A stretch of DNA of 64,000 nucleotides. Source: an uncultured Elusimicrobia bacterium (GTDB lineage Bacteria > Elusimicrobiota > Elusimicrobia > 2-01-FULL-59-12). Location of the stretch: the NCBI GenBank assembly GCA_963702895.1, contig OY969767.1, positions 1,632,001-1,696,000 of the forward strand, read 5' to 3'. Shown here in pieces: positions 1 through 64,000 of this stretch. The notes beneath the pieces were generated by a model. That model was not told the DNA's origin. It saw nothing but the letters and a program-made list of their open reading frames with translations, and made no database searches. Every line of letters begins with the position of its first letter. Within the stretch, counting starts at the first letter, position 1. A program made the position numbers and the translations under genes.

Positions 1-2644
1 CCATGAGTTTCGCGGCAATCTTCGCGAGGGGCACGCCGGTGGCTTTCGAAACAAAGGGGACCGTACGGCTGGCGCGGGGATTGGCTTCCAGAATATAGAT
101 GATGCCCTCGCGGATCGCGAATTGGATATTCATAAGACCCTTCACACCCAGCCCCTTGGCTAACTGCTCGGTGTACGTTTTGATGGTGTGGAGATCTTTT
201 GCGGAAAGAGTTCGCGGGGGAAGCACGCAAGCAGAATCCCCAGAATGGATACCGGCTTCCTCAATATGCTCCATGATCCCGCCAATGTAGATGTCCTGGC
301 CGTCACAGAGGGCGTCGACATCCAGTTCCGTCGCATTGTCCAGAAACTTATCAATGAGAATCGGGTGTTCGGGTGAGACCCGTGTCGCTCGGGCGATATA
401 GTCCGCCAGCATCGCGTCGTCATAGACGACTTCCATCGCGCGACCGCCGAGGACATAGCTCGGCCGGACCATCACGGGATAGGTGATGCGCTCGGCGGTC
501 GCGCGGGCTTCTTCAAAAGAGCGCGCGGTCCCATTGGGGGCCTGAGGAATGCCCAGTTTGGTTAACAGAGCGCCAAAGCGCTTGCGATCTTCAGCCAAAT
601 CAATGGAGTCCGGGGAAGTGCCCAGGATCTGCACGCCAGCTTGTTCAAGCGGGAGGGCGAGGTTGAGCGGCGTCTGACCCCCGAATTGAACAATGACGCC
701 TTCGGGCTTTTCTTTCTGGACGATGTTCAGCACGTCTTCCAGGGTGAGGGGCTCAAAATAGAGTTTATCGGAGGTGTCATAATCCGTCGAAACCGTCTCG
801 GGATTACAATTGATCATCAGGGTCTCATACCCATCCTCTTTAAGCGCCATGACGGCATGGACGCAGCAGTAGTCAAACTCAATGCCTTGCCCGATGCGGT
901 TGGGGCCGCCGCCGAGGATGATGGCCTTCTTTTGAGCGCTCGGGACGACCTCATCTTCTTCCTCATAGGTCGAATAGAAATAGGGCGTGTAAGCCTGGAA
1001 CTCCGCCGCGCAGGTGTCCACCGACTTATAGGTTGGAAGGATCTTTTCGCTCATGCGCCAGGAGCGAACGTCTTTCTCGCTCACACCGCGCAGGACCGCG
1101 ATCTGAACATCGGAGAATCCGTGGCGCTTGGCTTCAAGAAGCAGCTCACGCGGCAGCGGGTTCTTGGGCGCGGCGGCAATCGCTTTTTCACAAGAGAGAA
1201 TGTCCTCGATCTGATGGATAAACCAGGGATCGATCCCGGACCACTCGGTGATTTGTGGGGCGGTAACACCTGCCTTCAAGGCGGCGCGAAGATAGAAGAT
1301 GCGGTCACAATTGGGGACCCGGATGCGGTCATGCAAAAGGTTCATCCACTGTCCGTGTTCGATGTTTGCGGCCCCTTCCGAGCTCGACAGTTCCTCTCCC
1401 GGGCTCTTTCGATCGGCCCCTAATCCTTGCGATCCGACCTCAAGGCCTCGAAGCGCTTTCTGCAGGGCCTCCTTGAAGGTTCGGCCCAGCGCCATGACCT
1501 CGCCGACGGATTTCATCGCGGTATTTAACGTTTGATCGGCCGCTGTAAATTTCTCAAAGGCAAAGCGCGGAATCTTGACCACCGTGTAATCGATCGTGGG
1601 CTCAAAAGAGGCGGGTGTTTTCTTTGTGATGTCATTGGGGAGCTCGTCCAACCGGTAGCCCACCGCGAGCAGCGCCGCGATCTTGGCGATCGGATAGCCT
1701 GTCGCTTTGGAAGCGAGCGCCGAGCTGCGAGACACGCGCGGGTTCATCTCGATGACCACACGCTCACCCGTCGCGGGATCGACGGCAAACTGGATGTTGG
1801 ACCCACCCGTGTCCACACCGATCGCCCGGATGCAGGTAAAGGCGTCATCACGCATCGCCTGGTACTCGAGATCCGTCAGAGTCTGAATGGGCGCTACCGT
1901 AATGGAGTCTCCCGTATGCACGCCCATCGGGTCAAAGTTTTCGATCGAGCAGATAATGACGCAGTTATCACGGCAGTCGCGCATCACTTCCAGCTCATAC
2001 TCTTTCCAGCCCAGCACGGACTGCTCCATGAGCACCTCACCCACGGGACTTGCTTCGAGACCCCGTTGGAGGGCCTCCAACAATTCGTCCTTGGTATAAA
2101 CCGTCCCCGAACCAATGCCCCCCAGCGTGAAGGATGGGCGGATGATGATCGGAAAACCAATATTACGGGCAATCTCTTCGCCTTCGGCCAGAGACTTCGC
2201 GTAACCGCTCTTGGGGACTTTGAGTCCGACATCCTGCATGGTTTTCTTAAAGAGGAGGCGGTCTTCCGCTTTTTTGATCGCGTCGAGTTTCGCTCCGATG
2301 AGCTCGACTTTGTATTTGTCCAGGACCCCTCGCGTGGCGAGTGCCACAGCGAGATTAAGCGCCGTTTGTCCCCCCAGGGTTGGCAGCAGCGCTTCGGGTT
2401 TTTCTTTGGCAATGATTTCTTCCAGAATTTCGGGGGTGAGCGGCTCCACATAGGTTGCATCGGCGAGTTCAGGGTCCGTCATGATCGTCGCTGGGTTCGA
2501 GTTGACGAGGACAATCCGGTAGCCCTCCTTGCGAAGGGCTTTGACGGCCTGGGTTCCGGAATAGTCGAACTCACAAGCCTGGCCGATGACGATCGGGCCG
2601 GAGCCGATGATCAGGATGGTTTTGATATCAGTTCGCTTGGGCAT
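1..2644 (-). CDS. carB: Carbamoyl-phosphate synthase large subunit (runs off the left edge of the window)
   Basis: Reverse strand from ATG at 2644 reads [30 protein letters not shown]; lies directly downstream of carA; absent from the ORF track because it is truncated. Confidence 0.97.
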
Positions 2645-2654
2645 ACCTTTTAGC

Positions 2655-2763
2655 TGTCACCCCGGCGGAAGCCGGCCCTCCACACACCCGGCGGGCCGGG
2701 TCGCCGGACTTGTGGAGACCCGGGGTCTATCATGATAGATTCCGGCTTTCGCCGGAATGACGA
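2655..2763. repeat. RPE-like palindrome (GTCAC-CCCGGC...GCCGG-AATGAC) carrying a nested twin-hairpin insert at 2675-2722
   Basis: One arm and the core (ggggtctatcatgat) match the reverse complement of the copy at 53935-54000; the extra 48 nt are two hairpins plus a CG duplication. Confidence 0.85.
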
Positions 2764-2766
2764 AAT

Positions 2767-5989
<3,223 letters not shown>

Positions 5990-6138
5990 AGGTTTTCAGG
6001 ATAACTCGGGCGCAGAAAAACCAGCTCGACCAGAGCTGGTTAATGACGTCATGGATATTCTAGAAAAGGAGCCTCAGGAAGGCAACTAAATAAGGGAAGT
6101 GGGGAGAGATCTCAGGTGCGGCTTGGGCAAAAGGAAGC

Positions 6139-6525
6139 TCAGCCGTTCACCTTGACTTCGATCACCTTGGCTTTCTCCGAGGCCATGAGACAGGAGCCTT
6201 CAAAGATAGCGCCTTCGGCGATCAAAAGCTGCGGCGCATGCAGATCACCAAAGACCTGCGATTTGGAGAGAAGTTCAAGAGATTCTGTGGCATGGATATT
6301 ACCGGTCACTTTGCCGCCTATGACGACCGTGCGGGCCGAGATATCGCCCTGGACTTCACCGCGTTCTCCCAGGATCACCCCTTCGGCGGAAATGCCACCT
6401 TCCACCTTGCCATCAATACGGATGGACCCTTTGGAGCGCAGGGTCCCCTGGAAAGAGGATTCTGTTCCGATCATGGATTCTAATTGGTTGTCAACCTTGT
6501 CCTGGCCGCTCTTTGTTCTAAACAT
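6139..6525 (-). CDS. Bactofilin (polymer-forming cytoskeletal protein)
   Basis: IGTESSFQGTL...IRIDGKVEG...IAEGAIFEG beta-helix repeats; follows an M23 peptidase gene, a common pairing. Confidence 0.92.
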   Translation of the reverse strand: MFRTKSGQDKVDNQLESMIGTESSFQGTLRSKGSIRIDGKVEGGISAEGVILGERGEVQGDISARTVVIGGKVTGNIHATESLELLSKSQVFGDLHAPQLLIAEGAIFEGSCLMASEKAKVIEVKVNG

Positions 6526-6530
6526 GACGA

Positions 6531-7466
6531 TTATTCCCCCTGCGCCTTGACGAATTTGATCGGATTGACGGCGCGACCGTTGTGCCAAACTTCATAATGC
6601 AAATGATAGCCGGTGCTGTGTCCGGAAGTGCCCATCAAAGCGATCACATCGCCACGTTTGACTCGGTCGCCGGGCCGGACCAAGATTTTGGACGTGTGCG
6701 CGTAGTAGGTTTTGTAGCCGCGACCATGATCGATGACCACCATCCGCCCATACCCGCCCTGCCATGAGGCGATGAGCACCGAACCATCTGCCGTGGCTTT
6801 GATCGGGGTCCCCAAGGCGCTGGCAATATCAAGCCCGCGGTGGTACTCCCCATCCGCCTGCTCGAACGGATCACGACGATGGCCATACCCGGAAGTGTAA
6901 TGGCCGGACGCCGGAAGTCCCATGGGCGTGGCTCTGAAAAGGGCCCGCTGATCCTTGATGTAATCGGCGATTTCGGTGTAATTTGAAATCAGATCCGAGC
7001 CCGACTGCTTCACTTCGGCGAGCTGGCTGTGCATATCTTCCATCCGAAGCTCAGGCCGGCGCCCTGTCATCATGCCCAAGAGCGCACGATTGTCCGTCGG
7101 TGTCGGCCCTCCCATCGCATGGTCCGTCTCGACAATCGCTTTACGCGACTTCATCTGCAAGAGACGCTGGAGGGCAATTTCCGTTTCTTTCACGCGGTCC
7201 AGGTACTCACGTGATTTTTTCATCTCCTGAGTGAAGTACCACATCTTGGCGCGCAGGACACTTTCGTTGGTTCGCGCTCTCCAGTAGTCCACATGCCGAC
7301 TGACAATAAAACCGGACCAGACCGTGAGGCCTGTCCAGCCCACGGCAAGAGAGACAAGGAATGCCACTGAAAAATTAAGCCGCACAGGACGAGATTCGCT
7401 GTGCGGGATGAGCATCACCGTCAAACGACGCCCTAAACTTTTCTTGAGTTTTGGTGAGAATTCCAT
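6531..7466 (-). CDS. M23 family peptidase
   Basis: HRGLD, YAH and STGYHLHYEV motifs; N-terminal TM segment and coiled coil; start trimmed to MEFSPK. Confidence 0.92.
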   Translation of the reverse strand: MEFSPKLKKSLGRRLTVMLIPHSESRPVRLNFSVAFLVSLAVGWTGLTVWSGFIVSRHVDYWRARTNESVLRAKMWYFTQEMKKSREYLDRVKETEIALQRLLQMKSRKAIVETDHAMGGPTPTDNRALLGMMTGRRPELRMEDMHSQLAEVKQSGSDLISNYTEIADYIKDQRALFRATPMGLPASGHYTSGYGHRRDPFEQADGEYHRGLDIASALGTPIKATADGSVLIASWQGGYGRMVVIDHGRGYKTYYAHTSKILVRPGDRVKRGDVIALMGTSGHSTGYHLHYEVWHNGRAVNPIKFVKAQGE

Positions 7467-7490
7467 GTAATTTTTGTCAAACCCGTTACA

Positions 7491-7519
7491 TATATACCAA
7501 CGCCCCAGTCGAGTGTCAA
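7491..7519 (-). promoter_or_regulatory. Sigma70-like promoter for the M23/bactofilin operon
   Basis: TTGACA-17 nt-TATATA preceded by TGG on the minus strand. Confidence 0.5.
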
Positions 7520-7656
7520 GGGGAAAAAACTCATTTAAAAATTGATTCAAAAGGCCCTTTTTGATTGAATGGCTACCCACCTTCGGCACGGCTCGCCCGA
7601 ATGGCGAGCCGCTTTGCCGATGGCCATCGCAACCATAACAAGAAAGGAAGGCGAAG

Positions 7657-10452
7657 GTGGAACTGAACAAAGTCTATAACCCTGAAACCACAGAAGCCGA
7701 TTGGTATGAGGGCTGGGGGAAAAAGGGCTATTTTAAGCCCCATCATCAGGCCAAACCCGCCTACGCCATCGTCATCCCCCCCCCTAACGTCACCGGGAGC
7801 CTCCACATGGGGCATGCACTCAACAATACCCTTCAGGACATCCTCATCCGCTGGCAAAGAATGCTCGGCCACAAGACCCTCTGGGTACCGGGGACCGATC
7901 ATGGCGGGATCGCTACTCAAAATGTGGTTGAAAAATTGATGCGTTCTGAAAAGAAGACCCGTCACGATCTGGGGCGAGAGGAGTTCCTCGAGCGCATGTG
8001 GGAATGGCGCAAAGACACAGGGGACACGATCCTGATGCAGCTGAGGCGCTTGGGGGCCAGCTGTGACTGGTCGCGGACCCGATTCACCATGGATGAACAG
8101 TGCTCTAAGGCTGTACGGCATGCTTTCGTCCAACTCTTTAAGGAGGGCCTTATTTATCGGGGACCCCGTATGGTGAACTGGTGCCCTCGCTGCCATACAG
8201 CCCTCGCAGATATTGAAGTAGAGCATGAAGAACGGGCCGGCAAGCTGTGGTACATCCGCTATCTTCTCACTGACGTCCGACGTGCGACGTCCGACGTCGG
8301 ACCTCGGACGTCGGACGGCCACTATGTGGTCGTTGCAACGACACGCCCCGAAACCATGCTCGGGGACACCGCCGTCGCCGTCAATCCGAAGGATGAACGC
8401 TACAAACCCTATAGAGGTAAGAAGGTCCTTCTGCCGCTCATGGGCCGGGAAATCCCTGTGATTGCCGATGAAGCGGTGATGTCCGCGTTCGGAACCGGTG
8501 CCGTCAAAGTGACGCCAGCGCATGACCCCACCGACTTTGAGATTGGAGAAAGGCACAAGCTCCCCCACGAGGTCGTCATCGGTTTCGATGGCAAGATGAC
8601 CCATCGCGCGGGCCCCTACGCCGGGCTCGACCGCCTGGAAGCGCGAAAGCGCATCGTGGCCGATCTGGAAGCACAGGGGCTCCTGGAAAAGACAGAGGAC
8701 TACACGCTTTCTGCCGCGGAATGCTACCGTTGCCAAACCACGATTGAACCCCTGGTCTCGGAACAATGGTTCATCAGAATGAAATCGCTCGCTGCGCCAG
8801 CCGCGAGCGCCACGCGCGATGGCCGCGTGAAGATATATCCGTCCTCTTGGGAAAAACCTTATATCGATTGGCTCGACGCTATACGGGACTGGTGCATCTC
8901 ACGGCAGATCTGGTGGGGACACCGCATTCCCATCTGGTATTGCCCGTCCAACGTCCGACGTGCGACGCCCGGACAAGCACTCAGCAGCTTCCAGGACCGA
9001 CAGTCCCGGCCCCCAAAGGGCGCCGTGATGTCGGACGTCGGACGTCGGACCTCGGACGATTCTTGTCCCCCCATCGCCGCCACCGAGAAGCCCGAAAAGT
9101 GCCCCTCCTGCGGATCCCAAGACCTGACCCAGGACGAGGATGTCCTGGACACATGGTTTTCGTCGGCTTTATGGCCGCTCTCTGTTTTCGGTTGGCCGGA
9201 AGAATCAACGGATCTCGACGTGTTTTACCCCACTTCGGTGCTGGTGACAGGGCACGAAATCCTGTATCTGTGGGTCGCACGCATGGTGATGATGGGCCTC
9301 CATTTTAAGAAGGACGTCCCTTTCCGTCATGTCTATATCCACGGGATCGTCCGCGATAAACAAGGAAAGAAAATGTCCAAATCCCTCGGCAATGTCATTG
9401 ACCCGCTCGAAAAGATGAAACAGTTCGGCACCGATGCCCTGCGGTTTTCCCTCGCGGAGTCCAGTATCCCTGGCCGGGACCTGCACCTTTCCGATGATTC
9501 TTTTCTCAAAGCCAGGAATTTCGCGAACAAACTCTGGAACGCCAGCCGCTTTGTCCTGATGAACCTGGAAGGGTATACCCCTCAACCCCTGCCCGCGCCG
9601 GGGCATCTCGGGCTCGCCGACCGCTGGATTCTTCATGAACTGCAGCGCACCATCGAAACGGTCTCGCGGGCTCTGGCCGCCTACAACCCCGCGGAAGCTT
9701 CCAGAGCTCTCTATGAGTTTATCTGGGGCACGCTTTGCGACTGGTATCTGGAGATCTCCAAGGTCGCTCTGATGGGACAGGACGGCACGGCGCGAAAGAT
9801 TAAACAGACCCTTCTGACCCATCTCTTGGACCAGGCCTTGGCACTTCTACACCCCGTCATGCCCTATGAGACGGAAGCGCTCTACCAAGCGCTCAAAGGT
9901 CATCTGGTCTCACCCGTGGAGAGCATCATGGTGCATGCGTGGCCGTCCCTGCAGAAAGAGCGGCTCGACCCGTCCTCGTATGAGAAAATGAAGCTCGTCC
10001 AGGACGTGGTGACGTCGATACGCACGCTCAGAAGCGAGTCTGTGATCCCCCCCGGAGCGCGTTTGAGCGCTTACCTGGGCAACCTGGATTCCAAGGCGAA
10101 GGAGATCCTCACGGATCCTGATGTGCAAGCGTTTATTATCTCGCTAGCCAGGCTTGAAAAGCTTGACCTGGACACGGGGGCCAAACCCAAGGAATACCTT
10201 TTCTCCGTCTTTGGCGGCGGCGAGGTGTTTGTCGCAGCGCATGGCCTCCTCGACAAAGAAAAGGAAAAAGCGAGGCTCATCAAAAATAGGCAGCAGCTCG
10301 AGCAGATGCTTCGGCGCGGCAAGGCCGCCCTGGAGAACAAGGATTTTCTGGAGCGGGCCCCCAAAGAGGAGGTCGACAACCGCCGGCAGACTTTGCTTCA
10401 GACGCAGAAGAAAATAGAATGGTTGAACAGGAACCTGGAGGGCTTATCCTAA
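7657..10452 (+). CDS. valS: Valyl-tRNA synthetase with two in-frame heptamer-palindrome insertions
   Basis: PPPNVTGSLHMGH, DWCISRQIWWGH and KMSKS motifs; C-terminal coiled coil. Confidence 0.98.
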   Translation: MELNKVYNPETTEADWYEGWGKKGYFKPHHQAKPAYAIVIPPPNVTGSLHMGHALNNTLQDILIRWQRMLGHKTLWVPGTDHGGIATQNVVEKLMRSEKKTRHDLGREEFLERMWEWRKDTGDTILMQLRRLGASCDWSRTRFTMDEQCSKAVRHAFVQLFKEGLIYRGPRMVNWCPRCHTALADIEVEHEERAGKLWYIRYLLTDVRRATSDVGPRTSDGHYVVVATTRPETMLGDTAVAVNPKDERYKPYRGKKVLLPLMGREIPVIADEAVMSAFGTGAVKVTPAHDPTDFEIGERHKLPHEVVIGFDGKMTHRAGPYAGLDRLEARKRIVADLEAQGLLEKTEDYTLSAAECYRCQTTIEPLVSEQWFIRMKSLAAPAASATRDGRVKIYPSSWEKPYIDWLDAIRDWCISRQIWWGHRIPIWYCPSNVRRATPGQALSSFQDRQSRPPKGAVMSDVGRRTSDDSCPPIAATEKPEKCPSCGSQDLTQDEDVLDTWFSSALWPLSVFGWPEESTDLDVFYPTSVLVTGHEILYLWVARMVMMGLHFKKDVPFRHVYIHGIVRDKQGKKMSKSLGNVIDPLEKMKQFGTDALRFSLAESSIPGRDLHLSDDSFLKARNFANKLWNASRFVLMNLEGYTPQPLPAPGHLGLADRWILHELQRTIETVSRALAAYNPAEASRALYEFIWGTLCDWYLEISKVALMGQDGTARKIKQTLLTHLLDQALALLHPVMPYETEALYQALKGHLVSPVESIMVHAWPSLQKERLDPSSYEKMKLVQDVVTSIRTLRSESVIPPGARLSAYLGNLDSKAKEILTDPDVQAFIISLARLEKLDLDTGAKPKEYLFSVFGGGEVFVAAHGLLDKEKEKARLIKNRQQLEQMLRRGKAALENKDFLERAPKEEVDNRRQTLLQTQKKIEWLNRNLEGLS
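8272..8317. repeat. Heptamer palindrome (CGTCCGA)n/(TCGGACG)n in frame in valS
   Basis: gacgtcc gacgtgc gacgtcc gacgtc ggacctc ggacgtc ggacg; encodes [15 protein letters not shown]. Confidence 0.9.
8945..9058. repeat. Heptamer inverted arms with a ~55-nt spacer, in frame in valS
   Basis: cgtccaacgtccgacgtgcgacg ... gatgtcggacgtcggacgtcggacctcggacg. Confidence 0.88.
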
Positions 10453-11148
10453 GTGAATCGTTTACGACCCATCAAGATATCACGACGCTACTTGAAGTAT
10501 CCCGAAGGTTCCTGCCTCATCCAGATGGGCCATACGAAAGTGCTTTGCACGGCGAGCATCTCCCGAGACCTCCCCGATCACGCCAAGGCACAAAACAAAG
10601 GCTGGCTGAGCGCGGAGTATTCCATGCTGCCGCGCGCGACCGCGGAACGCACCGCGCGCGGCAAGATCGCCTCGGGCGGCCGCGCCAAGGAAATCTCCCG
10701 ATTGATCGGTCGTTCCCTGCGGGCCGTGATGGATTTGAGTGTCATCCCGGACCTCGGCATTCTCATTGACTGTGATGTCATCCAAGCCGATGGCGGCACT
10801 CGAACAGCCGCCATCAATGGGGGTTTCATCGCCGTCGTGGAGGCGCTCCGGCACTGGCGCAAAGAAAACAAAGCCATGCAATGGCCCATTCGCGACGCGG
10901 TGGGGGCCGTGAGCGTCGGCCTCATCGAAGGCCAGTGTGTCCTGGATCTGGATTATGAAAAGGACGTCCGCGCCGATGTCGACTTGAATGTCGTCATGAC
11001 GGGCTCCGGTCATTACGTGGAAATCCAAGGGAGCGCCGAACATAAGCCCTTTGATCAAAACGACCTCCAGAGGATGCTCGCGCTCGCCAAGACAGGCATC
11101 CGAACGATTCTCGCGCTTCAGCAGAAGGCCCTGGGAAGACTCTCGTGA
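10453..11148 (+). CDS. rph: Ribonuclease PH
   Basis: AEYSMLPRAT, EISRLIGRSLRA, DCDVIQADGGTRTA. Confidence 0.97.
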   Translation: MNRLRPIKISRRYLKYPEGSCLIQMGHTKVLCTASISRDLPDHAKAQNKGWLSAEYSMLPRATAERTARGKIASGGRAKEISRLIGRSLRAVMDLSVIPDLGILIDCDVIQADGGTRTAAINGGFIAVVEALRHWRKENKAMQWPIRDAVGAVSVGLIEGQCVLDLDYEKDVRADVDLNVVMTGSGHYVEIQGSAEHKPFDQNDLQRMLALAKTGIRTILALQQKALGRLS

Positions 11149-11822
11149 TGAGCGATCTCCCCCCCTTCGACCCCTTCCGCGTGGTCCTCGCCACGCGCAA
11201 CCCGCACAAAATCAAAGAGATCATGGCCATCTTTCATGACACCCCGATTGAATTTTTGACCCTCGACCACTTTCCGGCGGCCCCGGAAGTGGTGGAGGAT
11301 GGACAATCTCTCGAAGAAAATGCCCGAAAGAAGGCCTATGAAGTCGCGAAGTTCACCAAGCACATCGCGCTCGCCGATGATTCGGGACTGGAAGTCAACT
11401 TTCTCGATGGGATGCCAGGCGTCTTTTCCGCTCGCTTTGCGGGCCCCAACTGCAGCTTTGCCGACAACAACAACAAGCTCCTCAAGCTCATGCGGGGCGT
11501 TCCCACGGAGCACCGCCGCGCGCGCTTTCGCTGCATGATCGCTCTGGCTGTTCCGAAAGGAGCCACCCAGACCGTGGAAGGTATCTTGGACGGCTTCATC
11601 ACGGACCGTCCGCGTGGCGAAGAAGGCTTTGGCTATGATCCCGTGTTTCTTGTCCCCGATCAAGGAAAGACCCTTTCCGAGATGGGCCCGACTCTTAAAA
11701 ACAGCCTGAGCCACCGTTATAAGGCCCTGCAGGCCATGCGCCCGATCCTGCTCAAACTCCGCGAGAACATCCTCTCCTACAAAGACAAGCCGCTGCCTGG
11801 CACCCCGACTGAAATCATCTAG
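11145..11822 (+). CDS. rdgB: dITP/XTP pyrophosphatase (Ham1 family)
   Basis: LATRNPHK, ADDSGLEV, GFGYDPVF, SHR; adjacent to rph. Confidence 0.95.
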   Translation: MMSDLPPFDPFRVVLATRNPHKIKEIMAIFHDTPIEFLTLDHFPAAPEVVEDGQSLEENARKKAYEVAKFTKHIALADDSGLEVNFLDGMPGVFSARFAGPNCSFADNNNKLLKLMRGVPTEHRRARFRCMIALAVPKGATQTVEGILDGFITDRPRGEEGFGYDPVFLVPDQGKTLSEMGPTLKNSLSHRYKALQAMRPILLKLRENILSYKDKPLPGTPTEII

Positions 11823-12023
11823 TCGCCTGAGAACTCCCGTCGTCAGATTCAGAAATCAAACACACATTTTGAAGTCGGGGCCCGTCGGCCGAATCGGTTG
11901 ATCCGTCTATTGGTTTGGGTTTCCAGACAGGGATTTAGGATGTGAGATTGTCGCAGGTGCGAGCGGTTCTTGGGAGGGTCCTGCAAGGTCTTCAACTCTG
12001 GCCAGAAGGAGTGTCCGGGCCGA

Positions 12024-12806
12024 TTACCGTAGGCGCAGGTACATCGGTTCGCTCATGGGGCTTTCATGATTTTCTGCATCCAGGCTGGTCACAGCCAGCC
12101 AGACGTCCTGGATATCGGTCGCCGGGCTCCAGACAAAATGAGCATTCACGATTGGATTTTCTGTTTCCAAAACCGAATCCACCATCAAGTCCGTGGAGGA
12201 ACTGTACAGGCGGTACCGATAAGAAGATCCCACCGAATCCCAACTCAGTTCGACCATGGTCGGAGAATCAATACGGGCGGCCAGGTTTTCGGGTATCGGT
12301 ATCAGCTCTTCGGCGGAAACGGGTGTTTCGACCGGTCGTGCGAGGGGCGGCTCGGACACGGCTTGGGGATTGGCCACCGGTAAACGGAGGGGTCTGTTTT
12401 GTGTGGAAACCACCTGTTTTGGAACCTCCGATGGGGCGGTGAGCATCTTTTTTTGGGGGGCAGCGCGAGGGGAGGGCTCCAAGGACGCACCGGTCGGAGG
12501 CCGGCGCAGTTCGACGGAGAGCAACTTCAGTGCTAGAACCATGCCTGCGGCCACCATCATGAAGCTACCGACCCAAAACAATGCGTTCGATAGAATGGAG
12601 CGCATGTCGTCCGGTCCGGAGATGTTTTCATCCCATTGGAACGGCACAGGAGTGGCGGGAATCTTGGGTGTGAGGCGCTGGAGCCGGAGTGATTCCGAGA
12701 TCTTGATCGCCGACGGGGAAGGACGTGGAAGGACTTTTTCGGCCTCTGAGGTGACCTCAGGCAAAGTGTCAATCGGCGGTGTTTGGGTGGATGGAGCCAC
12801 GACCAT
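12024..12806 (-). CDS. Hypothetical membrane protein with Pro-rich linker and a C-terminal fibronectin-III-like domain
   Basis: TM segment ALFWVGSFMMVAAGMVLAL; PENLAA..VELSWD..YRLY..AVTSLDAENHESPMS; start uncertain. Confidence 0.6.
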   Translation of the reverse strand: MVVAPSTQTPPIDTLPEVTSEAEKVLPRPSPSAIKISESLRLQRLTPKIPATPVPFQWDENISGPDDMRSILSNALFWVGSFMMVAAGMVLALKLLSVELRRPPTGASLEPSPRAAPQKKMLTAPSEVPKQVVSTQNRPLRLPVANPQAVSEPPLARPVETPVSAEELIPIPENLAARIDSPTMVELSWDSVGSSYRYRLYSSSTDLMVDSVLETENPIVNAHFVWSPATDIQDVWLAVTSLDAENHESPMSEPMYLRLR

Positions 12807-12928
12807 GCCTCCTCAGTACGACGCGACAACACGGGTATTTTAGCTCTTTTTCAGACGATTTGATGAGGAATATTAGTGGCCGCCATGTTCCGCGGGCGAA
12901 GGGGTTCCCTAGAACCGAAGAGTCCGGG

Positions 12929-14800
12929 CTATGCAGACGTGCGCAGGCGGCGCGGACGATTAGAAAGTGGGACTTGCCCGCGGAGCCGCTCCAGCCAGCG
13001 CAGCACACTTTGGAAATTGTCCGCCGGGGGAAGTCGGCTGGCCTCGTAATATTCCGTGGGATATCCGCCTTGAGCGCTGTACACCTTAAAATCCGCCGGT
13101 AGCTCGCGGAGCCATGCCGGGGGGATGCGCAATCGTCTGGCCGTCTCGGTTTTGGAGACGTAACCAACAGGCCGTTTGGGTGGAAGATGGGCGGCGAGCG
13201 TGGCTTCCAATTCCACCGCAAGATACTGATGACGAATTCGGCCGTACTGCTCTGTTTGGACCGGCAAGCCCAATCGGTTCGCCACGGCGTGCACCTGGCG
13301 GCGGTGGTAACCGTATTTCTCGGCCAGCGCGCGCAGTGAAATCCGGCGACGATCCGGGTGAAAACGGTGCCGCAGCGCGGCCAGCTCTTCCGGTAAAACC
13401 ACAAAATAAGGACGCCAGGAAAATCCGATCATCCGCGGCGCGACGCGGCCGTCATCCAGAAGATCCCGCAAGGTTTCGTAGTTGATCCCGATCGCAGCGG
13501 CCAGCTCACCTTGGGAAATGGCATGGGGGACCCGCTGGGGGCAAAAGATCTCCCGAAGCACCGGCACCCAGTCCGCCAGGAAAAAAGAATCGGTCCGTTG
13601 CCCGCGGGGAACAGGAAAATACGGCATATCTCCGGACTTTATCAGCTTCGAAATTTCGTCCGTCGTCATCTGCAGCGCTTGGGCCAATTCTCCGATGGTC
13701 AACAGGTCCCTTCGAGGATAAGGCAACGGGGAACGAACTTGCTGGACCGGTGACATTTTGAGTTGACGTTGGAAATGGCGAAGGTCCTTCGGGGACGCCA
13801 CGTAATAGGGCTGGCCGGCAGGACCAATTTGTTCCGGCTGGATGATCTTCCAGGCTATGGCAAAGGCGATGAAGCGCTCCTTTCGGCCCAGCTTGGCGGC
13901 GAGCTCTTCCAGACGGTAGGCGTGCGGCACGCGCTCGGGAGCAAACCGGCGGAGGATCGCCGGCAGGTCCGACCTGAGGAAATACGGGAGGCCCCGCACG
14001 TCCTCGTGGCTCCAAAGCGTTTCGACCGGCCGGAGCGCGCCCGCCTCCACCAGATCGCGAACAACGTAAAGAGACTTTCCGAGAAACTTCGCCAGCTCTG
14101 CGATGCCCACCACCTGATCGGCGGGCGTCTGGAGAACAAACTTGCGCCGCGCGGCCACCGCGGTCTCCCAGAAGAAGAAATCCTCGCTGTATCCCTGAGA
14201 CTGGCGCAAATCGGGGACAACAACCCCTCCCCGGATCGCCTCGTCCACCATCGCCAAATCCTGAAGATCCAGCACAACCCGCAATTCATTGATGGTGACT
14301 AAGGGCTTCAGCGCCACCCGCCGAGCCAAGGTCGCGTAATTAGCAGGATAGCGTATCCAGACCGTTCCCTCGGGCGCCGGTCGAGGGACATCCGTGACCA
14401 ATTCCACAATAGTCTTGTTCTGATCCAGTGCATAGGAAGCCACCAGAAAGGGATCGACCTTGGGCACCGAGGAAGGGCTGGTTGCCGATCGCGCGGCCGC
14501 GCGGCCCGCGCGCGGCCGGCGTTTCTGTGAACGATCGTTGGCTGTATCTCGAATCAGAGCCGGGCCTAGAGTGAAGAGCTGACGTCGCGATGGCCGGGCC
14601 ACGTCGGAACCGTTGTGCCGCATGCCGCGGCTTCCGTCATCCAGGAACGGATGCCGGCTGGACCAGAGGGACGGCAGTTGGAACGCCTCCGAAGCGAGAC
14701 TCGCGCAGGAAAAAGCCTGTGCCCCACCCAAGCGGGCGTCTTTCGGCGCAAGCGGACGGGGAAGAAGGGCAACGGACAGGAGAACGGCCGTCCAGCGCAT
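12929..14800 (-). CDS. Hypothetical protein with a signal-peptide-like N-terminus, several MerR/excisionase-like HTH repeats and a C-terminal LRTSA
   Basis: Repeated HTH-like segments VGIAELAKFLG, YRLEELAAKLG, LTIGELAQALQ, ISQGELAAAIG, VSKTETARRLR; start placed at MRWTAVLLSV. Confidence 0.65.
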   Translation of the reverse strand: MRWTAVLLSVALLPRPLAPKDARLGGAQAFSCASLASEAFQLPSLWSSRHPFLDDGSRGMRHNGSDVARPSRRQLFTLGPALIRDTANDRSQKRRPRAGRAAARSATSPSSVPKVDPFLVASYALDQNKTIVELVTDVPRPAPEGTVWIRYPANYATLARRVALKPLVTINELRVVLDLQDLAMVDEAIRGGVVVPDLRQSQGYSEDFFFWETAVAARRKFVLQTPADQVVGIAELAKFLGKSLYVVRDLVEAGALRPVETLWSHEDVRGLPYFLRSDLPAILRRFAPERVPHAYRLEELAAKLGRKERFIAFAIAWKIIQPEQIGPAGQPYYVASPKDLRHFQRQLKMSPVQQVRSPLPYPRRDLLTIGELAQALQMTTDEISKLIKSGDMPYFPVPRGQRTDSFFLADWVPVLREIFCPQRVPHAISQGELAAAIGINYETLRDLLDDGRVAPRMIGFSWRPYFVVLPEELAALRHRFHPDRRRISLRALAEKYGYHRRQVHAVANRLGLPVQTEQYGRIRHQYLAVELEATLAAHLPPKRPVGYVSKTETARRLRIPPAWLRELPADFKVYSAQGGYPTEYYEASRLPPADNFQSVLRWLERLRGQVPLSNRPRRLRTSA

Positions 14801-14966
14801 GGTTGAGATTAACTGATTCCCGACAACGCATAAAGAGGCCGAAAAGCTATAAAATCGGGACTCGTCGACCCATGGTTCTCGTGGGTCTATCGCCAAGACG
14901 GATGTCTCGGCACCCGTTTCAAGGGGCGAATCAATGGCTGCTAATACCAGCCATTGATCTCCTATT

Positions 14967-14998
14967 TTGGTTAGAGCAGCGGGCGAAGGCTGCGGGTT
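14967..14998 (+). pseudogene. Degenerate tRNA-His fragment upstream of the intact tRNA-His
   Basis: ttggttagagc (D arm) and aggctgcgggtt (T arm; intact gene has aggttgcgggtt) in the correct order. Confidence 0.45.
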
Positions 14999-15141
14999 TG
15001 CTTTCTGTTTCCAACATTCAAATCCTACGCGATCTCGCTTCCCAAAATCTCACCGGCTGAGACTGATCGATTGGCATGTTGTTCTGGTCCGATAGAATCT
15101 AGTACCCTATCATTCGCTTCTTCGTGAGCCAATCCTTTCGT

Positions 15142-15219
15142 GGTGGCTATAGCTCAATTGGTTAGAGCGCTGCCCTGTGGCGGCAGAGGTTGCGGGTTCA
15201 AGTCCCGTTAGCCACCCCA
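15142..15219 (+). tRNA. tRNA-His (GTG) with G-1 and encoded CCA
   Basis: Cloverleaf; anticodon arm ctgcc-ct-GTG-gc-ggcag; T loop gttcaag. Confidence 0.97.
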
Positions 15220-15244
15220 TCGCTCGCCAGACGTCTGGCGAGCG

Positions 15245-15320
15245 ACCTCAAACCTCACATCGAGCACCTCAAATCTTAAAGATTTGCTATGTTCGTTTTG
15301 AGGTTTGAGGTGCCGTTCGA
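15245..15320. repeat. Inverted heptamer arms (ACCTCAA)n/(TTTGAGG)n across the 3' end of the four-helix-bundle gene
   Basis: acctcaa acctcac atcgagc acctcaa ... tttgagg tttgagg tg. Confidence 0.75.
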
Positions 15321-15671
15321 ATTCCGCTTGGCCGTTAGAACCGACTGAGACAAAATGGCGACAAATTCTCCGGCTTCCTGGATCAGACCTGATAGGTCCT
15401 CGGAGACCTGAAACTCTGCCGCGCGGACGAGCTCCAACCAGTAACGCGCCTCCCTTGCCTCTTTCAGTGCAAGCTGCAACTTGTGTAGGAAATCTGCCCG
15501 ACTTTCGGCGGCCCTGGCTTCTTGCAGATGAGCGCCGACAGAGGTTCCGCTTCGAAATAGCTGGTCTCCGAGATGTGCACCGACTTTATTCGCCGGCAAC
15601 TGCGCCATCAACTTCAACATTGCCGCCCCAAACGCTAAATACCGCTCATCAAACTGTTTGTTCCGGTGCAT
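15276..15671 (-). CDS. Four helix bundle protein (TIGR02436 / 23S-IVP-like family)
   Basis: QLFRSGTSVGAHLQEARAAESRADFLHKLQLALKEAREARYWL matches the family signature. Confidence 0.93.
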   Translation of the reverse strand: MHRNKQFDERYLAFGAAMLKLMAQLPANKVGAHLGDQLFRSGTSVGAHLQEARAAESRADFLHKLQLALKEAREARYWLELVRAAEFQVSEDLSGLIQEAGEFVAILSQSVLTAKRNSNGTSNLKTNIANL

Positions 15672-15759
15672 GAATATGCCTCCTTGGATGAATGGCCCTA
15701 CATCCCTTAGATGCGCGAACCGGAAGAATATTCACGGTGGAACTAGAATTTATACGTAA

Positions 15760-15987
15760 AGAAAAGAGTGTGTCCTGCCCGTCAGCCGCAAGACCGATAG
15801 CCTGATCCGGTACGAAGCCACCCTTTTGCGCCAGTTCTACCGGGCCATACACGAACTGGAGCGGCTCCCCGCCACGACATCCCGGCGGGTCCGCCGACGC
15901 CTCAGTGGCGGACAGAGCTCGCGGCGCGGGGTGGCCGTGCCGCCGCCGGTCGCGGTTGACGTAGAGGTTACGTCATCAATCCCCTGA
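15760..15987 (+). pseudogene. C-terminal remnant of a hypothetical protein, with an in-frame 45-nt twin-hairpin insert at 15868-15912
   Basis: Reads LPVSRKTDSLIRYEATLLRQFYRAIHELERL-[PATTSRRVRRRLSGG]-QSSRRGVAVPPPVAVDVEV; no start codon; in-frame stop at 15757-15759. Confidence 0.55.
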
Positions 15988-16268
15988 AAATGGGTTTGTT
16001 TCGCAAAAATGATTGGGCAAATGACGATCTTCGAATTAATAGACTTATTGAAAGTTTCGCGTCTCACTCACGTTACTTCAGGCCATTAAGAAGGGCGGAA
16101 GCTCCCGATCGATGTTTCTGGCGATCAGGGCTTCCAAAGAACTCTCTCTATTTGACTTCTCCTGGACCTATGTCTCCGTGCCATCGGGCCCATGACCTCC
16201 GGACGCTCAATTTGGGCCTTCAGTTACGCAACCCTTTACTCTATACTTATTGTTGACGCGACCTTCTT

Positions 16269-17876
16269 ATGATTCACTTCAAGCGCATCCTCGCGATGCC
16301 ACTAAGCGTGGTGTTGGTATTCCCAGACGTTTCGTCTGCGTGTTCTCGAATCGCTCACAAGAATGAGGTTTCGACAATCGAATCGCTTTTATTCGATCGT
16401 GTGGCTCTCGCCCATCGGGCCGAGTGGGTTCACGTGAATGGTCGTAAACGGCACGAGCCACAAGAACTGCGCGACCTTGCTCGGAAGATTGTTTCTCCGC
16501 AAGTGTTCAATGCACCGCAGTTGCTCTTTGCGGATGCAAGCGAGCATGACAGCCGAGCGCCGTTAAGAGCCGATACCGTCTCTTGGCCGCTGAATGATAT
16601 TCGTCTGGTAATAGACAGAATTAATCAACGAATAGCGGACCTTTTTCCCAAAGGCGATCCGTTGCAAAGACTACGTGAGCGATTGCCCACAATCGGTCAT
16701 CCCATTTACAGGATTGCTGACAGGTCCTTTCTCCTTCACGACATGGCCGTCGCACAAGTTGTTCAAGGACATTTGGGTCCGCTCGGCGAAAGTCCATTAG
16801 TGGGGCTTTATATTGGATCCGGCGGAGATGCCGTTCACTACTATTGGTCTACGAACGCACTCAAGAACCGCTCTTCATTCACCCGGTTCGTTGATATCAA
16901 GTACCGCAACATCACATATGACGATCTTCAAGCAGCCCTATCTGATCCACAAAGATTTATCAAGGAACATCTGAGATTGCGAGATTACCGTGACTTTAAA
17001 CAAGAGAACGGATTCGCGCGGCAAGAGCATCTCGAGAACTTCTACGGTGATACCCCTGGTTTAGGACGTCCGGACCGCCTTTCGATCCTGGCGGCCCTGC
17101 TTCTTGAACTCGAGACAATCGGAATTGATCTAAGAACGATTCAGCCTCTGCGCTTGAACGGCCGCGTGACACTAAGCTGGGGTTCAAATACCGATAAATC
17201 CGCTCACATTCTTCAATTATGGGGTGAAGACATTTCTAAGCTCGAAGACATTCCACCTTATGATGTCTGTTATCAACGCGCCGTCTATGGGCTTTCTAAT
17301 GGTTATGTCAAGGGTGATGAAAGCTATATGCAACGGGTTGTAGATGCATTACCTCCGCACGGGCTACTGGTAACTGATGACTATGCCCTTTCGACAAACA
17401 TCTCCCAAGGTTACATCGACAATGCCGCACACTTCCCCAACGTCCGGCATGGTCGTCCTCTCTCGGTCATTGAAACACCCCAAACGCGGGCTGCTGAAAC
17501 GTTGGTGTTGAACGCGAAGAACAGAATCTCGGATGACCCGCTGCGGAAATATGGTTGGCACGTCCGTGTCCGTGCACGTATCGCTGCCGATGCAGGCAAT
17601 GAAGGCCATGGCGGCTCCGCATTCCTGCAATTCGAGCTGCCTCCAGAGACTGGACCATGGCTCCCGGGGATAATTAGTGCTCGGAATCTAGTATGGTTCA
17701 CAGTTGCCAGTGCGATCGCACTCTGGGCTGGACCCAGCCAGTTAGCATTTGGGATTTGGGCAATCGCCCTTACGATAACCTTATATGAAACCGCCGTCAG
17801 ATTCGGTGTAGGCGCACCGCAGTCCCGCGAGCCAAAGGGCTCGACAAACCTGGTCGCACTTCGCAGTTCAGCGTAG
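16269..17876 (+). CDS. Hypothetical protein with a signal-peptide-like N-terminus, a possible methyltransferase-like core, C-terminal TM segments and a C-terminal LRSSA
   Basis: 535-aa ORF; GLYIGSGGD resembles a SAM-binding loop; visibly lower GC than the core genes. Confidence 0.65.
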   Translation: MIHFKRILAMPLSVVLVFPDVSSACSRIAHKNEVSTIESLLFDRVALAHRAEWVHVNGRKRHEPQELRDLARKIVSPQVFNAPQLLFADASEHDSRAPLRADTVSWPLNDIRLVIDRINQRIADLFPKGDPLQRLRERLPTIGHPIYRIADRSFLLHDMAVAQVVQGHLGPLGESPLVGLYIGSGGDAVHYYWSTNALKNRSSFTRFVDIKYRNITYDDLQAALSDPQRFIKEHLRLRDYRDFKQENGFARQEHLENFYGDTPGLGRPDRLSILAALLLELETIGIDLRTIQPLRLNGRVTLSWGSNTDKSAHILQLWGEDISKLEDIPPYDVCYQRAVYGLSNGYVKGDESYMQRVVDALPPHGLLVTDDYALSTNISQGYIDNAAHFPNVRHGRPLSVIETPQTRAAETLVLNAKNRISDDPLRKYGWHVRVRARIAADAGNEGHGGSAFLQFELPPETGPWLPGIISARNLVWFTVASAIALWAGPSQLAFGIWAIALTITLYETAVRFGVGAPQSREPKGSTNLVALRSSA

Positions 17877-17931
17877 TGCTCTACCGAGCATAAAGCTCAC
17901 CCGAAGAGTTCTATCTTTCAACCAGTCTGGG

Positions 17932-18062
17932 ACCCCAGATTTGGCCACCTCACACCTCACATGTAACACCTGGCACCTGAGAGATCTGGAAGGTCGGCCG
18001 TGTTCGGTCTTGCGCCACTGTGGCTTCGGAGCCCTTACACGCGAAGCGTTGTCGGGGCGGAC
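17932..18062. repeat. ~131-bp direct repeat, copy 1
   Basis: Nearly identical to 18693-18823; contains CACCTCA-type heptamers enclosed by ccagat/atctgg. Confidence 0.9.
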
Positions 18063-18262
18063 CCGCCTATGCTGTAGTGGCGGGGAGGTGTGAGGCTCGA
18101 TTAAGTGGATCCCCCTGGGCATGCCCGGAGAACTCAAGGCGTCTATTTGAGGCTTTCACCTCGTTGGTGAAAAATGCTCCACCAGACCCTGGGCGCTATC
18201 GGAAGATTAGGGTGCCGGCGAGCGTTTGACAAAAGGCCCCGCAGGGACGTACGATCACTCCC

Positions 18263-18637
18263 GTGAAATCGCCGAAGAAACCGTCCAAGGGACCTTCCCT
18301 TCCTTCCCAAGACGAAGCCCGACGCGCCAACGTGCTCATGGAGCAAATGCTGTCGAAGTTCGACACCTTCGGCGAGTCGCTCTCCGCCGTCCGTGAGGAC
18401 GTGAATAGTATGAAACCCGATCTGCACGCCGTCAAAGAGGATGTCGCGGTTTTGAAAACAGCGGTCCGAACCAATGGCCAAGAGATACGCTCCCTGAAAG
18501 AAGCTGTTCAGGGAAATACCGTTGACATCCGCTCTCTAAAAGAGGCCGTCCAGGGGAATACTGAAGCCATCCAATCCATGCAGGCCGACCTCAAAACTAT
18601 CGACCAACGACTCGAAGCGGTCGAAGCCAAATCCTAA
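18263..18637 (+). CDS. Coiled-coil protein with a 14-aa tandem repeat
   Basis: IRSLKEAVQGNT occurs twice, 14 aa apart; upstream TTGACA-18-TACGAT at 18226-18255. Confidence 0.7.
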   Translation: MKSPKKPSKGPSLPSQDEARRANVLMEQMLSKFDTFGESLSAVREDVNSMKPDLHAVKEDVAVLKTAVRTNGQEIRSLKEAVQGNTVDIRSLKEAVQGNTEAIQSMQADLKTIDQRLEAVEAKS

Positions 18638-18692
18638 ATTCGCCTCCCTAAGCCGTCTGCAATAGACAGGTTCTAACCTCGTTCAAGATGCC

Positions 18693-18823
18693 ACCCCAGA
18701 TTTGTCCGCCTCACACCTCACCTGTGACACCTGGCACCTGAGAGATCTGGAAGGTCTGACGTGTTCGGTCTTCCGCCACTGTGGCTTCGGAGCCCTTACA
18801 TGCGAAGCGTTGTCGGGGCGGAC
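18693..18823. repeat. ~131-bp direct repeat, copy 2
   Basis: Nearly identical to 17932-18062. Confidence 0.9.
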
Positions 18824-18952
18824 GGGTCCAAATCCCGTTTGAACCTACCCATGTTGAATCACTGCCAGGAAAGAGTGAGGCCGCTCGACCGGAGCCGGGA
18901 GCATTGACTCCACAATCAAAGCGCGCAATAATTCTGCTTAGGGAGGTCCGCT

Positions 18953-19363
18953 ATGAATTGTCCAAAGTGTAAGACTGCCATACATGAGATGCGCTTGGAA
19001 GGGGTCGATTTCGACTTCTGCTCCTCTTGTAAAGGGATGTGGTTTGATCGGGACGAACTCGCGTTTATGATGGAGTTAAAAAAGGACATCCCTTATATCG
19101 AGAAAATCAAAGAGGCCGCGAAGAGAACGGCTTATGACTGCCCCCGCTGCGGGCAGAAGCTCGAAGAATTAAAATTCGATTCCTTGCACAACCTCTTATT
19201 CGACCGATGTCTGAGCTGCCATGGGATCTGGCTGGATAAAGGTGAATTAGCCAAGGCAGAAAATATTTCTGCTTTCATCGGTGATGCTCGCTCCAAGATC
19301 TTAATGGCTTGTCGACAACTGAGAGATAAGGGGTATCAGATTCTGGGAGTCCGGATTATCTGA
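18953..19363 (+). CDS. Double zinc-ribbon (zf-TFIIB-like) protein
   Basis: CPKC...CSSCKGMWFDRDEL and CPRC...CLSCHGIWLDKGEL; RBS GGAGG. Confidence 0.88.
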   Translation: MNCPKCKTAIHEMRLEGVDFDFCSSCKGMWFDRDELAFMMELKKDIPYIEKIKEAAKRTAYDCPRCGQKLEELKFDSLHNLLFDRCLSCHGIWLDKGELAKAENISAFIGDARSKILMACRQLRDKGYQILGVRII

Positions 19364-19428
19364 CCCATCAAGTTTCAACAGCAGAGACTATTCGCCACCC
19401 CATCACCGCAGCCCTTTACGAAAGCCAA

Positions 19429-19463
19429 GAGCCGGGGCAAATCCCGAGGATCTGCCCCGGCTT
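19429..19463. terminator. Hairpin between convergent genes
   Basis: agccggggca...tgccccggct stem. Confidence 0.55.
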
Positions 19464-19486
19464 GTCATGTCTCTGGATCCCGCGGA

Positions 19487-19891
19487 CTACTTATTACTCT
19501 TGTTTTGTTTGTTGCCTTTGCCTTGGCACATCGGGCAATCGCACCCCATAGGGCACTTGGAGCCGGGTCCTTTGGCTTTCATCTCTTCAAACTTTGCTTT
19601 TTGTTCCTCGGTTAGGATCGCCTTGATCTTTTCGTGGGTTTCCCGACGGACCTGCTGCAGTCGCTCCTGCTTTTCAGCAAGAATAGGCTTGACTTGCGCC
19701 TGCTGCTCGCTCGTCAAATTGAGCTTCTGGGTGAGACGCTCCAGTTGCTCTTCATCCCACTGAGCCATTTTTTCGGCTTTCCCCTGCTTGCCTTCGCCCA
19801 TGCCGCAATGACCACAATGCGCCGAAACGAACGCAGTGCTTAACACCAATAATCCTACGATCCCCAACGATTTGCTTAGCCACTTCATCAT
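19487..19891 (-). CDS. Exported Spy/CpxP-like (LTxxQ) protein with Cys/His-rich ends
   Basis: Signal peptide; LNLTSEQQAQ and ILTEEQKAKF motifs. Confidence 0.75.
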   Translation of the reverse strand: MMKWLSKSLGIVGLLVLSTAFVSAHCGHCGMGEGKQGKAEKMAQWDEEQLERLTQKLNLTSEQQAQVKPILAEKQERLQQVRRETHEKIKAILTEEQKAKFEEMKAKGPGSKCPMGCDCPMCQGKGNKQNKSNK

Positions 19892-20111
19892 GTCTGATCC
19901 TCCCTATTCGATGATACGAGTGTGTACACGAGCGTACTGAAATCCAAGTGCATCAAACTGTTGAACCCACGAGACCACAACATCCATCGAAGCATTTAGT
20001 TCCCATTCCAGCGCTCATAGCCGGTCCAATACCAGAAATGGTAAACTGTCGCGAATTTCGCGTTAGATTTGACCATTTGGCTTGTCTGGGTGTCAGAATT
20101 GGCCCGCTGAA

Positions 20112-20256
20112 TCGGGGCGTCCTGAGGTGTTGTTTTGTTGTCTATCGGGGTGGCGCCGTTGGTCAACTGGCTCGGGGCGTAGCGTCCCTGACGGTCGCCT
20201 AGCGGCGACCGGAGGGACAGTCCCTACACCCGAAGGGTGTGCGGGACGCAGTTGGT
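20112..20256 (+). pseudogene. Series of tRNA-Pro 5' fragments; the last is interrupted by a hairpin insert at about 20185-20248
   Basis: tcggggcgt (20112), cggggtggcgccgttggt (20146), cggggcgtagcg[insert]cagttggt (20173-20256). Confidence 0.8.
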
Positions 20257-20275
20257 GAAAATGCTGCTGCTGGGT

Positions 20276-20348
20276 CGGGGCGTAGCGCAGTTGGTAGCGC
20301 GCCTGCTTTGGGAGCAGGAGGTCCCGGGTTCAAATCCCGGCGCCCCGA
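20276..20348 (+). tRNA. tRNA-Pro (TGG)
   Basis: Cloverleaf; cctgc-tt-TGG-ga-gcagg; flanked by the inverted pair gctgctgctgggt / acccagcagcagc. Confidence 0.97.
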
Positions 20349-20357
20349 CCCAGCAGC

Positions 20358-20797
20358 AGCGCGGTCGCCAGACTTTTGGCGACAGGTCGCCGGTTCATCC
20401 GCCACACAACGGGCGGATGCCCGACTGTAGTGTGTCGGGCAAATCCGGCCGCCCCGAGTTTTTTTCGGGGCCGGGTTCCGCGCCACTACGTCGCTGGCGC
20501 GCCCGCCAGGATGTAGTGGCGGGAAATCCCGGCGCCCCGACCCAGTAGCGACAAAATAGCGCGGTCGCCAGGTGTCTGGCGACAGGTCGCCGGTTCATCC
20601 GCCACACATCGGGCGGATGCCCGATCGTAGTGTGTCGGGCAAATTCGGTCGCCCCGAGCCAGTTGATGGTGCGGTACCGGGTTCATCCGCCAGACAACCG
20701 GCGGATGCCCGCCTGACGTGTGGCGGGCAAATCCCGCCCGCCACTAAAACACGGCGGGCGCCCGCTGCGGTGCAGTAGCGGGCGGCGCCCCGAGCCA
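20358..20797 (+). pseudogene. Four tRNA-Pro 3' fragments, each interrupted in the T loop by a twin-hairpin insert
   Basis: ggttc[insert]aat...cgccccga at about 20384-20457, 20471-20543, 20584-20657 and 20677-20797. Confidence 0.88.
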
Positions 20798-20878
20798 TGG
20801 GGTAAATTTGATTATCGTCCCCGTAGTACAATGCCCGCCACATGTGCCGAGGCGGAGAGCTGTCTATGGGCCGTTATC

Positions 20879-20950
20879 GCGCCCTTAGCTCAATGGATAG
20901 AGCAGTAGCCTTCTAAGCTACTGATAGAGGTTCGATTCCTCTAGGGCGCA
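20879..20950 (+). tRNA. tRNA-Arg (TCT)
   Basis: Cloverleaf; gtagc-ct-TCT-aa-gctac. Confidence 0.96.
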
Positions 20951-21181
20951 AATTTATAGAGGATCTGAAGGATAACCGATAAGGACCCCCAGGCCCGGTT
21001 GAAGGAACATCATGAAGGTGTTACTCGATCGGCTCGTCCTTATATACCCTTTGAATTAGTCTATACTCAACACTTTGAAGATGCTGCCTTGGCCCGGAAG
21101 CGAGAGAAAATCTTTAAGATTGGAAAGGGAAGGCAGATCTTAAAGAGCATTTGGCGTGAGCATCATTTTCTGGGCCGTTAG
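20951..21181 (+). pseudogene. N-terminally decayed small GIY-YIG nuclease (UPF0213-like)
   Basis: TDKDPQARLKEHHEG...RPYIPFELVYTQHF...ARKREKIFKIGKGRQ; an upstream YRGS is out of frame and followed by a stop. Confidence 0.75.
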
Positions 21182-21244
21182 CTCAATTGGTAGAGCATTC
21201 GCCTCTTAAGCGACAGGTTGCCGGTTCGATTCCGGCACGGCCCA
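21172..21244 (+). tRNA. tRNA-Lys (CTT)
   Basis: Cloverleaf; tcgc-ct-CTT-aa-gcga. Confidence 0.95.
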
Positions 21245-21250
21245 CATTTA

Positions 21251-21354
21251 CAGCAGAGCAGAGAGCAGAGAGCAGAAATACGGCAAACATCTTTTATAGA
21301 ACGGCCGACTCTTGGAGGCCGACCTTTTCTCTGATTTCTGCTCTCTGATCTCTC
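21251..21354. repeat. Inverted heptamer arms (GCAGAGA)n/(TCTCTGM)n with a spacer
   Basis: cagagcagagagcagagagcagaaa ... tttctctgatttctgctctctgatctctc. Confidence 0.8.
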
Positions 21355-21368
21355 ATTTGCCGTTCTTG

Positions 21369-21466
21369 GCGCCCTTAGCTCAATTGGATAGAGCATCTGC
21401 CTTCCCCGCCACTGAGGCGTTGGCGGGTCCGCCAAAGCCATAGTGGCGGAGGAGCAGAGGGTTGGA
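21369..21466 (+). pseudogene. tRNA-Arg(TCG) 5' portion with a twin-hairpin insert inside the anticodon (21405-21450)
   Basis: gcgcccttagctcaattggatagagca-tctgc-ct-TC[insert]G-ga-gcaga-gggtt; 3' end missing. Confidence 0.88.
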
Positions 21467-21475
21467 TCGTTTTGA

Positions 21476-21547
21476 GCGCCCTTAGCTCAACGGATAGAGT
21501 ATCGGTCTTCGGAACCGATGATGAGGGTTCGAGTCCCCCAGGGCGCA
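21476..21547 (+). tRNA. tRNA-Arg (TCG)
   Basis: Cloverleaf; tcggt-ct-TCG-ga-accga; one mismatch in the T stem. Confidence 0.93.
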
Positions 21548-21553
21548 ATTTGT

Positions 21554-21660
21554 GGACCGGTGGCGCCCGCCACTACACCATGGCGGGCGTCCGCCAAGGT
21601 TTAGTGGCGGACGGAATTGGCAGACGCGTCCCGATCCTCGATATGGTTATTGTCGGGACG
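21554..21660 (+). pseudogene. tRNA-Leu 5' fragment with two hairpin inserts
   Basis: ggaccggtggcg[twin hairpin]gaattggcagacgcg[tcccga...tcggga]cg. Confidence 0.85.
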
Positions 21661-21684
21661 TACCGACCGATGAAGCTCGTGCCT

Positions 21685-21767
21685 GGACCGGTGGCGGAAT
21701 GGCAGACGCGCAAGGCTTAGGACCTTGTGCCCGCAAGGGTATGCGAGTTCGACTCTCGCCCGGTCCA
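21685..21767 (+). tRNA. tRNA-Leu (TAG)
   Basis: Cloverleaf with a long variable arm; caagg-ct-TAG-ga-ccttg; upstream of tig, a common position. Confidence 0.97.
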
Positions 21768-21793
21768 AGCACGAACTAATGCCGAGGACGGGA

Positions 21794-21985
21794 CAGACGC
21801 GCAAGGCTTACCTTCGCCTCCTGTATTTTAAGGATGCGATGGCCATCGATAAAACGATCGGCATTCGGCCGATCGTATCGTTGGGGACCTTGTGCCCCAC
21901 TTACGACTGTGGGGCCTGCGCGTTATAGGGAATTGAGGAAGCGCGGGCCCGCAAGGGCTTGCGAGTTCAACTCTCGCCCGGTCCA
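21794..21985 (+). pseudogene. tRNA-Leu 3' portion broken by inserts in the anticodon loop and at the variable arm
   Basis: cagacgcgcaaggctta[insert]ggaccttgtg[insert]gcccgcaagggcttgcgagttcaactctcgcccggtcca. Confidence 0.85.
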
Positions 21986-22031
21986 TTGGGTATTGTTCAC
22001 TCATTTACTGAATACAGCATGAAGGGATTTT

Positions 22032-23330
22032 ATGGAAACATTGGAAAAGCCGTTAACCACTAAAGTTAAAATCATCAAGGAAGAGGAGTGCGTTATCACG
22101 CTTTCTGTCGAGCTTCCCAAGGAGGAGGTCGCCCAAGAGCTGGAACATGTGTTTCAGAAGATCCAGTCACGCGCTTCCCTCCCGGGCTTTCGCGTCGGCA
22201 AGGCGCCGCTCGAGCTGGTCCGCAAGAGCTTCGCGGACCGGGCGCGCCAATCGATGCTCGAAGACCTGATCAGCCGGGCCTCAACCCAGGTCATTCGTGA
22301 GAAAAAGCTGGAAGCCATCGACACTCCGCGTGTCGAAAAGCTGGAGTATGATCTCGGCAAACCTTTGCTTTTCCACCTGCGCGTTGAAAAAGACCCAGTC
22401 GTGAAAGTCAAAGATTACAAGGGCATCAAGGTGAACAAGCCCTCCACGGCCCTGACCGAAGAGGAACTCTCCAAAACCATGGATGAGGTCCGCGAGCGCA
22501 ACGCCTCTCTGGTGGCCTCCACCGCACAGGTGGTCGGCAAATCCCATTTTGCCGTCATCGATTTCGAAGGAAAGATTGATGGCAAGCCTTTCCCGGGCGG
22601 CTCGGCGAAAAACTATCTCTTGGACATGAACCAGCCCCAGACGATCGCTGGGTTTAGCGAAGGGATCCTGGGAACCGAAGTGGGCAAGGAATGTTCCATC
22701 CAAGTCCGATTCCCAACGGACTACGCTCAGAAGCAGTGGGCGGGCAAAGAAGCCGTCTTTCAAGTGAAAGTCAATGAAATCAAAGAGAAAAAGCTGCCTC
22801 AACTCGATGATGATTTCGCCAAGGACCTGGGGCTGAGTTCGCTCGAGGAGCTCAAAAAGAAAGTCGAAGAGAATCTGCAAAAGGAAAAAGACGCGAAAGC
22901 GAAAAAAGAAGAGGAAGAGCAGCTTTTCCAAGCGCTTTTGGACAACCACAAGTTCGCCATTCCTCAGACGCTCATCGAAGAGCGCACGCAGACCCTGGCG
23001 AAGCGCATGCTCACAAATCTTCAAAGGCAAGGACTCATAGCCCAGGGCGATCAGCAGGCGGAGTCGACCGTTCGCGAGAAATGCCGGCCACAAGCGGAGC
23101 GCGATGTCCGACTCTCCTATATTCTGAAGGCGATCGCACAACAAGAAAAGCTAGAAGCCGGCCAGCCGGACGTCGAGGAGCTCAAAAAGAAGGCCTTGGC
23201 CGAGACCAAGGACAAGCCGGAGAACGTTGACAAATACTTCCAGGAGCGCGATTTGGCGATCCGGGCGTCTTTGACCGAAACAAAAGTGCTTGATTTTTTG
23301 AAAAAAAACGCCAAAATTAAGTCTAAGTAG
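22032..23330 (+). CDS. tig: Trigger factor
   Basis: [10 protein letters not shown] motif; FKBP domain; DDDFAKDLG. Confidence 0.97.
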
Positions 23331-23353
23331 ATAGCAAGAGAGGAGCCTTACAC

Positions 23354-23962
23354 ATGGTTTCAATGATTCCCACCGTACTGGAGCGGGTAAGCCAAGGCAA
23401 TCTGGTCGGCTATGACATCTTTTCCCGACTCCTGAAAGACCGCATCATTTTCGTCGGCGGCTATGAAGGGACGGTCACGACCGATTCCGCCAATCTCATC
23501 ATCGCGCAGCTTCTGTATCTGGAAGCCGATGACCCGGAAAAAGAGATCAATCTCTACATCAATTCCCCCGGCGGCATGGTCAGCGCAGGGCTTGCCGTCT
23601 ATGACACCATGCAGTACATCCGCTGCCCGATTACGACCATTTGCATGGGAATGGCTATGTCGTTTGGGGCCGTCCTGTTATGCGCGGGCTCGAAAGGGAA
23701 GCGCTTTGCGCTCCCTCATTCGCGCATCATGATCCACCAGCCGCTCATTTCGGGTGGTGGGATTTCCGGGCAGGCCACGGAGATTGAGATTGAGGCCAAG
23801 GAAATTGTCGATACCAAGAGGCGCCTCAATGAAATCATCGCTAAACACACGGGCCAAACGGTGGACAAGATCGCACGGGATTCGGAGCGCAACTTCTACC
23901 TGTCCGCGGAAGAGGCCAAAATTTATGGCATCATTGATGAAGTGATTGTGAGAAAAAAGTGA
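23354..23962 (+). CDS. clpP: ATP-dependent Clp protease proteolytic subunit
   Basis: [27 protein letters not shown]. Confidence 0.97.
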
Positions 23963-23963
23963 C

Positions 23964-24042
23964 CCCTTCGACTCGTCTCTCTTCGATCGCCGGCGCTCAG
24001 GGTCATGGTGAGCGAAGGCCGCACCCGCGGCCGGAGTCGAAG
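23964..24042. repeat. TTCGAC...GCTCA / TGAGC...GTCGAA REP-like palindrome between clpP and clpX
   Basis: cccttcgactcg...cgctcagggtcatggtgagcg...ggagtcgaag. Confidence 0.7.
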
Positions 24043-24044
24043 CC

Positions 24045-25299
24045 ATGAGCCTGCCCCCCCCACGCGACCCTAAAGACCTTTTTCACTGCATCTTCTGTGG
24101 GAAGGGTAAGCGTGAGGGCTTGCGCCTCATCGGCGGTCAAGGGATTTACGTCTGCGAAGAGTGCATCCGCAACTCCTTTCAGCTGCTCAATAAGATCACC
24201 GAAGAAGACGAGCGCCGCACCCCCAAATCAGTCCCGAAACCTGCCGAGATCAAGAGCGTCCTGGATGAATATGTGGTCGGGCAAGAGCGCGCCAAGCGCA
24301 TCCTTTCGGTCGCCGTTTACAACCATTACCGAAGGATCGACACCGCCTCGCAGCAGATCTATCCCAACGATGTGGAACTGCAAAAATCCAACATCCTTCT
24401 GATCGGCCCGACCGGCACGGGCAAAACACTGCTCGCTCAAACCCTCGCGAGGCTTTTGCACGTGCCTTTTGCGATCGCGGACGCCACGACCCTCACCGAA
24501 GCGGGCTATGTGGGGGAAGACGTGGAAAATATCATCCTCCGTCTTTTGCAAAACGCCAACTATGACGTCAAACGCGCGGAGCGCGGGATTGTGTATATCG
24601 ATGAAATTGACAAGATTTCCCGCAAAACGGATTCCCCCTCCATCACCCGTGACGTCTCCGGCGAGGGCGTTCAGCAGGCCCTCTTAAAGATTTTGGAAGG
24701 GACCGTCGCCTCTGTACCACCCCAAGGAGGCCGGAAGCACCCTCAGCAGGAATATATCCAGGTCAACACCACCAACATCCTCTTTATCTGCGGTGGCGCC
24801 TTCGAAGGCCTGGGCAAGCTGATTGAGTCGCGCGTGGGCAAACGCGGCCTCGGTTTTGGTGCCGACATCCGCCCGAAACAGGAGCTCAAGATTGGTGATG
24901 TACTCAAACACGTGACACCTCAAGATTTAATTCGCTCCGGCATGATCCCAGAGCTCATTGGCCGTCTTCCCATCATCGCGACGCTGGACGATTTGGATGA
25001 AGATACGCTCGTGCGGATTCTCACCACGCCGAAGAACGCCTTGATTAAACAGTTTGTGAAGATGTTCAGCCTGGAAGGTGTGGAGCTGGACGTCCGGCCG
25101 GAAGCGCTCCACGCGATTTCACAGTTGGCGCTCAAGCGGGGTTCCGGCGCCCGTGGCCTGCGCGCTATTATTGAAGAAGTGCTGCTCGACGTGATGTACG
25201 AGCTGCCCGAACAGCAGAATTTGTTGCGTTGCACCGTGGATGACAAAGTGATCAACAGGGTTTACCCGCCCATCCTGCAGTACAAGGAAGAAAAGAAGA

Positions 25300-25307
<8 letters not shown>
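24045..25307 (+). CDS. clpX: Clp protease ATP-binding subunit ClpX
   Basis: C4 zinc finger, [27 protein letters not shown]. Confidence 0.98.
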
Positions 25308-27617
<2,310 letters not shown>

Positions 27618-27621
<4 letters not shown>

Positions 27622-28805
27622 AAAAACATTTTCTTCTGACCCCTGGACCGACACCTATCCCACCGGAAGTTTCTTCCAAAGAAGGCCTTCCGGTTATGCA
27701 CCACCGAACGTCTGAATTCAGCGCGATCTTTCAGGAAGTCATTGATAACCTGAAGTATGCCTTTCAGACCAAGAACGATGTGTTCCTGATCGCCAGCTCT
27801 GGCACGGGGGCTCTGGAATCCGCGGTCTGCAACCTGCTTTCTCCTGGCGACACCGCCATCGTGGCTTCTTGCGGCGTATTCGGCGACCGGTTCATTAAAA
27901 TGATTGAAGTCTACGGCGCCAAACCGATCGTCCTTCGAGAACCTGACGGGCAGGCCGTCGTCCCCGCTAAAATTGAGGAAACTCTTAAGAAAAACCCCCA
28001 TGTCAAAGCCGTTTTTGCGACGCATACAGAAACTTCCACCGGGGTCGCCAACGACATCGCGGCCATCGGCAAGATAGTGGCCAAGACCGCTGCGGTCTTC
28101 GTCGTCGATGCCGTTTCGGGGCTCGTAGGACAAGAGCTCCGGACGGACGAGTGGCAGGTGGATGTGGTCTGTACGGGTTCCCAGAAGGGGCTCATGACCG
28201 CGCCTGGACTTGGCATGGTCTGCGTATCGGCGAAAGCTTGGCCTCTGGTCGAAGCCGCGAAAAGCCCACGGTTTTATTTCGATTGGCGGAAGATGAAAAA
28301 ATCCGTGGCGGAAAAACAGACGCCGTTCACCCCTCCCGTCACGGTGATCACCGCACAGGCGGAAGCGCTGCGGCAGATCCGGCAGGAAGGGCTGGACAAC
28401 ATCTTGGCACGCCATGCCTGGCTGGCCGCCGCCACACGCGACGCTGTGCAAGCCCTGGGACTCAAACTTTTTGCGCAAACACCATGCAACGTGCTGACGT
28501 CAATCACCGTCCCCGCTGGAATCGATGGGAAGGCGATCGTCAAACGCATGCGTGAGAACTATGGCGTCTCCATTGCCGGCGGACAAGGCGAGCTTGTGGG
28601 CAAAATCGTCCGGATCGCCCATATGGGCTATATGGAGCGCTTCGACGTGATTATCGGCATCTCCGCCCTTGAAATGATGCTGCACGAGTTAGGCTACCCG
28701 GTGGAGCTTGGAAAGGGTGTCGCGGCCGCTGAGCGATCCTTTCTTTCCAGATCCAAAACGGCGCAGCCAGCGATACCCTCTACTGTTCCTGCAGGCGCGA
28801 GGTAA
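27618..28805 (+). CDS. Class V aminotransferase (serine-pyruvate / phosphoserine aminotransferase-like)
   Basis: LLTPGPTP, VDAVS, GSQKGLM, RIAHMG; upstream of serA. Confidence 0.92.
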
Positions 28806-28809
28806 TCCT

Positions 28810-30399
28810 ATGTTTAAGATACTCATTGCCGACCCTATCAGTGATTCCGGAATGACCGTGTTTCAAAGCCAGAACGGCCAGTTCCAACTGGATGTCAAGA
28901 CCAAGCTGGCCCCCGAGGACCTCAAGAAAGCCGCGGCTGAGGCCGATGCCATCATCGTGCGCAGCGAAACACGCATTACCGCCGACATCCTGAGCGCCTG
29001 CAAGAAAGTGAAGATCGTCGGCCGGGCAGGGGTGGGCGTGGACAATATCGACGTGGCGGCGGCAAGCAAGCAGGGCGTGATTGTCGTCAATGTTCCAGGC
29101 GGCAACACCATTTCAGCCGCTGAGCACACGGTCGCGATGCTCTTGGCACTCTCCCGCAACATCCCGCAGGCCAACGCCAGTCTAAAATCAGGGGAGTGGA
29201 AGAGATCTCAATTTACAGGCACAGAACTTCAGGGAAAGGTCCTGGGGCTCATTGGTATGGGACGTATCGGGCGCGAAGTCTCCAAGCGCTGCCAGAGCTT
29301 TGGCATGTCCGTCCTGGGCTATGACCCTTACGCCTCCGAGGAGTACGCGGCCAACCTTCAGATCAAACTCTCCTCTCTCGACGAGATTTACGCGGCCGCG
29401 GACTACATCACGGTCCATGTCCCCCTCAATGAGACCACCCGGCACATGCTCAACGCGAAGACCCTCAAGAAGCTCAAGGCCGGGGTGCGCCTGATCAACT
29501 GCGCGCGGGGCGGCATTGTCGATGAGAAAGCGCTGGCGGAAGCCATCACCTCCGGCCACGTGAAAGGGGCCGCCCTCGATGTTTTCGAAGAGGAGCCTCC
29601 CAAGAAAGACAACCCTCTCTTCGCGCTTCCCAACGTCATTGTGACGCCGCACCTGGGAGCCTCCACCGAAGAAGCGCAGGTCAAAGTGGCCCAGGAACTG
29701 GCGGAAACGTTGCGGGATTTCTTCCTCACCGGCGCAGTCCGCAATGCCGTCAACCTGCCGGCGCTCGACGCAGAACAATACAGAGAGCTCGAGCCCTATC
29801 TCATCTTGTGCGAAAAGCTCGGAAAACTTGTGACGCAGTTGTCGGAAGGGGCGACACGGGAGCTCAAAATTCAATACGCGGGAGAAATCAGCTCAAAGAA
29901 CACCACCCCGCTCACGCTGGCGGTGCTCAAAGGGTTCCTCACCCCTATTTTGGGCAGCGAAGTCAACGTTGTCAACGCCCCCCATCTGGCCAAAGAGCGC
30001 GATGTGCATTGGACCGAGACCAAGACAAGCCAGACCGCGGATTATACGAACCTGATCACGCTCAAGACCGCGTCCAAGACGAGTAAGATGTCTGTCTCCG
30101 GAACCCTTCTGGCCAAGAATAGTCCACGGATCGTGGGCATTGATGGCTTGTCAGTGGACGTGATCCCGGAAGGCCCGATGGTGATCTATACCAATATCGA
30201 TAAGCCCGGGGTCATTGGTTACGTCGGGACGGTCCTCGGCAATAGCCACATCAACATCGCCGCCATGCAAGTGGGACGAAAAGGGAAAAGTGGGGAAGCG
30301 GTCACCGTCGTCAATGTGGATACCGATGTCCCGGACGCGGTCCTCAAGCAAATCCGGGAATTTCAGGGCATTACCCAGGTCAAAAGCGTAAAACTCTAG
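28810..30399 (+). CDS. serA: D-3-phosphoglycerate dehydrogenase
   Basis: GRAGVGVDNID, GMGRIG, TPHLGAST and an ACT domain; start trimmed to MFKILIAD. Confidence 0.96.
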   Translation: MFKILIADPISDSGMTVFQSQNGQFQLDVKTKLAPEDLKKAAAEADAIIVRSETRITADILSACKKVKIVGRAGVGVDNIDVAAASKQGVIVVNVPGGNTISAAEHTVAMLLALSRNIPQANASLKSGEWKRSQFTGTELQGKVLGLIGMGRIGREVSKRCQSFGMSVLGYDPYASEEYAANLQIKLSSLDEIYAAADYITVHVPLNETTRHMLNAKTLKKLKAGVRLINCARGGIVDEKALAEAITSGHVKGAALDVFEEEPPKKDNPLFALPNVIVTPHLGASTEEAQVKVAQELAETLRDFFLTGAVRNAVNLPALDAEQYRELEPYLILCEKLGKLVTQLSEGATRELKIQYAGEISSKNTTPLTLAVLKGFLTPILGSEVNVVNAPHLAKERDVHWTETKTSQTADYTNLITLKTASKTSKMSVSGTLLAKNSPRIVGIDGLSVDVIPEGPMVIYTNIDKPGVIGYVGTVLGNSHINIAAMQVGRKGKSGEAVTVVNVDTDVPDAVLKQIREFQGITQVKSVKL

Positions 30400-30415
30400 G
30401 AGATCCCCCGCTCCG

Positions 30416-31159
30416 ATGCCAGAAGTTTTCGCCGCCCAACTCGAGAACGTCAGCAAAGTCTATCGCCGCAGCCATCTCGGCAGACTCACCCTGACCCCCG
30501 GCGTTGAAAATCTGTCGCTTGAGCTCCGCGAAGGAGAAGTGTTCGGTCTGCTCGGTTTAAACGGCGCGGGTAAAACAACCACCATCAAGCTGCTTTTAGG
30601 TCTTCTTTTCCCCAATCAGGGGCGCGTTCGTCTCTTTGGTCAGGACCTTCCGAACCTGGCCATCATGAACCACGTGGGCTACCTACCGGAAATCCCGAAT
30701 TTTTATAAATATCTCACGATTACGGAACTCCTCGGCCTTTATGCCACTCTCTCGGACCTCCCCCGGCGAACTCTTGAGGAGAGAATTCCGGACGTGATCA
30801 AACGGGTGGGGCTTCTGCCGCATATCCAAAAGCACCTTCGGGAGTACTCCAAGGGCATGCTCCAGCGCGCGGGACTCGCCCAGGCGCTTCTCCACGACCC
30901 CAAGCTGCTGCTGCTTGACGAGCCGGTGAGCGGGCTCGATCCGCTCGGGCTCAAGGAATTGCGCCAACTCCTGCTTGACCTGAACCAACAGGGGAAGACC
31001 ATCTTTTTCTCGTCCCACATTATCTCCGAAGCCGAGAAGCTCTGTCACCGCGTGGGGGTTCTTCACCAGGGGCGGCTCGTCGGCATCATTGAGAAAGCGG
31101 AATGGGAACATTCGCCCGGGCAGCTTGAGAAAAGGTTCTTAGAGGTCATTCATGCGTAA
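30416..31159 (+). CDS. ABC transporter ATP-binding protein
   Basis: GLNGAGKTT, YSKGMLQR, LDEP. Confidence 0.95.
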   Translation: MPEVFAAQLENVSKVYRRSHLGRLTLTPGVENLSLELREGEVFGLLGLNGAGKTTTIKLLLGLLFPNQGRVRLFGQDLPNLAIMNHVGYLPEIPNFYKYLTITELLGLYATLSDLPRRTLEERIPDVIKRVGLLPHIQKHLREYSKGMLQRAGLAQALLHDPKLLLLDEPVSGLDPLGLKELRQLLLDLNQQGKTIFFSSHIISEAEKLCHRVGVLHQGRLVGIIEKAEWEHSPGQLEKRFLEVIHA

Positions 31160-31913
31160 GGTCCTGGGGATCGCGCGCTACACCTTTATCGAGATTTTGC
31201 GCAACCGCATTTGGTACGTGCTGATCTTGTTTTCGGGCATCCTCATTCTCTCGACGCTTTTGCTGGGGGATATGGCAGGAGAGCTCAGAACACGGGTGAT
31301 TTCAGATTTGGGCCTGGCCGTCATTGAAATGATCGCGCTTCTGAGCACGGTCTTTGCGGCCGTAACGCTCGTTCTCGAAGAGATGGAAGCGCGCACGCTC
31401 TATCTCATTCTCACCAGGCCCGTGGCGCGCCTGTCGTTCATCCTGGGTCGATTTCTGGGGCTCTTGAGCATCATGAGCTGCGCGTTTCTCGTGATGTCCG
31501 TCGCGCACGGCGCGTTGCTCACCCTGGCTCATGGTGCCGTGGACCGTCATTACGTCCTGAGCCTCCTCTTCTCCTGGGAGAAAATCATGGTCATTACGGC
31601 CGTCGCGCTTGTCTTTTCTCTTTTTTCGACCTCGACCGCCTCCGCCGCGACGTTTACTTTTTTCTTTTGGATCATGGGTCATTTCAGCACGGAAATCTTG
31701 TTTTTGGCCAAGAAGACCTCCAAGCCCATGGTGCTCGTGCTCTGTAAGCTGTTCTATTACGTCTTCCCCAATTTCCAAACCATGAATATCCGGGACATCC
31801 CCCCCGAGATTTACTCCGCTCGCTGGCTCTGGACCGCGGGCGGTTACGGTTTGCTCTATACGATGGCCTGCCTCTTTTTGACTGCTCTTCTCTTCAGAAA
31901 GAAGGAATTCTAA
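31152..31913 (+). CDS. ABC-2 type permease (PilI/XapB-like)
   Basis: Six TM segments; LTRPVARLSFILGRFLG. Confidence 0.88.
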   Translation: MRKVLGIARYTFIEILRNRIWYVLILFSGILILSTLLLGDMAGELRTRVISDLGLAVIEMIALLSTVFAAVTLVLEEMEARTLYLILTRPVARLSFILGRFLGLLSIMSCAFLVMSVAHGALLTLAHGAVDRHYVLSLLFSWEKIMVITAVALVFSLFSTSTASAATFTFFFWIMGHFSTEILFLAKKTSKPMVLVLCKLFYYVFPNFQTMNIRDIPPEIYSARWLWTAGGYGLLYTMACLFLTALLFRKKEF

Positions 31914-32621
31914 TTGGACCAGAGCAAGCCCTTGTGGCTGGCCTTTACGATCACGTTCGTCTTGACCCTTACGGCAGCCTCCGTCATCGCGGCGCATTAT
32001 CTTCCCTCAACCCCTCGGATGGCCGTGAGCCTGGCTTCACCTGTGGCTCAAATCTCAGACTTTACCGGTATTTCTTTGGGACTTCGTAAGCTCGTGTCGG
32101 ATATCGCCTGGATCCAAACACTGATTTACTACGGAACACATGAGGAAGGCATGACCGAAGAAGACGCTCACGAAGGAAGAGGCGAATACCCCCTCTTCCT
32201 TGCCTATTGTCAGAGGGTGGCCCAGATCGACCCCCACTTCAAATACATCTTCTATTACGGAGGATCTGTGCTGGGATGGAACCTGAAACGCTTCGATGAA
32301 GCGGAATCATTCATAAAAGAAGGCATCCAAGCGCATCCCAAAGAGTGGCGCTATCAACAATTCCTCGCAGCCATTGCGTTTCAAAAAAGCCATAATATGA
32401 ATGACTTAGTTAATTTCTTAGAAGTATTCATTGAAGATAGAGACTGTCCAAACATTCTTCGTTCGATTCTTGCTAACATCTATAAGAAGCAAAAAGACTA
32501 TATAAAGGCCCTCCGGGTCTGGATGTTCATTTACGACACGAACGATGAGTCTTATCGCGTTCGAGCCGTCTCCGAAATTGACGAAATCTCCCAATTGATC
32601 CAGAATCAGCACAAAAAATAG
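31914..32621 (+). CDS. Membrane-anchored TPR-like protein of the ABC module
   Basis: N-terminal TM segment; SDIAWIQ..YYG and IDPHF..Y motifs; helical repeats. Confidence 0.7.
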   Translation: MDQSKPLWLAFTITFVLTLTAASVIAAHYLPSTPRMAVSLASPVAQISDFTGISLGLRKLVSDIAWIQTLIYYGTHEEGMTEEDAHEGRGEYPLFLAYCQRVAQIDPHFKYIFYYGGSVLGWNLKRFDEAESFIKEGIQAHPKEWRYQQFLAAIAFQKSHNMNDLVNFLEVFIEDRDCPNILRSILANIYKKQKDYIKALRVWMFIYDTNDESYRVRAVSEIDEISQLIQNQHKK

Positions 32622-32634
32622 GCCTTTATGCCCA

Positions 32635-32664
32635 TTGACGGACTATTTTGTCATTTGCTATGAT
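32635..32664 (+). promoter_or_regulatory. Sigma70-like promoter for thioredoxin
   Basis: TTGACG-18 nt-TATGAT with an extended -10 TG. Confidence 0.5.
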
Positions 32665-32755
32665 GCTTGGAGCGTTTTCGTTCGGGAGTCGGGGTCCTCA
32701 TCTAACCTCCCAATTCAGCGAAATCCCAGGCCGATACTAAGAGAAAGGTGAAATT

Positions 32756-33121
32756 ATGGCGCGAAAAAAAGATAGATCTCTTATTGCCGCTGTCACAGAT
32801 GCTACGTTTTCTCAAGTCGTTTTGAAGTCGGAATTGCCTGTTCTGGTAGGCTTTTGGGCCCCTTGGTGTGCCCCTTGCCAGACTCTTCCCCCCATGCTGC
32901 AAGAGATCATTGATGACTATTTCGGTAAGGTCAAGGTCGTTCAGGCAAAAGTCGATGAAACCCCTGATTTGGCCCATGAGTATCGCATCAGCTCCATCCC
33001 GACGCTGCTCCTCTTTGAAAACGGACGCATGGTGGGCAAGCGCACGAGCGCCGACACCAAAGAAGACATCGCGGAATGGCTTGATCGCCACATCGATGAG
33101 CCGGTAGGATTCGGATACTAA
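32756..33121 (+). CDS. Thioredoxin
   Basis: FWAPWCAPC, SIPTLLLF. Confidence 0.93.
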   Translation: MARKKDRSLIAAVTDATFSQVVLKSELPVLVGFWAPWCAPCQTLPPMLQEIIDDYFGKVKVVQAKVDETPDLAHEYRISSIPTLLLFENGRMVGKRTSADTKEDIAEWLDRHIDEPVGFGY

Positions 33122-33161
33122 ACGGGAGGATGACGATGGGACCTAATAAACCCTGCGGTTG

Positions 33162-33386
33162 CTAAGCATTCTTAAAACGTATCGTTTCACCCGGAGGCAG
33201 CGGCGGCGGCGTCGCTGCCTTCAGTTTTTCCCGAAGAGCAGGCATGATGTCGCAGGTGGGATGACATAATAAAGCCGGATCGGGTCTGTCCGCGGGAAGA
33301 AGGTATCTCACTTCAGTCTGACACACCACACAAGGGCCCTCGATCACATCCGCGAAATTGGACCATGACACATGCCTTCGCTTCAT
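33162..33386 (-). CDS. Small hypothetical protein, possibly metal binding
   Basis: 74-aa ORF with CxxC and CHxxC; purine-rich RBS; follows the SDR gene. Confidence 0.6.
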   Translation of the reverse strand: MKRRHVSWSNFADVIEGPCVVCQTEVRYLLPADRPDPALLCHPTCDIMPALREKLKAATPPPLPPGETIRFKNA

Positions 33387-33402
33387 AGACGCCCCTTCTC
33401 CA

Positions 33403-34116
33403 TTAAATTAAGTGCCGCCCACCGTCCACACGAATCGTCTCGCCCGTAATAAAATCGGTCTCGCATAAAAATCGTACAGCCTTCGCGAGCTCTTGCGGAC
33501 CCCCCCATTTCCCAAGTGGCGTGGCCTTCAAGACCGCCTGAAATTCCTTTGACCCAAGACCTTTGGGCGCAAGCAGCGGCCCTGGCGCGATGGCGTTCAC
33601 CAGGATCTGGGGCGCTAACTCCAGGGCCATGGCTTCCACCATCGCCTGGAGGGCTGCTTTGGACGTGTAATAGGCCGCATACCCTTTATACCGGGGCCTG
33701 TGACTGGCACTCGTCCAATCGGTGACATGAACGATGCGGCCCTCGTCGGAGCGGCGCAGATATGGGAGAACACTTGAGGTCACGTTTTGTGCCGCGAACA
33801 CGTGAAGCCTGATATGCTTCTCCCAGGACCCTCGCTCATAGACCGACGCCATGTTCACCAGAATATTGAGGGAACCCAGCTGCGCCTCAATATGGCGAGC
33901 GGCTTTTTCGGCCTGATGAGGACGAATCAGATCGCAGGCGAGCACCATCGTTGGAGCTCCAAAGAGGCGAAGCTCTTGGGCCGTTTCCTCCGCGAGCTTG
34001 CGTGAATGGCTGTAGCTTAAAGCGACGCCACACCCCGCTTGCGCGAGAGAAAGTGCCACAGCCTTTCCCATCCGGGCACCACCCGTGATCCACGCCACTT
34101 TTCCGTTTAAATCCAT
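33403..34116 (-). CDS. SDR oxidoreductase, pteridine reductase / FolM-like
   Basis: TGGARMG, YYTSK, VNAIAPG, VDGG. Confidence 0.88.
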   Translation of the reverse strand: MDLNGKVAWITGGARMGKAVALSLAQAGCGVALSYSHSRKLAEETAQELRLFGAPTMVLACDLIRPHQAEKAARHIEAQLGSLNILVNMASVYERGSWEKHIRLHVFAAQNVTSSVLPYLRRSDEGRIVHVTDWTSASHRPRYKGYAAYYTSKAALQAMVEAMALELAPQILVNAIAPGPLLAPKGLGSKEFQAVLKATPLGKWGGPQELAKAVRFLCETDFITGETIRVDGGRHLI

Positions 34117-34166
34117 GAAGATCTTCCTCTGGTTACAGTTTCAGGGGCAACGCTCCAGCTCGAGAT

Positions 34167-34238
34167 TGGGTCCGGTGGGTTTCGAACCCACGGCCCCCGA
34201 CTTAAAAGGTCGGTGCTCTACCCCTGAGCTACGGACCC
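34167..34238 (-). tRNA. tRNA-Lys (TTT)
   Basis: Cloverleaf on the minus strand, ccgac-ct-TTT-aa-gtcgg; perfect flanking inverted pair gctcgagatt / aatctcgagc. Confidence 0.96.
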
Positions 34239-34256
34239 AATCTCGAGCCAAATTTC

Positions 34257-34291
34257 GCCCCCGACTTAAAAGGTCGGTGCCCTGCCCCTGA
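34257..34291 (-). pseudogene. tRNA-Lys D-arm and anticodon-arm fragment upstream of the intact gene
   Basis: gcccccgacttaaaaggtcggtgc is an exact copy of 34193-34216, followed by a diverged D arm. Confidence 0.85.
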
Positions 34292-34491
34292 CCATCACTT
34301 TACCACGATAGCCGCAACAATTTCCCTTTGATGAAAGCAACTGTACCATCCGGAACTGCTTCTAAAGGACCCTCATTATATAAGATGTATAATGTTTCGA
34401 AATTTAGGGTCGATTCTCGTCAGAGAATGCTCACCCTTCTGTCTGGATCAGCGGCAAACCTCGTTTTCGTTTTGTGGTCTGGGCGCTGCAG

Positions 34492-34578
34492 GCCCCCATC
34501 GACTCGTGGTTAGGTCACAGCCCTTTTCCGCCACTAGGTCGTTGGCGGACCCGCCGCGATGGAGTGGCGGGCAAGGCT
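34492..34578 (+). pseudogene. Outermost tRNA-Glu 5' half with a twin-hairpin insert in the anticodon (34527-34571)
   Basis: gcccccatcgactcgtggttaggtcacagcccttt[insert]caaggct. Confidence 0.88.
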
Positions 34579-34617
34579 CCGCCACATGACCGGCGGATGA
34601 CCAAGAGTTTGTGTAGT

Positions 34618-34667
34618 GCCCCCATAGACTAGTGGTTAGGTCACAGCCCTTTCAAGGCTGTAGGACG
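34618..34667 (+). pseudogene. Middle tRNA-Glu 5' half
   Basis: Exact copy of the first 50 nt of the intact tRNA-Glu. Confidence 0.92.
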
Positions 34668-34701
34668 TAAGAGAAGTCTTCAGTGCGACTGGAATAGGCG
34701 T

Positions 34702-34773
34702 GCCCCCATAGACTAGTGGTTAGGTCACAGCCCTTTCAAGGCTGTAGGACGGGTTCGAATCCCGTTGGGGGCA
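34702..34773 (+). tRNA. tRNA-Glu (TTC), innermost intact copy, no encoded CCA
   Basis: Cloverleaf; cagcc-ct-TTC-aa-ggctg. Confidence 0.97.
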
Positions 34774-34810
34774 CGCTTATAACTCCCAGTCGCACTGAAG
34801 ACTTCTTGAA

Positions 34811-34880
34811 GGGTTCGCCCGCCACACAATCGGCGGGCGAGCGCCTGAAGTGTGGCGCTCGAATCCCGTTGGGGGCACCA
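34811..34880 (+). pseudogene. Middle tRNA-Glu 3' half with CCA and a twin-hairpin insert in the T loop
   Basis: gggttcg[insert 34818-34861]aatcccgttgggggcacca. Confidence 0.9.
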
Positions 34881-35051
34881 CACAAACTCTTGGTCATCCA
34901 CCGGCCGTGTGGCGGACGAATCCCGTCCCGCATCCTTGTAGCTAAGAGTGCGGGACTGTACCGGCTCATAAGCTCGCCCCAGCGAGCGGGTCAAAGGTTC
35001 GGTACGTTGGGGGCATATCGCTCACGAGTCAAGGATGGACATTGGATCATC

Positions 35052-35489
35052 ATGCAACCTCACGATTCACTGATCGCCGAACACAAGAAACTGCGCGCGC
35101 AAGCAGAAACCCTCGAGGTGCTGATGCGCGACGCACCCCAAACACTGGGGGAGGGTCTCGTACGTTTCCAGACCATGCTCCGAGAGCACTTTCAGCGCGA
35201 GGATGTTTACTACCGGGTCCTGGACGGCGATCAGCGGATCGCTGATCGCGGCCTCATCCACCAACTTCGCAACGATCACGCCGCCGTTGTCTTTATCCTC
35301 GAGAGTCTGGCCATCCGGCTCCGAAAAAACGGTTGTGACGCAGATTGGCGGGGCCGGTGGCGGAACTTGATGAATGTTTTCCTGCCCCATTTAGAGAAGG
35401 AAGAGCAGACCCTTTTTCCTCTGGGATGCAAGCTCCTGTCCGAACAAGAGTCCCGCTTCATTGCCGAGCAGATGGCGCCAAGTGACTAG
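35052..35489 (+). CDS. Hemerythrin-like cation-binding domain protein
   Basis: EH...HFQRED...DH...HLEKEEQTLFP; start trimmed to MQPHDSL. Confidence 0.85.
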   Translation: MQPHDSLIAEHKKLRAQAETLEVLMRDAPQTLGEGLVRFQTMLREHFQREDVYYRVLDGDQRIADRGLIHQLRNDHAAVVFILESLAIRLRKNGCDADWRGRWRNLMNVFLPHLEKEEQTLFPLGCKLLSEQESRFIAEQMAPSD

Positions 35490-35490
35490 C

Positions 35491-36711
35491 ATGCGCCCGG
35501 CTCCTCGTGATCCGAAGGCAGCGCCGCTTCCTCTGGCCAAGCGCATGGCGCGCATGCAGCGCTCGACCATCCGTGAAATCCTCAAGATCACGAAACGCCC
35601 GGAAATCTTATCGTTTGCGGGCGGCCTGCCTGCTCCCGAACTCTTTCCGCTCAAGGCCTTCCAGGAAGCTTTAAACGAAGCGATGCACAAGGAGGGCCCT
35701 GCTTCTCTGCAGTACGATCTCACGGAAGGCTACTTGCCGTTGAAGGAATTCCTTTGCGATTGGCTGGGCCAGCAGGGTCTCCGGTCCACGCCCGAGGAGA
35801 TGCTTCTCACGCAGGGGTCTCAGCAGGCGCTGGACCTGCTCGGCAAGATCTTTCTCAACCCACAAGACACTGTTCTCGTCGAAAACCCGACCTACCTGGG
35901 CGCGATTCAAGCATTTAACGCTTACGAGGCCGATTACGCCGCTGTCCCCATGGATGCCTCGGGCCTGTTAATCCCCGAGGCTGAAGCCCTCATCAAACAA
36001 ACAGGTCCTAAGATGGCGTATCTTGTCCCCACCTTCCAAAATCCCTCCGGTATCACCATGCAAAGGGACAGGCGCGAAAAGTTTTTGGAGCTTGCGGCAG
36101 CGCACCAACTCCCGGTTCTCGAGGACGATCCTTACAGTTACTTAAGGTTTTCCGGCGAGCCCCAGCCTTCCCTTTACAGCCTGGCCGGCGGCCGCGGTGT
36201 GATTTATATTTCGACGTTTTCCAAAATCCTCTCCCCGGGGATCAGGCTTGGCTTTGTGCTGGCGGAGCGCTCCATCATCCAGGCTCTCGTGCTGGCCAAA
36301 CAGGCGGCGGATCTCCAAACCAACTCGCTTCTGCAGAGGGCCGTCTATTATTACGGCAAGGCCGGGCATCTGGAGCGGCATATCCCAACAATCACCGCCT
36401 CCTATCGTGAGCGTGCCGGGACGATGCTCGCCGCGATGGACACCTATTTCCCAAAGTCCATCCGGTGGATCCCTCCGGAAGGTGGAATGTTTATCTGGTG
36501 TACGCTGCCGGAAGGTCTGTCTTCCGAAAAACTCTTTGAGCGGGCGGTTGAGGCGGGTGTGGCGTATGTGACAGGAAGTGTCTTTCACGCCCAGGGGGGT
36601 GGGGACAGGACATTGCGCCTCAATTTCACCAATTCCTCCCCGGCGCAGATTGAGGAAGGGATTAGACGCCTCGGCCGAGTCTTTTCAGAAGCGCTTTCAC
36701 CGTCGAAATAG
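35491..36711 (+). CDS. PLP-dependent aminotransferase (LysN / 2-aminoadipate transaminase-like)
   Basis: SFAGGLP, PTFQNPSG, EDDPY, STFSKILSPGIRLG. Confidence 0.92.
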   Translation: MRPAPRDPKAAPLPLAKRMARMQRSTIREILKITKRPEILSFAGGLPAPELFPLKAFQEALNEAMHKEGPASLQYDLTEGYLPLKEFLCDWLGQQGLRSTPEEMLLTQGSQQALDLLGKIFLNPQDTVLVENPTYLGAIQAFNAYEADYAAVPMDASGLLIPEAEALIKQTGPKMAYLVPTFQNPSGITMQRDRREKFLELAAAHQLPVLEDDPYSYLRFSGEPQPSLYSLAGGRGVIYISTFSKILSPGIRLGFVLAERSIIQALVLAKQAADLQTNSLLQRAVYYYGKAGHLERHIPTITASYRERAGTMLAAMDTYFPKSIRWIPPEGGMFIWCTLPEGLSSEKLFERAVEAGVAYVTGSVFHAQGGGDRTLRLNFTNSSPAQIEEGIRRLGRVFSEALSPSK

Positions 36712-37243
36712 GCAACCCCACCACATTGTCATAAGAACCCTTGATGACCCGCGCGATCGGGTCGTTTTTCTCCTGAATGGCGTAGGCGCCTGCCTTGTCC
36801 AGATGCTGATGCGCTAAACGCAACAGCTTTCGTGAACCCAGTTTTTTCATGCGCACCAGAGACACGGCGTGGTCCACCCACGTCTTGCCGGTCCTCGCGT
36901 TCACGAGCGCCACGCCTGTATAAACGCGATGGGTTGAACCTGAAAGGTGACCCAGCATTCGAGAGGCCCCGCGAGGGGTCTTGGGTTTGCCCAGGATCCG
37001 TCCGCCATGCACGACCACCGTATCAGCACCTAACACAAGGCCCTCGCGAAGCTCACCAGCCACGGCACGCGCCTTCCGGAGCGCCAGCTCACGCACGAGG
37101 CGCACGGGATGTTGGGTCGAGCTGGCTTCCGAGACACGGCTGAGCTTGACCCGAAAAGGAATGCCCGCACGCCGGAGCAAAGCGCGGCGCCGGGGCGAGG
37201 CGGAAGCAAGAATCAGTTTTACCGGATTGTGTCTTTGAGCCAC
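36662..37243 (-). CDS. maf: Maf family nucleotide pyrophosphatase
   Basis: LILASASPRR, GADTVV, DKAGAY, NVVGLP. Confidence 0.93.
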   Translation of the reverse strand: MAQRHNPVKLILASASPRRRALLRRAGIPFRVKLSRVSEASSTQHPVRLVRELALRKARAVAGELREGLVLGADTVVVHGGRILGKPKTPRGASRMLGHLSGSTHRVYTGVALVNARTGKTWVDHAVSLVRMKKLGSRKLLRLAHQHLDKAGAYAIQEKNDPIARVIKGSYDNVVGLPISTVKALLKRLGRGV

Positions 37244-37536
37244 TTGAGGTAGGAGCGACTTCCTTCGACCACCGGAACGGCCAGGATCTCCGGCTCACTG
37301 TAGGAATGGATCTCGCGGATTCTCTTTTCGACTGCTTTGTAGCGTGAGGGCGTGGTTTTGATGATGAGCAGAAGCTCTTTTCCGTACTCAAGACGACTGC
37401 CCCACCAATAGCGGGAGTAGATCTCCGGCACAATGCTCACGCAGGCAGCTTCCCGCTCTTCGACGAGCGCTTGCGCGATTTTATCGGCCTCTTTGCGGCT
37501 GGCCGCCGTCACATACACGAGAAGGGCTTGGGTCAT
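37219..37536 (-). CDS. cutA: Divalent cation tolerance protein CutA
   Basis: AACVSI, S.YWW, HSYSEPEI, YLKWL. Confidence 0.93.
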   Translation of the reverse strand: MTQALLVYVTAASRKEADKIAQALVEEREAACVSIVPEIYSRYWWGSRLEYGKELLLIIKTTPSRYKAVEKRIREIHSYSEPEILAVPVVEGSRSYLKWLKDTIR

Positions 37537-38180
37537 GTTCTCTTCCTTCGATGATAGTCGCAGCTTCCCCGGACCGGACAACGATCACATCTCGGATGGC
37601 GCTTCGTGCAATAGCCTTTCGCATGCCGCACGATGAGCGCGTGGTATTCATTATACAGCCTCACTCGGCGCGGTAAACGATCGTGAAAGAACGCCTGGAC
37701 CTCATCGTAATCATCGGTGGTGAACCATCCCAGCCGCTGTCCTATCCTGCGCGTATAGGCATCGACGACAAACACCGGGCGCTTGGCCGCGTAGAGGAGA
37801 ATCGAGTCCGCTGTTTCGAGCCCGATGCCCTGCTGGGCGAGGAGCCGCTCACGGTGTTGGACCAGGGAGGGGTCCGCCAGATAAGCACGCGCGAACCCCT
37901 TCAACTGCTTCGCTTTTTGCCTGAAATAGCCGGAAGAGCGGATGAGCTTCTCGAGGCGCCGGCTGGACAAGCGCGCGATTTCTGTGGCGGAGAGGGCCTT
38001 GGCGCTTTTTAAGGAAGCGATGGCTTTCTCAACATTGGACCAGGACGTATTTTGCGTGAGGATGGCCCCGACCATCATTTCCCATGGAGTGTCCGCCGGC
38101 CACCAGGCCTGCGGGCCATACGAGCGCAAGAGACGCTTAAAGAGGGAGAGGACGGGACCCTGAGCGGTGCGCTTGGGCAT
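37533..38180 (-). CDS. HhH-GPD endonuclease III-like DNA glycosylase
   Basis: GAILTQNTSW, GIGLETADSILLY, VVDAY and C-terminal Fe-S cysteines. Confidence 0.9.
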   Translation of the reverse strand: MPKRTAQGPVLSLFKRLLRSYGPQAWWPADTPWEMMVGAILTQNTSWSNVEKAIASLKSAKALSATEIARLSSRRLEKLIRSSGYFRQKAKQLKGFARAYLADPSLVQHRERLLAQQGIGLETADSILLYAAKRPVFVVDAYTRRIGQRLGWFTTDDYDEVQAFFHDRLPRRVRLYNEYHALIVRHAKGYCTKRHPRCDRCPVRGSCDYHRRKRT

Positions 38181-38661
38181 ACCGGATATAATCCTTCGGG
38201 CGACGGCGCAACAGACGCAGCTCCTTCGACCGCAAAGGCCGCTTGACGCGCGCGGGCATCCCCAGGACAAGGGAACGCGGAGGGATCTTCATATTTTCGG
38301 TGACAAGCGCCCCCGCTCCGATGAGGCATTCGTTCCCGATCACACACCCATCCAGGAGAATGGCGCCCATTCCAATGAGACAGAAATCTCCGACGCGCGC
38401 CCCGTGGACGATGGCGCCGTGTCCGACCGTGACCCCTTTCCCGAGAACAACGGGCAAGCGCGGCGAGGTGTGCAGGACCGCGGCGTCTTGCACATTGGAG
38501 CCTTGGCCTATGGTGATGGGTTCGATATCGCCACGGAGAACCACCATCGGCCAGATGGAAGACCCATTCTTCAGGACGACGCGGCCTATGATTTGGGCGG
38601 ATTCATGGACAAAGGCGGTAGGGTGGATCCGGGGAACGTCCTTCCGGAAGGACCGCAGCAT
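38137..38661 (-). CDS. Gamma carbonic anhydrase family protein
   Basis: VLRGD, SNVQD, VGHGAIVHG hexapeptide repeats. Confidence 0.93.
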   Translation of the reverse strand: MLRSFRKDVPRIHPTAFVHESAQIIGRVVLKNGSSIWPMVVLRGDIEPITIGQGSNVQDAAVLHTSPRLPVVLGKGVTVGHGAIVHGARVGDFCLIGMGAILLDGCVIGNECLIGAGALVTENMKIPPRSLVLGMPARVKRPLRSKELRLLRRRPKDYIRYAQAHRSGSRPLPL

Positions 38662-39587
38662 TAGCCCCTCATCAACTTCAGGAGGACCGCTTTTTGAATG
38701 TGCAAACGATTTTCGGCCTGCTCAAAGACGATCGATTGGGGCCCCTCAATGACCTCTTCGGTGATCTCTTCGCCACGCTTGGCCGGAAGGCAATGCAAAA
38801 CGACCGCCTGTTTCTTAGCGACGCTCAGGAGCGCGCTGTTGACCTGAAAGGGCCGAAAGACCTCGCGCCGGCGGGCTTCTTCCGACTCCTGGCCCATGGA
38901 CGTCCAGACGTCGGTATAGAGCACATCGGCGGCTGTGCACGCCACTTGCGGGTCGTGGACGATATCGATGCGCCCTCCGGAGGCCGTGGCCAGGACCTTG
39001 GCCTTGCGCAAGACTTCAGGATCAGGATCATACCCGTTGGGACAGGCCAGCACGAGCTGCAAGCCCATCATGCCGGAGAGCAAAAGCCAGGAATGGGAGA
39101 CATTGTTGGAGTCCCCCAGAAACACAATTTTGAGCTTTCGCAGCTCTGAGAGTTTCCGGTGCGAGCGCTCCCAGAGCGTCATCAAATCCGCGAGCACCTG
39201 GCAGGGATGTTCCGTATCCGTTAAGCCGTTGATCACGGGGATCGTCGTATGCCGAGAGAATTCCTGCACATCCTTATGCTGCCGCGCGCGGATCATCACC
39301 GCGTGAACATAGCGTGTCATCACGCGGGCCATGTCCGGAATGCTCTCGCCGCGCTTCCATTGCAAGGCGTCGGACTGCAGCACGAGCGGAAACCCCCCCA
39401 GGGCTTGAATGCCGGCCGCAAAAGAGACGAGGGTGCGTGTGGAAGGTTTCTCAAAGATCAGCGCGACCGTTTTGCCGCGCAAGGCGCCGGCCTTGAGCGG
39501 TGATTTTTTTAACCGCGCGGCATCCTGAAGAAGCTGCTCCACTTCTTTCGGCGCAAGGTCGGTGATGGAGAGTAAGTCGCGTTTCAT
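38661..39587 (-). CDS. argF: Ornithine carbamoyltransferase
   Basis: STRT, HPCQ, WTSMG, HCLP. Confidence 0.96.
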   Translation of the reverse strand: MKRDLLSITDLAPKEVEQLLQDAARLKKSPLKAGALRGKTVALIFEKPSTRTLVSFAAGIQALGGFPLVLQSDALQWKRGESIPDMARVMTRYVHAVMIRARQHKDVQEFSRHTTIPVINGLTDTEHPCQVLADLMTLWERSHRKLSELRKLKIVFLGDSNNVSHSWLLLSGMMGLQLVLACPNGYDPDPEVLRKAKVLATASGGRIDIVHDPQVACTAADVLYTDVWTSMGQESEEARRREVFRPFQVNSALLSVAKKQAVVLHCLPAKRGEEITEEVIEGPQSIVFEQAENRLHIQKAVLLKLMRG

Positions 39588-40858
39588 GGTCCCCAGGACG
39601 GCATCGAAGAGTCGCCCTTCAAGGTGCTCACACAGTGCGGGGAGCTGCCGTCAAACCCCATAATACAAATCTTCGACTGCCCATCCCGCTCCGAAGCATA
39701 GGCGATAAAGCGCCCGTCGGGGGACCAGCTCGGATTCTCATTGCGGACCCCCTCTTCCGAAATCACATGGTTGTTGCGGCCTGAGGAATCCATGACGTAG
39801 ATATCATAACGCCCCTGGCTGCGCTGGCGCTCATAGGCGATCCAGTCCCCCTTCGGAGACCACGAGGGAGCATCCACCCATTGACCATAGCTGAGCCGCT
39901 GGACGTTGGCCCCCGCCACATCCATGACATAGATCTCCGGGTTGCCCGATCGGTCCGAAATAAACGCGATCTGCTGGCCGTTCGGAGAAAAACTGGGGCT
40001 CGTGTCCACACCGGGCGAATAGGTCAAGCGCCGCTGGATGCGACCGGAGCGCTCCAACAGGTAGAGCTCGGGGTCATGACCTTTGGAAAAGGTGATGGCA
40101 AGACTCGCTCCGTCGGGGGACCAATTGGGCGAGGTGTTGAGCCCCTGGCGCGTGGAAAGCTCGCGCAGGTTCGTCCCATCGGCATCGATGAGGTACGCAT
40201 CGGGATTGCCGGCCTTATAACTGTTAAAGACAATCGATTTCCCATCGGGGGACCACTTCGGCAGGAGCGTAATGGAATGGAAACGTGTCAGTTGGCGCGT
40301 GTTGGCCCCGTCGTAATCCATGACATAGAGTTCCTTCTTGCCCGAGCGATTATTAATAAACGCGATCCTGGTATGGGCAAGGCCCGGCTGCCCCGAAAGT
40401 TGAAAGCTGATCTGGTCGGCCATGAGGTGCGCCAGGCGCCTGAGGTTATTCTTGGTGCCTGTCCCTTCTTTTGCCCAGAGCACTTTGCTGGAGGAGACAT
40501 CGTAGATGCGGCACTCGAGGACCACCTGGCTCCCCTCGACTTTGACCTCACCGGTGATGAGTACTTGGGCCCCCAGAGCGCCCCAGGCCATCGCGTCAAC
40601 TTTCCGGTCGGGTGTCGGACCTCCCTCCGAGAGGGAAAAGAGCCGTGTGAACAAGAGATCTTCTCTCATGACGGAGCGAATCTGTCCCGTGACGGCCTCA
40701 GCCTCCGGGTCTGTGCTGGACAAAGCCGCGAAGCTCGCAAGGCCCACCCCCAGGGGCTTTCCCGACCCGCCATAGGCCTGGAGCCCGAGATAGACTTCGG
40801 CACTTCTTACGGGAACAACAGAAAGAACGAGGGTGAGGAAAGCGAATCGAACACGCAC
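39584..40858 (-). CDS. tolB: Tol-Pal beta-propeller protein TolB
   Basis: Signal peptide, PD40 repeats (WSPDG); clustered with pal and cpoB. Confidence 0.93.
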   Translation of the reverse strand: MRVRFAFLTLVLSVVPVRSAEVYLGLQAYGGSGKPLGVGLASFAALSSTDPEAEAVTGQIRSVMREDLLFTRLFSLSEGGPTPDRKVDAMAWGALGAQVLITGEVKVEGSQVVLECRIYDVSSSKVLWAKEGTGTKNNLRRLAHLMADQISFQLSGQPGLAHTRIAFINNRSGKKELYVMDYDGANTRQLTRFHSITLLPKWSPDGKSIVFNSYKAGNPDAYLIDADGTNLRELSTRQGLNTSPNWSPDGASLAITFSKGHDPELYLLERSGRIQRRLTYSPGVDTSPSFSPNGQQIAFISDRSGNPEIYVMDVAGANVQRLSYGQWVDAPSWSPKGDWIAYERQRSQGRYDIYVMDSSGRNNHVISEEGVRNENPSWSPDGRFIAYASERDGQSKICIMGFDGSSPHCVSTLKGDSSMPSWGP

Positions 40859-40863
40859 GATAG

Positions 40864-41583
40864 TTATTCGCTAAGGAGTTCGCGGGCGGAGCGTGCCAGC
40901 TCACTTCGAGGATAGTCCTTGATCAAACGCTGGAGGGTTTCTTTGGCTTCGGCCTTCTTTCCAGACTGTTGGAGCGCGAGGCCGCGTTTATAGAGGGCCT
41001 TGGGCGTAAATTCGTTGTTCCCATAAAGACGCACGACCTTATCGAATTCTCTGGCAGCCTCGGCAAAGTTCTTTCTCGCCATCTCGCACTCGCCGATGTA
41101 GTATTGGGCCTGCGCGGCCAATTCCGAACGAGGGTACTGGCCAATCAGATTGCGAAAGCCCACCAGGGCCAAATCGAATTTTCCCGCCTGGTAGTCGTTA
41201 TAGGCCAGCTTAAACATGTCACTGGGCGTGGAAGCGCCCTGACCGGTCGTACCGGTCACCTGGCCCGTGAGCACCGCGAAGCGCCGCTGCAGGTCGGCTT
41301 GCAGGTCATCGAGTTTTTGGGACAGCGTGCTCATGCGCTGTTGGCTGGCCTCCAGTTGGCTGTTCAGGGATTCCAAATTGCTGCTGAGCTCCGTCATTTT
41401 GGTGGACAGGTCCGCCTGGCCCTTCTGAATACGCGCCTGGTTGGCGTCGAGCTGCACCATATCTTTCTGGGTGGCGAGCATGCAGCCGTTCAACAAGAGA
41501 CAAAACAGGGGAAAGAGGACAGGGGACAGAAAACGGCTCACCTTCTCGAGCTTCAAATAACGATCCTCTCTTCCCTTGAGCAT
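40864..41583 (-). CDS. cpoB: Tol-Pal system protein YbgF/CpoB (lipoprotein)
   Basis: LNGC lipobox, coiled coil and TPR domain (YPRSELA..AQYYIG). Confidence 0.88.
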   Translation of the reverse strand: MLKGREDRYLKLEKVSRFLSPVLFPLFCLLLNGCMLATQKDMVQLDANQARIQKGQADLSTKMTELSSNLESLNSQLEASQQRMSTLSQKLDDLQADLQRRFAVLTGQVTGTTGQGASTPSDMFKLAYNDYQAGKFDLALVGFRNLIGQYPRSELAAQAQYYIGECEMARKNFAEAAREFDKVVRLYGNNEFTPKALYKRGLALQQSGKKAEAKETLQRLIKDYPRSELARSARELLSE

Positions 41584-41614
41584 GCCTTTCTCTTTCCCCT
41601 GTCCCCTATTCCCT
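41503..41614. repeat. Inverted heptamer arms (CAGGGGA)n/(TCCCCTG)n enclosing the cpoB start codon
   Basis: aacaggggaaagaggacaggggacagaaa ... tttctctttcccctgtcccctattccct. Confidence 0.7.
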
Positions 41615-41618
41615 CAAT

Positions 41619-42131
41619 TTATTTCTTTTCGAGAGCCCTGACTTTGGTGGCCCCGCGGCGGTTTTTGGACCAGCAGGATTCGTTAGAATCCGTGCAGATG
41701 GGATTTTCCTTGCCATAGGAGATGGTGGCAATGCGGCCACCTCTCAAGCCCAGGTTCATGTAATACGTCCGCACGGCAGCGGCCCGTTTCTGCCCCAGCC
41801 CAAGGTTGTACTCGGTGGTGCCGCGCTCATCGCAGTGGCCCTCGACGAGCACCTCCCAATCCGGGTGCTTTTGGATGACTTGGTAATTGGATTGCAGGAC
41901 ATCCCGAGCGTCCGCGCGCAACGTGGACTGGTCCAAATCAAAATAGATGCTTTGGATCTCGGCAACCTCCTGGTAGTCTTTGCCTCGCAAAGACGGTTCT
42001 TCTTCGGGTTTGCTCGCGTCCTCCGTCACAGGTTCTTCTGTTTGGACCTGTTTTTTCGAGGAGCAAGCCGTCAGCGATAGGGACAAAGCCACAACGCCAT
42101 ACAGCGCTAAAGTCGTGTACCGGAATTTCAT
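41619..42131 (-). CDS. pal: Peptidoglycan-associated lipoprotein
   Basis: LTAC lipobox; EGHCDERGTTEYNLGLG, ISYGKE, KNRR. Confidence 0.96.
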   Translation of the reverse strand: MKFRYTTLALYGVVALSLSLTACSSKKQVQTEEPVTEDASKPEEEPSLRGKDYQEVAEIQSIYFDLDQSTLRADARDVLQSNYQVIQKHPDWEVLVEGHCDERGTTEYNLGLGQKRAAAVRTYYMNLGLRGGRIATISYGKENPICTDSNESCWSKNRRGATKVRALEKK

Positions 42132-42308
42132 GGGAAACCTCCCTGCCTTTCTGTGGATCTGGCCGTTAGTTTAGCACGGAAATATCGAGGAATGTCAATC
42201 AAATTACCCTATTTTTCCATATCAGATCGAAAAGTTAACATGGTTGTAACAATCCATTCATTTTCCTGTAACTTAAAGAACGCATACTCTAAGCGAGGTC
42301 AACGAACC

Positions 42309-44774
42309 ATGCTATTCACTGAAAAGAAGGGGCTGATGCATCTGCGCATTCTGGGGGCACGCGCCGTCCGTGTTGCTCTTTTGGGCCTATTCTCGATTGT
42401 TCTCCTAAATTTCGCATCCACTTCGGCTTCAGCCGTTACGTGCGAGGGCTTTCGCTGGAATGGCGACTATTGTGAGTCATATGCCGAAGAGTGCAATTGC
42501 CCTGCGAGTGGCACAGCAGGTTGCAGTACCTACCTCGATGGCGATGGCTGTCAAGCGCCATCCTGTGACTATAGTTCGTGCGGCTTCCAGGGTGCGATTA
42601 CCATAGATCCAGCCAGTGGCCCCTACTCCTCAGCTCCTTCCGTCACCTACACCGTCACGGATCCGTTTGGATCTCTTACGGGCGGTTCCTGGGCGGTATA
42701 TTACGTTGATGGTCCGGGATGCACGCCAGGAAGCTCTACAGCATCCGGGACGACTTCTCTAGGGGACCATACGATCACCGCTGGCGATTACTTTGACTGC
42801 GGTGACGGCTTCTATACGATCCACGTGAATGCCCAAGACTTCGGCGGCGACTCCGGAAACAAATTTCGCGATTACTATATCGGGCATTGGAACGTACATT
42901 TAAAGATCTATGTGAAGGATGCTGGCGGTGACCCTATCGTAGGCGCTAATGTCACAGTAGTGGGTGTGGACACCAAAGCAACCGATGCCAATGGATTGGC
43001 CGACTTTACCGTTTTATCGAACAACACCTTCGACTATACCGTAGCCAAGGCTGACTACAGTAGTGACCCCGGGTCGGTCTACGTGGGGCATGAGGACAAA
43101 ACGGTCAACGTGATCATGAATAAGAAACCCTCGGTAGACGCCGGGGAACCCAAGACCATTACCTTACCTGATTCGGCCACGCTTGATGGAACCGTTACGG
43201 ATGACGGCCTCCCCAATCCCCCGGGAAAAGTCACCTCCAGCTGGACCAAAGTTTCGGGACCCGGCACCGTGACTTTCGGTGAGAGCACCGCTGTTGACAC
43301 AACGGCGACTTTCTCCGCTGCCGGCATCTACGTCTTGGGCCTGACCGCCAATGACAGTAAGCTGACTGATTACGATGAAGTCACCATCACGGTCAATCCA
43401 GCTAATGTGGCCCCCACGATTACCACACAACCTACGGATCAATCAGTGTCCGTCGGCGCGACCGCGACCTTTAGCGTGGTCGCTACCGGGGTCCCTGCTC
43501 CCAGCTATCAATGGAGGAAAAATGGGTCGCCTATTGCCGGCGCCACCTCCGCCAGCTACACTACGCCCGCCACTACTTTATTGGACAGCGGGGCCATCTT
43601 CACGGTGGTCGTTACCAATACCGCGGGTAGCGTCACCTCAGATAACGCGACCTTGACCGTCTCTGTCACTCCCGTGGCCCCCACGATTACCACACAACCA
43701 ACGCCTCAAACCGTGAGTGTCGGCGCGACCGCGACCTTTAGCGTGGTCGCTACCGGGGTCCCTGCTCCCAGCTATCAGTGGAGGAGAAATGGCTCCGATA
43801 TCCCTGGCGCGACCGCCGCCAGCTACACGACGCCGCCTACCGCTTTATCGGACGATGGCGCTATGTTCACGGTCTATGTCTACAATAGCCAAGGTAGCGT
43901 GACTTCGACTGCTGTACGACTGACCGTCACCTCCTCTTCCGTGGCCCCCACAATTACCACACAACCAACGCCTCAAACCGTGAGTGTCGGCGCGACCGCG
44001 ACCTTTAGCGTGGTCGCTACCGGGGTCCCTGCTCCCAGCTATCAGTGGAGGAGAAATGGCTCCGATATCCCTGGCGCGACCGCCGCCAGCTACACGACGC
44101 CGCCTACCGCTTTATCGGACGATGGCGCTATGTTCACGGTCTATGTCTACAATAGCGTAGGTGGCTTGCCTTCGACTGCTGTACGACTGACCGTCACCGC
44201 CTCTTCCGTGGCGCCCACGATTACCACACAACCAACGCCTCGAACCGTGAGTGTCGGCGAGACCGCGACCTTTAGCGTGGTCGCCACAGGTGTGCCTGCT
44301 CCCAGCTATCAGTGGAGGAAAAATGGGTCGCCTATTGCCGGCGCCACCTCCGCCAGCTACACCACGCCCGCCACCGCGGCATCGGACGACGGGGCCATCT
44401 TCACGGTCGTCGTCACCAATAGTCAAGGAAGCGTGACCTCCGCTGGCGCAAGATTGACCGTCAACCCGGCACCAGCACAGGCTCCGGGGGACCTGTTGAG
44501 CAATGCCCATGCTTACCCGATCCCCTATAAGCCATCCGTGCACGGCAACGGCATCACCTTTAACAACCTCTCCAATGATGCGACCGTCGTCATTAAGATC
44601 TTCACGGTCGCGGGTGAGCTCGTGCAGGAACTTCGCAACTCGAGTGCTCAGGCCGAGGTGAACTGGCCGGTCACCAATCAAGATGGCCAGGCGGTCGCTT
44701 CCGGCGTGTACATCTATCACATCCGAAACAGCACCGGCGATGAAAAACGCGGCAAGCTGATGATCGCCAGGTGA
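42309..44774 (+). CDS. Secreted surface protein: Cys-rich N-terminus, PKD-like domain, four Ig-like repeats and a FlgD/T9SS-like C-terminal domain
   Basis: Signal peptide; APTITTQP...YQW..NG four times; YPIPY..IFTVAGELV..W..ASGVYIY..GKLMI; start at 42309 or 42336. Confidence 0.85.
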   Translation: MLFTEKKGLMHLRILGARAVRVALLGLFSIVLLNFASTSASAVTCEGFRWNGDYCESYAEECNCPASGTAGCSTYLDGDGCQAPSCDYSSCGFQGAITIDPASGPYSSAPSVTYTVTDPFGSLTGGSWAVYYVDGPGCTPGSSTASGTTSLGDHTITAGDYFDCGDGFYTIHVNAQDFGGDSGNKFRDYYIGHWNVHLKIYVKDAGGDPIVGANVTVVGVDTKATDANGLADFTVLSNNTFDYTVAKADYSSDPGSVYVGHEDKTVNVIMNKKPSVDAGEPKTITLPDSATLDGTVTDDGLPNPPGKVTSSWTKVSGPGTVTFGESTAVDTTATFSAAGIYVLGLTANDSKLTDYDEVTITVNPANVAPTITTQPTDQSVSVGATATFSVVATGVPAPSYQWRKNGSPIAGATSASYTTPATTLLDSGAIFTVVVTNTAGSVTSDNATLTVSVTPVAPTITTQPTPQTVSVGATATFSVVATGVPAPSYQWRRNGSDIPGATAASYTTPPTALSDDGAMFTVYVYNSQGSVTSTAVRLTVTSSSVAPTITTQPTPQTVSVGATATFSVVATGVPAPSYQWRRNGSDIPGATAASYTTPPTALSDDGAMFTVYVYNSVGGLPSTAVRLTVTASSVAPTITTQPTPRTVSVGETATFSVVATGVPAPSYQWRKNGSPIAGATSASYTTPATAASDDGAIFTVVVTNSQGSVTSAGARLTVNPAPAQAPGDLLSNAHAYPIPYKPSVHGNGITFNNLSNDATVVIKIFTVAGELVQELRNSSAQAEVNWPVTNQDGQAVASGVYIYHIRNSTGDEKRGKLMIAR
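43407..44465 (+). repeat. Four 267-bp intragenic tandem repeats encoding Ig domains
   Basis: Units start at 43407, 43674, 43941 and 44208. Confidence 0.92.
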
Positions 44775-44802
44775 GGCCGGCGAAAACGTATAGGAAACGG
44801 CC

Positions 44803-44862
44803 TCATCCCCACGAAAGTGGGGATCTCGGGATGGATCCCCGATAGAACCCTTCGGGGATGAC
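44803..44862. repeat. RPE-like palindrome
   Basis: tcatccccacgaaagtggggatc...gatccccg...cggggatgac. Confidence 0.8.
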
Positions 44863-44928
44863 GACCATTATCCCGAAATCTTCCTTTGGGAAAGCTTTAT
44901 CGTCTGGCCCTACTGCACTTTTCTGTGC

Positions 44929-45013
44929 CGTCATCCCCCCCGGCCGTAAGGGGGGGATCCATCGTTCCGTTTACGACGTTGATGGACCCCGGCTGACAAC
45001 CGCCGGGGTGACG
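44929..45013. repeat. RPE-like palindrome
   Basis: cgtcatcccccc...ggggggatccatc...gatggaccccggc...gccggggtgacg. Confidence 0.85.
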
Positions 45014-45036
45014 ACCTAACTGAACTTTCCCGGTTA

Positions 45037-48080
<3,044 letters not shown>

Positions 48081-48081
<1 letters not shown>

Positions 48082-49841
48082 CAGAGGGGGTGAGGCGCCG
48101 CCGAGTGAGGGACCGATCGTTTCTCGAGGATCGTGTCCTTGCGTCCCAAGGCGGGATCCACTTCGGGGTGATCGAGGTTGAAGTGAAGCCCTCGGCTTTC
48201 TTTTCTGGCCATCGCGGAGCGCACGACCAGCTCACCGACCATGGCGATGTTTCGCAACTCGATCAGGTCCTGGGTGATCATAAAATTCCAGTAATAGTCA
48301 CGGATCTCCTCTTGGAGCAGCTGGAGACGCCGCCAGGCGCGTGCGAGCCTTTCGTCGGCACGTACTATACCGACATAATTCCACATCAATCGTCGGATCT
48401 CATCCCAGCACTGCGTGATGACGACCTGCTCATTGGGGTTACGGGCGTTGCCGGGATTCCATGATGGAACGTCGCGCGTGATACGGCCGTCCGACGTGCG
48501 ACGTCCGACGTCGGACCTCGGACCTCGGACCTCGGACCGAAGTTGTTCGAAAGCGCGGTGCGCGAACACGAGGCCCTCCAGCAGGGAGTTGGAAGCGAGC
48601 CGATTGGCCCCGTGCAGTCCCGTGCAGGAGACTTCTCCGATTGCCCAGAGGCCCGGCAGCGAGGTGCGTCCGACATCGTCCGTTTGAACGCCTCCGCAGA
48701 AATAATGGGCCGCCGGGACGACCGGGATCATGTCCCGCGTGATATCAATCCCGTAGTGGAGGCACTGCTTGTAAATATTGGGAAACCTCTTTTTGATGAA
48801 GCTTGCTCCCTTGTGCCGGATGTCCAGGAAGACGTAAGGCGCGCCGCTTTTCTTGAGTTCGCTGTCGATGGCGCGGGCGACGATGTCTCTCGGCGCCAGC
48901 TCCTTGTCCGGGTGATACCGTTCCATGAACGCATCGCCCGTCTGGAGCTTCAAGATTCCTCCTTCCCCCCGCACGGCCTCCGAAATCAGGAAGGATTTCG
49001 CTTCCGGATGATAGAGGCAGGTCGGATGGAACTGGACAAACTCCAAGTTTGCGATGCGGGCCCCCGCGCGGTAAGCCATGGCGATGCCGTCGCCGCTGGC
49101 CACATCAGGGTTCGAGGTATAGAGATAGACTTTGCCAGCACCCCCGGTGGCCAAAAAAGTGCCACGTCTGCCCAGAAAGGTCTTCACCGCACCACCCCGC
49201 GTATCGAGCACATAGGCACCTAAACATCGGACTTCAGCGATGCCGTCATCCCGGCATGCCTCAAGCCGGGATCCATGAGTCCGGTCTTGATCTGATGGAC
49301 CCCGGCTTTCGCCGGGGTGACGACTGGGTGGCGAGCCACCTAATTTCGCCGTCGTGATGAGATCGATGGCGATATGGTAATCATAGAATCCGATGGTCTG
49401 GCAGCTCTGAGCTTGCTTCAGAAGCGTCTTCGCAATCTCAGAACCCGTGTAGTCGCCGGCATGAAGCACGCGGCGCCTGGAATGACCGCCCTCAAGACCC
49501 AGCTCATAGGGACGCTCTTGGTCTTGATCTTCGCGCGTAAAAGCCATCCCCCAGTCGATCAGTTCGCGGACCCGAGCAGGCCCTTCCTGAACGACCCCCC
49601 GGACAATATCCTCCCGGCAAAGACCCGCCCCCGCGCGCAGCGTGTCCTGGACATGCTGCTCAATGGAATCCTCCGGAGAGGTCACGGCGGCGATCCCCCC
49701 CTGGGCGTAGAGGGTGGATCCTTCGAGAAACTCTTTTTTCGAGACCAGCGACACCGTGCCAAGCTCGGAGAGACGAATCGCGAGGCTTAGTCCCGCGATG
49801 CCGGAGCCTAGAACCAGGAAGTCAGCTTCAAGATCACTCAT
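48081..49841 (-). CDS. nadB: L-aspartate oxidase with two in-frame repeat insertions
   Basis: [38 protein letters not shown]. Confidence 0.96.
48488..48537. repeat. Heptamer palindrome in frame in nadB
   Basis: cgtccgacgtgcgacgtccgacgtcggacctcggacctcggacctcggac. Confidence 0.9.
49244..49322. repeat. RPE-like palindrome in frame in nadB
   Basis: cgtcatcccggc...gccgggatccat...atggaccccggctttcgccggggtgacg; encodes [10 protein letters not shown]...[10 protein letters not shown]. Confidence 0.9.
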
Positions 49842-50686
49842 TAGGAGATGATGATGTTATCGATCAGCCGTGTTTTGCCAATATGAATCGCCACCGCCAA
49901 GAGCGCCGGCCGGTGGATTTTCTTCATCGGCTCAAAGGTCACGGGGTCCACCACCGCGATATAGTCCACACGACTCTGCGGGATCTTGTTGAAGATCTGC
50001 CGGAGTCTGGCGGTGAGCTGTGAGGTTCGCGTCATGATTTTTCCAGAAATGAGCTCCCGACCCAGGAAGAGTGCCTGATAGATCTTGACGGCCTCTTCCC
50101 GTTGCCGGGCCGAGAGGTACCGGTTGCGCGAAGAACAGGCGAGGCCATCCTTTTCACGGACCGTGGGACAGGCCACGACGTGCACGGGCACATTCAAGTC
50201 CCGGACCATCCGTTCAATGACCGCGAGCTGCTGGGCGTCCTTTTGTCCAAAATAGGCCCGCGTGGGCTGGGTGATATGAAACAGCTTGGCAACGACCGTC
50301 GCCACGCCTTCAAAATGTCCCGGTCGACAGGCTCCTTCAAGAGCCGTACCGAGCGCTGGAACGCGCACCGTGGTCATCGCGCCATCGGGGTACATCTCCG
50401 CCGCATTCGGGGCAAAGAGCACATCCACGCCGGCCTTCTTGAGAAGCAAGGCGTCCCGGGAGAACGTCCGGGGGTACTTCTTAAAATCCTCTTGCGGTCC
50501 AAATTGCAGCGGGTTGACGAAGAGGGAGACGATGACGGCATCATTTTCGAGACGCGCCCTGTGCACCAGGGCCGCGTGTCCCTCATGCAAGGCGCCCATC
50601 GTGGGGACAAAACCAAGGGAGTGGCCTTGTTTCCTTGCGCGCGCAGACCACGTTTGCATCTGGGCCACGGACCTCATCATTTTCAT
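49841..50686 (-). CDS. panC: Pantoate-beta-alanine ligase
   Basis: PTMGALHEGH, FVNPLQF, FGQKD, SSRN, RLIDN. Confidence 0.96.
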   Translation of the reverse strand: MKMMRSVAQMQTWSARARKQGHSLGFVPTMGALHEGHAALVHRARLENDAVIVSLFVNPLQFGPQEDFKKYPRTFSRDALLLKKAGVDVLFAPNAAEMYPDGAMTTVRVPALGTALEGACRPGHFEGVATVVAKLFHITQPTRAYFGQKDAQQLAVIERMVRDLNVPVHVVACPTVREKDGLACSSRNRYLSARQREEAVKIYQALFLGRELISGKIMTRTSQLTARLRQIFNKIPQSRVDYIAVVDPVTFEPMKKIHRPALLAVAIHIGKTRLIDNIIIS

Positions 50687-51561
50687 GGAAATACCCTCCT
50701 GAAGAATTGGACGATCCGGTTGTCGTAATCCTCTTTGGCGATCATCCAAGGCTCCCCGTGATCAGCCCCAGGGACAACCCATAACTCTTTCGGATCACCC
50801 GCCGCGTCCATCATGGCCTGCGTGTCAGAGGCCGGCATCCGAAGATCGCGCTCGGCGTGAATCAACAAGAAGGGTCGTGGGGCGATCTTGCCCACCTCGT
50901 CCACCGGCGCGAAGTTCCATGAGGAGACACCGAGGCGCCAGCGCGTGATGAGAAACGCCAGGTGCATGAAAGGAAACTCCGGGATGCCGTAAAAGAGTTT
51001 CGCGAAATAGGTGACCGTCTTTCTCGCACGGGTAAAGGGGCTCTCCGCCACGACGGCCGCGATTTCGGGATGCCGCGCGGCGCCCACAATGGCCACCGAA
51101 GCCCCGAGCGAATGCCCATAAAGGCCAAGCCGCCGCGCGGCTTCAGGTTTGGCGCGCTTCAGATACTCGAGCGCGCTCTCAAAATCCCGGAGCTCTAGCG
51201 GCCCGATCGACGTGAGGCGTCCCTCGCTGTCGGAGTGCCCTCGAAAATTGAATAAAAAGAGGTTCCAACTCCCCGCCCTGGCAAGACACAACACATTTAG
51301 AAGCATGTCCCCGGTGTTCGAACCCAGCCCGTGGAGGACGATGAGGGTCGTGTCGGAAGCTTCTTTTGACGGGATAAACCACCCCGTCAGCGTCAGCCCG
51401 TCGAAAGACTTAAAGGAGACGGGCTCATAAGCCAGCCCGAAATCTTGGGGCGTATAAGGCAGCGCGAGGTAGGGGACCTTGGTGATTTCGAACGACGCGT
51501 ACAAAGCGACGGCCAGGATGAAAAGCACCGCCACAGCCAGGACGATGAAAAGCGCGTTCAT
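50683..51561 (-). CDS. Membrane-anchored alpha/beta hydrolase
   Basis: GHSLG nucleophile elbow; D and H of the triad near the C-terminus. Confidence 0.9.
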   Translation of the reverse strand: MNALFIVLAVAVLFILAVALYASFEITKVPYLALPYTPQDFGLAYEPVSFKSFDGLTLTGWFIPSKEASDTTLIVLHGLGSNTGDMLLNVLCLARAGSWNLFLFNFRGHSDSEGRLTSIGPLELRDFESALEYLKRAKPEAARRLGLYGHSLGASVAIVGAARHPEIAAVVAESPFTRARKTVTYFAKLFYGIPEFPFMHLAFLITRWRLGVSSWNFAPVDEVGKIAPRPFLLIHAERDLRMPASDTQAMMDAAGDPKELWVVPGADHGEPWMIAKEDYDNRIVQFFRRVFP

Positions 51562-52358
51562 GAAGAATAGGCGTGAAGAGAATCCGGATAACGCCCCTGG
51601 CGCACCTCTTGAGCATAGGCGCGCGCCGCTTTGACGATAGCGGCACGCAAATCCGCGTACTTCTTGACGAAACGGGGATAGGGTGGCGGTGTGAGTCCCA
51701 AGAGGTCATCGACCACAAGAATCTGACCATCACAGGCGACCCCGGCGCCGATGCCGAGGGTCGGCACTTTCAGGATTCGGGTGACCTGTCGCGCGAGGGC
51801 CGCGGGCACACATTCGAGGACCACGGCGAACACGCCTGCTTTCTCAAGGGCCCTGGCGTCGGCGATGATGCGTTTGCCGGACTCCTTCTTCTTCCCCTGC
51901 ACACGATACCCGCCATAAAGATGAACGGACTGAGGGGTCATGCCGACATGGCCCATGACAGGGATTTTGGCGGCGACCAGGGCCTTCACCACAGGAACCA
52001 TTTCATGGCCACCTTCGATTTTGACCGCCTGAGCTCCGGCCTTCAGCATGAGGCCGGAATTTCTGATCGCTTCAGGCGTGGAGGCTTGGTAGGAAAGATA
52101 CGGCATATCGGTGACCACAAGCGCATGGCCATTGGCCCGCGCGACGATGCGTGTATGGTACACCATGTCCTCGACGGTGACGGGCAGCGTGGACGCATGG
52201 CCCAGCTTCACCATGCCGAGCGAATCGCCGACGAGGAGCAGGTCGACTCCCGCTTCATTCAACAACTGGGTCATCGTGAAGTCGTAGCTCGTGAGCGCCA
52301 CGATCTTCTGGCGGCGCACTTTCATGGCCTTGATCTCCGGCACCGTCATTTTAGGCAT
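51558..52358 (-). CDS. panB: 3-methyl-2-oxobutanoate hydroxymethyltransferase
   Basis: LLVGDSLG, VKIEGG, GHVGMTPQ, IGAG. Confidence 0.96.
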   Translation of the reverse strand: MPKMTVPEIKAMKVRRQKIVALTSYDFTMTQLLNEAGVDLLLVGDSLGMVKLGHASTLPVTVEDMVYHTRIVARANGHALVVTDMPYLSYQASTPEAIRNSGLMLKAGAQAVKIEGGHEMVPVVKALVAAKIPVMGHVGMTPQSVHLYGGYRVQGKKKESGKRIIADARALEKAGVFAVVLECVPAALARQVTRILKVPTLGIGAGVACDGQILVVDDLLGLTPPPYPRFVKKYADLRAAIVKAARAYAQEVRQGRYPDSLHAYSS

Positions 52359-52764
52359 GGGCGCCAAGCTCCTGTAATCCGGATTGCACAAAGGGACGAT
52401 TCTTTATTTCAGGGTGTGGAACGGTGAGTCGAGGGTCGGAAAGGACCTGCGACCCGTAGAGGAGCACATCGAGATCAATGGTTCTTGGACCCCAGCGCAC
52501 GCCCCGCGCGCGACCCAGGGCGCGCTCAATCTGTTGGCAGGATTCGAGGAGTTGCCAAGGTTTGAGCGTCGTGCCGAGGCGCGCCACGCAATTGAGATAG
52601 CGCGGCTGATCCATCACACCGACAGGTTCTGTCTCCAGCAGAGTCGAGACCGCTTTCAGGTTGATGCCGGAGGTGCTCGCGAGAAGCTGCAAAGCCTGGT
52701 CGATATGGCCTTGGCGGTCTCCGAGATTGGATCCCAAGCCGATATAGGCGCTCACTTCTTCCAT
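52351..52764 (-). CDS. folK: HPPK (2-amino-4-hydroxy-6-hydroxymethyldihydropteridine diphosphokinase)
   Basis: GLGSNLG, WGPRTIDLD, VPHP..RPFV. Confidence 0.96.
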   Translation of the reverse strand: MEEVSAYIGLGSNLGDRQGHIDQALQLLASTSGINLKAVSTLLETEPVGVMDQPRYLNCVARLGTTLKPWQLLESCQQIERALGRARGVRWGPRTIDLDVLLYGSQVLSDPRLTVPHPEIKNRPFVQSGLQELGAHA

Positions 52765-53921
52765 GTCACTCCCTGAATACGTTGGACCGCCTCCATCAAG
52801 CGCTTTTCACTGACGGTCAGAGCGAAGCGGACATACCCCTCACCCGACGGCCCAAACCCTACGCCGGGGGTACACACAACACCGACCTCATCCAGAAGTC
52901 GTCCCGCGGTTTCGGTCGAGTTAAATCCTTTCGGGGTTCTCGCCCAGACATAAAAGGTGGCGCCTGGCTTTCGCATGCTCCAGCCCGCCAGGGTCATGGC
53001 GGAGACAAACTGGTCCATGCGCCGCTGATAGAGCTCTCGCATGTCCCTGACGAACATCTCGGAGTCCGGATGCTCCAGGGCCGTGATGGCCGTCTCTTGA
53101 ATGGCTTGAAACGCTCCGGAATCCATGCTGTCTTTAATGGTCGCAAGACCCTTGATGAGTTCAGCGTTGCCACAAACCCATCCGATACGCCAGCCCGTCA
53201 TGTTATAGGTCTTGGAGAGCGAGTGGAACTCGATGCCGACCTCCTTGGCCCCGGGAATTTCGAGGAAACTCAAGGCCGGCGCATGATAATACATCTCGGA
53301 ATAGGCGTTATCGTAGGCAACCAAGAGATGATATTTTTTGGCGAAGCTCACCACCTCTTCAAGAAAAGCGCGAGGCGCCATGGCCGCCACGGGATTATTC
53401 GGGTAGTTCAGGAAGAGAATTTTCGCCCTCGTAAGGACATGCTCCGGGATGGACTTCAAATCCGGAAGGAAATCACGCTCCTCACGCAGAGGCATCAAAT
53501 AGGGTTCCGCGCCCGCGAAGAGGGTGGCGTTCTTGTAGACAGGATAAGCAGGGTCCGGGACCAGGGCAACATCACCGGGGTTGAGGTAGGCCAACGGCAA
53601 GTGTCCCAGTCCTTCTTTCGAGCCGATCAGCGCGTAGATTTCACTCGCGGGATCCAGCGCCACCTTGAACCGCGTCTTCATCCAGGCCGAGATGGACTTG
53701 CGAAACGCGAGCAAGCCCGCGCCGAAAGGGTATTGATGGTTAGAGGCCTTCGCGAGCGCCGCCTGGCCCGCCCTCACGATATGCGGCGGCGTCGGCAAGT
53801 CAGGGTCTCCCACCCCCAAGGAAATGATGTCGACGCCACGCTCGATGGCCGCCTTCTTCTTGCGATCCATCTCGGCAAAGAGGTAAGGCGGCAATTGGTT
53901 GATACGATTAGAGTAGTTCAC
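52752..53921 (-). CDS. Class I/II aminotransferase, probably LL-diaminopimelate aminotransferase
   Basis: LPPYLFA, GSKEG, NYPNNP, SLSKTYNMTGWRIG; downstream of dapF/dapA/dapB. Confidence 0.85.
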   Translation of the reverse strand: MNYSNRINQLPPYLFAEMDRKKKAAIERGVDIISLGVGDPDLPTPPHIVRAGQAALAKASNHQYPFGAGLLAFRKSISAWMKTRFKVALDPASEIYALIGSKEGLGHLPLAYLNPGDVALVPDPAYPVYKNATLFAGAEPYLMPLREERDFLPDLKSIPEHVLTRAKILFLNYPNNPVAAMAPRAFLEEVVSFAKKYHLLVAYDNAYSEMYYHAPALSFLEIPGAKEVGIEFHSLSKTYNMTGWRIGWVCGNAELIKGLATIKDSMDSGAFQAIQETAITALEHPDSEMFVRDMRELYQRRMDQFVSAMTLAGWSMRKPGATFYVWARTPKGFNSTETAGRLLDEVGVVCTPGVGFGPSGEGYVRFALTVSEKRLMEAVQRIQGVTWKK

Positions 53922-53934
53922 AGGTTTACCATTG

Positions 53935-54000
53935 TGTCATCCCCCACGGTTGTAAGTGGGGGATCCATCATGATAGACCCCGGCTTCCGCCGGGGTGACA
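53935..54000. repeat. RPE-like palindrome
   Basis: tgtcatcccccac...gtgggggatccatcatgatagaccccggcttccgccggggtgaca. Confidence 0.88.
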
Positions 54001-54003
54001 GCT

Positions 54004-54765
54004 TTATTCCTCTTTCACAGGATTTCTCAGAATTCCGACCCCTTCGACAAACACTTCCACCACATCGCCGGCTTGAAGCGCTCCGACGCCCTGGGGGGTC
54101 CCCGTTGAAATCACGTCGCCAGGTTGAAGCGTCATGACGCGAGAGACAAACGCGATGATCTGAGGGACCGAGAAAATCATCTGACTCGTATGCCCGGCCT
54201 GCGCCACTTTCTTATTGACGCGGGACTCCACGCGTAATTGGTCCAGTGGAAGGCCCGCCGCAATCCATGGACCGAGCGGGGCAAAGGTGTCAAAGGACTT
54301 GGCCCTCGCCCACTGGCCGTCTTTTTTCTGCACGTCCCGTGCCGTCACATCATTCAGGCACGTGATGCCCAAGACACAGTCCATCGCGTCGCCCTCCGAG
54401 AGGTTCCTCGCTTTTCGGCTTAGGACCACCGCCATCTCCGCTTCGAAATCGACCCGGCCCACGCCCCTCGGAAGGACAATGGGGTCTTCCGGACCGATGA
54501 GAGCGCTTGGCGCCTTAAGAAAGATCACCGGCTCACGCGGCACTTCTGTTCGCCCAAACTCGGCGATATGGTCCTTGTAATTCAGCCCGACGGCGATTAT
54601 TTTGGACGGCACGCACGGCGCAAGCAACCTCACTTCTCCCATCCCGAAAGACCTGTCCGTTCGCTCGAACGACGAAAAGATGTCGGGTGTCACCTCCCAG
54701 ATCCGGTGGTCCTCCACAACACCCCAGCCAGGCGTACCTCCTGCTTCAAAACGGCAATAAATCAT
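54004..54765 (-). CDS. Fumarylacetoacetate hydrolase family protein
   Basis: GLNYKDH, FEAEM, NDVTARD, KSFDTF, TGTP. Confidence 0.93.
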   Translation of the reverse strand: MIYCRFEAGGTPGWGVVEDHRIWEVTPDIFSSFERTDRSFGMGEVRLLAPCVPSKIIAVGLNYKDHIAEFGRTEVPREPVIFLKAPSALIGPEDPIVLPRGVGRVDFEAEMAVVLSRKARNLSEGDAMDCVLGITCLNDVTARDVQKKDGQWARAKSFDTFAPLGPWIAAGLPLDQLRVESRVNKKVAQAGHTSQMIFSVPQIIAFVSRVMTLQPGDVISTGTPQGVGALQAGDVVEVFVEGVGILRNPVKEE

Positions 54766-54777
54766 GTTTTCACCATC

Positions 54778-54829
54778 CCCTCTCCACTAGGGAGAGGGCC
54801 ATGCCCCGCGGGGACACGGAAGTGAGGGG
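54778..54829. repeat. CCCTCTCC...GGAGAGGG...GTGAGGG type intergenic palindrome
   Basis: ccctctccactagggagaggg...gtgagggg. Confidence 0.65.
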
Positions 54830-54834
54830 TCCCC

Positions 54835-55509
54835 TCATTCCAACCCCAACACATCCTTCATGCTGTAGAGCCCGGGCTTTTTCCCACAAACCCATTTCGC
54901 GGCCTGGATCGCGCCAGCGACTAAAATGTCGCGCGAGCCAGCATGATGAAAGAGCTCGATACGGTCCATCGGTCCCTGGAGGATGATCCGGTGATCACCT
55001 ATGAGCTCGCCCTCACGGAATGACGCGTAGGTCACTTTTTGCTTGCTCACCTTTTCAATGAGGGCCCCTGCCTGCAGGGCTGTTCCTGAGGGAGCGTCTT
55101 TCTTATGGATGTGATGCGTCTCTTCGATATGGACCGTGTAGCCCGGCAAGGCTTTCGCCAAGAGCTGCGCGGCGCTAAAAAAGACATTGACCCCCAAACT
55201 CATATTGGAAGAGCGCACGACAGGAATAACGGAAGCCGCCTTTTGAATCGCGTCTTCTTGTTCCTTTTTAAATCCCGTGGTCCCAAGCACATACGCTTTC
55301 TTTTGTCTTGCCGCTTCCTGAAGGTGAACCAGGGAAGCTTCCGCCTGAGAAAAGTCGATCACGACTTCACCTGGCTTCATGTCCACCGGCTTGGTATCAA
55401 GATCCAAGCGAGCGGCGATCTCCAGTTCAGGATCGGCACCCGCGACCTCAGCAATTCGGGTGCCCATGCGTCCGCGAGCGCCGACGATGGCGATTTTGAG
55501 TTTAGCCAC
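54835..55509 (-). CDS. dapB: 4-hydroxy-tetrahydrodipicolinate reductase
   Basis: GARGRMG, GTTG, ETHHIHKKDAPSGTA. Confidence 0.96.
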   Translation of the reverse strand: MAKLKIAIVGARGRMGTRIAEVAGADPELEIAARLDLDTKPVDMKPGEVVIDFSQAEASLVHLQEAARQKKAYVLGTTGFKKEQEDAIQKAASVIPVVRSSNMSLGVNVFFSAAQLLAKALPGYTVHIEETHHIHKKDAPSGTALQAGALIEKVSKQKVTYASFREGELIGDHRIILQGPMDRIELFHHAGSRDILVAGAIQAAKWVCGKKPGLYSMKDVLGLE

Positions 55510-56395
55510 GACGTTTCCTCAGCAAGGGGCACTGCGACAGCGCCGCATGCAGCTTTTTTCTGGATTCTGGCCCGAGGGGCACAAGCGGCAGCCGTAATTC
55601 TTCGCGGCAAAGGCCGAGCGAGGCCATGGCGGCTTTGAGCGGAATAGGATTGGTCTCCAGAAAAAGCGCCCGCATCAGGGGAAACATCTGGTTATGAATT
55701 CGTCGTGCCCGCTCGGGGCTGCCTTGGTCCCAACTCTTCACGAGGTCCGACACGGCTCCAGGAAGTATGTTACCAATCACCGAGATCACCCCGGTCGCGC
55801 CCAGCGCCAGGAGCGGCAGAGTCAGAGAATCATCGCCAGACAAGACGACAAAACGTGACGAGTCCACGGAAGACATGAGCTGACTCGTATAGTCCATGTT
55901 GCCTGACGCTTCTTTTATCCCCACGATGCTCGGGCAGTTCTCCGCCAGACGCACGACCGTCTCGACCGGCATATTGATCCCGGTACGGCCGGGAATGTTG
56001 TAAAGCACAAGCGGCAGCTTGGAAGCCTTGCTGATGGCACGAAAATGCGCGTAGAGGCCTGCGGGGCTTGGCTTGTTGTAATAGGGCACGACCGACAGAG
56101 CGCCGTGCGCTCCCGCGCGTTCCGCGTGCTTGACGAGGTTAATCGCTTCGTCCGTGGAATTGGAACCCGCTCCAGCAAGCACGGGGACCCGGCCTCGGGC
56201 GGCTTTGATCACCACTTCGTTGACGTGCCGATGCTCCTCATGTGAGAGGGTCGCCGACTCTCCCGTCGATCCGCAAGGGACAAGCCCCCCCGTTCCATGG
56301 TCAAGATGGAAGTCCACCAGCCACTTCAGGCGTGCTGAATCCACTTTTCCGTTCTTAAATGGTGTGACGAGTGCGACAAAAGATCCTTTAAACAT
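55502..56395 (-). CDS. dapA: 4-hydroxy-tetrahydrodipicolinate synthase
   Basis: GSTGES, YNIPGRTG, GIKEASG, ETNPIP. Confidence 0.97.
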   Translation of the reverse strand: MFKGSFVALVTPFKNGKVDSARLKWLVDFHLDHGTGGLVPCGSTGESATLSHEEHRHVNEVVIKAARGRVPVLAGAGSNSTDEAINLVKHAERAGAHGALSVVPYYNKPSPAGLYAHFRAISKASKLPLVLYNIPGRTGINMPVETVVRLAENCPSIVGIKEASGNMDYTSQLMSSVDSSRFVVLSGDDSLTLPLLALGATGVISVIGNILPGAVSDLVKSWDQGSPERARRIHNQMFPLMRALFLETNPIPLKAAMASLGLCREELRLPLVPLGPESRKKLHAALSQCPLLRKRRG

Positions 56396-57326
56396 GGTAT
56401 TCCCCCTTAAACGTCACGCGTACCGGCCCTGAAAGTGTGATACCCGTCGCATCCGAAGACCGTCCGAGTTCCGGAGCGCCACACAACAGGCGCCCGCCAA
56501 CCGTGTGGCGGGCCCGACGCCTCAAGCTGGACTTGGCACGTCGGACGTCGGACGGACGTTGAAAATCGACCTTCAGAATAGCCCCACTGGCGACGACACA
56601 GCGGACCGGCGCTTGGACAAGACCCTTCAGCACAGCAGCGATGGCGCTCGCGACAACGCCTGTCCCGCAAGCCAACGTTTCCCCCTCCACGCCCCGCTCA
56701 TAAGTACGAACACGGAGCTTGTGAGGCCCGATTTTTTGAACGAAATTGACGTTGGCCCCCTGGGGTCCAAACGCGCGATGGAACCTCAGAGACCGGCCCA
56801 GACGACCCACCAAAACCTTGTCCACATCCGCGACAAACAAGACGGCGTGCGGCACGCCCGTGTTGATGAAGTCGGGACGATAGAGATGGCCGCCGACTTG
56901 GGCGGTCACACCCGGCCTGAAGTCATAAGCATCGGCCAAGCAGATCTCGACCACCTGACCTCGGACGCAAGCGCCCACGGCATAAGCATCCGTATGAAAG
57001 CGAAACTTCTTGGGCACGAGGCCCTGCGCATGGGCGAAATAGGCCATACAACGAGCGCCATTGCCGCACATGCTGGCGCGCGAACCGTCGGCGTTGTAGT
57101 AAACCATGCGAAAGGCAGGCGTCCGACGCGTGACGTCCGACGTCGGACGTCGGACCTCGGACGGATCCTCCAGGAGCAGCAGGCCGTCGGCTCCCACGCC
57201 GAATTGGCGATGGCACAGACGCTTGGCCCAGTCGCCGTAATGGCCGGCGATGATTCGTCGGCGGTTGTCGATCACGACAAAATCATTGCCGGACCCCGAC
57301 ATCTTCCAAAAACGCAAGCTCTTCAT
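56388..57326 (-). CDS. dapF: Diaminopimelate epimerase with two in-frame repeat insertions
   Basis: GNDF, MCGNG, GVPH, ERGVEGETLACGTG. Confidence 0.96.
   Translation of the reverse strand: MKSLRFWKMSGSGNDFVVIDNRRRIIAGHYGDWAKRLCHRQFGVGADGLLLLEDPSEVRRPTSDVTRRTPAFRMVYYNADGSRASMCGNGARCMAYFAHAQGLVPKKFRFHTDAYAVGACVRGQVVEICLADAYDFRPGVTAQVGGHLYRPDFINTGVPHAVLFVADVDKVLVGRLGRSLRFHRAFGPQGANVNFVQKIGPHKLRVRTYERGVEGETLACGTGVVASAIAAVLKGLVQAPVRCVVASGAILKVDFQRPSDVRRAKSSLRRRARHTVGGRLLCGAPELGRSSDATGITLSGPVRVTFKGEYHV
56446..56558. repeat. Heptamer arms enclosing a twin-hairpin element (about 56476-56512), in frame in dapF
   Basis: cgtccgagttccg...gcgccacacaacaggcgc-ccgccaaccgtgtggcggg...cacgtcggacgtcggacg. Confidence 0.8.
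57120..57163. repeat. Heptamer palindrome in frame in dapF
   Basis: cgtccgacgcgtgacgtccgacgtcggacgtcggacctcggacg; encodes PSEVRRPTSDVTRRT. Confidence 0.9.
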
Positions 57327-58594
57327 AAATCTGGGGGAAAATGCTCGCCCCGCATGAGGTCATCCACCGTCTCCCGGTCGCGGATGATGGTCCACTGGCT
57401 TCCGTGAACCAGCACTTCCGGCGGCCGAGGGCGGGAATTGTATTGCGAACCCATGGAAAAACCATACGCCCCCGCGGTCGCCACCGCCAGGCCTTCTCCC
57501 TGGTCCAAGAGGCGCAGGGAGCGGTTGCGCGCGAGATAATCACTCGATTCACAAACGGGACCGACAATGTCCGCCGTGATGTGCTTTCCCCTTTTCTCCA
57601 GCAGGGGATGGACCGCGTGATAGGCATCGTAGAGCGCGGGCCTGGCCAGGTCATTCATGGCAGCGTCCACAATGAGAAAATGTTTGTGGCCCACATCCTT
57701 ACGGTAGAGAACACGCGTTAAGAGGATGCCCGCGTCTCCAAGGAGATAACGGCCGGGCTCAAGCAAGAGTTGAATGTCCCTGCCGCGAAGGCACCGGCAG
57801 AGCTCCGCCGCGAGCTGCTTGGGCGTTGGCGGTGTCTCATCTCGGTAGCGGATGCCAAGACCGCCGCCCAAATCAATGTAGCGAAGCGTCATTCCTTCGT
57901 TTTCTAATTGATCCACCAGGTCCAGGACTTTGTGGAGCGCCGCGGTATAGGGCCGCGTGCTCGTGATTTGGGAGCCCACGTGCACGTGGATCCCCAGCAG
58001 ATTGATCCTGGGAAGCTTGGCGGCCTGACGAAAAAGCGGCAGCGATTTCGCCATAGGAATTCCGAATTTATTCTCCTTTTTGCCGGTGGTGATATGGTCA
58101 TGCGTCAAAGCATCCACATCGGGATTCACACGGATCGCGATGGGAGCCGCTTTATGAAGGGCCGCGGCCATCCGGTCGATCTCCTGCAATTCTTCTTCGG
58201 ATTCGATGTTCAACATCAGGACCCCCGCTTCGAGGGCCGCCCTGATCTCATCCGGGCGTTTCCCCACACCGGAGAACACAATGCGGTCCGCGGGGATGCC
58301 GGCACGCCTGGCGCGCACGAGCTCACCCACCGAAACGATATCAGCGCCGGCTCCCGCTCGACCCAAAAGGGCGAGGAGCGCGCCGCTCGAGTTGGCCTTC
58401 ATGGCAAAGAGGATTTGGTGGCTCACCGCGCGAAACGCCTCATCAAAGCGTCGGTAGTTGTCCAGGATCCTGGCGCGGCTGTAGACATAAGCCGGCGTCC
58501 CGACATCCACCATGAGGCGGTCCAAGGGCACCTCCTCGAAATGGAGATGGCGGTTCTTATAGCTCAGAAGGGGCGGGAGCGCGATGGGGCTCAT
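57323..58594 (-). CDS. lysA: Diaminopimelate decarboxylase
   Basis: AMKAN, KFG, HVGSQ, EPGR, GPVCESSD, GAYG. Confidence 0.97.
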   Translation of the reverse strand: MSPIALPPLLSYKNRHLHFEEVPLDRLMVDVGTPAYVYSRARILDNYRRFDEAFRAVSHQILFAMKANSSGALLALLGRAGAGADIVSVGELVRARRAGIPADRIVFSGVGKRPDEIRAALEAGVLMLNIESEEELQEIDRMAAALHKAAPIAIRVNPDVDALTHDHITTGKKENKFGIPMAKSLPLFRQAAKLPRINLLGIHVHVGSQITSTRPYTAALHKVLDLVDQLENEGMTLRYIDLGGGLGIRYRDETPPTPKQLAAELCRCLRGRDIQLLLEPGRYLLGDAGILLTRVLYRKDVGHKHFLIVDAAMNDLARPALYDAYHAVHPLLEKRGKHITADIVGPVCESSDYLARNRSLRLLDQGEGLAVATAGAYGFSMGSQYNSRPRPPEVLVHGSQWTIIRDRETVDDLMRGEHFPPDL

Positions 58595-59619
58595 GATTTT
58601 TTCCTTATCTCGCTGAGCAAGAGCTCGTTGAAATGCGACACGGCCTCGGTCGGCGAGAGCTGCTGGACCCGCAAAGCATCCTGATAGGCGGCGGCATGCT
58701 GGCCGCGCTCATAATGCAGGAGCGCCTTCACATAATGCATGAGTGGAGACTGCGGATAGGTCTCCGACAGCATTTTCAGGAGTCGGTCGGAATCCCTCTG
58801 ACGACCTAATTGATCATAAAGCATCATGAGTCGCAGGCGCACATCGTCCCGCGCAGGAGCGGCCTTGAGCGATTCCTCCCAGGCGAGAGCCGCTTGTTTG
58901 AGATCACCCAGACTTTGATAGATCTCGCCGAGCCGGATGTCATAGTCCGCTCGGGGCAGCCGGGCCTTGGCCTGGCCCAGCACGGCGACTGCCTTCACCA
59001 GGTTTTTCTGGTGCGCATAACAATCAGCGATATGGAGATAGATCTGCGGCTTGGGGTCCCGCGCCAGGGCCTGCTCGTAGTAACTGATCGCCTTGTCCAA
59101 AAACCCTCTTTTCTCATAGACGACCGCGATTTCTTCGTAGGGCACCGCCTCGCGCGGGCGGAGCTCGATGCAGCGCCCATAGGACTCGATCGCGCGCGCA
59201 TGGAGATCCGCCGCTGCGAAGGCCCGCGATCGGGCGAGATTGGCGTCCCAGTCCTTGGGGCTGTCGTGCAGCGCATCATCATAGGCGCTGATAGCGCGCG
59301 AAAAATCCTTCATCGCCATACGCATATCGCCAAGCCGCGTAAAGAATTTCACTCGTTCGGCGCGGCGGGGCCTTGCGGCCAAGAGCATTTCGTACTGCCG
59401 CGCAGCCAGTTCTGGGCGGCCGACACCCGCGGCAAAGCTCGCGAGGTCTTCCCGCAGCCGCTGCACGTCACTGTATTGCCCGCGCTCTGAGGCTTTATCG
59501 ATCTGCGCGAGCCAGGTTGCTATCTTCTGGTCCACGCTGGGATCCGGCGCTGCGAAGCAGGGCCACGCGCAGAGAGACAACACGACCAAGCTTGCCCGCC
59601 GCCATCGTCCTGTGATCAT
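58591..59619 (-). CDS. Exported TPR repeat protein
   Basis: Signal peptide followed by multiple TPR units. Confidence 0.85.
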   Translation of the reverse strand: MITGRWRRASLVVLSLCAWPCFAAPDPSVDQKIATWLAQIDKASERGQYSDVQRLREDLASFAAGVGRPELAARQYEMLLAARPRRAERVKFFTRLGDMRMAMKDFSRAISAYDDALHDSPKDWDANLARSRAFAAADLHARAIESYGRCIELRPREAVPYEEIAVVYEKRGFLDKAISYYEQALARDPKPQIYLHIADCYAHQKNLVKAVAVLGQAKARLPRADYDIRLGEIYQSLGDLKQAALAWEESLKAAPARDDVRLRLMMLYDQLGRQRDSDRLLKMLSETYPQSPLMHYVKALLHYERGQHAAAYQDALRVQQLSPTEAVSHFNELLLSEIRKKS

Positions 59620-60620
59620 CGGGCTATCCTCGCTTGGGAGATTCTCCCAAAGCTCTTGTCCAGAATAAGGCGTTTAATTTCAGGAACAGCCTTCCTCCCC
59701 GCAAGAATGCCAGCATCAATACTTTCATCGGAGCGGGCCAGGTCCATGGGACCGATATCGCCCATTTTGGGGCGGATCACCACCTGGGCCCGCGTGAGCT
59801 CATCCTTGGCCAGTCTCTGACTCATGATCGCGATGGACTGGTTCAATATCCCCAGGACGGTTTTAGGCTTGTTCTGGGAGATGTCGGCGGTGACGTCGAT
59901 CGCGACGATGAGATCGGACTTCATCAAGCTCAGCAGGTCCGTTGGCAAATTCGTCACCAGTCCTCCGTCCACCAGATAGCGGTGACGAAATTCAACGGGT
60001 TCAAACATGCCCGGTATCGTGGCGGAAGCGCGGGCGCCCAGCGCCACCGGTCCTTCACGAAAGATGACCCGCTCGCCCGTTTGGAGGTCCGTGGCCACAC
60101 AGGCAAAGGGAATCTTAAGTTGATCGAAATGAATGTCGCCAATCTGTTGGCGCAAATAGACTTCCATATTGGCTGAGGAAAGCTTCTCCTCCGTCAGAAA
60201 GAGTCGCATGAGCGAATAACGCGAGTAATTGGTCAAGGAAGACCATCCGATCTGCTCAGACATTTGTTCCATCTGGGCCGTGGTCACGCCCGCGGCGTAT
60301 AAGCTGCCGATCAAAGCGCCCACCGAAGTGCCGGAAATGGCCCCGATGGGCACATCCCCTTCTTCAAAGGCCTTGAGGACCCCGATATGGGCGAGGCCTC
60401 TGGCGCCCCCTCCTCCCAGTGCGACCCCCACGCGCGTGTCATCCTTGGGATTGAGCGTGCGGTAGCGGCTCCAGAGCATATCGATCAAGAATTCGTCCTC
60501 ATTGAGAACAGGGCTGGGCGCGCCCCAGGCCAGGGAGCAAGGGAAAGGGGTCAGGGGAAAGGGGCCGGAAATGAGGCAACACACAAACCCTAACAGCCAG
60601 ATGCGAAATCTTACATGCAT
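59616..60620 (-). CDS. Patatin-like phospholipase
   Basis: GGGARG, GTSVG, DGG. Confidence 0.93.
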   Translation of the reverse strand: MHVRFRIWLLGFVCCLISGPFPLTPFPCSLAWGAPSPVLNEDEFLIDMLWSRYRTLNPKDDTRVGVALGGGGARGLAHIGVLKAFEEGDVPIGAISGTSVGALIGSLYAAGVTTAQMEQMSEQIGWSSLTNYSRYSLMRLFLTEEKLSSANMEVYLRQQIGDIHFDQLKIPFACVATDLQTGERVIFREGPVALGARASATIPGMFEPVEFRHRYLVDGGLVTNLPTDLLSLMKSDLIVAIDVTADISQNKPKTVLGILNQSIAIMSQRLAKDELTRAQVVIRPKMGDIGPMDLARSDESIDAGILAGRKAVPEIKRLILDKSFGRISQARIAR

Positions 60621-60668
60621 AGCAGTTTTTCTCTTTCTCCTACCCCCTGTTCTCTATCCCCTGTTTCT
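60532..60668. repeat. Inverted purine/pyrimidine heptamer arms enclosing the patatin start codon
   Basis: agggagcaagggaaaggggtcaggggaaagggg ... ctctttctcctaccccctgttctctatcccctgtt. Confidence 0.65.
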
Positions 60669-62010
60669 ATCGCTCTTCGTCGAGGGGCTTGCCAACGGCA
60701 CGCTCAAGAGAGGCGAGAGCGCTGAGGTGCCCATGGACGGCTTCCAGGTGACGCAACCGCGCCTCCAGCACCATACGCTCTGCCTCCACCACATGATTCG
60801 AACTGTCTCTCTGACGGATGAGTTCGTCAAGCAAAGCAGACATGCGGCGCAGGGAATCCTGTCTAGGCGCCAGCTCCTCCTGCCAGAGCTGGCACTGGTC
60901 GTAGGCTTGCCGGACCTGGAGCTGAATCTGATCGGCCACTTCTGAATGTTTGAGCGTGGCTTGGCGGTACTGCGCCCGGCGCTCACGAACTTTCGCCCAC
61001 CCGTAAACGATGTCCGAGATCGAAACCGGCAGATTGATATTGAGTGTCCCGGCCCAGTTGGCAACGGGCAGCTCAAGGTCATTGCCCGTGCGCTCGTAAC
61101 TCGCGCCAAAACCAACCGTCGGCCTGCGCTCCGCGAGCGACAGACCCACACCCAGAGCGTCCAGTTCCTGCTGATACTCCGTTTGCCGAAGTTCCGATCG
61201 GTACTGGGTGGACCAAGCCTGGAGCTTGGCGAGGTCAAGAGCCACTTGATGCGTCTCAAGCTTGCCTCGCAGAGCAACGGTCGTATTGAGTTCCAGATTG
61301 AGCGCCTGCAAATAGGCCCGGTGTGCGGCTTGCTCGGCCTTCGTGGCCTCCGCACTTTTTGCGCGAAGGTCAGACAACTCATGCTCAAGATGGAGCTGAT
61401 CATTCACGGACGCTCGCGGTCTGGATCGCCATGCCTCGGATTTCTTCATGAGATCGATCAGCTGTCGCTTTCGCTCGCCCGCGAAAAGGAGGTCGTAAAA
61501 CGCCTGCTTGGCGGTGGAGGCCACTTGGGTTTGGAGAGACTCGTTGGCGTTTCTGGCCCTCTCGTAGGAAATCTGCGCCTGACGCCAAAGGTTTTGCGAC
61601 CTTCCTCCTTCATAGACCGATTGATAGATATTGGCGCGGGCCGTATAGAAATTCTGACGAGGACTCGTTGGCACAAGCGTCGGCCCCAAGGCCGGCTGCA
61701 GCATGAGCGGCGTGTTGTCATCCACGTGGAACTTGCTCCAATTCGCGTTTAAATCGAGCCGTGGGTAGAAGAGCGACTGGGCCTGCCGCACGCGCTGCAG
61801 GGCGATGTTCACGTCCTCACGCGAAGATAAAAGCGACGGCGCGTTATGGAGCGCCAACCGAACGGTGTCTTCCAGCGTGAGAACACGATCGGGCATCTCG
61901 CCGGCCTGAAGCGGTATCGGGCTGGCCCCGAGAAGAGAGAGGAAGGTTATGAGAGCCGCATGAACGTGAGGCCTTCTCCGCACGCCCTGGCCGGGGACTG
62001 CCGTGATCAT
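60667..62010 (-). CDS. TolC family outer membrane protein
   Basis: LTLEDTVRLALHNAP, P.LDL, LERAVG; coiled-coil pattern. Confidence 0.88.
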   Translation of the reverse strand: MITAVPGQGVRRRPHVHAALITFLSLLGASPIPLQAGEMPDRVLTLEDTVRLALHNAPSLLSSREDVNIALQRVRQAQSLFYPRLDLNANWSKFHVDDNTPLMLQPALGPTLVPTSPRQNFYTARANIYQSVYEGGRSQNLWRQAQISYERARNANESLQTQVASTAKQAFYDLLFAGERKRQLIDLMKKSEAWRSRPRASVNDQLHLEHELSDLRAKSAEATKAEQAAHRAYLQALNLELNTTVALRGKLETHQVALDLAKLQAWSTQYRSELRQTEYQQELDALGVGLSLAERRPTVGFGASYERTGNDLELPVANWAGTLNINLPVSISDIVYGWAKVRERRAQYRQATLKHSEVADQIQLQVRQAYDQCQLWQEELAPRQDSLRRMSALLDELIRQRDSSNHVVEAERMVLEARLRHLEAVHGHLSALASLERAVGKPLDEER

Positions 62011-63335
62011 TTCCGGATGAGTTTTTGGAGTTGTGAGATCTGCTCTCGAACTCTGCGGGGAGAGGTCCCCCCGTAGGAGTCTTTTACATGGACCACTTGG
62101 TCCACCGACAAAACGTTTCTTGCGCCTTCATCGAAATGGGTATCGAAGCGCCGGAGTTCCTCCAGCGTCAATTCATCCAAGCGGATGCGCTGTCCCTCAC
62201 AATAGGCCACGATGCGCTTGACGACGCCATGCGCCGTGCGGAAAGGGATCCCTTTCTCCGTGAGATAATCCGCGAGTTCCGTAGCAGCGAGAAACCCTCG
62301 GTCGCAAAGCGAGCGCATGCGGTCTGCCCGGACCACCAGGGTCGCGATCATGGGACTGGAGACCGCCAGACACCCTTGCAACGTATCAACCGTGTCGAAA
62401 AAGGGAGGCTTGTCCTCCTGCAAATCGCGGTTGTAGGAGAGCGGGAGGCCCTTGAGAATCGTGAGAAGCGCCACAAGATTCCCGTAGATGCGACCGGTCT
62501 CACCGCGGATGATCTCAGCGACATCCGGGTTTCGCTTCTGCGGCATGATGGAGGACCCTGAAGTAAATTCTTTTTGGAGCCGCACCATATTGAATTCACT
62601 CGACGTCCAGAGGATGAGCTCTTCCGCCAGCCTGGAGAGGTGCGTCATCACGAGGGCCGCCGCGGAAACAAACTCGACCAGAAAGTCTCTGTCCGAGACC
62701 GTATCAATCGAATTCGACGTCACGCGGGAGAAACCCAGGAGCTTCGCGACATAGGCTCGGTCGATCGGAAAGGATGTTCCCGCAAGCGCGGCGCACCCGA
62801 GCGGAAGTTCATCCGCGCGCTTCCAGGCGTCGGCGAGTCTTCCCTTGTCTCTTTCTAACATCCAGGCATAGGCCAGGATATGATGCGCGAAAAGAATGGG
62901 TTGCGCGTGCTGCATATGCGTGTAACCCGGCATCACCACATCACTGTTTTGCTCAGCCACGAGCACGATCGCCTTTTGCAGGCGGACAATCTCCCTGCGG
63001 ATGAGGTCGATTTGGTCTTTGAGGTAGAGCTTCAGATCTAGAGCGATCTGGTCATTTCGGCTCCGGGCGGTATGAAGCTTGCCTCCCACGGGACCAATCC
63101 GACGGATCAGCTCACGCTCAATGGCGAAATGAACATCCTCTTCTTGCGGAAGGCGCTTGCCCTCGGAGAGATCCTTCGCGATGGCTTCCAAGCCCTTGAT
63201 GATACGTCGGGCGTCGCGGGAGGGGATGATCCGGCACTTGGCCAGCATCCGGGCATGCGCCACCGACCCTTGAATATCATAGGGCGCAAGCCGAATATCA
63301 AACGACAACGATGCGATGAAGGATTGAGGATTCAT
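62007..63335 (-). CDS. argH: Argininosuccinate lyase
   Basis: [41 protein letters not shown]. Confidence 0.98.
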
Positions 63336-64000
63336 AACGACCGTCCGACGTGCGACGTCCGACGCCCAACGTATCGAAGTTTATGCCTGTGGGAAGTCTC
63401 TTGTCGGGCCATCTTGACCTCGGACTTCGGATCTCGGACGCCCTGCAGAAGGGCCTGTACTTTGATCGGCAACCCGTAGAGGTTGATAAAGCCCTCCGCG
63501 TCCCGCTGGTTATAGACCGCGTCGGCCCCGAAAGTCGCCAGGTCCTCCCAATAGAGCGAATACGGGGAGGTGCGGCCGTCTACGATCAAGTTGCCCTTAT
63601 AGAGTTTGAGTCGTACACGGCCCGTGACTTTCTTTTGGGTCTCCGTGATGAACGCTGAAAGGGCCTGCCGCAGCGGCGTAAACCAGAGACCGTTGTAGAT
63701 CATTTCCGCCATTTTGGGCGCAAGAACCGCTTTCGCGTGCAGCGTATCGCGGTCAAGCACAAGCGACTCCAGCTCCCGGTGGGCCGCGTAGAGAATCGTG
63801 GCACCCGGGGCCTCATAGACTCCCCGTGATTTCATTCCGACCAGACGATTTTCAACCAGGTCCACCCGGCCGATCCCGTGCTTTCCGCCTAGAATGTTGG
63901 CAGTCTCCACCAGTTTCACAGGGTCAAGCTTCCTGCCGTTGATCGCCACGGGACACCCTTTGACAAAGTCGATCGTCACAAAGGCTGCCTTGGCTGGGGC
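63332..64000 (-). CDS. argG: Argininosuccinate synthase (3' part; starts beyond the window) with a repeat-derived C-terminal extension
   Basis: [37 protein letters not shown]. Confidence 0.96.
63342..63440. repeat. Heptamer inverted arms forming the argG C-terminal tail
   Basis: cgtccgacgtgcgacgtccgacgcccaacg ... gacctcggacttcggatctcggacg. Confidence 0.85.

Follow-up and report, generated by a model that had tools for sequence, protein, structure and literature searches.

Nested tRNA gene copies with hairpin-bearing remnants and small GIY-YIG genes in an uncultured Elusimicrobia bacterium

The tRNA-Pro locus

The window analysed here is a stretch of 64,000 nucleotides from an uncultured Elusimicrobia bacterium (assembly GCA_963702895.1, contig OY969767.1), and all coordinates and strands given below refer to it. 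Within this window, tRNA-Pro(TGG) is present as an intact gene (20276-20348, + strand; Rfam score 74.2 bits) surrounded by incomplete copies of itself. Far upstream there are two pieces of its 5' end (20112..20165, +): a 9-nt piece (20112-20120, +), which alone is within chance expectation, and a diverged copy of tRNA positions 1-21 (20145-20165, +). These are followed by a 5' copy (20172..20256, +) in which positions 1-13 (20172-20184) are separated from part of the D loop (20248-20256) by a nested-hairpin insert of 63 nt (20185-20247). The intact gene is enclosed by inverted flanks of 13 nt (20263-20275 and 20348-20360; whole unit 20263..20360, +), the arms of which have no other occurrence in the genome.

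On the downstream side, 3' copy 1 (20361..20458, +) carries the other allele of the T stem; a palindrome of 21 nt (20363-20383) replaces its anticodon arm and a double hairpin of 42 nt (20398-20439) is located in its T loop. Three more 3' copies (20472-20549, about 20558-20658 and 20677-20797; 20472..20797, +) follow, with alternating T-stem alleles and, in every T loop, a double hairpin. The compensated difference between these stems (gccgg/ccggc versus ccggg/cccgg), which had been claimed in the initial annotation, is real. Related to this, the T stem of 3' copy 1 is that of working genes in four relatives (G003, G007, G008 and G010), and the allele that is inner here is found as a remnant in G007, the other allele showing the reverse arrangement.

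The tRNA-Arg, tRNA-Lys and tRNA-Leu cluster

Further downstream, an intact tRNA-Arg(TCT) gene (20879..20950, +) lies without debris of its own, and a small GIY-YIG gene (20969..21175, +), truncated at the N-terminus and with one internal TGA, runs into the intact tRNA-Lys(CTT) gene (21172..21244, +; Rfam match). A long fold-back made of tandem 7-8-nt units (about 21250-21360) is located 3' of the latter. It is followed by a disrupted earlier tRNA-Arg(TCG) (21369..21465, +), which consists of positions 1-36 (21369-21404), a double hairpin of 46 nt in the anticodon loop (21405-21450), and the 3' anticodon stem with the variable region (21451-21465), the copy ending before the T arm. The intact tRNA-Arg(TCG) gene (21476..21547, +; Rfam 64.9 bits) is a divergent replacement allele.

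The outer Arg(TCG) piece is identical at 36 of 36 positions to the working gene of the same-genus relative G003, and at 35 of 36 to those of four other relatives. The inner gene shows 77-84% identity within its own family and 86-87% identity with genes from two other families; a donor search for this allele among 401 genomes of the phylum gave no close donor, the best match being 87%. The compensated change in the anticodon stem (tctgc/gcaga versus tcggt/accga) is likewise genuine. Since the outer copy equals the working gene of G003 and the inner one is divergent, these are replaced genes and not slippage copies.

The 5' part of an earlier tRNA-Leu(TAG) (21554..21658, +) begins 6 nt past Arg(TCG), which is its native position in relatives. 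Its positions 1-12 (21554-21565) and 13-29 (21612-21628) are separated by a double hairpin (21566-21611), and a hairpin of 30 nt (21629-21658) follows them. The intact tRNA-Leu(TAG) gene (21685-21767, +; Rfam match) is accompanied by inverted flanks (whole unit 21675..21776), and behind it the 3' part of the earlier gene (21794..21985, +) survives as three pieces (21794-21810, 21885-21897 and 21949-21985) separated by inserts of 74 nt and 51 nt. The two parts of the earlier gene overlap by 8 nt of tRNA sequence. The last outer piece agrees at 36 of 37 positions with the working gene of G003 and at 34 of 37 with the inner gene.

The tRNA-Glu nest, tRNA-Lys(TTT) and tRNA-His

At tRNA-Glu(TTC) there is a nest of three levels (34492..35015, +). 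The outermost 5' copy (34492-34585) contains three hairpins, and the outermost 3' remains lie at 34916-35015. Between them the middle copy is present as two halves (34618-34666 and 34811-34878, the second with a double hairpin of 42 nt at 34818-34859), bordered by arm pair 2 (34597-34614 and 34880-34897). This middle copy is interrupted precisely at the junction of positions 49 and 50, where an arm-tRNA-arm segment of 144 nt is inserted, in which arm pair 1 (34672-34692 and 34786-34806) encloses the intact gene (34702-34773). Pro(TGG), Leu(TAG) and Glu(TTC) thus have, at each locus, 5'-side pieces upstream together with 3'-side pieces downstream, as had been stated before.

At Arg(TCG) and Lys(TTT), in agreement with the same source, pieces are present upstream only. 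The tRNA-Lys(TTT) gene (34167-34238, - strand; Rfam match) has inverted flanks of 9 bp (whole unit 34158..34292) and an upstream 5'-side piece corresponding to positions 13-47 (34259-34292, -). Upstream fragments had also been proposed, weakly, for tRNA-His (15143-15216, +; Rfam match), a proposal that is not confirmed, the sole upstream match being 11 nt at E 0.04. Downstream of this gene there is a perfect palindrome of 26 nt (15220-15245; with the gene, 15143..15245), as well as a T-arm-like stretch; the palindrome is a member of the hairpin family, but there is no clear nest.

Own-tRNA pieces across the genome

What was noticed in the window extends to the whole genome. In a genome-wide survey, pieces of the own tRNA were found within 1 kb at 29 of 47 tRNA loci, against control counts of 0/47, 3/47, 1/47 and 1/188. 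Direct orientation was seen in 76 of the 77 pieces, and 67 of these 76 conform to one polarity, being 5' parts located upstream (26) or 3' parts located downstream (41), with 9 exceptions, so that fragment polarity is strongly non-random across the genome. The distance from stub to gene is 5-70 nt, the units measure 82-312 bp, or roughly 80-320 bp, and the spacers from piece to piece amount to tens to hundreds of bases free of cargo.

In the interval 14.5-35.5 kb the Rfam tRNA model has eight matches, all of them full-length inner genes, and none of the outer copies in that interval matches it at E<=1. The second Glu call made by ARAGORN (34618-34704) is the 5' half plus flank, that is, a stub taken for a gene; such stubs would be a source of error in tRNA annotation.

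Besides, the Arg(GCG) locus is a nest of three levels, and arrays of identical units are present at Gln (5-6 units of 82 bp), Val (5 units of 120 bp) and Phe. The inner Glu copy is identical to the middle one. This identity, like that of the Gln, Val and Phe units, fits intragenomic copying as well as import.

These arrays agree with an explanation by passive scars, in which ordinary tandem duplication or slippage ending inside a tRNA gene leaves an intact copy and a stub, and hairpins collect later with no dedicated element; selection for one intact copy would then yield the polarity automatically. However, the outer copies represent other alleles that once worked and that relatives share, the nests at Glu and Arg(GCG) arose by insertion rather than by tandem duplication, and passive scarring gives no reason for the perfect and unique inverted flanks described below. 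Moreover, the same class of hairpins and the same GIY-YIG family occur at tRNA sandwiches of unrelated phyla. We regard this explanation as unlikely.

The breakpoints in T and anticodon loops could also suggest attachment-site remnants of phages, integrative and conjugative elements (ICEs) or islands whose tyrosine integrases target tRNA genes. Displaced direct 3' pieces are said, by Williams in 2002 for islands of the Islander type, to be the classic mark of integration into tRNA genes. Nevertheless, the genome has only four matches to PF00589, none of them within the window, the spacers are short and cargo-free, and upstream 5' stubs are as common as downstream 3' stubs. At the orthologous cluster of the same-genus G003 there are no islands: it is compact, the five tRNA genes spanning only 448 bp. 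The pieces therefore do not represent attachment sites of any recognisable phage or ICE, and this origin seems extremely improbable.

Sequencing data were also consulted. The best-matching DNA run contained 0.19 of the sequence words, and no RNA run with matches was listed; the reads of four runs gave only conserved tRNA parts and two exact low-depth contigs over 20624-21136, and none of the joints could show units being gained or lost.

Inverted flanks around intact genes

Perfect inverted flanks of 9-16 bp surround 14 of the 47 intact tRNA genes and none of 235 controls. The flanks that had been described as extending the acceptor stem do so by 12 bp in Pro, 9 bp in Lys(TTT), 8/9 bp in Leu(TAG) and 7/8 bp in Glu, where a perfect arm of 21 bp follows the part adjoining the gene. 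All 14 helices are fully Watson-Crick paired, with no G-T pairs and no mismatches. At the orthologous Pro(CGG) locus the flank sequences differ among G005, G006, G007, G008 and this genome, and in G003 this locus has no inverted flanks. Flanks were counted in 1 of 11 genes that encode CCA and in 13 of 36 others by manual tally of the flank list; a link between encoded CCA and flanks was dropped, as the difference is unconvincing.

Precursors of split archaeal tRNAs have flanks that likewise extend the acceptor stem. The flanks here could accordingly be read as having a role at the RNA level, the loci serving as processing scaffolds, as decoys for tRNA-cutting toxins, or as halves of split or intron-bearing tRNAs; the stubs share the orientation of the gene and are predicted to be co-transcribed with it. 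This reading is very unlikely: an intact gene is present at every locus, no outer copy is recognised by the tRNA model at the threshold given above, and the stubs are truncated and differ between relatives. The perfect Watson-Crick pairing points to templating of DNA rather than to selection on RNA, and with helices free of mismatches a test of G-T against A-C pairs, which would separate RNA-level from DNA-level pairing, says little.

Snap-back repair, with a new 3' end folding back onto the acceptor stem and using its own leader as template, was considered and set aside because it does not yield the Glu nest, in which arm pairs 1 and 2 are not the same. It would explain unique and perfect flanks accompanied by one-sided stubs.

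Hairpins in the outer copies

The outer copies carry hairpin inserts at the sites indicated in the initial annotation: the anticodon loop (Arg), the T loop (Pro and Glu) and the D arm (Pro and Leu). In the whole genome there are 189 strict GC hairpins, 81 of which lie within 1.5 kb of tRNA genes, a zone that makes up about 5% of the genome. Many form inverted doublets of 20+2+20 nt (about 42 nt). A strict scan for T arms with inserts gave 28 cases versus 12 in its control, of which only the 14 inserts with a length of exactly 44 nt were used; all of these are at one position, with a repeated dinucleotide in 12 of the 14. A permissive scan for T arms carrying inserts in the loop was discarded as mostly noise (669 hits versus 570 in the control with reversed sequence). 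Within the family the junction motif has a patchy distribution, with 22 occurrences here, 13 in G007, 4 in G001, 2 in G005 and none in seven other genomes.

The hairpins themselves could be primary, as palindromes of the REP/REPIN kind that insert into loops, those of tRNA genes included, which single-stranded DNA forms on folding, with survival requiring a spare copy and the GIY-YIG genes being bystanders. The concentration near tRNA genes, the fixed position of the T-loop inserts, the patchy junction motif, and the fact that hairpins also occupy the centres of other palindromes would all be expected. On the other hand, no clear RAYT or IS200-type transposase was found in the genome, which has just a partial PF01797 match (23.3 bits, covering positions 10-64 of the 121 in the profile) in an open frame of 89 codons. 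Hairpins frequently replace an arm exactly instead of being inserted into it, some stubs in G006 and G008 have clean T loops, so that nests can form without a hairpin there, and the GIY-YIG genes are linked to tRNA genes across phyla. It is thus quite unlikely that the hairpins are the primary agent.

Small GIY-YIG genes and their link to tRNA genes

The truncated gene between tRNA-Arg(TCT) and tRNA-Lys(CTT) matches PF01541 with E 2e-4 and 22.0 bits, just below the cut-off of 22.6, and reaches 108 bits against a profile of its tRNA-linked paralogues. It is not isolated. Five of the eight small GIY-YIG genes of the genome, besides this truncated one, are located in sandwiches between a tRNA gene and a tRNA fragment; the tRNAs concerned are Asn (two genes), Ala(GGC), Gln(TTG), Ile/Ala and Lys(CTT). 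The tRNA-linked proteins have 79-86 residues and match PF01541 with E values from 7.7e-18 to 2.8e-10; neither Pfam nor NCBIfam revealed a further domain, for example a DNA-binding one, beyond the catalytic domain. The protein encoded beside tRNA-Ala(GGC) (G000:C1:1700931-1701170) has 79 residues, and an Asn-linked one has 86. Among solved structures, the nearest chains are those of the UPF0213 proteins 1ywl and 1zg2 (E about 1e-8).

The same pattern is seen among homologues across phyla. Out of 80 such loci, 30 have the gene within 400 bp of a tRNA, always in the same orientation (30/30), and in 19 of these 30 a piece of the same tRNA, likewise of the same polarity, is found on the far side of the gene. 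Hairpins of the CCGCC/GGCGG class are present at 15 of the 30 tRNA-linked loci versus 3 of 49 unlinked ones, and at the linked loci they total 37 versus 1.2 in shuffled sequences; in this genome they adjoin the Asn, Ala and Ile/Ala copies of the gene. The co-occurrence with small GIY-YIG genes that had been suggested earlier is therefore borne out, here and across phyla. Two counts run against the selfish-cassette explanation proposed below: at 49 of the 80 homologous loci there is no tRNA within about 1.5 kb, and about 21 of 27 loci with own-tRNA debris have no nuclease gene.

A proposed mechanism

The architecture, its polarity, the nesting and the replacement by different alleles are observed, as is the association with GIY-YIG genes and hairpins, the last both in this genome and across phyla. 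The nesting, the alleles of relatives and the swapped inner and outer roles identify the outer copies as alleles that once worked before being disrupted and replaced, as the initial annotation had concluded. Its cycles of disruption and replacement thus stand, whereas a renewal system serving the host and a decoy role of the stubs are putative readings, the former fitting less well than a selfish cassette. We consider it somewhat probable that, in this genome and its family, the loci derive from a homing-like selfish tRNA cassette that regenerates its target and leaves hairpin-tagged stubs.

Such a cassette would comprise a single-domain GIY-YIG gene (about 80 residues), a whole or partial replacement tRNA and short CCGCC...GGCGG hairpins. 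The resident tRNA gene would be broken within a loop, presumably through cutting by the nuclease, and repair would copy in a segment with a whole tRNA, in this lineage usually bracketed by mutually complementary stretches of about 15-25 nt. The working gene would then occupy the centre, and of the old one two stubs would survive, the 5' half upstream and the 3' half downstream. As the regenerated gene would again be a target, further rounds would give Russian-doll nests, and local amplification may generate the head-to-tail arrays. Hairpins in the loops of stubs, or in place of them, would mark the stubs as dead and probably uncuttable. The nuclease gene would have been lost from most loci in this genome, the scars being kept; entry of the cassette into new genomes, the cut site, and the functions assigned to hairpins and flanks are likewise parts of the model. 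Three features sit less easily with it. The proteins show nothing besides the catalytic core with which a tRNA gene might be recognised, it is odd for a homing enzyme that the regenerated gene stays a target in its own host, and the selfish-cassette reading does not account for how the unique flanks with their perfect pairing arose.

Another reading is rather unlikely, and is offered tentatively. The mobile unit may be the tRNA gene itself, clamped by a freshly templated inverted repeat and forming a long hairpin of single-stranded DNA; a minimal GIY-YIG nuclease that reads hairpins would put these units and the CCGCC/GGCGG hairpins into loops of folded DNA, the resident tRNA included. If true, this would be a class of mobile DNA guided by structure and not by sequence, and a general bacterial route for the exchange and turnover of tRNA alleles.

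Genes for tRNA are usually viewed as very stable, but more than half of those in this genome record repeated disruption and replacement, and some of the replacing alleles depart from the descent of the family. Returning to the selfish cassette, its existence would imply a new path for tRNA alleles between lineages, and if a nuclease of about 80 residues and short hairpins drive the pattern, they would be among the smallest self-propagating elements known. In the literature covered, to which subscription journals contributed little, no description of tRNA-nested GIY-YIG cassettes was found.

Comparison with known systems

Islands (Islander-type) and phages that integrate into tRNA genes supply the displaced part of the tRNA, so the gene stays intact and a direct stub is left, with breakpoints in T or anticodon loops. 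The loci described here share the intact gene, the direct-orientation stub and the breakpoints in those loops, but they differ in having no integrase beside the tRNA (none in the window), units of the short sizes given above instead of kilobases of cargo, and two-sided, nested stubs with whole tRNA copies inside the old gene. In the rtT repeats behind tyrT/tyrV of E. coli, head-to-tail units contain the 3' end of the tRNA, as here; to our knowledge they are restricted to a single locus and have no hairpin plugs, 5' stubs, nesting or nuclease gene. Unlike archaeal split or intron-bearing tRNA genes, every locus here has an intact gene and no joining is needed.

The REP/REPIN elements with RAYT transposases (PMC3733652 and PMC3184786) resemble the hairpins in being short GC-rich palindromes with inverted doublets of about 42 nt and many dispersed copies. 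They differ in that no clear RAYT gene was found here, no GTAG/CGTC tag is present in the T-loop insert copies listed, and the hairpins of this genome show a strong preference for tRNA loops and exact replacement of arms.

SegB is a phage GIY-YIG enzyme encoded in a tRNA cluster, which cuts tRNA-containing DNA and drives recombinational tandem amplification of a unit made of tRNA and segB (PMC13096335). The genes of SegB and of the other free-standing GIY-YIG homing endonucleases of T-even phages are placed between or beside tRNA genes, as in this genome, and the amplification resembles the Asn, Gln, Val and Phe arrays found here. In contrast to the Seg type, the proteins of this genome consist of the catalytic domain only, with no separate DNA-binding region found in their 79-86 residues; the loci belong to bacterial chromosomes and not to phages; and the target tRNA is split and regenerated, with nested stubs and conserved hairpins. 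For cutting of the gene-free allele and copying of the gene with its flanks into it, as in the Seg type, the replaced alleles and the sandwiches offer indirect evidence.

A parallel in protein size is SsnA from Neisseria meningitidis, a single-domain GIY-YIG enzyme of 94 residues whose gene is flanked by NTS/SRM hairpin repeats and which cleaves single-stranded DNA next to its hairpin (Chenal et al. 2025, PMC11893778). Small single-domain GIY-YIG genes flanked by hairpin repeats are common to the Ssn family (SsnA, cd10448) and to this genome, and a compact structure-specific DNA-cutting tool, as proposed for Ssn enzymes, may be available here too. Differences are nevertheless evident. The word "tRNA" occurs zero times in the text of PMC11893778, and there are no matches to the SRM consensus within 500 bp of the six tRNA-linked GIY-YIG genes. 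Such matches do lie near two other GIY-YIG genes of this genome (two at G000:C1:543345 and one at 554285), and the genome total is 147 versus 17 in the control. An Ssn-like pair, separate from the tRNA-linked genes, therefore coexists with them in this bacterium.

tRNA genes and their pieces in the genome

The genome is a single contig of 2.72 Mb with a G+C content of 57%, in which ARAGORN predicts 48 tRNAs, nine of them in the window. Between 14.5 and 35.5 kb, the Rfam tRNA model recovers exactly eight full-length genes and, beyond these, nothing tRNA-like at E≤1. Split or intron-bearing tRNAs are ruled out here, with eight full-length matches and no outer copy (a disrupted remnant around an intact, inner gene) at that threshold. 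The 87-nt "tRNA-Glu" called by ARAGORN at 34618-34704 is false: it joins the 5' half of a displaced copy to flanking sequence and has no Rfam support. It has been excluded from all tRNA counts (n = 47), and stubs of this kind can inflate annotated tRNA numbers.

With all tRNA genes masked, the 1-kb flanks of every tRNA were searched for pieces of that tRNA at a cut-off of at least 26 bits. Pieces of the own tRNA occur genome-wide and beyond chance: at least one was found at 29 of the 47 loci (on both sides at 10, only upstream at 9, only downstream at 10, none at 18), Arg(TCT) and Lys(CTT) being counted among the 29 only through debris of their neighbours. When the same tRNAs were compared with the flanks of other tRNAs, matches appeared at 0, 3 and 1 of 47 loci, and with random places at 1 of 188. 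Direct orientation is found in 76 of 77 pieces, including 26 5' parts upstream and 41 3' parts downstream; the exceptions are four 3' parts upstream and five 5' parts downstream. The polarity noticed in the initial annotation is therefore non-random, as 67 of the 76 pieces follow it. At other tRNA loci of the genome, units are repeated head to tail: Gln(CTG) has 5-6 such units of 82 bp, Val(GAC) five of 120 bp and Asn two of 312 bp, and arrays also occur at Phe and Gly(CCC). A full-text literature search found no description of such a tRNA-nested arrangement.

Nested copies in the window

The 5'-side fragments upstream and 3'-side fragments downstream reported for Pro, Leu and Glu are present at all three loci. 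Upstream of tRNA-Pro(TGG), a 63-nt nested hairpin interrupts the D arm of a 5' copy; the four 3' copies downstream all contain a double hairpin in the T loop, and two of them carry a 21-nt palindrome exactly at the place of the anticodon arm. tRNA-Leu(TAG) is flanked by a 5' part covering positions 1-29, into which a double hairpin is set after position 12, and by a 3' part broken into three pieces. The outer 5' part starts 6 nt past Arg(TCG), where the working Leu gene starts in relatives. tRNA-Glu(TTC) forms a nest of three levels. A 144-nt segment, composed of the intact tRNA with arm regions of 35 nt before it and 36 nt after it, interrupts the middle copy precisely at the junction of positions 49 and 50. 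The nest has two arm pairs, of 21 and 18 nt, which form perfect inverted repeats and have no other copy in the genome. Immediately behind this nest, an ORF of 145 codons from ATG (35053-35489, forward strand) presumably resembles a hemerythrin-type four-helix protein, and may be one of the four-helix-bundle genes intended in the initial annotation.

Upstream fragments had also been described at three further genes. At Arg(TCG) there is a copy of positions 1-36, followed by a 46-nt double hairpin in the anticodon loop and the remaining anticodon stem, and at Lys(TTT) a 5'-side piece lies 17 nt upstream; the fragment at His, already noted as weak, amounts to an 11-nt match (E 0.04) and is not upheld. 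Nor are the fragments attachment sites of recognisable phages or integrative elements: the genome has four tyrosine-recombinase matches, none of them in the window, and integrase islands are rejected as there is also no space for cargo.

Outer and inner alleles

The outer Arg(TCG) piece is identical over 36/36 nt to the working gene of a relative of the same genus (G003), and over 35/36 to those of four other relatives, whereas it shares only 18/36 ungapped positions with the inner gene, which agrees with the proposal that outer copies are different, once-functional alleles and not slippage products. The inner Arg(TCG) gene has 77-84% identity to the genes of its own family and 86-87% to genes of two other families, and the search, which covered 401 genomes of the phylum, found no close donor. 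The last outer Leu piece matches G003 at 36/37 positions versus 34/37 for the inner gene. The outer Pro T stem is that of the working genes in four relatives (G003, G007, G008 and G010); the inner one is in use in G005, and in G007 it also occurs behind the working gene, in a remnant plugged by a hairpin. This swap of T-stem alleles, and the match of outer alleles to working genes of relatives, speak against slippage.

Stubs with the same breakpoints exist at Pro loci of six relatives (G001, G003, G005, G006, G007 and G008), and at the orthologous Pro(CGG) locus the inverted-flank sequence differs among all genomes having flanks. The five-tRNA cluster spans 1,494 bp here versus 448 bp in G003. 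On these comparisons, the stubs are best read as the product of repeated replacement, and not as one inherited old scar or as slippage.

Hairpins and inverted flanks

A strict search of the genome yielded 189 hairpins of one class, whose stem is GC (for example CCGCC/GGCGG) and whose 8-11-nt loop has ends of ACAC or GTGT type. Of these, 81 are found no more than 1.5 kb from a tRNA, in a zone that covers about 5% of the genome; others are centred within other palindromic repeats. Fourteen stubs of six tRNA species carry T-loop inserts of exactly 44 nt (20 + 2 + 20 + 2) after loop position 57, with a perfect T stem, and in 12 of them the final two bases repeat the two preceding the insert. A palindrome of this hairpin class takes exactly the place of the anticodon arm in stubs of four tRNAs, namely Pro, Arg(GCG), Ala(GGC) and Ala(TGC). 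The motif that joins T loop and hairpin was counted 22 times in this genome, 13 in G007, 4 in G001 and 2 in G005, with none in the seven other family genomes or in the controls. Behind tRNA-Pro(CGG) of G006 (locus L010, G006:C45:17000-17900, positions 486-615), a unit of flank and 3' stub, in which a palindrome replaces the anticodon arm and the T loop is clean, is present twice in tandem; T-loop hairpins are therefore not required for stub formation. The only match to the Y1 transposase family in the studied genome is weak and partial (23.3 bits), so no RAYT obviously moves the hairpins.

Inverted flanks that extend the acceptor stem reach a score of at least 8 at 14 of 47 genes, compared with 0 of 235 mismatched pairings. 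All 14 helices are perfect Watson-Crick pairings of 9-16 bp, and each flank arm looked up is unique within the genome. The closest 5' stub usually ends 15-25 nt ahead of the gene, and therefore the inserted unit consists of the tRNA and a short flank per side. A snap-back leader copy as origin of the flanks would explain the one-sided cases, but not the Glu nest.

Small GIY-YIG genes

Nine GIY-YIG domain matches were found in the genome, UvrC and eight small genes. The suggested co-occurrence with such genes is borne out, as five of the eight lie within tRNA/stub sandwiches and 30 of the best 80 homologues from across prokaryotes are tRNA-linked. The five comprise two diverged 86-codon genes, one in each Asn unit; one gene that separates the intact Ala(GGC) from a hairpin-plugged pseudo-copy of full length; one flanked by a Gln(TTG) stub and the Gln(TTG) gene; and one with an internal TGA (G000:C1:580611-580850, contig positions) in the rRNA operon spacer from tRNA-Ile to tRNA-Ala(TGC), the latter being followed by a hairpin-plugged Ala stub. 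The sixth tRNA-linked gene, N-terminally truncated, is in the window and runs into tRNA-Lys(CTT). Among family relatives, five of the six best-scoring GIY-YIG genes adjoin a co-oriented tRNA (Ala(GGC) twice, Asn, Gly(CCC), Ser(GCT)), compared with 0 of 4 in a weaker-scoring subfamily.

The cross-phylum sample, with one genome per species, gave 146 confirmed homologues, the best 80 of which come from many phyla. The 30 linked ones have a tRNA within 400 bp (within 150 bp in 27), always co-oriented; 49 have none in the locus, and one locus with a tRNA 924 bp off was left out of this unlinked set. Beyond the nuclease gene, 19 of the 30 carry a piece of the same tRNA and 22 some piece, which is a 3' part for upstream tRNAs and a 5' part for downstream ones. 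Hairpins of the CCGCC/GGCGG class lie within 400 bp at 15 of the 30 linked loci versus 3 of the 49 unlinked (37 hairpins in total at the linked loci versus 1.2 in shuffles). By eye, they are placed within stub loops or in their stead, as in the studied genome.

The published pairing of Ssn nucleases with the SRM hairpin repeat (PMC11893778) was also considered; that paper does not mention tRNA. The SRM consensus has 147 matches in the genome versus 17 in the reversed-sequence control, and none at up to 500 bp from any of the six tRNA-linked genes, for which this pairing is ruled out. Two other small genes of 96-97 residues, not beside tRNAs, have two (G000:C1:543327-543617) and one (G000:C1:554270-554563) SRM matches within that distance, and a separate Ssn-like pair of nuclease and repeat seems to coexist with the tRNA-linked kind.

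Proposed mechanism

With little more than even confidence, we lean towards a homing-like cassette, which would break the tRNA gene within a loop; the break would be mended with a segment restoring the gene, the old halves staying as stubs. Repeated rounds would produce the nests, and recombination the arrays. GIY-YIG homing enzymes make a 2-nt staggered cut, which would be consistent with the dinucleotide repeat at the T-loop inserts. The hairpins may immunise the stubs or serve as a handle for the enzyme. The arrays resemble those of phage SegB, for which recombination into tandem arrays of tRNA-containing units is shown (PMC13096335).

Other repeats behind tRNA genes

Long fold-back hairpins whose tandem units are 7-8 nt long (GCAGAGA and CTCAGAG types) are situated directly behind several tRNA genes: Lys-CTT (window positions 21250-21360), Val-GAC (near G000:C1:1171000-1171690, where most of each 120-bp unit consists of them), Cys, Phe, Trp and Thr-GGT. 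Directly behind tRNA-Ala(GGC), at about G000:C1:1700680-1700840, there is a tetranucleotide run of a few CCAT units followed by around 25 CTAT units.

Follow-up and report, generated by a model that had tools for sequence, protein, structure and literature searches.

Introduction

Split and permuted tRNA genes are known from Nanoarchaeum, Caldivirga and Cyanidioschyzon. In these genes the halves break at a loop and carry complementary flanks, no intact copy is present, and splicing machinery joins the halves. REP, BIME and REPIN palindromic repeats are short GC-rich hairpins that occur in many copies and are sometimes paired. The leader-trailer stems of rRNA operons (RNase III) are long helices of the 5′ and 3′ flanks that enclose a stable RNA gene.

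Mobile DNA has also been described in and beside tRNA genes. According to the accessible portion of the SegB report, this free-standing GIY-YIG homing endonuclease from the tRNA cluster of T-even phages cuts inside tRNA genes with the cleavage motif RAWTSGAAC, and drives tandem amplification of the tRNA together with segB through homologous recombination (PMC13096335). The reverse complement of this motif appears to read like the T-loop consensus, a likeness that is ours and is absent from the accessible portion of the SegB paper. Integrative elements, as covered by the available part of their description, are marked by an intact tRNA gene and a partial copy 9-120 kb apart, with the integrase-bearing element between them and one side duplicated (PMC9897764). 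Group I introns with homing endonuclease genes occur in bacterial tRNA genes, as stated in the available part of the corresponding report (PMC3984707).

Here we analyse a tRNA-Pro(TGG) locus of an uncultured Elusimicrobia bacterium, located in a 64-kb stretch of DNA (the window) that corresponds to positions 1,632,001-1,696,000 of the forward strand of contig OY969767.1 in assembly GCA_963702895.1. We judge it likely that the locus preserves fossils of tRNA gene replacement and duplication events that nucleases provoked; it would then be a stack at the DNA level and not an RNA device. Our searches of the literature outside subscription journals turned up no account of such nested or plugged tRNA shells.

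Results

Anatomy of the tRNA-Pro locus

The locus contains an intact tRNA-Pro(TGG) gene that is enclosed by a perfect 20-nt leader/trailer inverted repeat, which we refer to as a clamp and which the initial annotation had overlooked. The features of the live gene are as follows.

20037-20047 (+), conserved motif AATGGTAAACT, upstream of every shell
20257-20262 (+), 6-nt filler before the left arm of the clamp
20263-20282 (+), left arm of the 20-nt clamp of the live gene (100%), made of 13 nt of leader and the acceptor strand
20276-20348 by Rfam (74.2 bits) or 20275-20352 by ARAGORN (+), live, intact tRNA-Pro(TGG) gene
20341-20360 (+), right arm of the 20-nt clamp, 100% complementary to 20263-20282

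The right arm of the clamp meets the first downstream fragment, 3′ copy 1, with an overlap of 3 nt (agc). The clamp arm of the live gene occurs once in the genome. For this locus, a transposon with conserved terminal repeats was considered and rejected, as each arm of the Pro clamps is found once in the genome and its sequence changes from shell to shell and from relative to relative. A fixed target-site duplication was likewise rejected, with junction overlaps that vary inconsistently from 0 to 4 nt.

Two dead copies enclose the live gene, each interrupted at its D loop: the inner one (shell C) holds the live gene there, and the older, outer one (shell B) holds shell C. In total, three 5′ fragments lie upstream of the live gene and four 3′ copies lie downstream, in a strictly nested order that had also escaped the initial annotation. 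Three nested inverted repeats (20 nt, 100%; 17 nt, 100%; 23 nt, 74%) surround the colinear 5′ and 3′ fragments. The pieces are listed below.

20097-20119 (+), left arm of a decayed 23-nt inverted repeat, the outermost of the three, with 74% complementarity to 20786-20808
20113-20119 (+), 5′ fragment A (cggggcg), acceptor strand only, inside the outermost left arm
20127-20144 (+), T/G-rich spacer, 5′ strand of a previously proposed G-U helix
20146-20163 (+), 5′ fragment B of the outer dead copy, with acceptor strand, D stem and D loop to gttggt; its partner is 3′ copy 4
20163-20179 (+), left arm of the 17-nt inverted repeat clamping shell C, 100% complementary to 20650-20666
20173-20256 (+), 5′ fragment C, composed of cggggcgtagcg (20173-20184) and gcagttggt (20248-20256); its partner is 3′ copy 3
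20184-20218 and 20220-20247 (+), two hairpins inserted in the D arm of fragment C, both present in predicted folds
20358-20457 (+), 3′ copy 1, with D-stem 3′ strand, plug at 20364-20383, aggtc, T arm and acceptor 3′ strand
20398-20441 (+), T-arm double-hairpin insert of 3′ copy 1, 44 nt, profile match E 7e-11 with T-loop flanks
20459-20465 (+), T run before 3′ copy 2
20466-20544 (+), 3′ copy 2, duplicated from the live gene and dead, with the acceptor 5′ strand joined straight to the T arm
20479-20523 (+), T-loop hairpin insert of 3′ copy 2, 45 nt
20545-20557 (+), D-arm remnant (gtagcg-acaaaat), most of the 3′ strand of the proposed G-U helix
20558-20657 (+), 3′ copy 3, partner of fragment C, with plug at 20564-20583, 91% identical to copy 1
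20598-20641 (+), T-loop double hairpin of 3′ copy 3, profile match E 4e-08
20650-20666 (+), right arm of the 17-nt inverted repeat, 100% complementary to 20163-20179
20667-20797 (+), 3′ copy 4, partner of fragment B, with the D-stem 3′ strand, lacking an anticodon arm and ending in cgccccgagcca
20686-20729 (+), T-arm double hairpin of 3′ copy 4, profile match E 3e-10
20737-20758 and 20759-20784 (+), two extra hairpins of 3′ copy 4, between T stem and acceptor strand
20786-20808 (+), right arm of the outermost inverted repeat, containing cgccccgagccatgggg

Much of this anatomy agrees with the initial annotation, which had recognised the four 3′ copies, the start of copies 1 and 3 at agcgcg (20358 and 20558) and their duplication with a 200-bp period (91% identity over 101 nt), and the perfect complementarity of the arms around shell C, which extends over 17 nt. 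Its statement that the 5′ fragments stop at gttggt holds for fragments B and C, and fragment A consists of the acceptor strand only. The D-loop break after gttggt is common to shells B and C, and is also found in relatives G001 and G006, the latter from another genus. The tandem duplication of about 200 bp contributed two additional 3′ pieces, and part of 3′ copy 2 (20507-20549) is 79% identical to 20315-20357 of the live-gene region. A remnant comparable to that at 20545-20557 is present in another Elusimicrobia genome (L122), and a relative from the same genus (L007) has cgccccgagccatgggg, found here in the right outermost arm, in its outer shell.

The initial annotation had treated the tRNA as split at the D loop, and halves that join precisely at this loop between complementary flanks are what a true split or permuted gene, with halves joined as RNA, would offer. 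This explanation is hardly conceivable here, as both ARAGORN and Rfam identify a complete gene, the host is a bacterium, and the halves have no anticodon arm: shell C with copy 3 has the GTCGCC hairpin instead, and shell B with copy 4 has nothing. To our knowledge, bacteria possess no tRNA-splicing endonuclease.

The same fragments could be read as att-site duplications left behind by integrative elements of the integrase type after their deletion, given that tRNA genes are classic integration sites and that partial copies result, as the available part of the source describes (PMC9897764). This reading is very unlikely, as the fragments lie 10-200 bp apart with nothing between them, 5′ fragments are present besides 3′ fragments, no integrase domain was found by Pfam in nine neighbouring ORFs, and all four Phage_integrase (PF00589) matches of the genome are outside the window. 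In addition, the list of integrase sublocations in Williams 2002 reportedly does not include the D loop.

Hairpin plugs in the dead copies

The dead copies carry three types of hairpin plug: GTCGCC...GGCGAC hairpins where the anticodon arm would be, double hairpins inside every T loop, and a pair of hairpins in one D arm. The initial annotation had correctly reported that gtcgcca-loop-tggcgac replaces the anticodon arm in copies 1 and 3 (20364-20383 and 20564-20583) and that this resembles a hairpin 3′ of tRNA-His, which has the same stem core (~15224-15241). It had overlooked the hairpin inserts that occupy the T loops of all four 3′ copies and the D arm of fragment C. The 44-nt T-loop double hairpin is placed after GGTTCR. 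The 12 local hairpins at the locus add up to 93 bp, all Watson-Crick and free of mismatches, and pairing in plugs and clamps is retained via compensatory differences (module hairpin gac/gtc vs gcc/ggc). Selection on RNA or DNA structure is an alternative explanation of these differences.

Elsewhere in the genome, TCGCC-N-GGCGA hairpins occur at 178 sites, many of them short and of chance type, and a double-hairpin profile, with modules taken by pattern from the genome sequence, has 109 matches with both strands counted. A search for a RAYT/Y1 transposase yielded one partial genome match, a marginal one in an 89-aa frame (23.3 bits vs a cut-off of 23). This match is the one genomic candidate for a RAYT that would have moved REP-type hairpins into T loops. 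Beyond this genome, the anticodon plug was found in tRNA shells of several phyla, often near small GIY-YIG nuclease genes, and an identical plug of 14-20 nt recurs at one tRNA position across these lineages. A scan for GCGGTCGCC-N2-10-GGCGACAGGTC gave at least 136 matches in at least 121 stretches. At least 82 of these are in D-arm or T-arm context, at least 41 of which have a same-strand tRNA no more than 250 nt away, and among the plug matches listed at least 15 have the start of a GIY-YIG-like ORF within 200 nt.

Proposed pairing at the RNA level

The initial annotation further proposed that the T/G-rich spacer at 20127-20144 pairs with 20546-20562 through G-U wobbles, in a pseudoknot with the 17-nt repeat, as single-stranded RNA of tRNA sense. 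The G-U helix exists, with an RNAduplex energy of -17.7 kcal/mol compared to -5.1 on the opposite strand, but it does not exceed chance: an equal or better partner for the 18-mer 20127-20144 appears in 11 of 300 dinucleotide shuffles, and the 18-mer ranks 199th of the 232 18-nt windows in the locus. The helix and the 17-nt repeat compete with each other, with the minimum-energy fold taking one and the centroid fold the other. Its 3′ strand is a D-arm remnant with a loop that differs in the matching shells of L122. With this helix, the sole evidence offered for RNA-level pairing, at chance level, the pseudoknot and the RNA reading lack support. The stems are purely Watson-Crick. Covariation across relatives does not lend support, as the pairing partners are missing from orthologous loci of the same genus and family.

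The wider pairing statistics show no RNA-type signal. Genome-wide, the clamps (182 bp) hold 2 G.T, 3 A.C and 1 transversion mismatches, and the hairpins in tRNA flanks (1189 bp) hold 29 G.T vs 18 A.C. The counts of 2 vs 3 in the clamps indicate no sense-strand G-U bias. Compared to shuffles, folding is far more stable on both strands of the locus (z -17.5, and -11.7 for the antisense), with the sense strand ahead of the antisense by 25 kcal/mol.

The AATGGTAAACT motif is present in one copy 56-239 nt 5′ of tRNA-Pro(TGG) in six of six family loci, in neither of two class-level loci and in one of four further family loci. The motif may serve the tRNA operon as an extended -10 promoter element. 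A simple scan of 19850-22050 returned no sigma-70-type promoter, and the four terminator-like sites in the same interval are not above shuffle expectation. As the shells are placed between AATGGTAAACT and the live gene, their transcription is probable, and they may have a role in the precursor.

A functional RNA, in which the operon transcript forms nested tRNA-like domains including the long-range G-U pairing, would draw support from the folding advantage of the sense strand, the position of the shells downstream of AATGGTAAACT and the compensatory differences in the hairpins. In variants of this idea, the clamp helices insulate the folding or processing of the live tRNA, which they would part from look-alike strands, or the shells act as decoys or processing signals. 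We consider these readings decidedly unlikely, given a G-U helix at chance level, stems with no G-U excess and an antisense strand that also folds at z -11.7. Moreover, at gathering thresholds Rfam finds tRNAs and no other family in the whole window, with no intron ribozyme, and the shells are missing from 4 of 10 family loci and different in the other 6.

Recurrence in the genome and its relatives

The arrangement at tRNA-Pro is repeated across the genome, as 25 of 48 tRNA calls have fragments of their own gene within 3 kb at E<=0.01, and 30 of 48 at E<=1. These fragments lie on the strand of the gene, with one exception, an inverted-repeat arm at tRNA-Glu. Those that begin at tRNA position 1 are upstream, again with one exception, a match of the neighbouring paralogous tRNA-Arg, and those that extend to the tRNA 3′ end are downstream. 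Leader/trailer clamps surround 18 of the 48 tRNA genes, compared to 2 of 2256 mismatched leader/trailer pairs. Within the window, the tRNA-Glu locus is nested in the same way as tRNA-Pro, and ARAGORN reports a tRNA-Glu shell as a gene.

Ten tRNA-Pro(TGG) loci of the family were recovered. Six have shells, all unlike each other, and four have none, which is the patchy presence and absence among close relatives expected of homing elements. The T-stem alleles of these loci are exchanged between live genes and shells. In G000, the shells have gccgg/ccggc and the live gene has ccggg/cccgg; the former is the live-gene T stem in G003, G007, G008, G009 and G010, and G007 is the reverse of G000, with gccgg in the live gene and ccggg in the shell. 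This swap between genomes points to replacement and not to drift. The paralogous tRNA-Pro(CGG) carries the same T-stem allele as the live tRNA-Pro(TGG), and gene conversion by this paralogue could be an alternative source of the swap. A search of sequencing runs for this organism yielded none of RNA and one of DNA (0.09 of sampled words), reads of which gave low-depth contigs. Two of these are identical to 20624-20971 and 20962-21136, with no joints seen.

GIY-YIG nucleases beside tRNA genes

The nearest nuclease trace is located 170 nt downstream of the Pro stack, behind the next tRNA; the stack itself contains no nuclease gene.

20969-21178 (+), remnant of a small GIY-YIG nuclease gene, a 70-aa open frame with the N-terminus missing, between tRNA-Arg(TCT) and tRNA-Lys(CTT)

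The remnant matches PF01541 at E 2e-4 with 22.0 bits, just below the cut-off of 22.6. In relatives, eight of nine loci with homologues of this remnant adjoin a tRNA gene, and in the genome itself six of ten GIY-YIG matches abut tRNA genes; intact nuclease genes adjoin other tRNAs both here and in relatives. Behind tRNA-Asn, two tandem 312-bp units each contain a nuclease gene and a plugged 3′ fragment. In five genomes of other lineages, which according to their records are three candidate-phyla bacteria, a member of the Verrucomicrobiae and one of the Dehalococcoidales, 11 of 18 small GIY-YIG loci adjoin a tRNA, usually in the order plugged 5′ shell, nuclease gene, live tRNA. The tRNA-adjacent proteins are 79-87 aa long, comprise the catalytic domain only and are UPF0213/Slx1-like, closest to UPF0213 and with weak similarity to SLX1 (E 0.02-0.05). 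They include a 79-aa protein encoded beside tRNA-Ala(GGC) and an 86-aa protein encoded behind tRNA-Asn. Positions no more than 200 nt from a tRNA gene make up ~1% of the genome, so that the adjacency of GIY-YIG and tRNA genes is far above expectation. The association is partial: 8 of 30 family-level GIY-YIG loci adjoin a tRNA and 10 of 30 are tRNA-free, and many shell-bearing tRNAs have no nuclease gene.

These data bear on whether the locus is neutral debris that arose with neither a nuclease nor a selfish element. In such a scenario, slippage in replication and unequal recombination would produce partial tandem duplications at tRNA genes rich in hairpins, template switching would perfect acceptor-stem quasi-palindromes, and REP-like repeats would settle independently in dead copies. 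The abundance of hairpin repeats in the genome, the tandem arrays at Val-gac and Gln-ctg, a Pro stack without a nuclease gene and clamp arms specific to the locus are all compatible with it. We nevertheless regard neutral debris as unlikely, given that the same D-loop breakpoint occurs in two independent shells, that T-stem alleles are swapped between live and shell copies in different genomes, that several phyla share one 14-20-nt plug at one and the same tRNA position, and that the adjacency of GIY-YIG genes to tRNA genes far exceeds the genome expectation.

Discussion

Our analysis favours fossils of tRNA gene replacement and duplication, with a nuclease probably having provoked both in place. 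In this history, tRNA-Pro(TGG) would have been replaced in place at least two times, with shell B displaced first and shell C later. At each replacement, a clamped complete copy would land in the D loop of its predecessor, after GTTGGT, which would leave the predecessor with its 5′ part upstream and its 3′ part downstream. Subsequently, a tandem duplication (~200 bp) would have copied the unit of live gene and 3′ shell, and one duplicated copy would have decayed into copy 2 with copy 3 behind it. The dead pieces may have gained sequence-specific hairpin plugs afterwards or may have come with them.

As for the molecular steps, small GIY-YIG nucleases (UPF0213/Slx1-like, catalytic domain only) would break tRNA genes at loops, and the break would be repaired from a sister or foreign copy with copying that overshoots. 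Snap-back synthesis at the acceptor-stem palindrome could then generate a trailer complementary to the leader, and end joining would yield a fragment next to an intact gene. The plugs may disrupt homology and recognition sites in dead copies, and may spread between these copies via the conserved flanking tRNA bases.

More tentatively, and with clearly less confidence than in the replacement history itself, the locus may be the footprint of a previously undescribed class of selfish elements that invades tRNA genes across phyla, with at least two invasions at one D-loop site. A minimal GIY-YIG nuclease would break the resident gene at a loop and the element would be copied in. Without intron-like splicing, a spare complete or partial tRNA copy would keep the host alive, and the conserved palindromic plug would inactivate the displaced copy and protect it against re-cutting and against recombination events deleting the element. 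Cutting of an allele that lacks the element, with the element then copied in by repair, would have indirect support in the repeated breakpoints and in the T-stem alleles swapped between live and shell copies of different genomes.

If true, the tRNA genes of many uncultured bacteria would be battlegrounds of tiny nuclease-driven elements that overwrite genes in place. This would explain the false or duplicate tRNAs that tRNA finders report in such genomes, the swapping of tRNA alleles between lineages and the origin of some hairpin repeat families. For annotation, the sole tRNA gene of 20097-20808 is 20276-20348, and the remainder is pseudo-tRNA debris.

Each of the known systems shares a part of this picture. 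The Pro locus differs from split and permuted tRNA genes in having an intact gene and dead halves. As with REP repeats, many short palindromes are dispersed in the Elusimicrobia genome, but the hairpins here are at fixed sites of dead tRNA copies, namely at the anticodon arm and, in the T loop, behind GGTTCR. In contrast to rRNA operon stems, the clamp helix prolongs the acceptor stem directly, discriminator base included, is perfectly Watson-Crick with a sequence that varies between close relatives, and is bounded by pieces of the same tRNA gene. The locus resembles the sites of integrative elements in having an intact tRNA gene near a same-strand partial copy of itself, but the Pro pieces lie on both sides at distances of 10-200 bp, are nested and hairpin-plugged, and have no integrase nearby.

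The SegB system and the Elusimicrobia genome both place a GIY-YIG gene beside tRNA genes. SegB, however, comes from phages and has a DNA-binding part in addition, whereas the proteins here, known from sequence, consist of a catalytic domain of 79-87 aa; nesting, clamps and plugs are not described in the accessible portion of the SegB paper. With group I introns, judging from the available part of their report, the locus would share a selfish insertion in a tRNA gene that is harmless to the host. The intron is harmless by splicing out, whereas here a spare complete gene copy would serve, which would make the locus a testable case of a homing element that relies on a spare gene copy instead of splicing.

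Architecture of the tRNA-Pro(TGG) locus

The window holds a single complete tRNA-Pro(TGG) gene, at 20276-20348 (ARAGORN and Rfam agree), which rules out a split tRNA gene. The remainder of 20097-20808 consists of pieces of this gene, on one strand throughout. We refer to a broken, dead copy around the live gene as a shell, to the inverted repeat of leader and trailer around a tRNA gene as a clamp, and to a hairpin inserted in a dead copy as a plug.

Features of the tRNA-Pro(TGG) locus (window positions; gene pieces all on one strand)
20097-20119 / 20786-20808: outermost layer, imperfect repeat, 23 nt, 74%
5' fragment A: acceptor strand only
20146-20163: 5' fragment B, 3' end gttggt
20163-20179 / 20650-20666: perfect inverted repeat, 17 nt
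20173-20256: 5' fragment C, ending gttggt, two hairpins inserted in the D arm
20257-20262: six-base filler between fragment C and the 20-nt repeat
20263-20282 / 20341-20360: perfect inverted repeat, 20 nt, around the live gene
20358-20457: 3' copy 1, starting agcgcg
20466-20544: 3' copy 2, dead duplicate of the live gene, T arm fused to acceptor 5' strand
20558-20657: 3' copy 3, starting agcgcg
20667-20797: 3' copy 4, continuation of fragment B

The 20-nt repeat adds 13 bp to the live gene's acceptor stem and pairs the discriminator base. Reading out the locus confirmed the D-loop break described in the initial annotation, as fragments B and C end at gttggt and copies 1 and 3 begin at agcgcg, exactly the base that follows in the tRNA. 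The layered order of the pieces is therefore a strict nesting, B( C( live ) copy 1, copy 2, copy 3 ) copy 4. The four 3' copies and the ~200-bp duplication noted earlier were likewise recovered, with copies 1 and 3 91% identical and 20507-20549, in the copy 2 region, 79% identical to 20315-20357 of the live gene region. Copies 1-3 would be explained by one ~200 bp tandem duplication of a unit of live gene plus 3' shell.

In copies 1 and 3 the hairpin gtcgcca-loop-tggcgac, previously proposed to take the place of the anticodon arm, replaces it exactly. In addition, the T loops of all four 3' copies are broken after GGTTC(A); copy 2 has a 45-nt hairpin there, and copies 1, 3 and 4 each have a double hairpin of 44 nt. 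Copy 4 also carries two extra hairpins between T stem and acceptor strand. A profile was built on 13 T-loop inserts picked out of the genome by pattern; it gave 109 genome matches, counting both strands of the near-palindrome. By our own test, T-loop flanks surround 26 of the 105 near-full-length matches, and at E<=1e-8 all matches fall in a T loop on one strand or the other.

Pairing at the RNA or DNA level

The initial annotation also proposed two long-range pairings. The perfect 17-nt complementarity stands as a real repeat and is just the clamp of shell C, but a G-U helix formed as RNA is not supported. This helix (-17.7 kcal/mol as RNA) is at chance level against shuffles, the best partner of its 18-mer being equalled in 11 of 300, and the 18-mer ranks 199th of 232 locus windows. 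It also competes with the clamp, the minimum-energy fold taking the G-U helix and the centroid fold the clamp. A D-arm remnant (gtagcg-loop-agcgcg) supplies the 3' strand of the helix, and this remnant, though its loop differs, recurs in tRNA-Pro(CGG) shells of another Elusimicrobia genome (L122).

Fold energy is -448.9 kcal/mol for the sense strand (z -17.5) and -423.4 kcal/mol for the antisense (z -11.7). Genome-wide, the 121 hairpins that lie no more than 450 nt from a tRNA gene contain 29 G.T against 18 A.C in sense orientation, and 18 leader/trailer clamps (182 bp) contain two G.T, three A.C and one transversion, so G-U pairs are not in excess on the transcribed strand. No mismatch occurs in the 12 local hairpins of the Pro locus (93 bp), and the stems look young or are maintained as perfect at the DNA level. 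The motif AATG[GC]TAAACT lies upstream of the entire stack, as it does upstream of the gene in all six family loci fetched first, and therefore the shells probably belong to the primary transcript. A simple promoter scan at the locus found nothing.

Orthologous loci in the family

Ten orthologous tRNA-Pro(TGG) loci were compared. G001, of the same genus, and G006, of another, have one shell each with the D-loop break at the same position and the anticodon plug in the 3' shell; their clamp sequences are unlike (cccgccgaa and tgcctaccgaa). G003 (same genus) carries an uninterrupted plugged pseudo-tRNA, with the live gene between its T arm and acceptor strand, and shares its outer trailer gccatgggg with the genome of the window. 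In G007 the only shell is a 3' one, which carries the T-loop double hairpin; the G008 locus contains two 5' pseudo-copies, and the loci of G004, G005, G009 and G010 have no shells.

In the window's genome the T stem is ccggg/cccgg in the live gene versus gccgg/ccggc in the shells, the latter being the live allele in G003, G007, G008, G009 and G010. The live/shell relation in G007 is the opposite, and the G006 shell has gccag/ctggc. Compensated changes are unlikely in a dead copy, so these stems indicate that at least one of the loci has been overwritten by a different allele. This allele may derive from a foreign copy or from tRNA-Pro(CGG), a paralogue that bears the ccggg stem.

Shells and clamps across the genome

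Own fragments lie within 3 kb of 25 of 48 ARAGORN calls at E<=0.01, and of 30 at E<=1, where weak matches include cross-matches among paralogous tRNA-Arg genes. Fragments lie on the strand of their gene, except for an inverted-repeat arm at tRNA-Glu. Those starting at position 1 lie upstream, except for one that belongs to a neighbouring tRNA-Arg, and those extending to the tRNA 3' end lie downstream. A clamp score of at least 6 was reached by 18 of 48 genes versus 2 of 2256 mismatched leader/trailer pairs. The tRNA-Glu(TTC) stack (~34480-34930) is a second two-shell locus. The live gene, at 34702-34774, stands between two 5' and two 3' fragments, the clamps measure 26 and 18 nt, and hairpins are inserted in one anticodon loop and one T loop; the 87-nt 'tRNA-Glu' called by ARAGORN at 34618-34704 is a shell. 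At tRNA-Pro(CGG) a shell is broken within the anticodon loop, and the overlap is 4 nt.

Several further elements were also seen in the window.

Further elements
21369-21469: tRNA-Arg 5' pseudo-copy, two hairpins in the anticodon loop, live gene just downstream
21553-21628: tRNA-Leu(TAG) 5' pseudo-copy, two hairpins in the D loop, live gene just downstream
~21770-21990: more Leu fragments
21249-21358: long hairpin behind tRNA-Lys(CTT), made of inverted tandem units of 7-8 nt (cagagag-type); a similar element makes up the 120-bp array after tRNA-Val(GAC) at another genome locus
34240-34295 (-): tRNA-Lys(TTT) partial copy, positions 13-47, 94% identity, immediately upstream of the live gene
15276-15671 (-): '23S rRNA intervening sequence protein' family gene (PF05635, E 7e-16) directly behind tRNA-His, flanked by inverted repeat cctcaaacctca... 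/ ...tgaggtttgagg and a GTCGCC-type hairpin (region 15220-15330)

GIY-YIG nuclease genes and the plug across phyla

Six of the genome's ten PF01541 matches adjoin tRNA genes: at Gln-ttg, in the Ile/Ala spacer, at Ala-ggc, two behind Asn-gtt, and a remnant at 20969-21178, a truncated GIY-YIG frame of 70 aa between tRNA-Arg(TCT) and tRNA-Lys(CTT). The Pro stack is free of nuclease genes. Downstream of tRNA-Asn, a unit of trailer, nuclease gene and 3' fragment with T-loop double hairpin is repeated with a 312-bp period. In the family, 8 of 30 GIY-YIG loci (8 of the 26 that have small frames) have a tRNA at a distance of ~200 nt or less, and a tRNA is adjacent in 8 of 9 homologues of the remnant from other genomes. 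The proteins are 79-87 aa long; their closest structures are UPF0213 (1ywl at 1e-8, 1zg2 at 2e-8) and then, weakly, SLX1, and NCBIfam gives only a weak group-I-intron-endonuclease match. A second small GIY-YIG subfamily lies away from tRNAs (G000, the window's genome, C1 543339-543560 and 554279-554500), and each of its genes is framed by its own GC-rich hairpin pair.

Scanning species-representative genomes for the plug pattern GCGGTCGCC-N2-10-GGCGACAGGTC gave at least 136 matches in at least 121 stretches. Among the 136 matches listed, crude tests place 82 in a D-arm or T-arm context, and for 41 of these a tRNA on the same strand (Pro, Val, Ile, Ala or Arg) lies no more than 250 nt away; a GIY-YIG-like ORF begins within 200 nt of 15 matches. 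Among those listed, 5'-type shells lie upstream of the tRNA and 3'-type downstream, and record titles name Verrucomicrobiota, Planctomycetota, Elusimicrobia, Chloroflexota and several candidate-phyla bacteria. The 54 listed matches without tRNA context come mostly from high-G+C genomes, and we estimate that their number is of the order expected by chance. Five of the genomes with matches contain 18 small GIY-YIG loci, of which 11 have a tRNA no more than 300 nt away. Four loci were read. Each has, in order, a plugged 5' shell, composed of tRNA positions 1-26, the plug, AGGTC and a few bases of the T stem, then a nuclease ORF, a spacer of ~30 nt or more and the live tRNA. Two of the four have a doubled leader, before both tRNA copies. 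Two class-level relatives have the same order of shell, ORF and tRNA with an additional plugged 3' shell. At L151, in another genome, five tandem plugged 5' shells (period ~105 nt) lie upstream of tRNA-Pro(TGG).

Proposed mechanism and comparison with known systems

The anatomy, nesting, recurrence and associations above are observations; the cutting and repair steps that follow are a proposal. Small nucleases would break tRNA genes at loops, and the break would be repaired with a sister or foreign copy as template. The new strand, running past the end of the acceptor stem, could snap back at the acceptor palindrome and use the leader as template, giving a trailer perfectly complementary to the leader and abutting the displaced fragment; at the joint, 20358-20360, the overlap is 3 nt. 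Recurrence of such events at a single favoured site would produce concentric shells, and recombination, by analogy with phage SegB, tandem arrays. Plugs may spread among dead copies through the conserved flanking bases (GCG / AGGTC and GGTTCR / AATCC), and would disrupt homology and recognition sites alike.

We found no description of nested, clamped or plugged tRNA shells in the open-access full-text literature. As far as can be seen, the three-layer anatomy of the Pro locus, the swapped live/shell alleles and the anticodon-arm plug beside GIY-YIG genes, conserved across phyla, are new. Integrase scars are ruled out by the spacing, the two-sidedness and the absence of an integrase, and REP-type transposition lacks a clear transposase. 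The phage nuclease SegB is described as cutting within tRNA genes, with tandem arrays arising experimentally by recombination, and its cleavage motif is given as RAWTSGAAC (PMC13096335). By our own reading, the reverse complement of this motif appears to resemble the T loop. SegB is the closest documented system to the tRNA shells described here.

Follow-up and report, generated by a model that had tools for sequence, protein, structure and literature searches.

The genome of an uncultured Elusimicrobia bacterium carries more than 100 copies, many of them distant from tRNA genes, of a short twin-hairpin element whose junctions obey the rule N-hairpin 1-revcomp(N)-hairpin 2-N. Up to three bases of the insertion site (N) flank the element on both sides, and their complement lies at its center. 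Hairpin loops are the preferred targets, and the elements are associated with tRNA genes and with genes for small GIY-YIG nucleases. The analysis covered a 64,000-nt stretch of DNA (the window), the genome to which it belongs (one 2.72-Mb contig, completeness rated 98%) and loci from metagenomes. The explanation preferred here, with a probability of roughly 40%, is that a tRNA-associated mini GIY-YIG system has the element as its non-coding double-hairpin module, a self-complementary strand that would join its target at a stem base matching N. In the literature searched, no published description was found of the junction rule or of a design combining tRNA, a GIY-YIG gene and a double hairpin.

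Census and anatomy of the element

A genome-wide pattern search recovered 106 abutting twin hairpins, which fall into two related families, F1 and F2; in all, 229 family hairpins could be classified across the genome. Each element is 40–46 bases long and consists of two hairpins placed back to back, with 8-nt loops in F2 and 9- to 11-nt loops in F1. The short-loop pattern has 73 matches in the genome versus 0 with a reversed control, and the long-loop pattern has 9 matches within the window versus 0 in 100 shuffles. The outer stem pairs are highly variable between copies, yet pairing is kept, and the length of the rod formed by the stacked hairpins varies from 10 to 14 bp. Copies in T-loops form a separate subclass with 8-bp stems, and a T-loop-like context surrounds 43 of the 50 twins that have a 6-nt middle. 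Both orientations are represented. Identical copies are confined to tandem arrays or common host repeats, none having been found at unrelated sites in the genome. Near-identical loops at unrelated sites were considered as a discriminator between models and set aside as unusable: variation is limited to some six loop positions, so that matches by chance are to be expected.

The two-hairpin structure proposed in the preliminary description holds for the short-loop copies, for which folding predicts a pair of hairpins with the T-stem closing them (z -3.9 and -3.4). For three long-loop copies a single hairpin, long and imperfect, is preferred (z -5.3 to -5.8), and “twin hairpin” is thus just one of their two folds. 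For the copy at 20730–20790, the predicted fold is indistinguishable from shuffles (z -0.96).

The two halves of an element are not independent of one another. Abutting pairs always consist of a “+” hairpin followed by a “-” hairpin of the same family (47 F2 and 23 F1 pairs, with 0 of 70 reversed). Within F1 there are 16 A+B heterodimers, one AA and two BB pairs, and the CGAC/CGAC combination occurs in 0 of 133 pairs. This non-independence favors a heritable two-part element over the free capping of two break ends. No strand bias relative to replication was seen among the long-loop elements (AB 4 and BA 3 on one replichore, AB 4 and BA 5 on the other), a small sample of 16.

Junctions with the insertion site

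Empty sites were located by anchor look-ups, and the flanks of the elements were compared by eye with the neighboring tRNA. The length of the duplication equals the stem overlap in 12 of the 13 elements that have a strictly matched empty paralogue. When any candidate empty paralogue is admitted (32 elements), the two are equal in 22; in the remaining 10 the flanks are poor, the host is a repeat, or there is a point mutation. The exact N/revcomp(N)/N trio is present in 40 of 43 T-loop-type F2 copies, a tally that takes in 21 copies from other metagenomes; it reads CG/CG/CG in 34, CA/TG/CA in 5 and TG/CA/TG in 1, and no mixed trio, such as CA/CG/CA, occurs among these T-loop-type copies. TTCGA loops host the CG trios, and the CA trios reside in loops reading TTCAAAT or TTCAAGT, which belong to tRNA-Pro at three loci here and at L122, and to tRNA-Thr at L104. 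The same halves (TC.., CC..) are found with CG and with CA. It had been claimed that the internal spacer tracks the target duplication in both length and sequence, and this is supported in the genome as well as in unrelated metagenome contigs. The companion claim that standard MITE transposition does not predict such a spacer also stands, given a duplication of 0–3 nt rather than a fixed stagger.

Beyond CG and CA, the pairs of N and complement include TC/GA, GGA/TCC, TT/AA, GA/TC, CT/AG, GG/CC and AT. The values of N seen are none, C, G, CG, CA, TC, TT, GA, CT, GG, AT and GGA, with at least 11 different values across both families, and N is 0 in 29 of 108 pairs in the genome and in 18 of 84 metagenome pairs. 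For the classes GGA/TCC and TC/GA, N falls on the stem pairs that are normally outermost, and in several classes it is carved from the usual 6-bp stems rather than being extra to them. The center is the complement of the flank, and the sequence alone fits the right-hand N either as part of the element or as a duplicate. The search for empty sites yielded none usable for the single family hairpins, and neither an excision footprint nor an intermediate was seen.

Insertion targets and copies in the window

The targets are mostly hairpin loops, namely the T-, anticodon and D-loops of tRNA sequences. Hairpin loops outside tRNAs are also occupied (CCCCCAC^AAGGGG, CACACGCTT^C^GCGTGT and GTCGCCAGA^CGTCTGGCGAC, with carets marking insertion boundaries), as are intergenic hairpins and, in metagenome locus L121, a site between two ORFs. 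A tRNA gene lies within 500 nt of 43 of the 108 scored pairs, and these tRNA-proximal pairs mostly occupy the T-loops of disabled partial tRNA copies that adjoin an intact tRNA. The copy adjoining Gly(UCC) resembles Gly(CCC).

Table 1. Element copies and neighboring genes in the window; carets mark insertion boundaries
Feature	Position	Strand	Site and context	Basis or remark
F1 element	15868–15912	+	3′ of tRNA-His	empty site looked for, none found
tRNA-Pro(UGG), intact	20275–20352	+	T-loop GGGTTCAAATCCCGG, the empty-site reference for downstream copies	ARAGORN, Rfam
Single family hairpin GTCGCC-AGACTTTT-GGCGAC	20364–20383	+	exact substitute for the anticodon arm, pseudo tRNA-Pro copy	comparison with the intact tRNA
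F2 element, CA-hairpin-TG-hairpin-CA	20396–20441	+	T-loop, pseudo tRNA-Pro 3′ copy	
F1 element, N = 0, no spacer	20479–20523	+	TTC^AAAT, acceptor/T-arm minihelix-like copy	
Second anticodon-arm-replacing single hairpin	20564–20583			
F2 element, CA/TG/CA	20596–20641	+	second copy, in tandem, of the unit at 20396	a single mismatch in one stem
F2 element, CA/TG/CA	20684–20729	+	in T-loop	
Long-loop element, CG/CG/CG	20735–20784	+	T-stem/acceptor boundary, ATCC^CG^GCGCC	fold z-score weak
Small GIY-YIG gene remnant	20975–21181	+	between tRNA-Arg(UCU) and tRNA-Lys(CUU)	PF01541 20.4 bits, below cut-off; translation
F1 element, N = 0	21405–21450	+	anticodon loop CTTC^GGA, pseudo tRNA-Arg	
F1 element, CG/CG/CG	21564–21613	+	copy of 5′ end/D-arm of tRNA-Leu(UAG), GGTGG^CG^GAATTGG	
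F1 element, N = 0	34527–34571	+	anticodon loop TTT^CAA, pseudo tRNA-Glu	
F2 element, CG (or TCG)/CG(A)/(T)CG	34815–34861	+	T-loop, pseudo tRNA-Glu 3′ copy	
Short F2 twin	56476–56513	+		GC common to both stems

The individual copies in the window are listed in Table 1. The three CA/TG/CA elements interrupt GGTTCA^AATCC T-loops in 3′ copies of tRNA-Pro. The preliminary description had read a CA duplication with a central TG at 20398, 20598 and 20686, a CG duplication with a central CG at 20737 and 21566, and neither duplication nor spacer at 20479, 21405 and 34527, all of which the sequence bears out. Its suggestion that the 20398 and 20598 copies are one duplicated event is upheld as well, both lying within a single 200-nt tandem duplication. 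The CG copy that it placed at 34818 corresponds to a T-loop element for which N may be CG or TCG. At 2675, where it had listed a further CG copy, there is no element, this being an uninterrupted host palindrome that has been invaded elsewhere by a related element. A copy does exist at 15868, but no empty site was found for the absence of duplication attributed to it.

The pseudo tRNA-Pro halves of the window match the working allele of a relative (metagenome locus L072), and an Rfam search of the window returned nothing besides tRNAs. No presence/absence variation was found in public contigs over window positions 20200–21700, the sole good holder of this region (run X1) being identical. The GIY-YIG remnant is skipped in contigs from runs X8 and X10, which belong to other organisms. 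Contig joints that skip the 528-nt stretch from tRNA-Pro to tRNA-Arg, and this remnant, were rejected as evidence of variation, coming as they do from other organisms with 88% likeness and short sides.

Association with GIY-YIG genes

Nine small GIY-YIG ORFs in the genome match PF01541, eight of them above the cut-off; these ORFs match the UPF0213 structures 1ywl and 1zg2 with E about 1e-8, and their NCBIfam matches are sub-threshold. Six of the nine lie no more than 1.5 kb from element-bearing tRNA genes. One of the small GIY-YIG proteins is encoded at genome positions 1700934–1701170. At the tRNA-Asn locus there are two GIY-YIG genes, each situated between T-arm copies that carry the element. 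Next to the GIY-YIG gene stands an intact tRNA; the element splits the spare T-loop. The preliminary description had pointed to GIY-YIG homing endonucleases as a source of 2-nt overhangs; the association with such genes supports this link. Since N can be anything from 0 to 3 nt, an overhang of this length suits the T-loop class alone.

Among metagenome loci with the element (n = 80), a tRNA is present in 22, and 7 contain an ORF from the same GIY-YIG subfamily. The protein itself is associated with tRNA in 13 of 23 loci drawn from many phyla. An exact-stem scan of these 23 loci detected few twin hairpins, along with a three-hairpin chain in L030. Their pseudo-tRNAs carry single or differently built hairpins, so these loci, the L030 chain excepted, neither test nor refute the junction rule. 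Exact replacement of anticodon arms by hairpins occurs in several phyla.

The sole trace of a Y1 transposase (PF01797) in the genome is an 84-aa frame at genome positions 390719–390889, which scores 23.3 bits and lacks the C-terminal half, and no element was noted beside it. Searches of the genome, rated 98% complete, found no intact Y1/RAYT transposase, no TnpB and no Ku gene.

Relationship to known systems

The “peel and paste” elements of IS200/IS605 and the REP/REPIN-RAYT systems share hairpin ends, inverted doublets and a single-stranded circular intermediate; their targets are selected through base pairing to a short guide inside the element, whose own end the flank therefore matches. 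The present element resembles REP/REPIN sequences in comprising many short imperfect palindromes arranged as inverted doublets (the 106 pairs and 229 hairpins above). It differs from both systems in that its hairpins abut with 0–3 shared nt and no spacer between them, there is no intact Y1 transposase, the GTAG/CGTC tag is absent and no strand bias was seen; in addition, its guide-like center measures 0–3 nt, as against 4–5 nt in those systems. A target duplication that may be 0, 1, 2 or 3 nt within one family sets it apart from MITEs.

A precedent is offered by the Ssn enzymes, single-domain GIY-YIG proteins of about 90 aa (Chenal et al., 2025; PMC11893778). They bind, as ssDNA, a hairpin repeat whose stem has 6 bp and whose loop has 8 nt, and cut just upstream of it; these repeats (SRM/NTS), which can number in the hundreds, flank the Ssn genes (PMC11893778). 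A probably single-domain GIY-YIG protein, an 8-nt-loop/6-bp-stem hairpin repeat and many copies flanking the nuclease gene are common to both systems. Cleavage by Ssn is ssDNA-specific and falls just outside the hairpin, and its authors remark on the IS-like layout (PMC11893778). In contrast to the present element, the available portion of that paper has no abutting inverted pairs, target duplication or central complement, and the term “tRNA” occurs in it 0 times (PMC11893778). The likeness of the present proteins to Ssn rests on the PF01541 and UPF0213 structure matches rather than on cd10448.

SegB, a free-standing GIY-YIG homing endonuclease of the T4/T6 tRNA cluster, is likewise encoded among tRNA genes; it cuts within tRNA sequence, leaves mostly 2-nt 3′ ends and is associated with nuclease-dependent tandem amplification of tRNA segments (PMC2330249; PMC13096335). 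In the accessible parts of these reports, neither a hairpin module nor disabled tRNA copies bearing insertions are described (PMC2330249; PMC13096335). As portrayed there, SegB is a phage enzyme with an additional DNA-binding part.

The GC clusters of yeast mitochondria and the double-hairpin elements of Allomyces are, as far as the excerpts go, similar GC-rich palindromes of about 40 nt, some of them two-hairpin, but they are organellar whereas the present element is bacterial. The source cited for the Allomyces elements is reportedly Paquin et al. of 2000. Elements of both kinds are mobile, occur in RNA genes and have been linked by the authors to organellar endonucleases (PMC4478555; PMC2800124). 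AG or ACT repeats border the yeast GC clusters; as printed in the excerpts, GC42 and GC38 lack the complement of the flank (CT for AG, AGT for ACT), and these printed sequences rule out GC clusters as followers of the junction rule (PMC4478555). The Allomyces elements are said in these excerpts to have no flanking duplications (PMC2800124; PMC4478555).

Models for the junctions

In the preferred explanation, the partner nuclease would be a UPF0213/Ssn-like protein of about 80–100 aa, and the mobile DNA would be a heritable two-part unit, a “+” hairpin with an inverted “-” hairpin of the same family immediately after it. Entry would take place at or near the apex of a hairpin loop, above all the T-loop (C56-R57), and also in anticodon loops or D-arm regions of spare tRNAs, in repeat loops and at sites beside or between hairpins. 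Insertion into working tRNA genes would be lethal, so that only copies in disabled duplicates would survive, and the nuclease cassette itself probably makes these duplicates by providing a replacement tRNA end and by segmental amplification. The travelling form is envisaged as a self-complementary strand with hairpins 1 and 2 stacked as a rod, either a dumbbell-like circle or a nicked form, in which N would pair with revcomp(N) over 0–3 nt at the stem base. Joining to a nicked target where the stem-base N equals the target N would leave N at the left and right and its complement between the hairpins. All junction nucleotides could pair, which would place the nicks inside unbroken helices, open to sealing by a host ligase. 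The logic would be like the guide/cleavage-site pairing of IS200/IS605 and REP/RAYT, with a GIY-YIG nuclease in place of the Y1 transposase. GIY-YIG enzymes are not known to form covalent intermediates, and so joining would require a ligase. The single-stranded form, the rod intermediate, the role of the nuclease and the ligation step are what we infer from these data. Several observations sit uneasily with this explanation: copies with N = 0 would have no templated nick, outer stems that are variable yet paired would demand many compensatory changes, and the rod is not constant in length. The lack of any excision footprint, intermediate or presence/absence polymorphism, of strand bias and of identical copies at unrelated sites points the same way, and the occurrence of the same halves with CG and with CA is more simply explained by a target-templated center.

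The break capping advanced in the preliminary description, in which two break ends receive hairpins and are rejoined, heads the alternatives and is best regarded as unlikely. It supposes staggered double-strand breaks, made by a nuclease, with 0- to 3-nt 3′ overhangs, a snap-back “+” hairpin on each 3′ end, and tails that anneal and are filled in. Specifically, the 3′ half of each hairpin would be copied through the single-stranded overhang, stopping at the duplex, so that the tails end in revcomp(N) and N. Such a process would yield N-h1-revcomp(N)-h2-N whatever the N, the “+” then “-” order, and perfectly paired yet very variable outer stems without selection; it would also explain why in the T-loop class, as this model predicts, 2 nt are added to 6-bp stems, why trios are never mixed, and why CG or CA accompanies the same halves according to the T-loop entered. 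SegB offers a parallel, at least in the available excerpts, in its mostly 2-nt 3′ ends (PMC2330249) and in driving tandem amplification of tRNA segments (PMC13096335). Against capping, the halves are not independent draws, no source is known for the conserved core and loop that every event would need, N is taken out of the normal stem instead of adding to it in the TC and GGA classes and in several of the C/G classes, the genome has no detected Ku gene, and a stagger of 0–3 nt is unusual for one nuclease. Next in plausibility, and doubtful, is a process in which the center and both flanks are written from the target each time, a nuclease break in a DNA hairpin loop being healed by snap-back synthesis through the overhang, which would give each 3′ end a family hairpin, and then by microhomology joining. 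Spread by homology alone is rather improbable: the trio would have arisen once or a few times and been distributed between similar sites by nuclease-triggered gene conversion and tandem amplification, with selection maintaining the pairing of the stems, N included, since hairpins are what the nuclease requires. The confinement of identical copies to tandem arrays or homologous host repeats, the GGTTCRA.TCC sequence common to T-arms, the movement of pseudo-copies between related tRNAs (the Gly(CCC)-like copy beside Gly(UCC)), the match of the window's pseudo tRNA-Pro halves to the working allele in L072, and the precedent for nuclease-driven amplification in the excerpts available (PMC13096335) all suit it. 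It must nonetheless contend with many unrelated sites that have different N (anticodon loops, D-arms, intergenic hairpins, the L121 ORF gap) and with the range of N values spread over two families, and it leaves the origin of the trio unexplained.

Two more conventional interpretations are very improbable. An ordinary MITE or REPIN, with terminal inverted repeats, a duplication of fixed stagger made by a transposase and a center that is merely element sequence, would account for the inverted repeats, small size, many copies and filled and empty paralogous sites, but it is contradicted by the tabulation of duplication against center: within one family the duplication may have any length up to 3 nt, or none, and its complement always lies in the center, and there is no intact REP/IS200-type transposase. 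Selected RNA or DNA structures, such as terminators or tRNA-like decoys, rather than mobile DNA, would suit the strong predicted folds, the location within tRNA-like transcripts and the exact replacement of anticodon arms by hairpins in several phyla; filled and empty paralogues exist, however, copies lie in both orientations, and only tRNAs are recognized by Rfam in the window.

Implications

Few mobile DNAs of bacteria are as poorly understood as small palindromic repeats. Here the junctions hold a readable record of the joining step, in the form of N, its complement and N again, which turns movement into a testable question; ordinary transposons do not place the complement of the target at the center of the element. 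If the center is indeed written from the target, this would constitute a templated “hairpin patch” pathway of repair or transposition that is not known in bacteria, with the patching done by or for a widespread mini GIY-YIG family that parasitizes tRNA genes. If the nuclease reads or is steered by the 2–3 bp at the foot of a hairpin, it would extend the Ssn family by an ssDNA tool that is both programmable and guided by structure. Tiny GIY-YIG nucleases make up a system, to which the element would belong, that occupies tRNA genes in many phyla. This system illustrates how an essential gene may suffer invasion and yet retain a working copy, and the finding accounts for many of the broken tRNA look-alikes that mislead gene callers.

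Organization of the twin-hairpin element

The single 2,724,539-bp contig (57% G+C) that carries the window (positions 1,632,001-1,696,000) holds two families of the element, each consisting of one hairpin followed directly by an inverted hairpin of the same kind. In the short-loop family, the hairpin reads xx-CG(C/A)C, an 8-nt loop A-S-A-C-N-N-C-N and G(G/T)CG-x'x'; in the long-loop family, it reads x-CCGCC, a 9-11-nt loop starting ACT and GGCGG-x'. The twin-hairpin pattern lies far above chance, the long-loop pattern having nine matches in the window versus none in 100 shuffles and the short-loop pattern 73 in the genome versus none with a reversed control. A genome scan for abutting family hairpins returned 108 pairs with 106 distinct starts. 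The classifiable pairs include 47 short-loop and 23 long-loop twins in which the inverted hairpin stands second, none in the opposite order, one with both hairpins in the first orientation and one of mixed family.

Nor are the two halves independent in composition. With long loops classed as A (ACTGAG or ACTAAG) or B (ACTAC and similar), 39 parsed twins comprise 16 A+B, one AA, two BB and 20 with an unclassified half. The CGAC core never occupies both halves of a short-loop twin, either here (0/49) or in metagenomes (0/84, about 4.6 expected). This A+B bias, the absence of CGAC/CGAC twins and the fixed order argue for a defined two-part unit rather than a random meeting of hairpins.

Folded as single-stranded DNA, short-loop copies adopt a pair of hairpins that the T-stem closes (z -3.9 and -3.4), and three long-loop copies favour one extended imperfect hairpin (z between -5.3 and -5.8); the copy at 20730-20790 folds no better than shuffles. 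A palindrome built of palindromes, the element can, according to these predictions, alternate between rod and twin-hairpin forms. The genome also has four copies (974490, 1610622, 1611425 and 2274528) of a perfect 22-nt palindrome, GTCCGCCAGACGTCTGGCGGAC, a family hairpin with a self-complementary loop.

Target duplication and central spacer

Stems that overlap by k nt automatically place a k-nt repeat in the flanks; the real test of the junction rule (N, first hairpin, reverse complement of N, second hairpin, N) is an empty site with exactly one copy of N. Candidate empty paralogues existed for 32 elements, and 13 were left after a strict flank filter; these represent fewer than 13 independent events, since they fall into about seven host-repeat families. 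Duplication equals overlap in 12 of the 13 (eight with 1 nt, one with 2 nt (TC, centre GA) and three with 3 nt (GGA/TCC)), and the single exception sits in a heptamer-repeat host. Clean sites with N of zero length were recognized by eye at CCCCCAC^AAGGGG and, in the loop of another family hairpin, at AGA^CGTCT (carets delimit junctions). Elements also occur in 7-8-nt tandem-repeat arrays (ACGTCGG-like and GTATCGGR-like) present at many places in the genome.

For tRNA copies, the adjoining intact tRNA serves as the empty-site reference. Short-loop elements in T-loops always duplicate C56-R57, either as CG (Arg(CCU), Gly(GCC), Val, Phe (3 copies), Asn (3), Gly(CCC) (2), Gln (5), Glu and Gly(UCC)) or as CA around a TG centre (Pro(UGG) (3 copies), Pro(CGG) and Pro(GGG)). 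Long-loop elements mostly lack a duplication (TTC^RAAT, CTTC^GGA, TTT^CAA and D-loops), with CG duplicated at GGTGG^CG^GAAT (Leu-UAG) and one nucleotide at GTGGC^G^GAAT (Leu-UAA) and TT^C^GAAT. The exceptions are a disabled partial (pseudo) tRNA-Thr(GGU) with CG/CG/CG against TTCAATC in the working gene; a Phe-locus copy with CG..CG..CG in place of CAG; a 1-nt defect in two copies (813557, 1603317); and one differing flank base in two Gln-array units and the Arg(CCG) copy.

The short-loop pattern is absent from 150 other sampled Elusimicrobiota genomes, including the only one of the same family, and was detected in 124 or more stretches of metagenome contigs. Eighty metagenome loci hold 84 twins, with overlaps of 2 (22 twins), 3 (19), 0 (18) and 1 nt (14) or irregular (11). 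They add TT/AA, GA/TC, CT/AG, GG/CC, AT and TCA/TGA as values of N, and GGA/TCC recurs. Among 50 short-loop twins with a 6-nt middle (24 here, 26 from metagenomes), 43 lie in T-loop-like contexts; 40 of these have an exact trio of flank, centre and flank (34 CG/CG/CG, five CA/TG/CA, one TG/CA/TG), three have one flank base off, and none has a mixed trio such as CA/CG/CA. The proposal in the preliminary description that the spacer tracks the target duplication in length and sequence, to be checked by tabulating the two genome-wide, is thus borne out by both the paralogue pairs and the trios. One metagenome pseudo tRNA-Thr(UGU), adjoining its intact gene, carries CA/TG/CA in a TTCAAGT loop, so the CA class is wider than tRNA-Pro.

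In a Planctomycetia MAG (L030, 880-930), a pseudo tRNA-Asp adjoining a GIY-YIG gene contains three hairpins in a row, of unrelated sequence, with CCT/AGG/CCT/AGG shared between the stems. To judge from its sequence, this chain extends the shared-base principle to another phylum.

Association with tRNA and GIY-YIG genes

Forty-three of the 108 pairs are no more than 500 nt from a tRNA gene; such neighbourhoods of the 48 tRNA genes make up about 2% of the genome. Usually an intact tRNA is followed by one to six element-bearing copies, the unit being the T-stem 5' half, the element, the T-loop 3' half, the acceptor 3' strand and a short trailer, as in the six 82-nt units at tRNA-Gln(CUG). Rfam finds eight tRNAs and nothing else in the window. 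About 530 nt of partial tRNA-Pro copies, five with a 45-50-nt insert, lie 3' of tRNA-Pro(UGG). One, at 20461-20545, resembles a minihelix, its acceptor 5' strand running straight into the T-arm and acceptor 3' strand, and holds a long-loop element in its T-loop. In several disabled tRNA copies, one GC hairpin from the local repeat family takes the place of the entire anticodon arm, exactly from the stem base.

Locations of inserts, array-borne elements and anticodon-arm replacements
Feature	Sequence	Position
Intact tRNA-Pro(UGG)	window	20275-20352
Insert in anticodon loop of pseudo tRNA-Arg	window	21405
Insert in tRNA-Leu D-arm copy	window	21564
Insert in anticodon loop of pseudo tRNA-Glu	window	34527
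Insert in T-loop	window	34815
Elements within 7-8-nt arrays	genome	897019, 975660, 1941512, 2306833; 728972, 1852571, 2213746
Anticodon-arm replacement, this genome (Pro, Thr)	window; genome	20364-20383, 20564-20583; 2184257-2184276
Anticodon-arm replacement, other phyla (Ala, Pro, Asn)	loci L033; L029; L042	about 1817-1830; about 1434-1444; about 1764-1780

The orthologous His-Pro-Arg-Lys-Arg-Leu cluster was recovered from relatives (L072, L122), and the gap from tRNA-Pro to tRNA-Arg is 4 nt in L072 versus 526 nt here. The disabled tRNA-Pro 3' halves (20384-20460, AGGTCGCCGGTTCAAATCCGGCCGCCCCGAG) match the working tRNA-Pro of that relative (L072, 440-515); the working gene here therefore seems, from this comparison, to have received a replacement 3' half, the old one having been pushed downstream. 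In public sequencing runs, contigs of other organisms have 7 nt between the two genes (X10) and lack the stretch with the GIY-YIG remnant (X8, X10), both weak comparisons with short sides and 88% likeness.

Within 34497-34900, the intact tRNA-Glu (34702-34774) is nested in an older tRNA-Glu copy, of which the 5' part (34618-34668) and the T-arm (from 34815) remain on the outside. Inverted repeats, each about 24-26 nt long, flank the intact gene (near 34668-34693 and 34789-34813), and another pair, at about 34598 and 34881, encloses the entire arrangement. The 87-nt tRNA-Glu called by ARAGORN at 34618-34704 looks like an artefact of the nesting.

Besides UvrC, the genome has nine small GIY-YIG ORFs, six within 1.5 kb of tRNA genes. 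The nine show similarity to the UPF0213 structures 1ywl and 1zg2 (E about 1e-8) and a weak likeness to SLX1. At tRNA-Asn, two such genes lie between element-bearing units, their 3' ends overlapping the T-stem copy. Of the 80 metagenome loci, 22 have a tRNA and seven a GIY-YIG ORF of the same subfamily. Relatives of the tRNA-Ala-linked GIY-YIG protein occur in 23 loci from Gammaproteobacteria, Omnitrophota, Patescibacteria, Planctomycetota, Bacteroidota, Verrucomicrobiota, a Halorubrum MAG and others; a tRNA is close by in 13, several of which have tRNA pieces interrupted by hairpins. A GIY-YIG pseudogene with an in-frame TGA (genome 580545-580871) separates tRNA-Ile(GAU) from tRNA-Ala(UGC), a pair typical of the ribosomal RNA operon spacer. 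A public contig (L022) has a masked 100-nt run of N (1122-1221) just 3' of tRNA-Glu and upstream of a GIY-YIG gene.

Possible routes of insertion

Any model must account for the two oppositely oriented hairpins, the central complement, a flanking N that ranges from 0 to 3 nt and targets that are mainly hairpin loops. We tentatively favour an N carried by the element itself (probability roughly 0.4). The two hairpins would stack into a fully paired rod, as a dumbbell-like single-stranded circle or a nicked form, which would be opened at the foot of the first hairpin and joined to a nicked target sharing N. N would then flank the insert, its complement being the other strand of the rod, and the nicks would be ligatable because all junction nucleotides can pair. 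Such a route fits the fixed A+B make-up and hairpin order, the 8-bp-stem subclass specific to T-loops and the classes with N inside a normal stem. It also matches the behaviour of Ssn nucleases, which bind a hairpin repeat (6 bp, 8-nt loop) as single-stranded DNA and cut just outside it (PMC11893778).

The preliminary description instead had each end of a break extended or capped with a hairpin and rejoined. Made explicit, this idea has the target template N: a staggered break would receive a hairpin on each 3' end, made by snap-back copying through the overhang, before joining by microhomology. This capping of break ends keeps its appeal for the trios that are never mixed, the perfect pairing of highly variable outer stem pairs and the occurrence of the same halves with CG or CA, but leaves the non-independence of the halves unexplained, gives no origin for the conserved core and loop, does not account for the subtractive classes and would operate in a genome in which no Ku gene was found; on balance we consider it unlikely. 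Spread by homology alone, with selection maintaining the trio, is more doubtful still. A plain MITE is contradicted by the data and, like a structural role as RNA or DNA, seems very improbable; a small share of the probability is assigned to none of these models. Neither an insertion intermediate nor a polymorphism turned up, which leaves every step beyond the presence of the element and its rule as inference. The tandem arrays fit the nuclease-driven segmental amplification demonstrated for SegB of phage T6 (PMC13096335).

Relationship to known elements

IS200/IS605 and REP/RAYT systems rely on pairing between a guide and the cleavage site. With an element-borne N, the element would share this logic with them and with REPINs, but their defining Y1 transposase is absent here. 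The genome has no TnpB and no intact Y1 transposase, just an 84-aa IS200-like fragment (genome 390674-390928; L001, 1456-1710). This only trace of the family lies in a region of apparently lower G+C.

The closest partner system is Ssn/SRM, although the Ssn paper never uses the word tRNA and describes no paired hairpins with duplication (PMC11893778). In yeast mitochondria, GC clusters are flanked by AG or ACT repeats, but the printed sequences lack a central complement (PMC4478555), and Allomyces double-hairpin elements are reported without duplications (as cited in PMC2800124). No description of the junction rule or of the tRNA/GIY-YIG/double-hairpin design was found within the literature searched. 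The element falls among the small palindromic mobile DNAs that have a nuclease partner, and it carries a testable junction signature.

Follow-up and report, generated by a model that had tools for sequence, protein, structure and literature searches.

The window analysed here, a stretch of 64,000 nt from an uncultured Elusimicrobia bacterium whose genome was assembled as a single 2.72-Mb contig, carries at 34492-35015 three copies of a tRNA-Glu(UUC) gene that lie concentrically one within the other, forming a stack of 524 nt (Table 1). The neighbors of the stack include SDR, hemerythrin and aminotransferase genes, along with TolB, Maf and other typically bacterial genes; there are no integrase or island genes among them, and no room for any inside the stack. 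The window also codes for a carbamoyltransferase (38661-39587) whose closest relatives, 44-53% identical, come from many phyla including Endomicrobia. A simple sigma-70 consensus scan for promoters and terminators returned no sites in 34100-35200.

The innermost copy (A) is the sole intact layer of the stack. It scores 68.5 bits against the Rfam tRNA model, being the only Glu copy above the Rfam tRNA threshold, is identified by ARAGORN as the single tRNA-Glu(UUC) gene of the genome, lacks an encoded CCA, and is identical at 72/72 positions to the tRNA-Glu of a relative from the same genus (G003). The middle copy (B) matches A throughout its 5' half, and at 52/52 positions if the two preceding bases are included; it encodes a CCA and, minus its two inserts, would be complete and identical to A. 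The first-pass annotation, whose reported pieces are all present where it placed them, described the halves of B as rebuilding a tRNA; at the junction one G is duplicated relative to the B 5' half, or four nucleotides if GAAG (34808-34811) is a decayed GACG. ARAGORN reported B plus the arm of A as one 87-nt tRNA. The outermost copy (C) agrees with A at 33/35 positions of its 5' part and lacks 12 nt (A positions 43-54). Its 3' side had been read as a 10-nt fragment only, which is not the case, as the acceptor 3' strand and discriminator resume beyond a 78-nt insert. Similarly, the interruptions noted in the anticodon of C and the T loop of B do exist, but their nature as discrete palindromic doublets of 45 and 42 nt had been missed.

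Table 1. Features of the nested tRNA-Glu(UUC) stack and its immediate surroundings (window coordinates)
Feature	Position	Strand	Remarks
tRNA-Lys(UUU) neighbor (34166-34239) and its own upstream piece (34257-34291)	34166..34291	-	One-sided nest
Promoter-like block, ending in TGTATAAT (34386-34393)	34352..34393	+	Aligns with block 5' of the un-nested tRNA-Glu of same-genus G003; promoter role putative
Copy C (outermost, probably oldest), positions 1-35: acceptor 5' strand, D arm, anticodon stem to second anticodon base	34492..34526	+	Repeat family D1
45-nt palindromic doublet (two CCGCCAC...GGCGG-type hairpins) between C anticodon bases 35 and 36	34527..34571	+	Genome-wide family
Copy C, positions 36-42, CAAGGCT	34572..34578	+	Read from sequence
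Left arm of unit B	34579..34617	+	Inverted repeat I1; outer 18 nt a REP-like hairpin (34579-34596)
Copy B (middle), positions 1-50	34618..34667	+	50/50 identical to A
Left arm of unit A, 34 nt	34668..34701	+	21-bp inverted repeat I3, plus I7 extending the A acceptor stem from -1/N73
Copy A, intact tRNA-Glu(UUC)	34702..34773	+	Rfam RF00005, ARAGORN
Right arm of unit A, 37 nt	34774..34810	+	Complementary to left arm
Copy B, GGGTTCG: T stem 5' strand and first T-loop bases	34811..34817	+	Read from sequence
42-nt palindromic doublet in B T loop	34818..34859	+	CG duplicated on both sides (34816-17, 34860-61)
Copy B, rest of T arm, acceptor 3' strand, discriminator, encoded CCA	34860..34880	+	Repeat family D4; final 20 nt 20/20 vs A
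Right arm of unit B	34881..34916	+	Inverted repeat I1; outer part a REP-like hairpin (34898-34915); pairing also takes in ACCA 34877-34880
Copy C, positions 55-64, CGAATCCCGT	34917..34926	+	Repeat family D2
78-nt insert in C, second palindrome family (TCCCGC...GCGGGAC)	34927..35004	+	I12; CGT on both flanks
Copy C, end of T stem, acceptor 3' strand, discriminator, CGTTGGGGGCA	35005..35015	+	Third copy of family D3

Copies A and B are each bracketed by arms that are complementary to each other (34 + 37 nt in A, 39 + 39 nt in B), with the complementarity reaching almost to the ends of the inserts. Those of A contain the perfect 21-bp inverted repeat seen on first reading (34672-34692 with 34786-34806); they are not fully symmetrical, having an internal loop of 1 nt on one side and 5 nt on the other as well as one G-T pair. 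Those of B, also recognized earlier as complementary, pair over a longer stretch than was then described, 47 nt at 91% (34578-34624 with 34870-34916). The predicted RNA fold of 34485-35020, a region for which a concentric hairpin had been suggested, has a free energy of -321.9 kcal/mol, against -208.6 +/- 6.0 for 100 shuffled sequences (z -18.95, 0/100 as good), and pairs 34492-34498 with 35008-35014. Chance is excluded as the source of this predicted stability.

Arm sequences differ at every unit examined. Those of A have no other copy in the genome and hence do not stem from a recurrent leader or trailer. At BLAST sensitivity the A arms were absent from 40 relatives, and the exact 21-mer of the A arm was absent from genome contigs and metagenome contigs. 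Neither the A nor the B arms showed similarity to the native leader or trailer of G003 (shuffle p 0.15-1.0), and the arms of A do not derive from the trailer of B, although copying of A from the B transcript would predict that they did.

Among the sequencing runs listed as matching there is none of RNA, and the best-matching DNA run contains only 0.13 of the sampled words. No contig from four runs spans the whole tRNA-Glu locus. However, a metagenome contig of run X3 (record 17) covers the inner layer (34675-34820) with 3 differences, so that independent spanning is obtained for that layer and not for the entire stack. A contig of run X1 (depth 2) joins 34923 to 35005, with the joint ambiguous by 3 nt, and is therefore without the 78-nt insert. 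Misassembly is disfavored by the single genome contig, the presence of the layout at about a dozen loci, the independently assembled relatives and the contig over the inner layer.

Self-pieces at other tRNA genes and in relatives

A genome-wide search for self-fragments reveals that the pattern recurs at other tRNA genes, an extent that the first-pass annotation had missed. Pieces of the gene itself occur upstream as 5' pieces at 22 of the 47 tRNA genes, downstream as 3' pieces at 23, and on both sides at 11, where about 10 are expected under independence. The self-pieces are overwhelmingly in gene order (63/70): 27/29 of the upstream pieces come from the 5' half and 36/41 of the downstream pieces from the 3' half, with a single piece on the opposite strand. 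Leader-trailer pairing of at least 7 contiguous bp that starts at -1/N73 and continues the acceptor stem is seen at 16/47 genes, as against 0/2256 mismatched flank pairs, and upstream pieces are present at 13/16 genes with such pairing versus 9/31 without it (Fisher p 0.0016).

Several of these loci preserve informative junctions. At tRNA-Leu(UAG) it is the outer copy that retains G003-like flanks (its 3' part is identical to G003 at 38/39 positions), while the inner unit sits between a duplicated 7-nt AGACGCG and both its arms are new. At tRNA-Leu(CAG) the final 7 nt of the outer piece reappear as their reverse complement immediately after the left junction (CATACGC tttcta GCGTATG). The target duplication amounts to 1-4 nt for A in B, 2-4 at Pro-CGG, 7 at Leu-UAG and 0 at Ala-CGC, and arms that are nearly equal in length and complementary almost to the insert ends are also found at Pro-CGG (25 + 25 nt), Arg-GCG (23 + 20) and Gly-GCC (15 + 17). 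One-sided nests with pairing occur at Thr-UGU and at the neighboring Lys-UUU (9 bp of pairing, with an upstream self-piece corresponding to positions 13-47 at 94%); pairing is also present at Leu-GAG (16 bp) and Ser-GCU, which have no pieces at all. At Arg-GCG, Ala and Pro a hairpin stands in place of the outer copy's anticodon arm. At Tyr, Asn and Gly-GCC the leader or trailer is found again beyond the outer piece: at Asn and Tyr the leader precedes the 5' piece as well, and at Gly-GCC the trailer follows each 3' piece. Such recurrence is consistent with plain partial tandem duplication, so these tRNA loci are shaped by more than one process. Tandem arrays of tRNA 3' ends with trailer are seen at Gln-CUG (82-bp period), Val-GAC (120-bp period), Gly-GCC and Phe. 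In its intron mode ARAGORN also called an 'intron-bearing' tRNA at 2056016; its calls at 104287 and 1391746 lack a palindromic insert and appear to be chance hits in other sequence.

Among the relatives both the 0-layer and the 1-layer states of tRNA-Glu are found, as the first-pass annotation had envisaged: G003 has an un-nested gene with no leader-trailer pairing, and G002 (same genus) and G005 (another genus) have one layer. The state in G003 may reflect either loss of all layers or independent gains elsewhere. Pairing of at least 7 bp was seen at 11/32 tRNAs in loci of the same family versus 0/16 in four other families. Its absence in G003 implies that leader-trailer pairing is not a native feature of the gene.

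Palindromic doublets and tRNA-linked nucleases

The interruptions of the outer copies, or shells, are caused by separate palindromic repeat families. These doublets occupy fixed places, namely the T loop and the anticodon loop. Those of the T loop, which were counted by sequence pattern since a 59-nt BLAST scan proved too noisy, insert at 57/58 with a 2-nt duplication (C56-R57), and the resulting GTTCR / doublet / CRANYC layout has 23 occurrences near tRNA genes of this genome. Look-alikes of the T-loop doublet of B came, among the matches listed, from relatives of the same family only. The 45-nt doublet family of C has 17 other places in the genome at 84-95%, and G002 and G005 carry a doublet at the same anticodon place in their outer Glu copies. 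Overall, palindromic hairpins account for 327 hits in the genome, 104 of which lie no more than 800 bp from a tRNA, and such palindromes form the outer ends of three inserts, namely unit B and those at Tyr and Leu(UAG); in the left arm of B only the outer hairpin has family matches, the inner part being unique in the genome. In being short, GC-rich, high-copy hairpin pairs the shell doublets resemble REP, BIME and REPIN elements, and in particular REP doublets (PMC3733652). Unlike REP/RAYT systems, they have fixed sites in tRNA-shaped sequence, the A arms lie outside these families, and no intact RAYT was detected in the genome, where the one PF01797 match (23.3 bits) is a truncated Y1 transposase ORF of 84 aa.

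In this genome small GIY-YIG genes adjoin tRNA genes at five loci other than tRNA-Glu. Of nine small GIY-YIG hits, six are located no more than 350 bp from a tRNA gene (P 1.3e-8 for at least 5/8 loci), one of the six being a remnant in the window at 20969-21181, and the remaining three are far from any tRNA. At tRNA-Ala(GGC) the ORF is flanked by a dead copy on one side and the live copy on the other, and at tRNA-Asn a unit of trailer, GIY-YIG ORF and 3' piece is repeated twice. In relatives, 8/26 small GIY-YIG loci are within 400 bp of a tRNA gene, with Gln-UUG and Ala-GGC as recurring partners. The encoded proteins, of about 80-100 aa and without a DNA-binding domain, are UPF0213/SLX1-like: their closest solved relatives are UPF0213 proteins (E 1e-8) followed, weakly, by SLX1 structure-specific nucleases (E 0.02-0.17), and NCBIfam gave only sub-threshold matches to group I intron endonucleases (20-22 bits vs a cut-off of 56). 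In 12 genomes there is no nuclease gene within 1.5 kb of tRNA-Glu, and a six-frame search of 19 loci, including the 3-kb tRNA-Glu loci of these 12 genomes with the nested ones among them, gave no GIY-YIG match besides the known remnant. Three reverse transcriptase ORFs of 507 aa are present in the genome, and none is linked to a nested locus.

Origin of the nested units

The layered structure can be read as a succession of events. The ancestral gene would be C, since the block in common with G003 precedes it and the outer copy at Leu(UAG) likewise keeps the ancestral flanks. A unit consisting of a whole tRNA-Glu between complementary arms (unit B) would then have entered C in the middle of a palindromic doublet already present in its T loop, and unit A, with different arms, would later have entered the T stem of B. 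Every such insertion would kill the host copy and at the same time bring its replacement; this delivery of a replacement would be the reason why self-in-self insertions are the only ones observed in essential tRNA genes present as a single copy. The shells, once dead, would be free to gather doublets targeting the T loop and the anticodon loop. We regard this nested-insertion history as highly probable. The proposal of the first-pass annotation that the resident gene received a unit of arm, tRNA and arm on more than one occasion also remains the best reading in view of the complementary arms, the ancestral block upstream of C, the Leu-UAG locus and the layer states of the relatives.

The geometry of the arms offers a hint as to how such units might form. 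Pairing begins exactly at base -1 opposite the discriminator and takes in the CCA where it is encoded, which makes the 3' flank the most likely template of the left arm. We envisage that an antisense strand ending at tRNA +1 could fold back on its own acceptor stem and prime its own extension, which would yield a blunt hairpin with arms of equal length; this hairpin could then be joined to the cognate gene at a nick or break. Such a fold-back origin of the arms is put forward tentatively, with the odds slightly against it. The strand that folds back might be either the cDNA of a precursor processed by RNase P or an intermediate of replication or repair; an RNA intermediate is on present evidence unlikely. 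The small GIY-YIG nucleases beside other tRNA genes are a possible source of breaks, although their involvement at the tRNA-Glu locus itself is doubtful. The best explanation as a whole is repeated insertion of a hairpin-shaped tRNA copy, each replacing the gene that it broke, to which we assign a probability of about 0.5. Points that weigh against it are that no donor of the arm sequences came to light, that tRNA-Glu has no nuclease gene nearby and the nested loci no linked reverse transcriptase, that the A arms are slightly asymmetrical, and that the number of genes with pieces on both sides is close to that expected by independence. A more far-reaching version, in which the units are an undescribed class of ORF-less self-compensating retro-elements and the lineage renews its tRNA genes through an RNA intermediate (processed precursor with trailer, cDNA snap-back, ligation of the hairpin into the cognate gene), appears quite improbable. 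Of the earlier suggestions, tRNA renewal as a dedicated process is speculation.

The stack would probably be transcribed from the block upstream of C as a single precursor of about 520 nt folded in concentric helices, from which RNase III (encoded in the genome), RNase P, 3' trimming and CCA addition would free only tRNA A. The long flanking helices that would clamp A recall the leader-trailer stalks of pre-rRNA, which are RNase III substrates. However, rRNA stalks are conserved signals for processing, whereas the helices seen here differ from unit to unit, are absent from un-nested relatives and accompany broken copies.

A different route to the same arrangement is error-prone replication, in which a fork stalled in the highly structured and heavily transcribed tRNA gene makes several template switches, folding back on the acceptor stem and re-annealing in the gene, so that arms and halves are produced in situ in one complex event, as in microhomology-mediated switching at quasi-palindromes. 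This accounts for pairing that starts exactly at the acceptor stem, for breakpoints anywhere in the tRNA with target duplications of 0-7 nt, for the Leu(CAG) junction, which is a fold-back signature, and for the one-sided nests and the genes with pairing and no pieces; moreover, it requires no enzyme gene, matching the absence of one at tRNA-Glu. It nevertheless predicts one arm of native flank, whereas at Leu(UAG) neither arm is native and the original flanks are those of the outer copy, and no tRNA-Glu arm resembles the G003 flanks. At least four ordered switches would also have to be repeated alike at a dozen loci, and we judge this origin to be unlikely. Still less likely is the spread of a selfish free-standing GIY-YIG nuclease with putative cleavage activity, which would move by break repair together with a replacement tRNA, the Glu stack being a case where the gene was since lost or where cuts are made in trans. 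Comparable strategies exist: SegB of phage T4 is a free-standing GIY-YIG homing endonuclease encoded in a tRNA region, and mobile ORFs of Allomyces mitochondria carry a replacement end of their target gene. The shared elements are a selfish insertion offset by a spare copy and the GIY-YIG genes beside nested tRNA genes elsewhere in the genome; the tRNA linkage of most small copies, with a remnant in the window, the ORF placement at Ala(GGC), the repeated unit at Asn, the recurring partners in relatives and the kinship with UPF0213 and, weakly, SLX1 proteins all point in this direction. Against it, a nuclease ORF inside or beside the insertion occurs at five other tRNA loci and not at the tRNA-Glu stack, nor at any tRNA-Glu locus of the 12 genomes; three of the nine small copies are distant from tRNAs; and arms of 34-39 nt are too short for an ORF, the deletion of which would not yield complementary arms.

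Two independent partial tandem duplications, one of the 5' part with leader and one of the 3' part with trailer, around a gene whose native flanks happen to pair, would suit Gly-GCC, Gln-CUG, Val-GAC, Asn and Tyr, and two-sided co-occurrence is indeed near the rate expected under independence. The arrays of 3' end and trailer also resemble the rtT repeats at E. coli tyrT, the units of which begin with the last 19 nt of the tRNA; these are one-sided, are not nested and have no complementary arms, and the arms at the tRNA-Glu stack are not repeated. At tRNA-Glu this explanation is contradicted, and very improbable, as neither A arm recurs outside B nor do the B arms recur outside C, each layer has its own complementary arm pair ending at the junctions, and the un-nested gene of G003 lacks leader-trailer pairing. 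The stack could alternatively represent att scars of integrase islands or prophages with deleted interiors, or a tRNA-carrying transposon or MITE with fixed ends moved by a RAYT or other transposase. tRNA genes are classic integration sites and partial copies common scars; the integrating islands and prophages would inactivate the gene but carry a piece that restores it, and they leave a displaced partial copy (PMC9897764), so that the tRNA target, the restored gene and the partial copy left behind are points in common, and the high-copy palindromic hairpins of the shells and of the outer insert ends likewise suit mobile elements. The first-pass annotation had nevertheless set att scars apart from this stack, and rightly so: here a whole tRNA and not only its 3' end is supplied within an insert of 140-340 nt, and self-pieces flank the live gene on either side at a distance of 15-40 nt, ordered as in the gene and separated from it by mutually complementary spacers (34-39 nt in the stack). 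There is no integrase, cargo or island between the pieces, the site varies along the tRNA, and nesting is up to three deep. The tRNA-carrying mini-element that it suggested is not one of conventional type, given that the arms are unique to each unit, those of A having no other copy, that there are no conserved terminal inverted repeats, that insertion sites can be anywhere in the tRNA with target duplications of no fixed length, and that the sole Y1 match is a truncated ORF. We consider scars of integrated elements and tRNA-carrying transposons alike extremely unlikely. Scarcely credible, finally, are an assembly artefact, for the reasons given above, and a functional split or interrupted gene whose outer halves are spliced or trans-joined to give several tRNAs per transcript. 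Split tRNAs of Nanoarchaeum and multi-intron tRNAs of Thermoproteales do offer a parallel, with long complementary sequences beside the halves and inserts at non-canonical positions, and B minus its inserts equals A. However, the host is a bacterium, and PF01974, the tRNA-splicing endonuclease domain, has no match in its genome and was detected in four archaeal control genomes. Among the outer copies, C is incomplete and those at Arg-GCG, Ala and Pro have a hairpin in place of the anticodon arm; the 'intron' holds the sole working gene; and the layers vary among close relatives.

Novelty and consequences

Genes for tRNAs are generally counted among the most stable regions of bacterial genomes. 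A full-text search of the literature outside subscription journals returned no description of tRNA genes nested in copies of themselves. In this genome about a third of the tRNA genes are stacks of dead and live copies, which differ between species of one genus. At a practical level, tRNA finders call overlapping or false genes at nested loci. The sole working tRNA-Glu would have to be excised from a long and tightly folded precursor, a requirement on RNase III and RNase P that can be put to the test. Tractable routes to the enzymes at work are offered by the doublets specific to the T loop and by the small GIY-YIG nucleases linked to tRNA genes. If these loci are a by-product of repair, they would point to a strong and specific mutational process of tRNA genes, the signature of which can be searched for in any genome. 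If, on the other hand, the hairpin-bracketed copy is mobile, it would represent a new kind of selfish DNA, which lacks genes of its own and persists by supplying a substitute for the essential gene that it destroys.

Anatomy, predicted folding and expression of the tRNA-Glu stack

Examination of the tRNA-Glu(UUC) locus reveals three nested copies of the gene, namely an intact innermost copy (A) and two broken shells, the middle copy B and the outermost copy C. Each inner copy is flanked by mutually complementary spacers (arms), with which it constitutes a unit, and the dead copies are interrupted by doublets, i.e. pairs of palindromic hairpins. The pieces listed in the first-pass annotation, from the 5' half of C to 34926, are present in the order it gave; however, it ended copy C at 34926 and overlooked both a 78-nt insert and the final 11 nt of the copy. 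The retained parts of B match A exactly (50/50 and 20/20 nt); the first part of C matches A at 33 of 35 positions, and C lacks 12 nt. Among the Glu copies only A passes the Rfam tRNA threshold, and it is the sole tRNA-Glu(UUC) gene of the genome. A repeat finder recovered a perfect 21-bp inverted repeat and a 47-nt one at 91%. The arms of each insert are complementary out to its ends and about equal in length, with sequences unique to each unit; insertion sites and target duplications are variable.

Components of the nested tRNA-Glu(UUC) stack (34492-35015)
Feature	Position	Detail
Copy C, positions 1-35	34492-34526	
Palindromic doublet in C	34527-34571	45 nt, between anticodon bases 2 and 3
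Copy C, positions 36-42	34572-34578	
Unit B, left arm	34579-34617	
Copy B, positions 1-50	34618-34667	
Unit A, left arm	34668-34701	
Copy A	34702-34773	intact tRNA-Glu(UUC)
Unit A, right arm	34774-34810	
Copy B	34811-34817	GGGTTCG
Doublet in T loop of B	34818-34859	42 nt, CG at either side
Copy B, remainder	34860-34880	CCA encoded
Unit B, right arm	up to 34916	
Copy C	34917-34926	CGAATCCCGT
Palindromic insert in C	34927-35004	78 nt, CGT at either side
Copy C, final 11 nt	35005-35015	CGTTGGGGGCA

The concentric hairpin anticipated in the first-pass annotation is reproduced in prediction: the RNA fold of 34485-35020 has three concentric shells, each closed by an acceptor stem, at -321.9 kcal/mol, against -208.6 +/- 6.0 for 100 shuffles, none of which equaled it (z -18.95). 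The genome assembly is a single 2.72-Mb contig. None of the public sequencing runs searched contained the whole locus; in an unrelated metagenome run one contig spans 34675-34820 with 3 differences. A second metagenome contig joins 34923 to 35005 (depth 2, one contig; joint ambiguous by 3 nt, CGT), which points to a related strain without the 78-nt insert; on this sequence evidence, the insert is a presence/absence polymorphism among close strains.

Given that a consensus scan detected no promoter-like site inside the stack, and that a block conserved with the same-genus relative G003, ending in TGTATAAT, is situated 98 nt before the start of C, the precursor of tRNA A is probably a ~520-nt transcript. 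The 21-bp and 40-bp helices would be suitable substrates for RNase III, which is encoded in the genome, and RNase P, 3' trimming and CCA addition would follow.

Nesting, palindromes and nuclease genes across the genome

The genome-wide search for self-fragments around tRNA genes, for which each tRNA was compared with its own surroundings by short-word BLAST, found nesting at many other loci: same-strand own pieces occur upstream of 22 of the 47 tRNA genes, downstream of 23 and on both sides of 11. Under a stricter cut-off with 400-bp flanks, the 5' half supplies 27 of 29 upstream pieces and the 3' half 36 of 41 downstream pieces, with a single opposite-strand piece. Among the loci read, the doll-in-doll plan is also seen at Pro-CGG, Pro-UGG, Arg-GCG (three layers), Tyr, Leu-CAG, Leu-UAG, Ala-CGC, Gly-UCC, Gly-GCC and Glu-CUC; Lys-UUU (adjoining tRNA-Glu, 34166-34291) and Thr-UGU are one-sided nests. 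Leader and trailer pair over 7-16 contiguous bp, extending the acceptor stem, in 16 of 47 genes and in 0 of 2256 mismatched flank pairs. This pairing starts at base -1 opposite the discriminator, takes in CCA where encoded, and is associated with upstream pieces (13/16 against 9/31, p 0.0016) and not with downstream ones (p 0.55). Elsewhere, tRNA-Ser 3'-half pieces full of palindromic hairpins lie at ~2516600-2516830 of the genome, the nearest tRNA-Ser gene being 15 kb away; this is perhaps an orphaned shell enclosing no live gene.

The GC-rich hairpin family has 327 matches in the genome, 104 of them within 800 bp of a tRNA gene. Its T-loop form (GTTCR, two hairpins, CRANYC, with C56-R57 duplicated) occurs 23 times, at 34818-34859 and 22 other sites, in dead copies only, and among the matches listed look-alikes are confined to same-family genomes; another form sits within anticodon loops or in place of the anticodon arm. 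The 78-nt insert comes from a second palindrome family (TCCCGC...GCGGGAC). A search of the genome for Y1 transposases matched only a truncated ORF.

Ten matches to the GIY-YIG domain were found, one in a 447-aa ORF that by its size we take for UvrC and nine small, six of which lie within 350 bp of a tRNA gene, as does 1.2% of the genome (P 1.3e-8 for at least five of eight loci so near). At tRNA-Ala(GGC) the ORF stands between the dead and live copies, and at tRNA-Asn a unit of trailer, ORF and 3' piece is repeated twice. The small proteins are like UPF0213 proteins and weakly like SLX1 structure-specific nucleases; in relatives, 8 of 26 small GIY-YIG loci are within 400 bp of a tRNA gene. Small ORFs directly adjoining tRNA genes are located outside the window at 205875, 580617, 1700967, 1813193 and 1813505 of the genome, their partners being Gln(UUG), Ile/Ala(UGC), Ala(GGC) and Asn (two copies); the Ile/Ala(UGC) ORF has an in-frame TGA, and at Asn the reading frame of the nuclease ORF extends into a tRNA 3' piece.

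Corresponding loci in relatives

Twelve tRNA-Glu loci were read. Comparison of orthologs, as proposed with the first-pass annotation, uncovered 0-layer and 1-layer states: in G003 the gene is plain, its tRNA identical and its CCA encoded, and leader and trailer do not pair; the same-genus G002 and other-genus G005 have one shell each. The outer copy of the latter two has a palindromic doublet at the same anticodon position as here; inner junctions and arms differ. Pieces are absent from the five tRNA-Glu loci read in G004, G010, G024, G028 and G035; the sole match at the G031 locus is 16 nt within its tRNA-His gene, G037 has a piece ~1 kb distant, and the locus fetched from G001 lacks tRNA-Glu. 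The anticodon-stem version is genome-specific and common to inner and outer copies in each genome, which means either gene conversion between copies or independent origins. Pairing of at least 7 bp was seen in 11 of 32 tRNAs of the own family and 0 of 16 from four other families, in a non-random sample of loci picked by similarity, so that cross-family counts are indicative only.

The five-tRNA cluster at 20150-21990, Pro(UGG), Arg(UCU), Lys(CUU), Arg(UCG) and Leu(UAG), spans ~1800 bp here and 450 bp in G003. The additional length is accounted for by pieces of dead tRNAs, palindromic doublets, live copies bracketed by hairpins and the remnant of a nuclease gene. The last, located between tRNA-Arg(UCU) and tRNA-Lys(CUU) (20969-21181, + strand), is an open frame of 70 codons matching the C-terminal two thirds of the GIY-YIG domain at 20.4 bits, under the 22.6 cut-off; its G003 counterpart is a 20-nt spacer. 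Judging by its sequence, this frame is probably what decay has left of a small nuclease gene. The outer tRNA-Leu(UAG) copy is G003-like in flanks and sequence (38/39), with the live copy inside it between duplicated AGACGCG.

The tRNA-Pro(UGG) of G003 is itself nested, with arms resembling those of this genome's Pro(CGG). Across four genomes of one genus (window 34100-35100 against the relatives' loci L002, L003 and L004), the tRNA-Lys(UUU), tRNA-Glu, SDR and hemerythrin genes vary in order and orientation: with respect to the adjoining genes, the Lys-Glu pair has opposite orientations in this genome and in G003, Lys is downstream of Glu in G002, and Lys is beside hemerythrin in the G001 locus.

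Origin of the stack and its consequences

We propose that the working gene twice took in a complete hairpin-shaped unit: B entered C, and A afterwards entered B. In a single-copy essential gene, only insertions bringing the same tRNA would survive, and the dead T loops and anticodon loops would then gather doublets. At tRNA-Leu(UAG) the outer copy holds the ancestral place, and here the upstream block shared with G003 precedes copy C. Since the pairing begins at -1/N73 and extends over ACCA, which is functionally fixed, the 5' arm probably arose through copying of the 3' flank by an antisense strand that terminated at +1 and snapped back onto the acceptor stem. RNase P gives RNA an end at +1, and thus a cDNA intermediate is possible. 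The three reverse-transcriptase ORFs of the genome (507 aa each, at 230277, 463860 and 1962540, their Pfam scores almost the same) probably represent a single group II intron present in three copies, and no link between them and tRNA loci was found. The weak point of the insertion reading is that no source of the arm sequences was found in the genome, relatives by BLAST, genome_contigs, metagenome_contigs or the G003 flanks.

Multi-step template switching in situ is a possible alternative, favoured by the fold-back signature at tRNA-Leu(CAG) and by the one-sided nests, but it leaves unexplained the arms, whose sequence is foreign to the surrounding flanks. The GIY-YIG genes beside other tRNA loci lend support to a nuclease-driven selfish element there, though not at tRNA-Glu, near which the 12 genomes examined have no such gene. 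Plain tandem duplication explains several other loci and is contradicted at tRNA-Glu by the unique arms. Direct tests spoke against integrase scars, a fixed-end transposon and misassembly, and also against archaeal-type splicing, since a search of the genome found no splicing endonuclease.

The closest ideas are islands or homing-endonuclease elements that supply a substitute for whichever gene they break, together with REP doublets, tyrT repeats and rRNA processing stalks; the anatomy of the stack is not theirs. A full-text literature search found no description of tRNA genes nested in their own copies; the one pertinent publication puts tRNA gene fragments down to integration and CRISPR (PMC9897764).

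ARAGORN calls an 87-nt 'tRNA-Glu' at 34618-34704, made up of the 5' half of B and the left arm of A and overlapping the true gene. Nested stacks like that of tRNA-Glu will misdirect automatic tRNA annotation.
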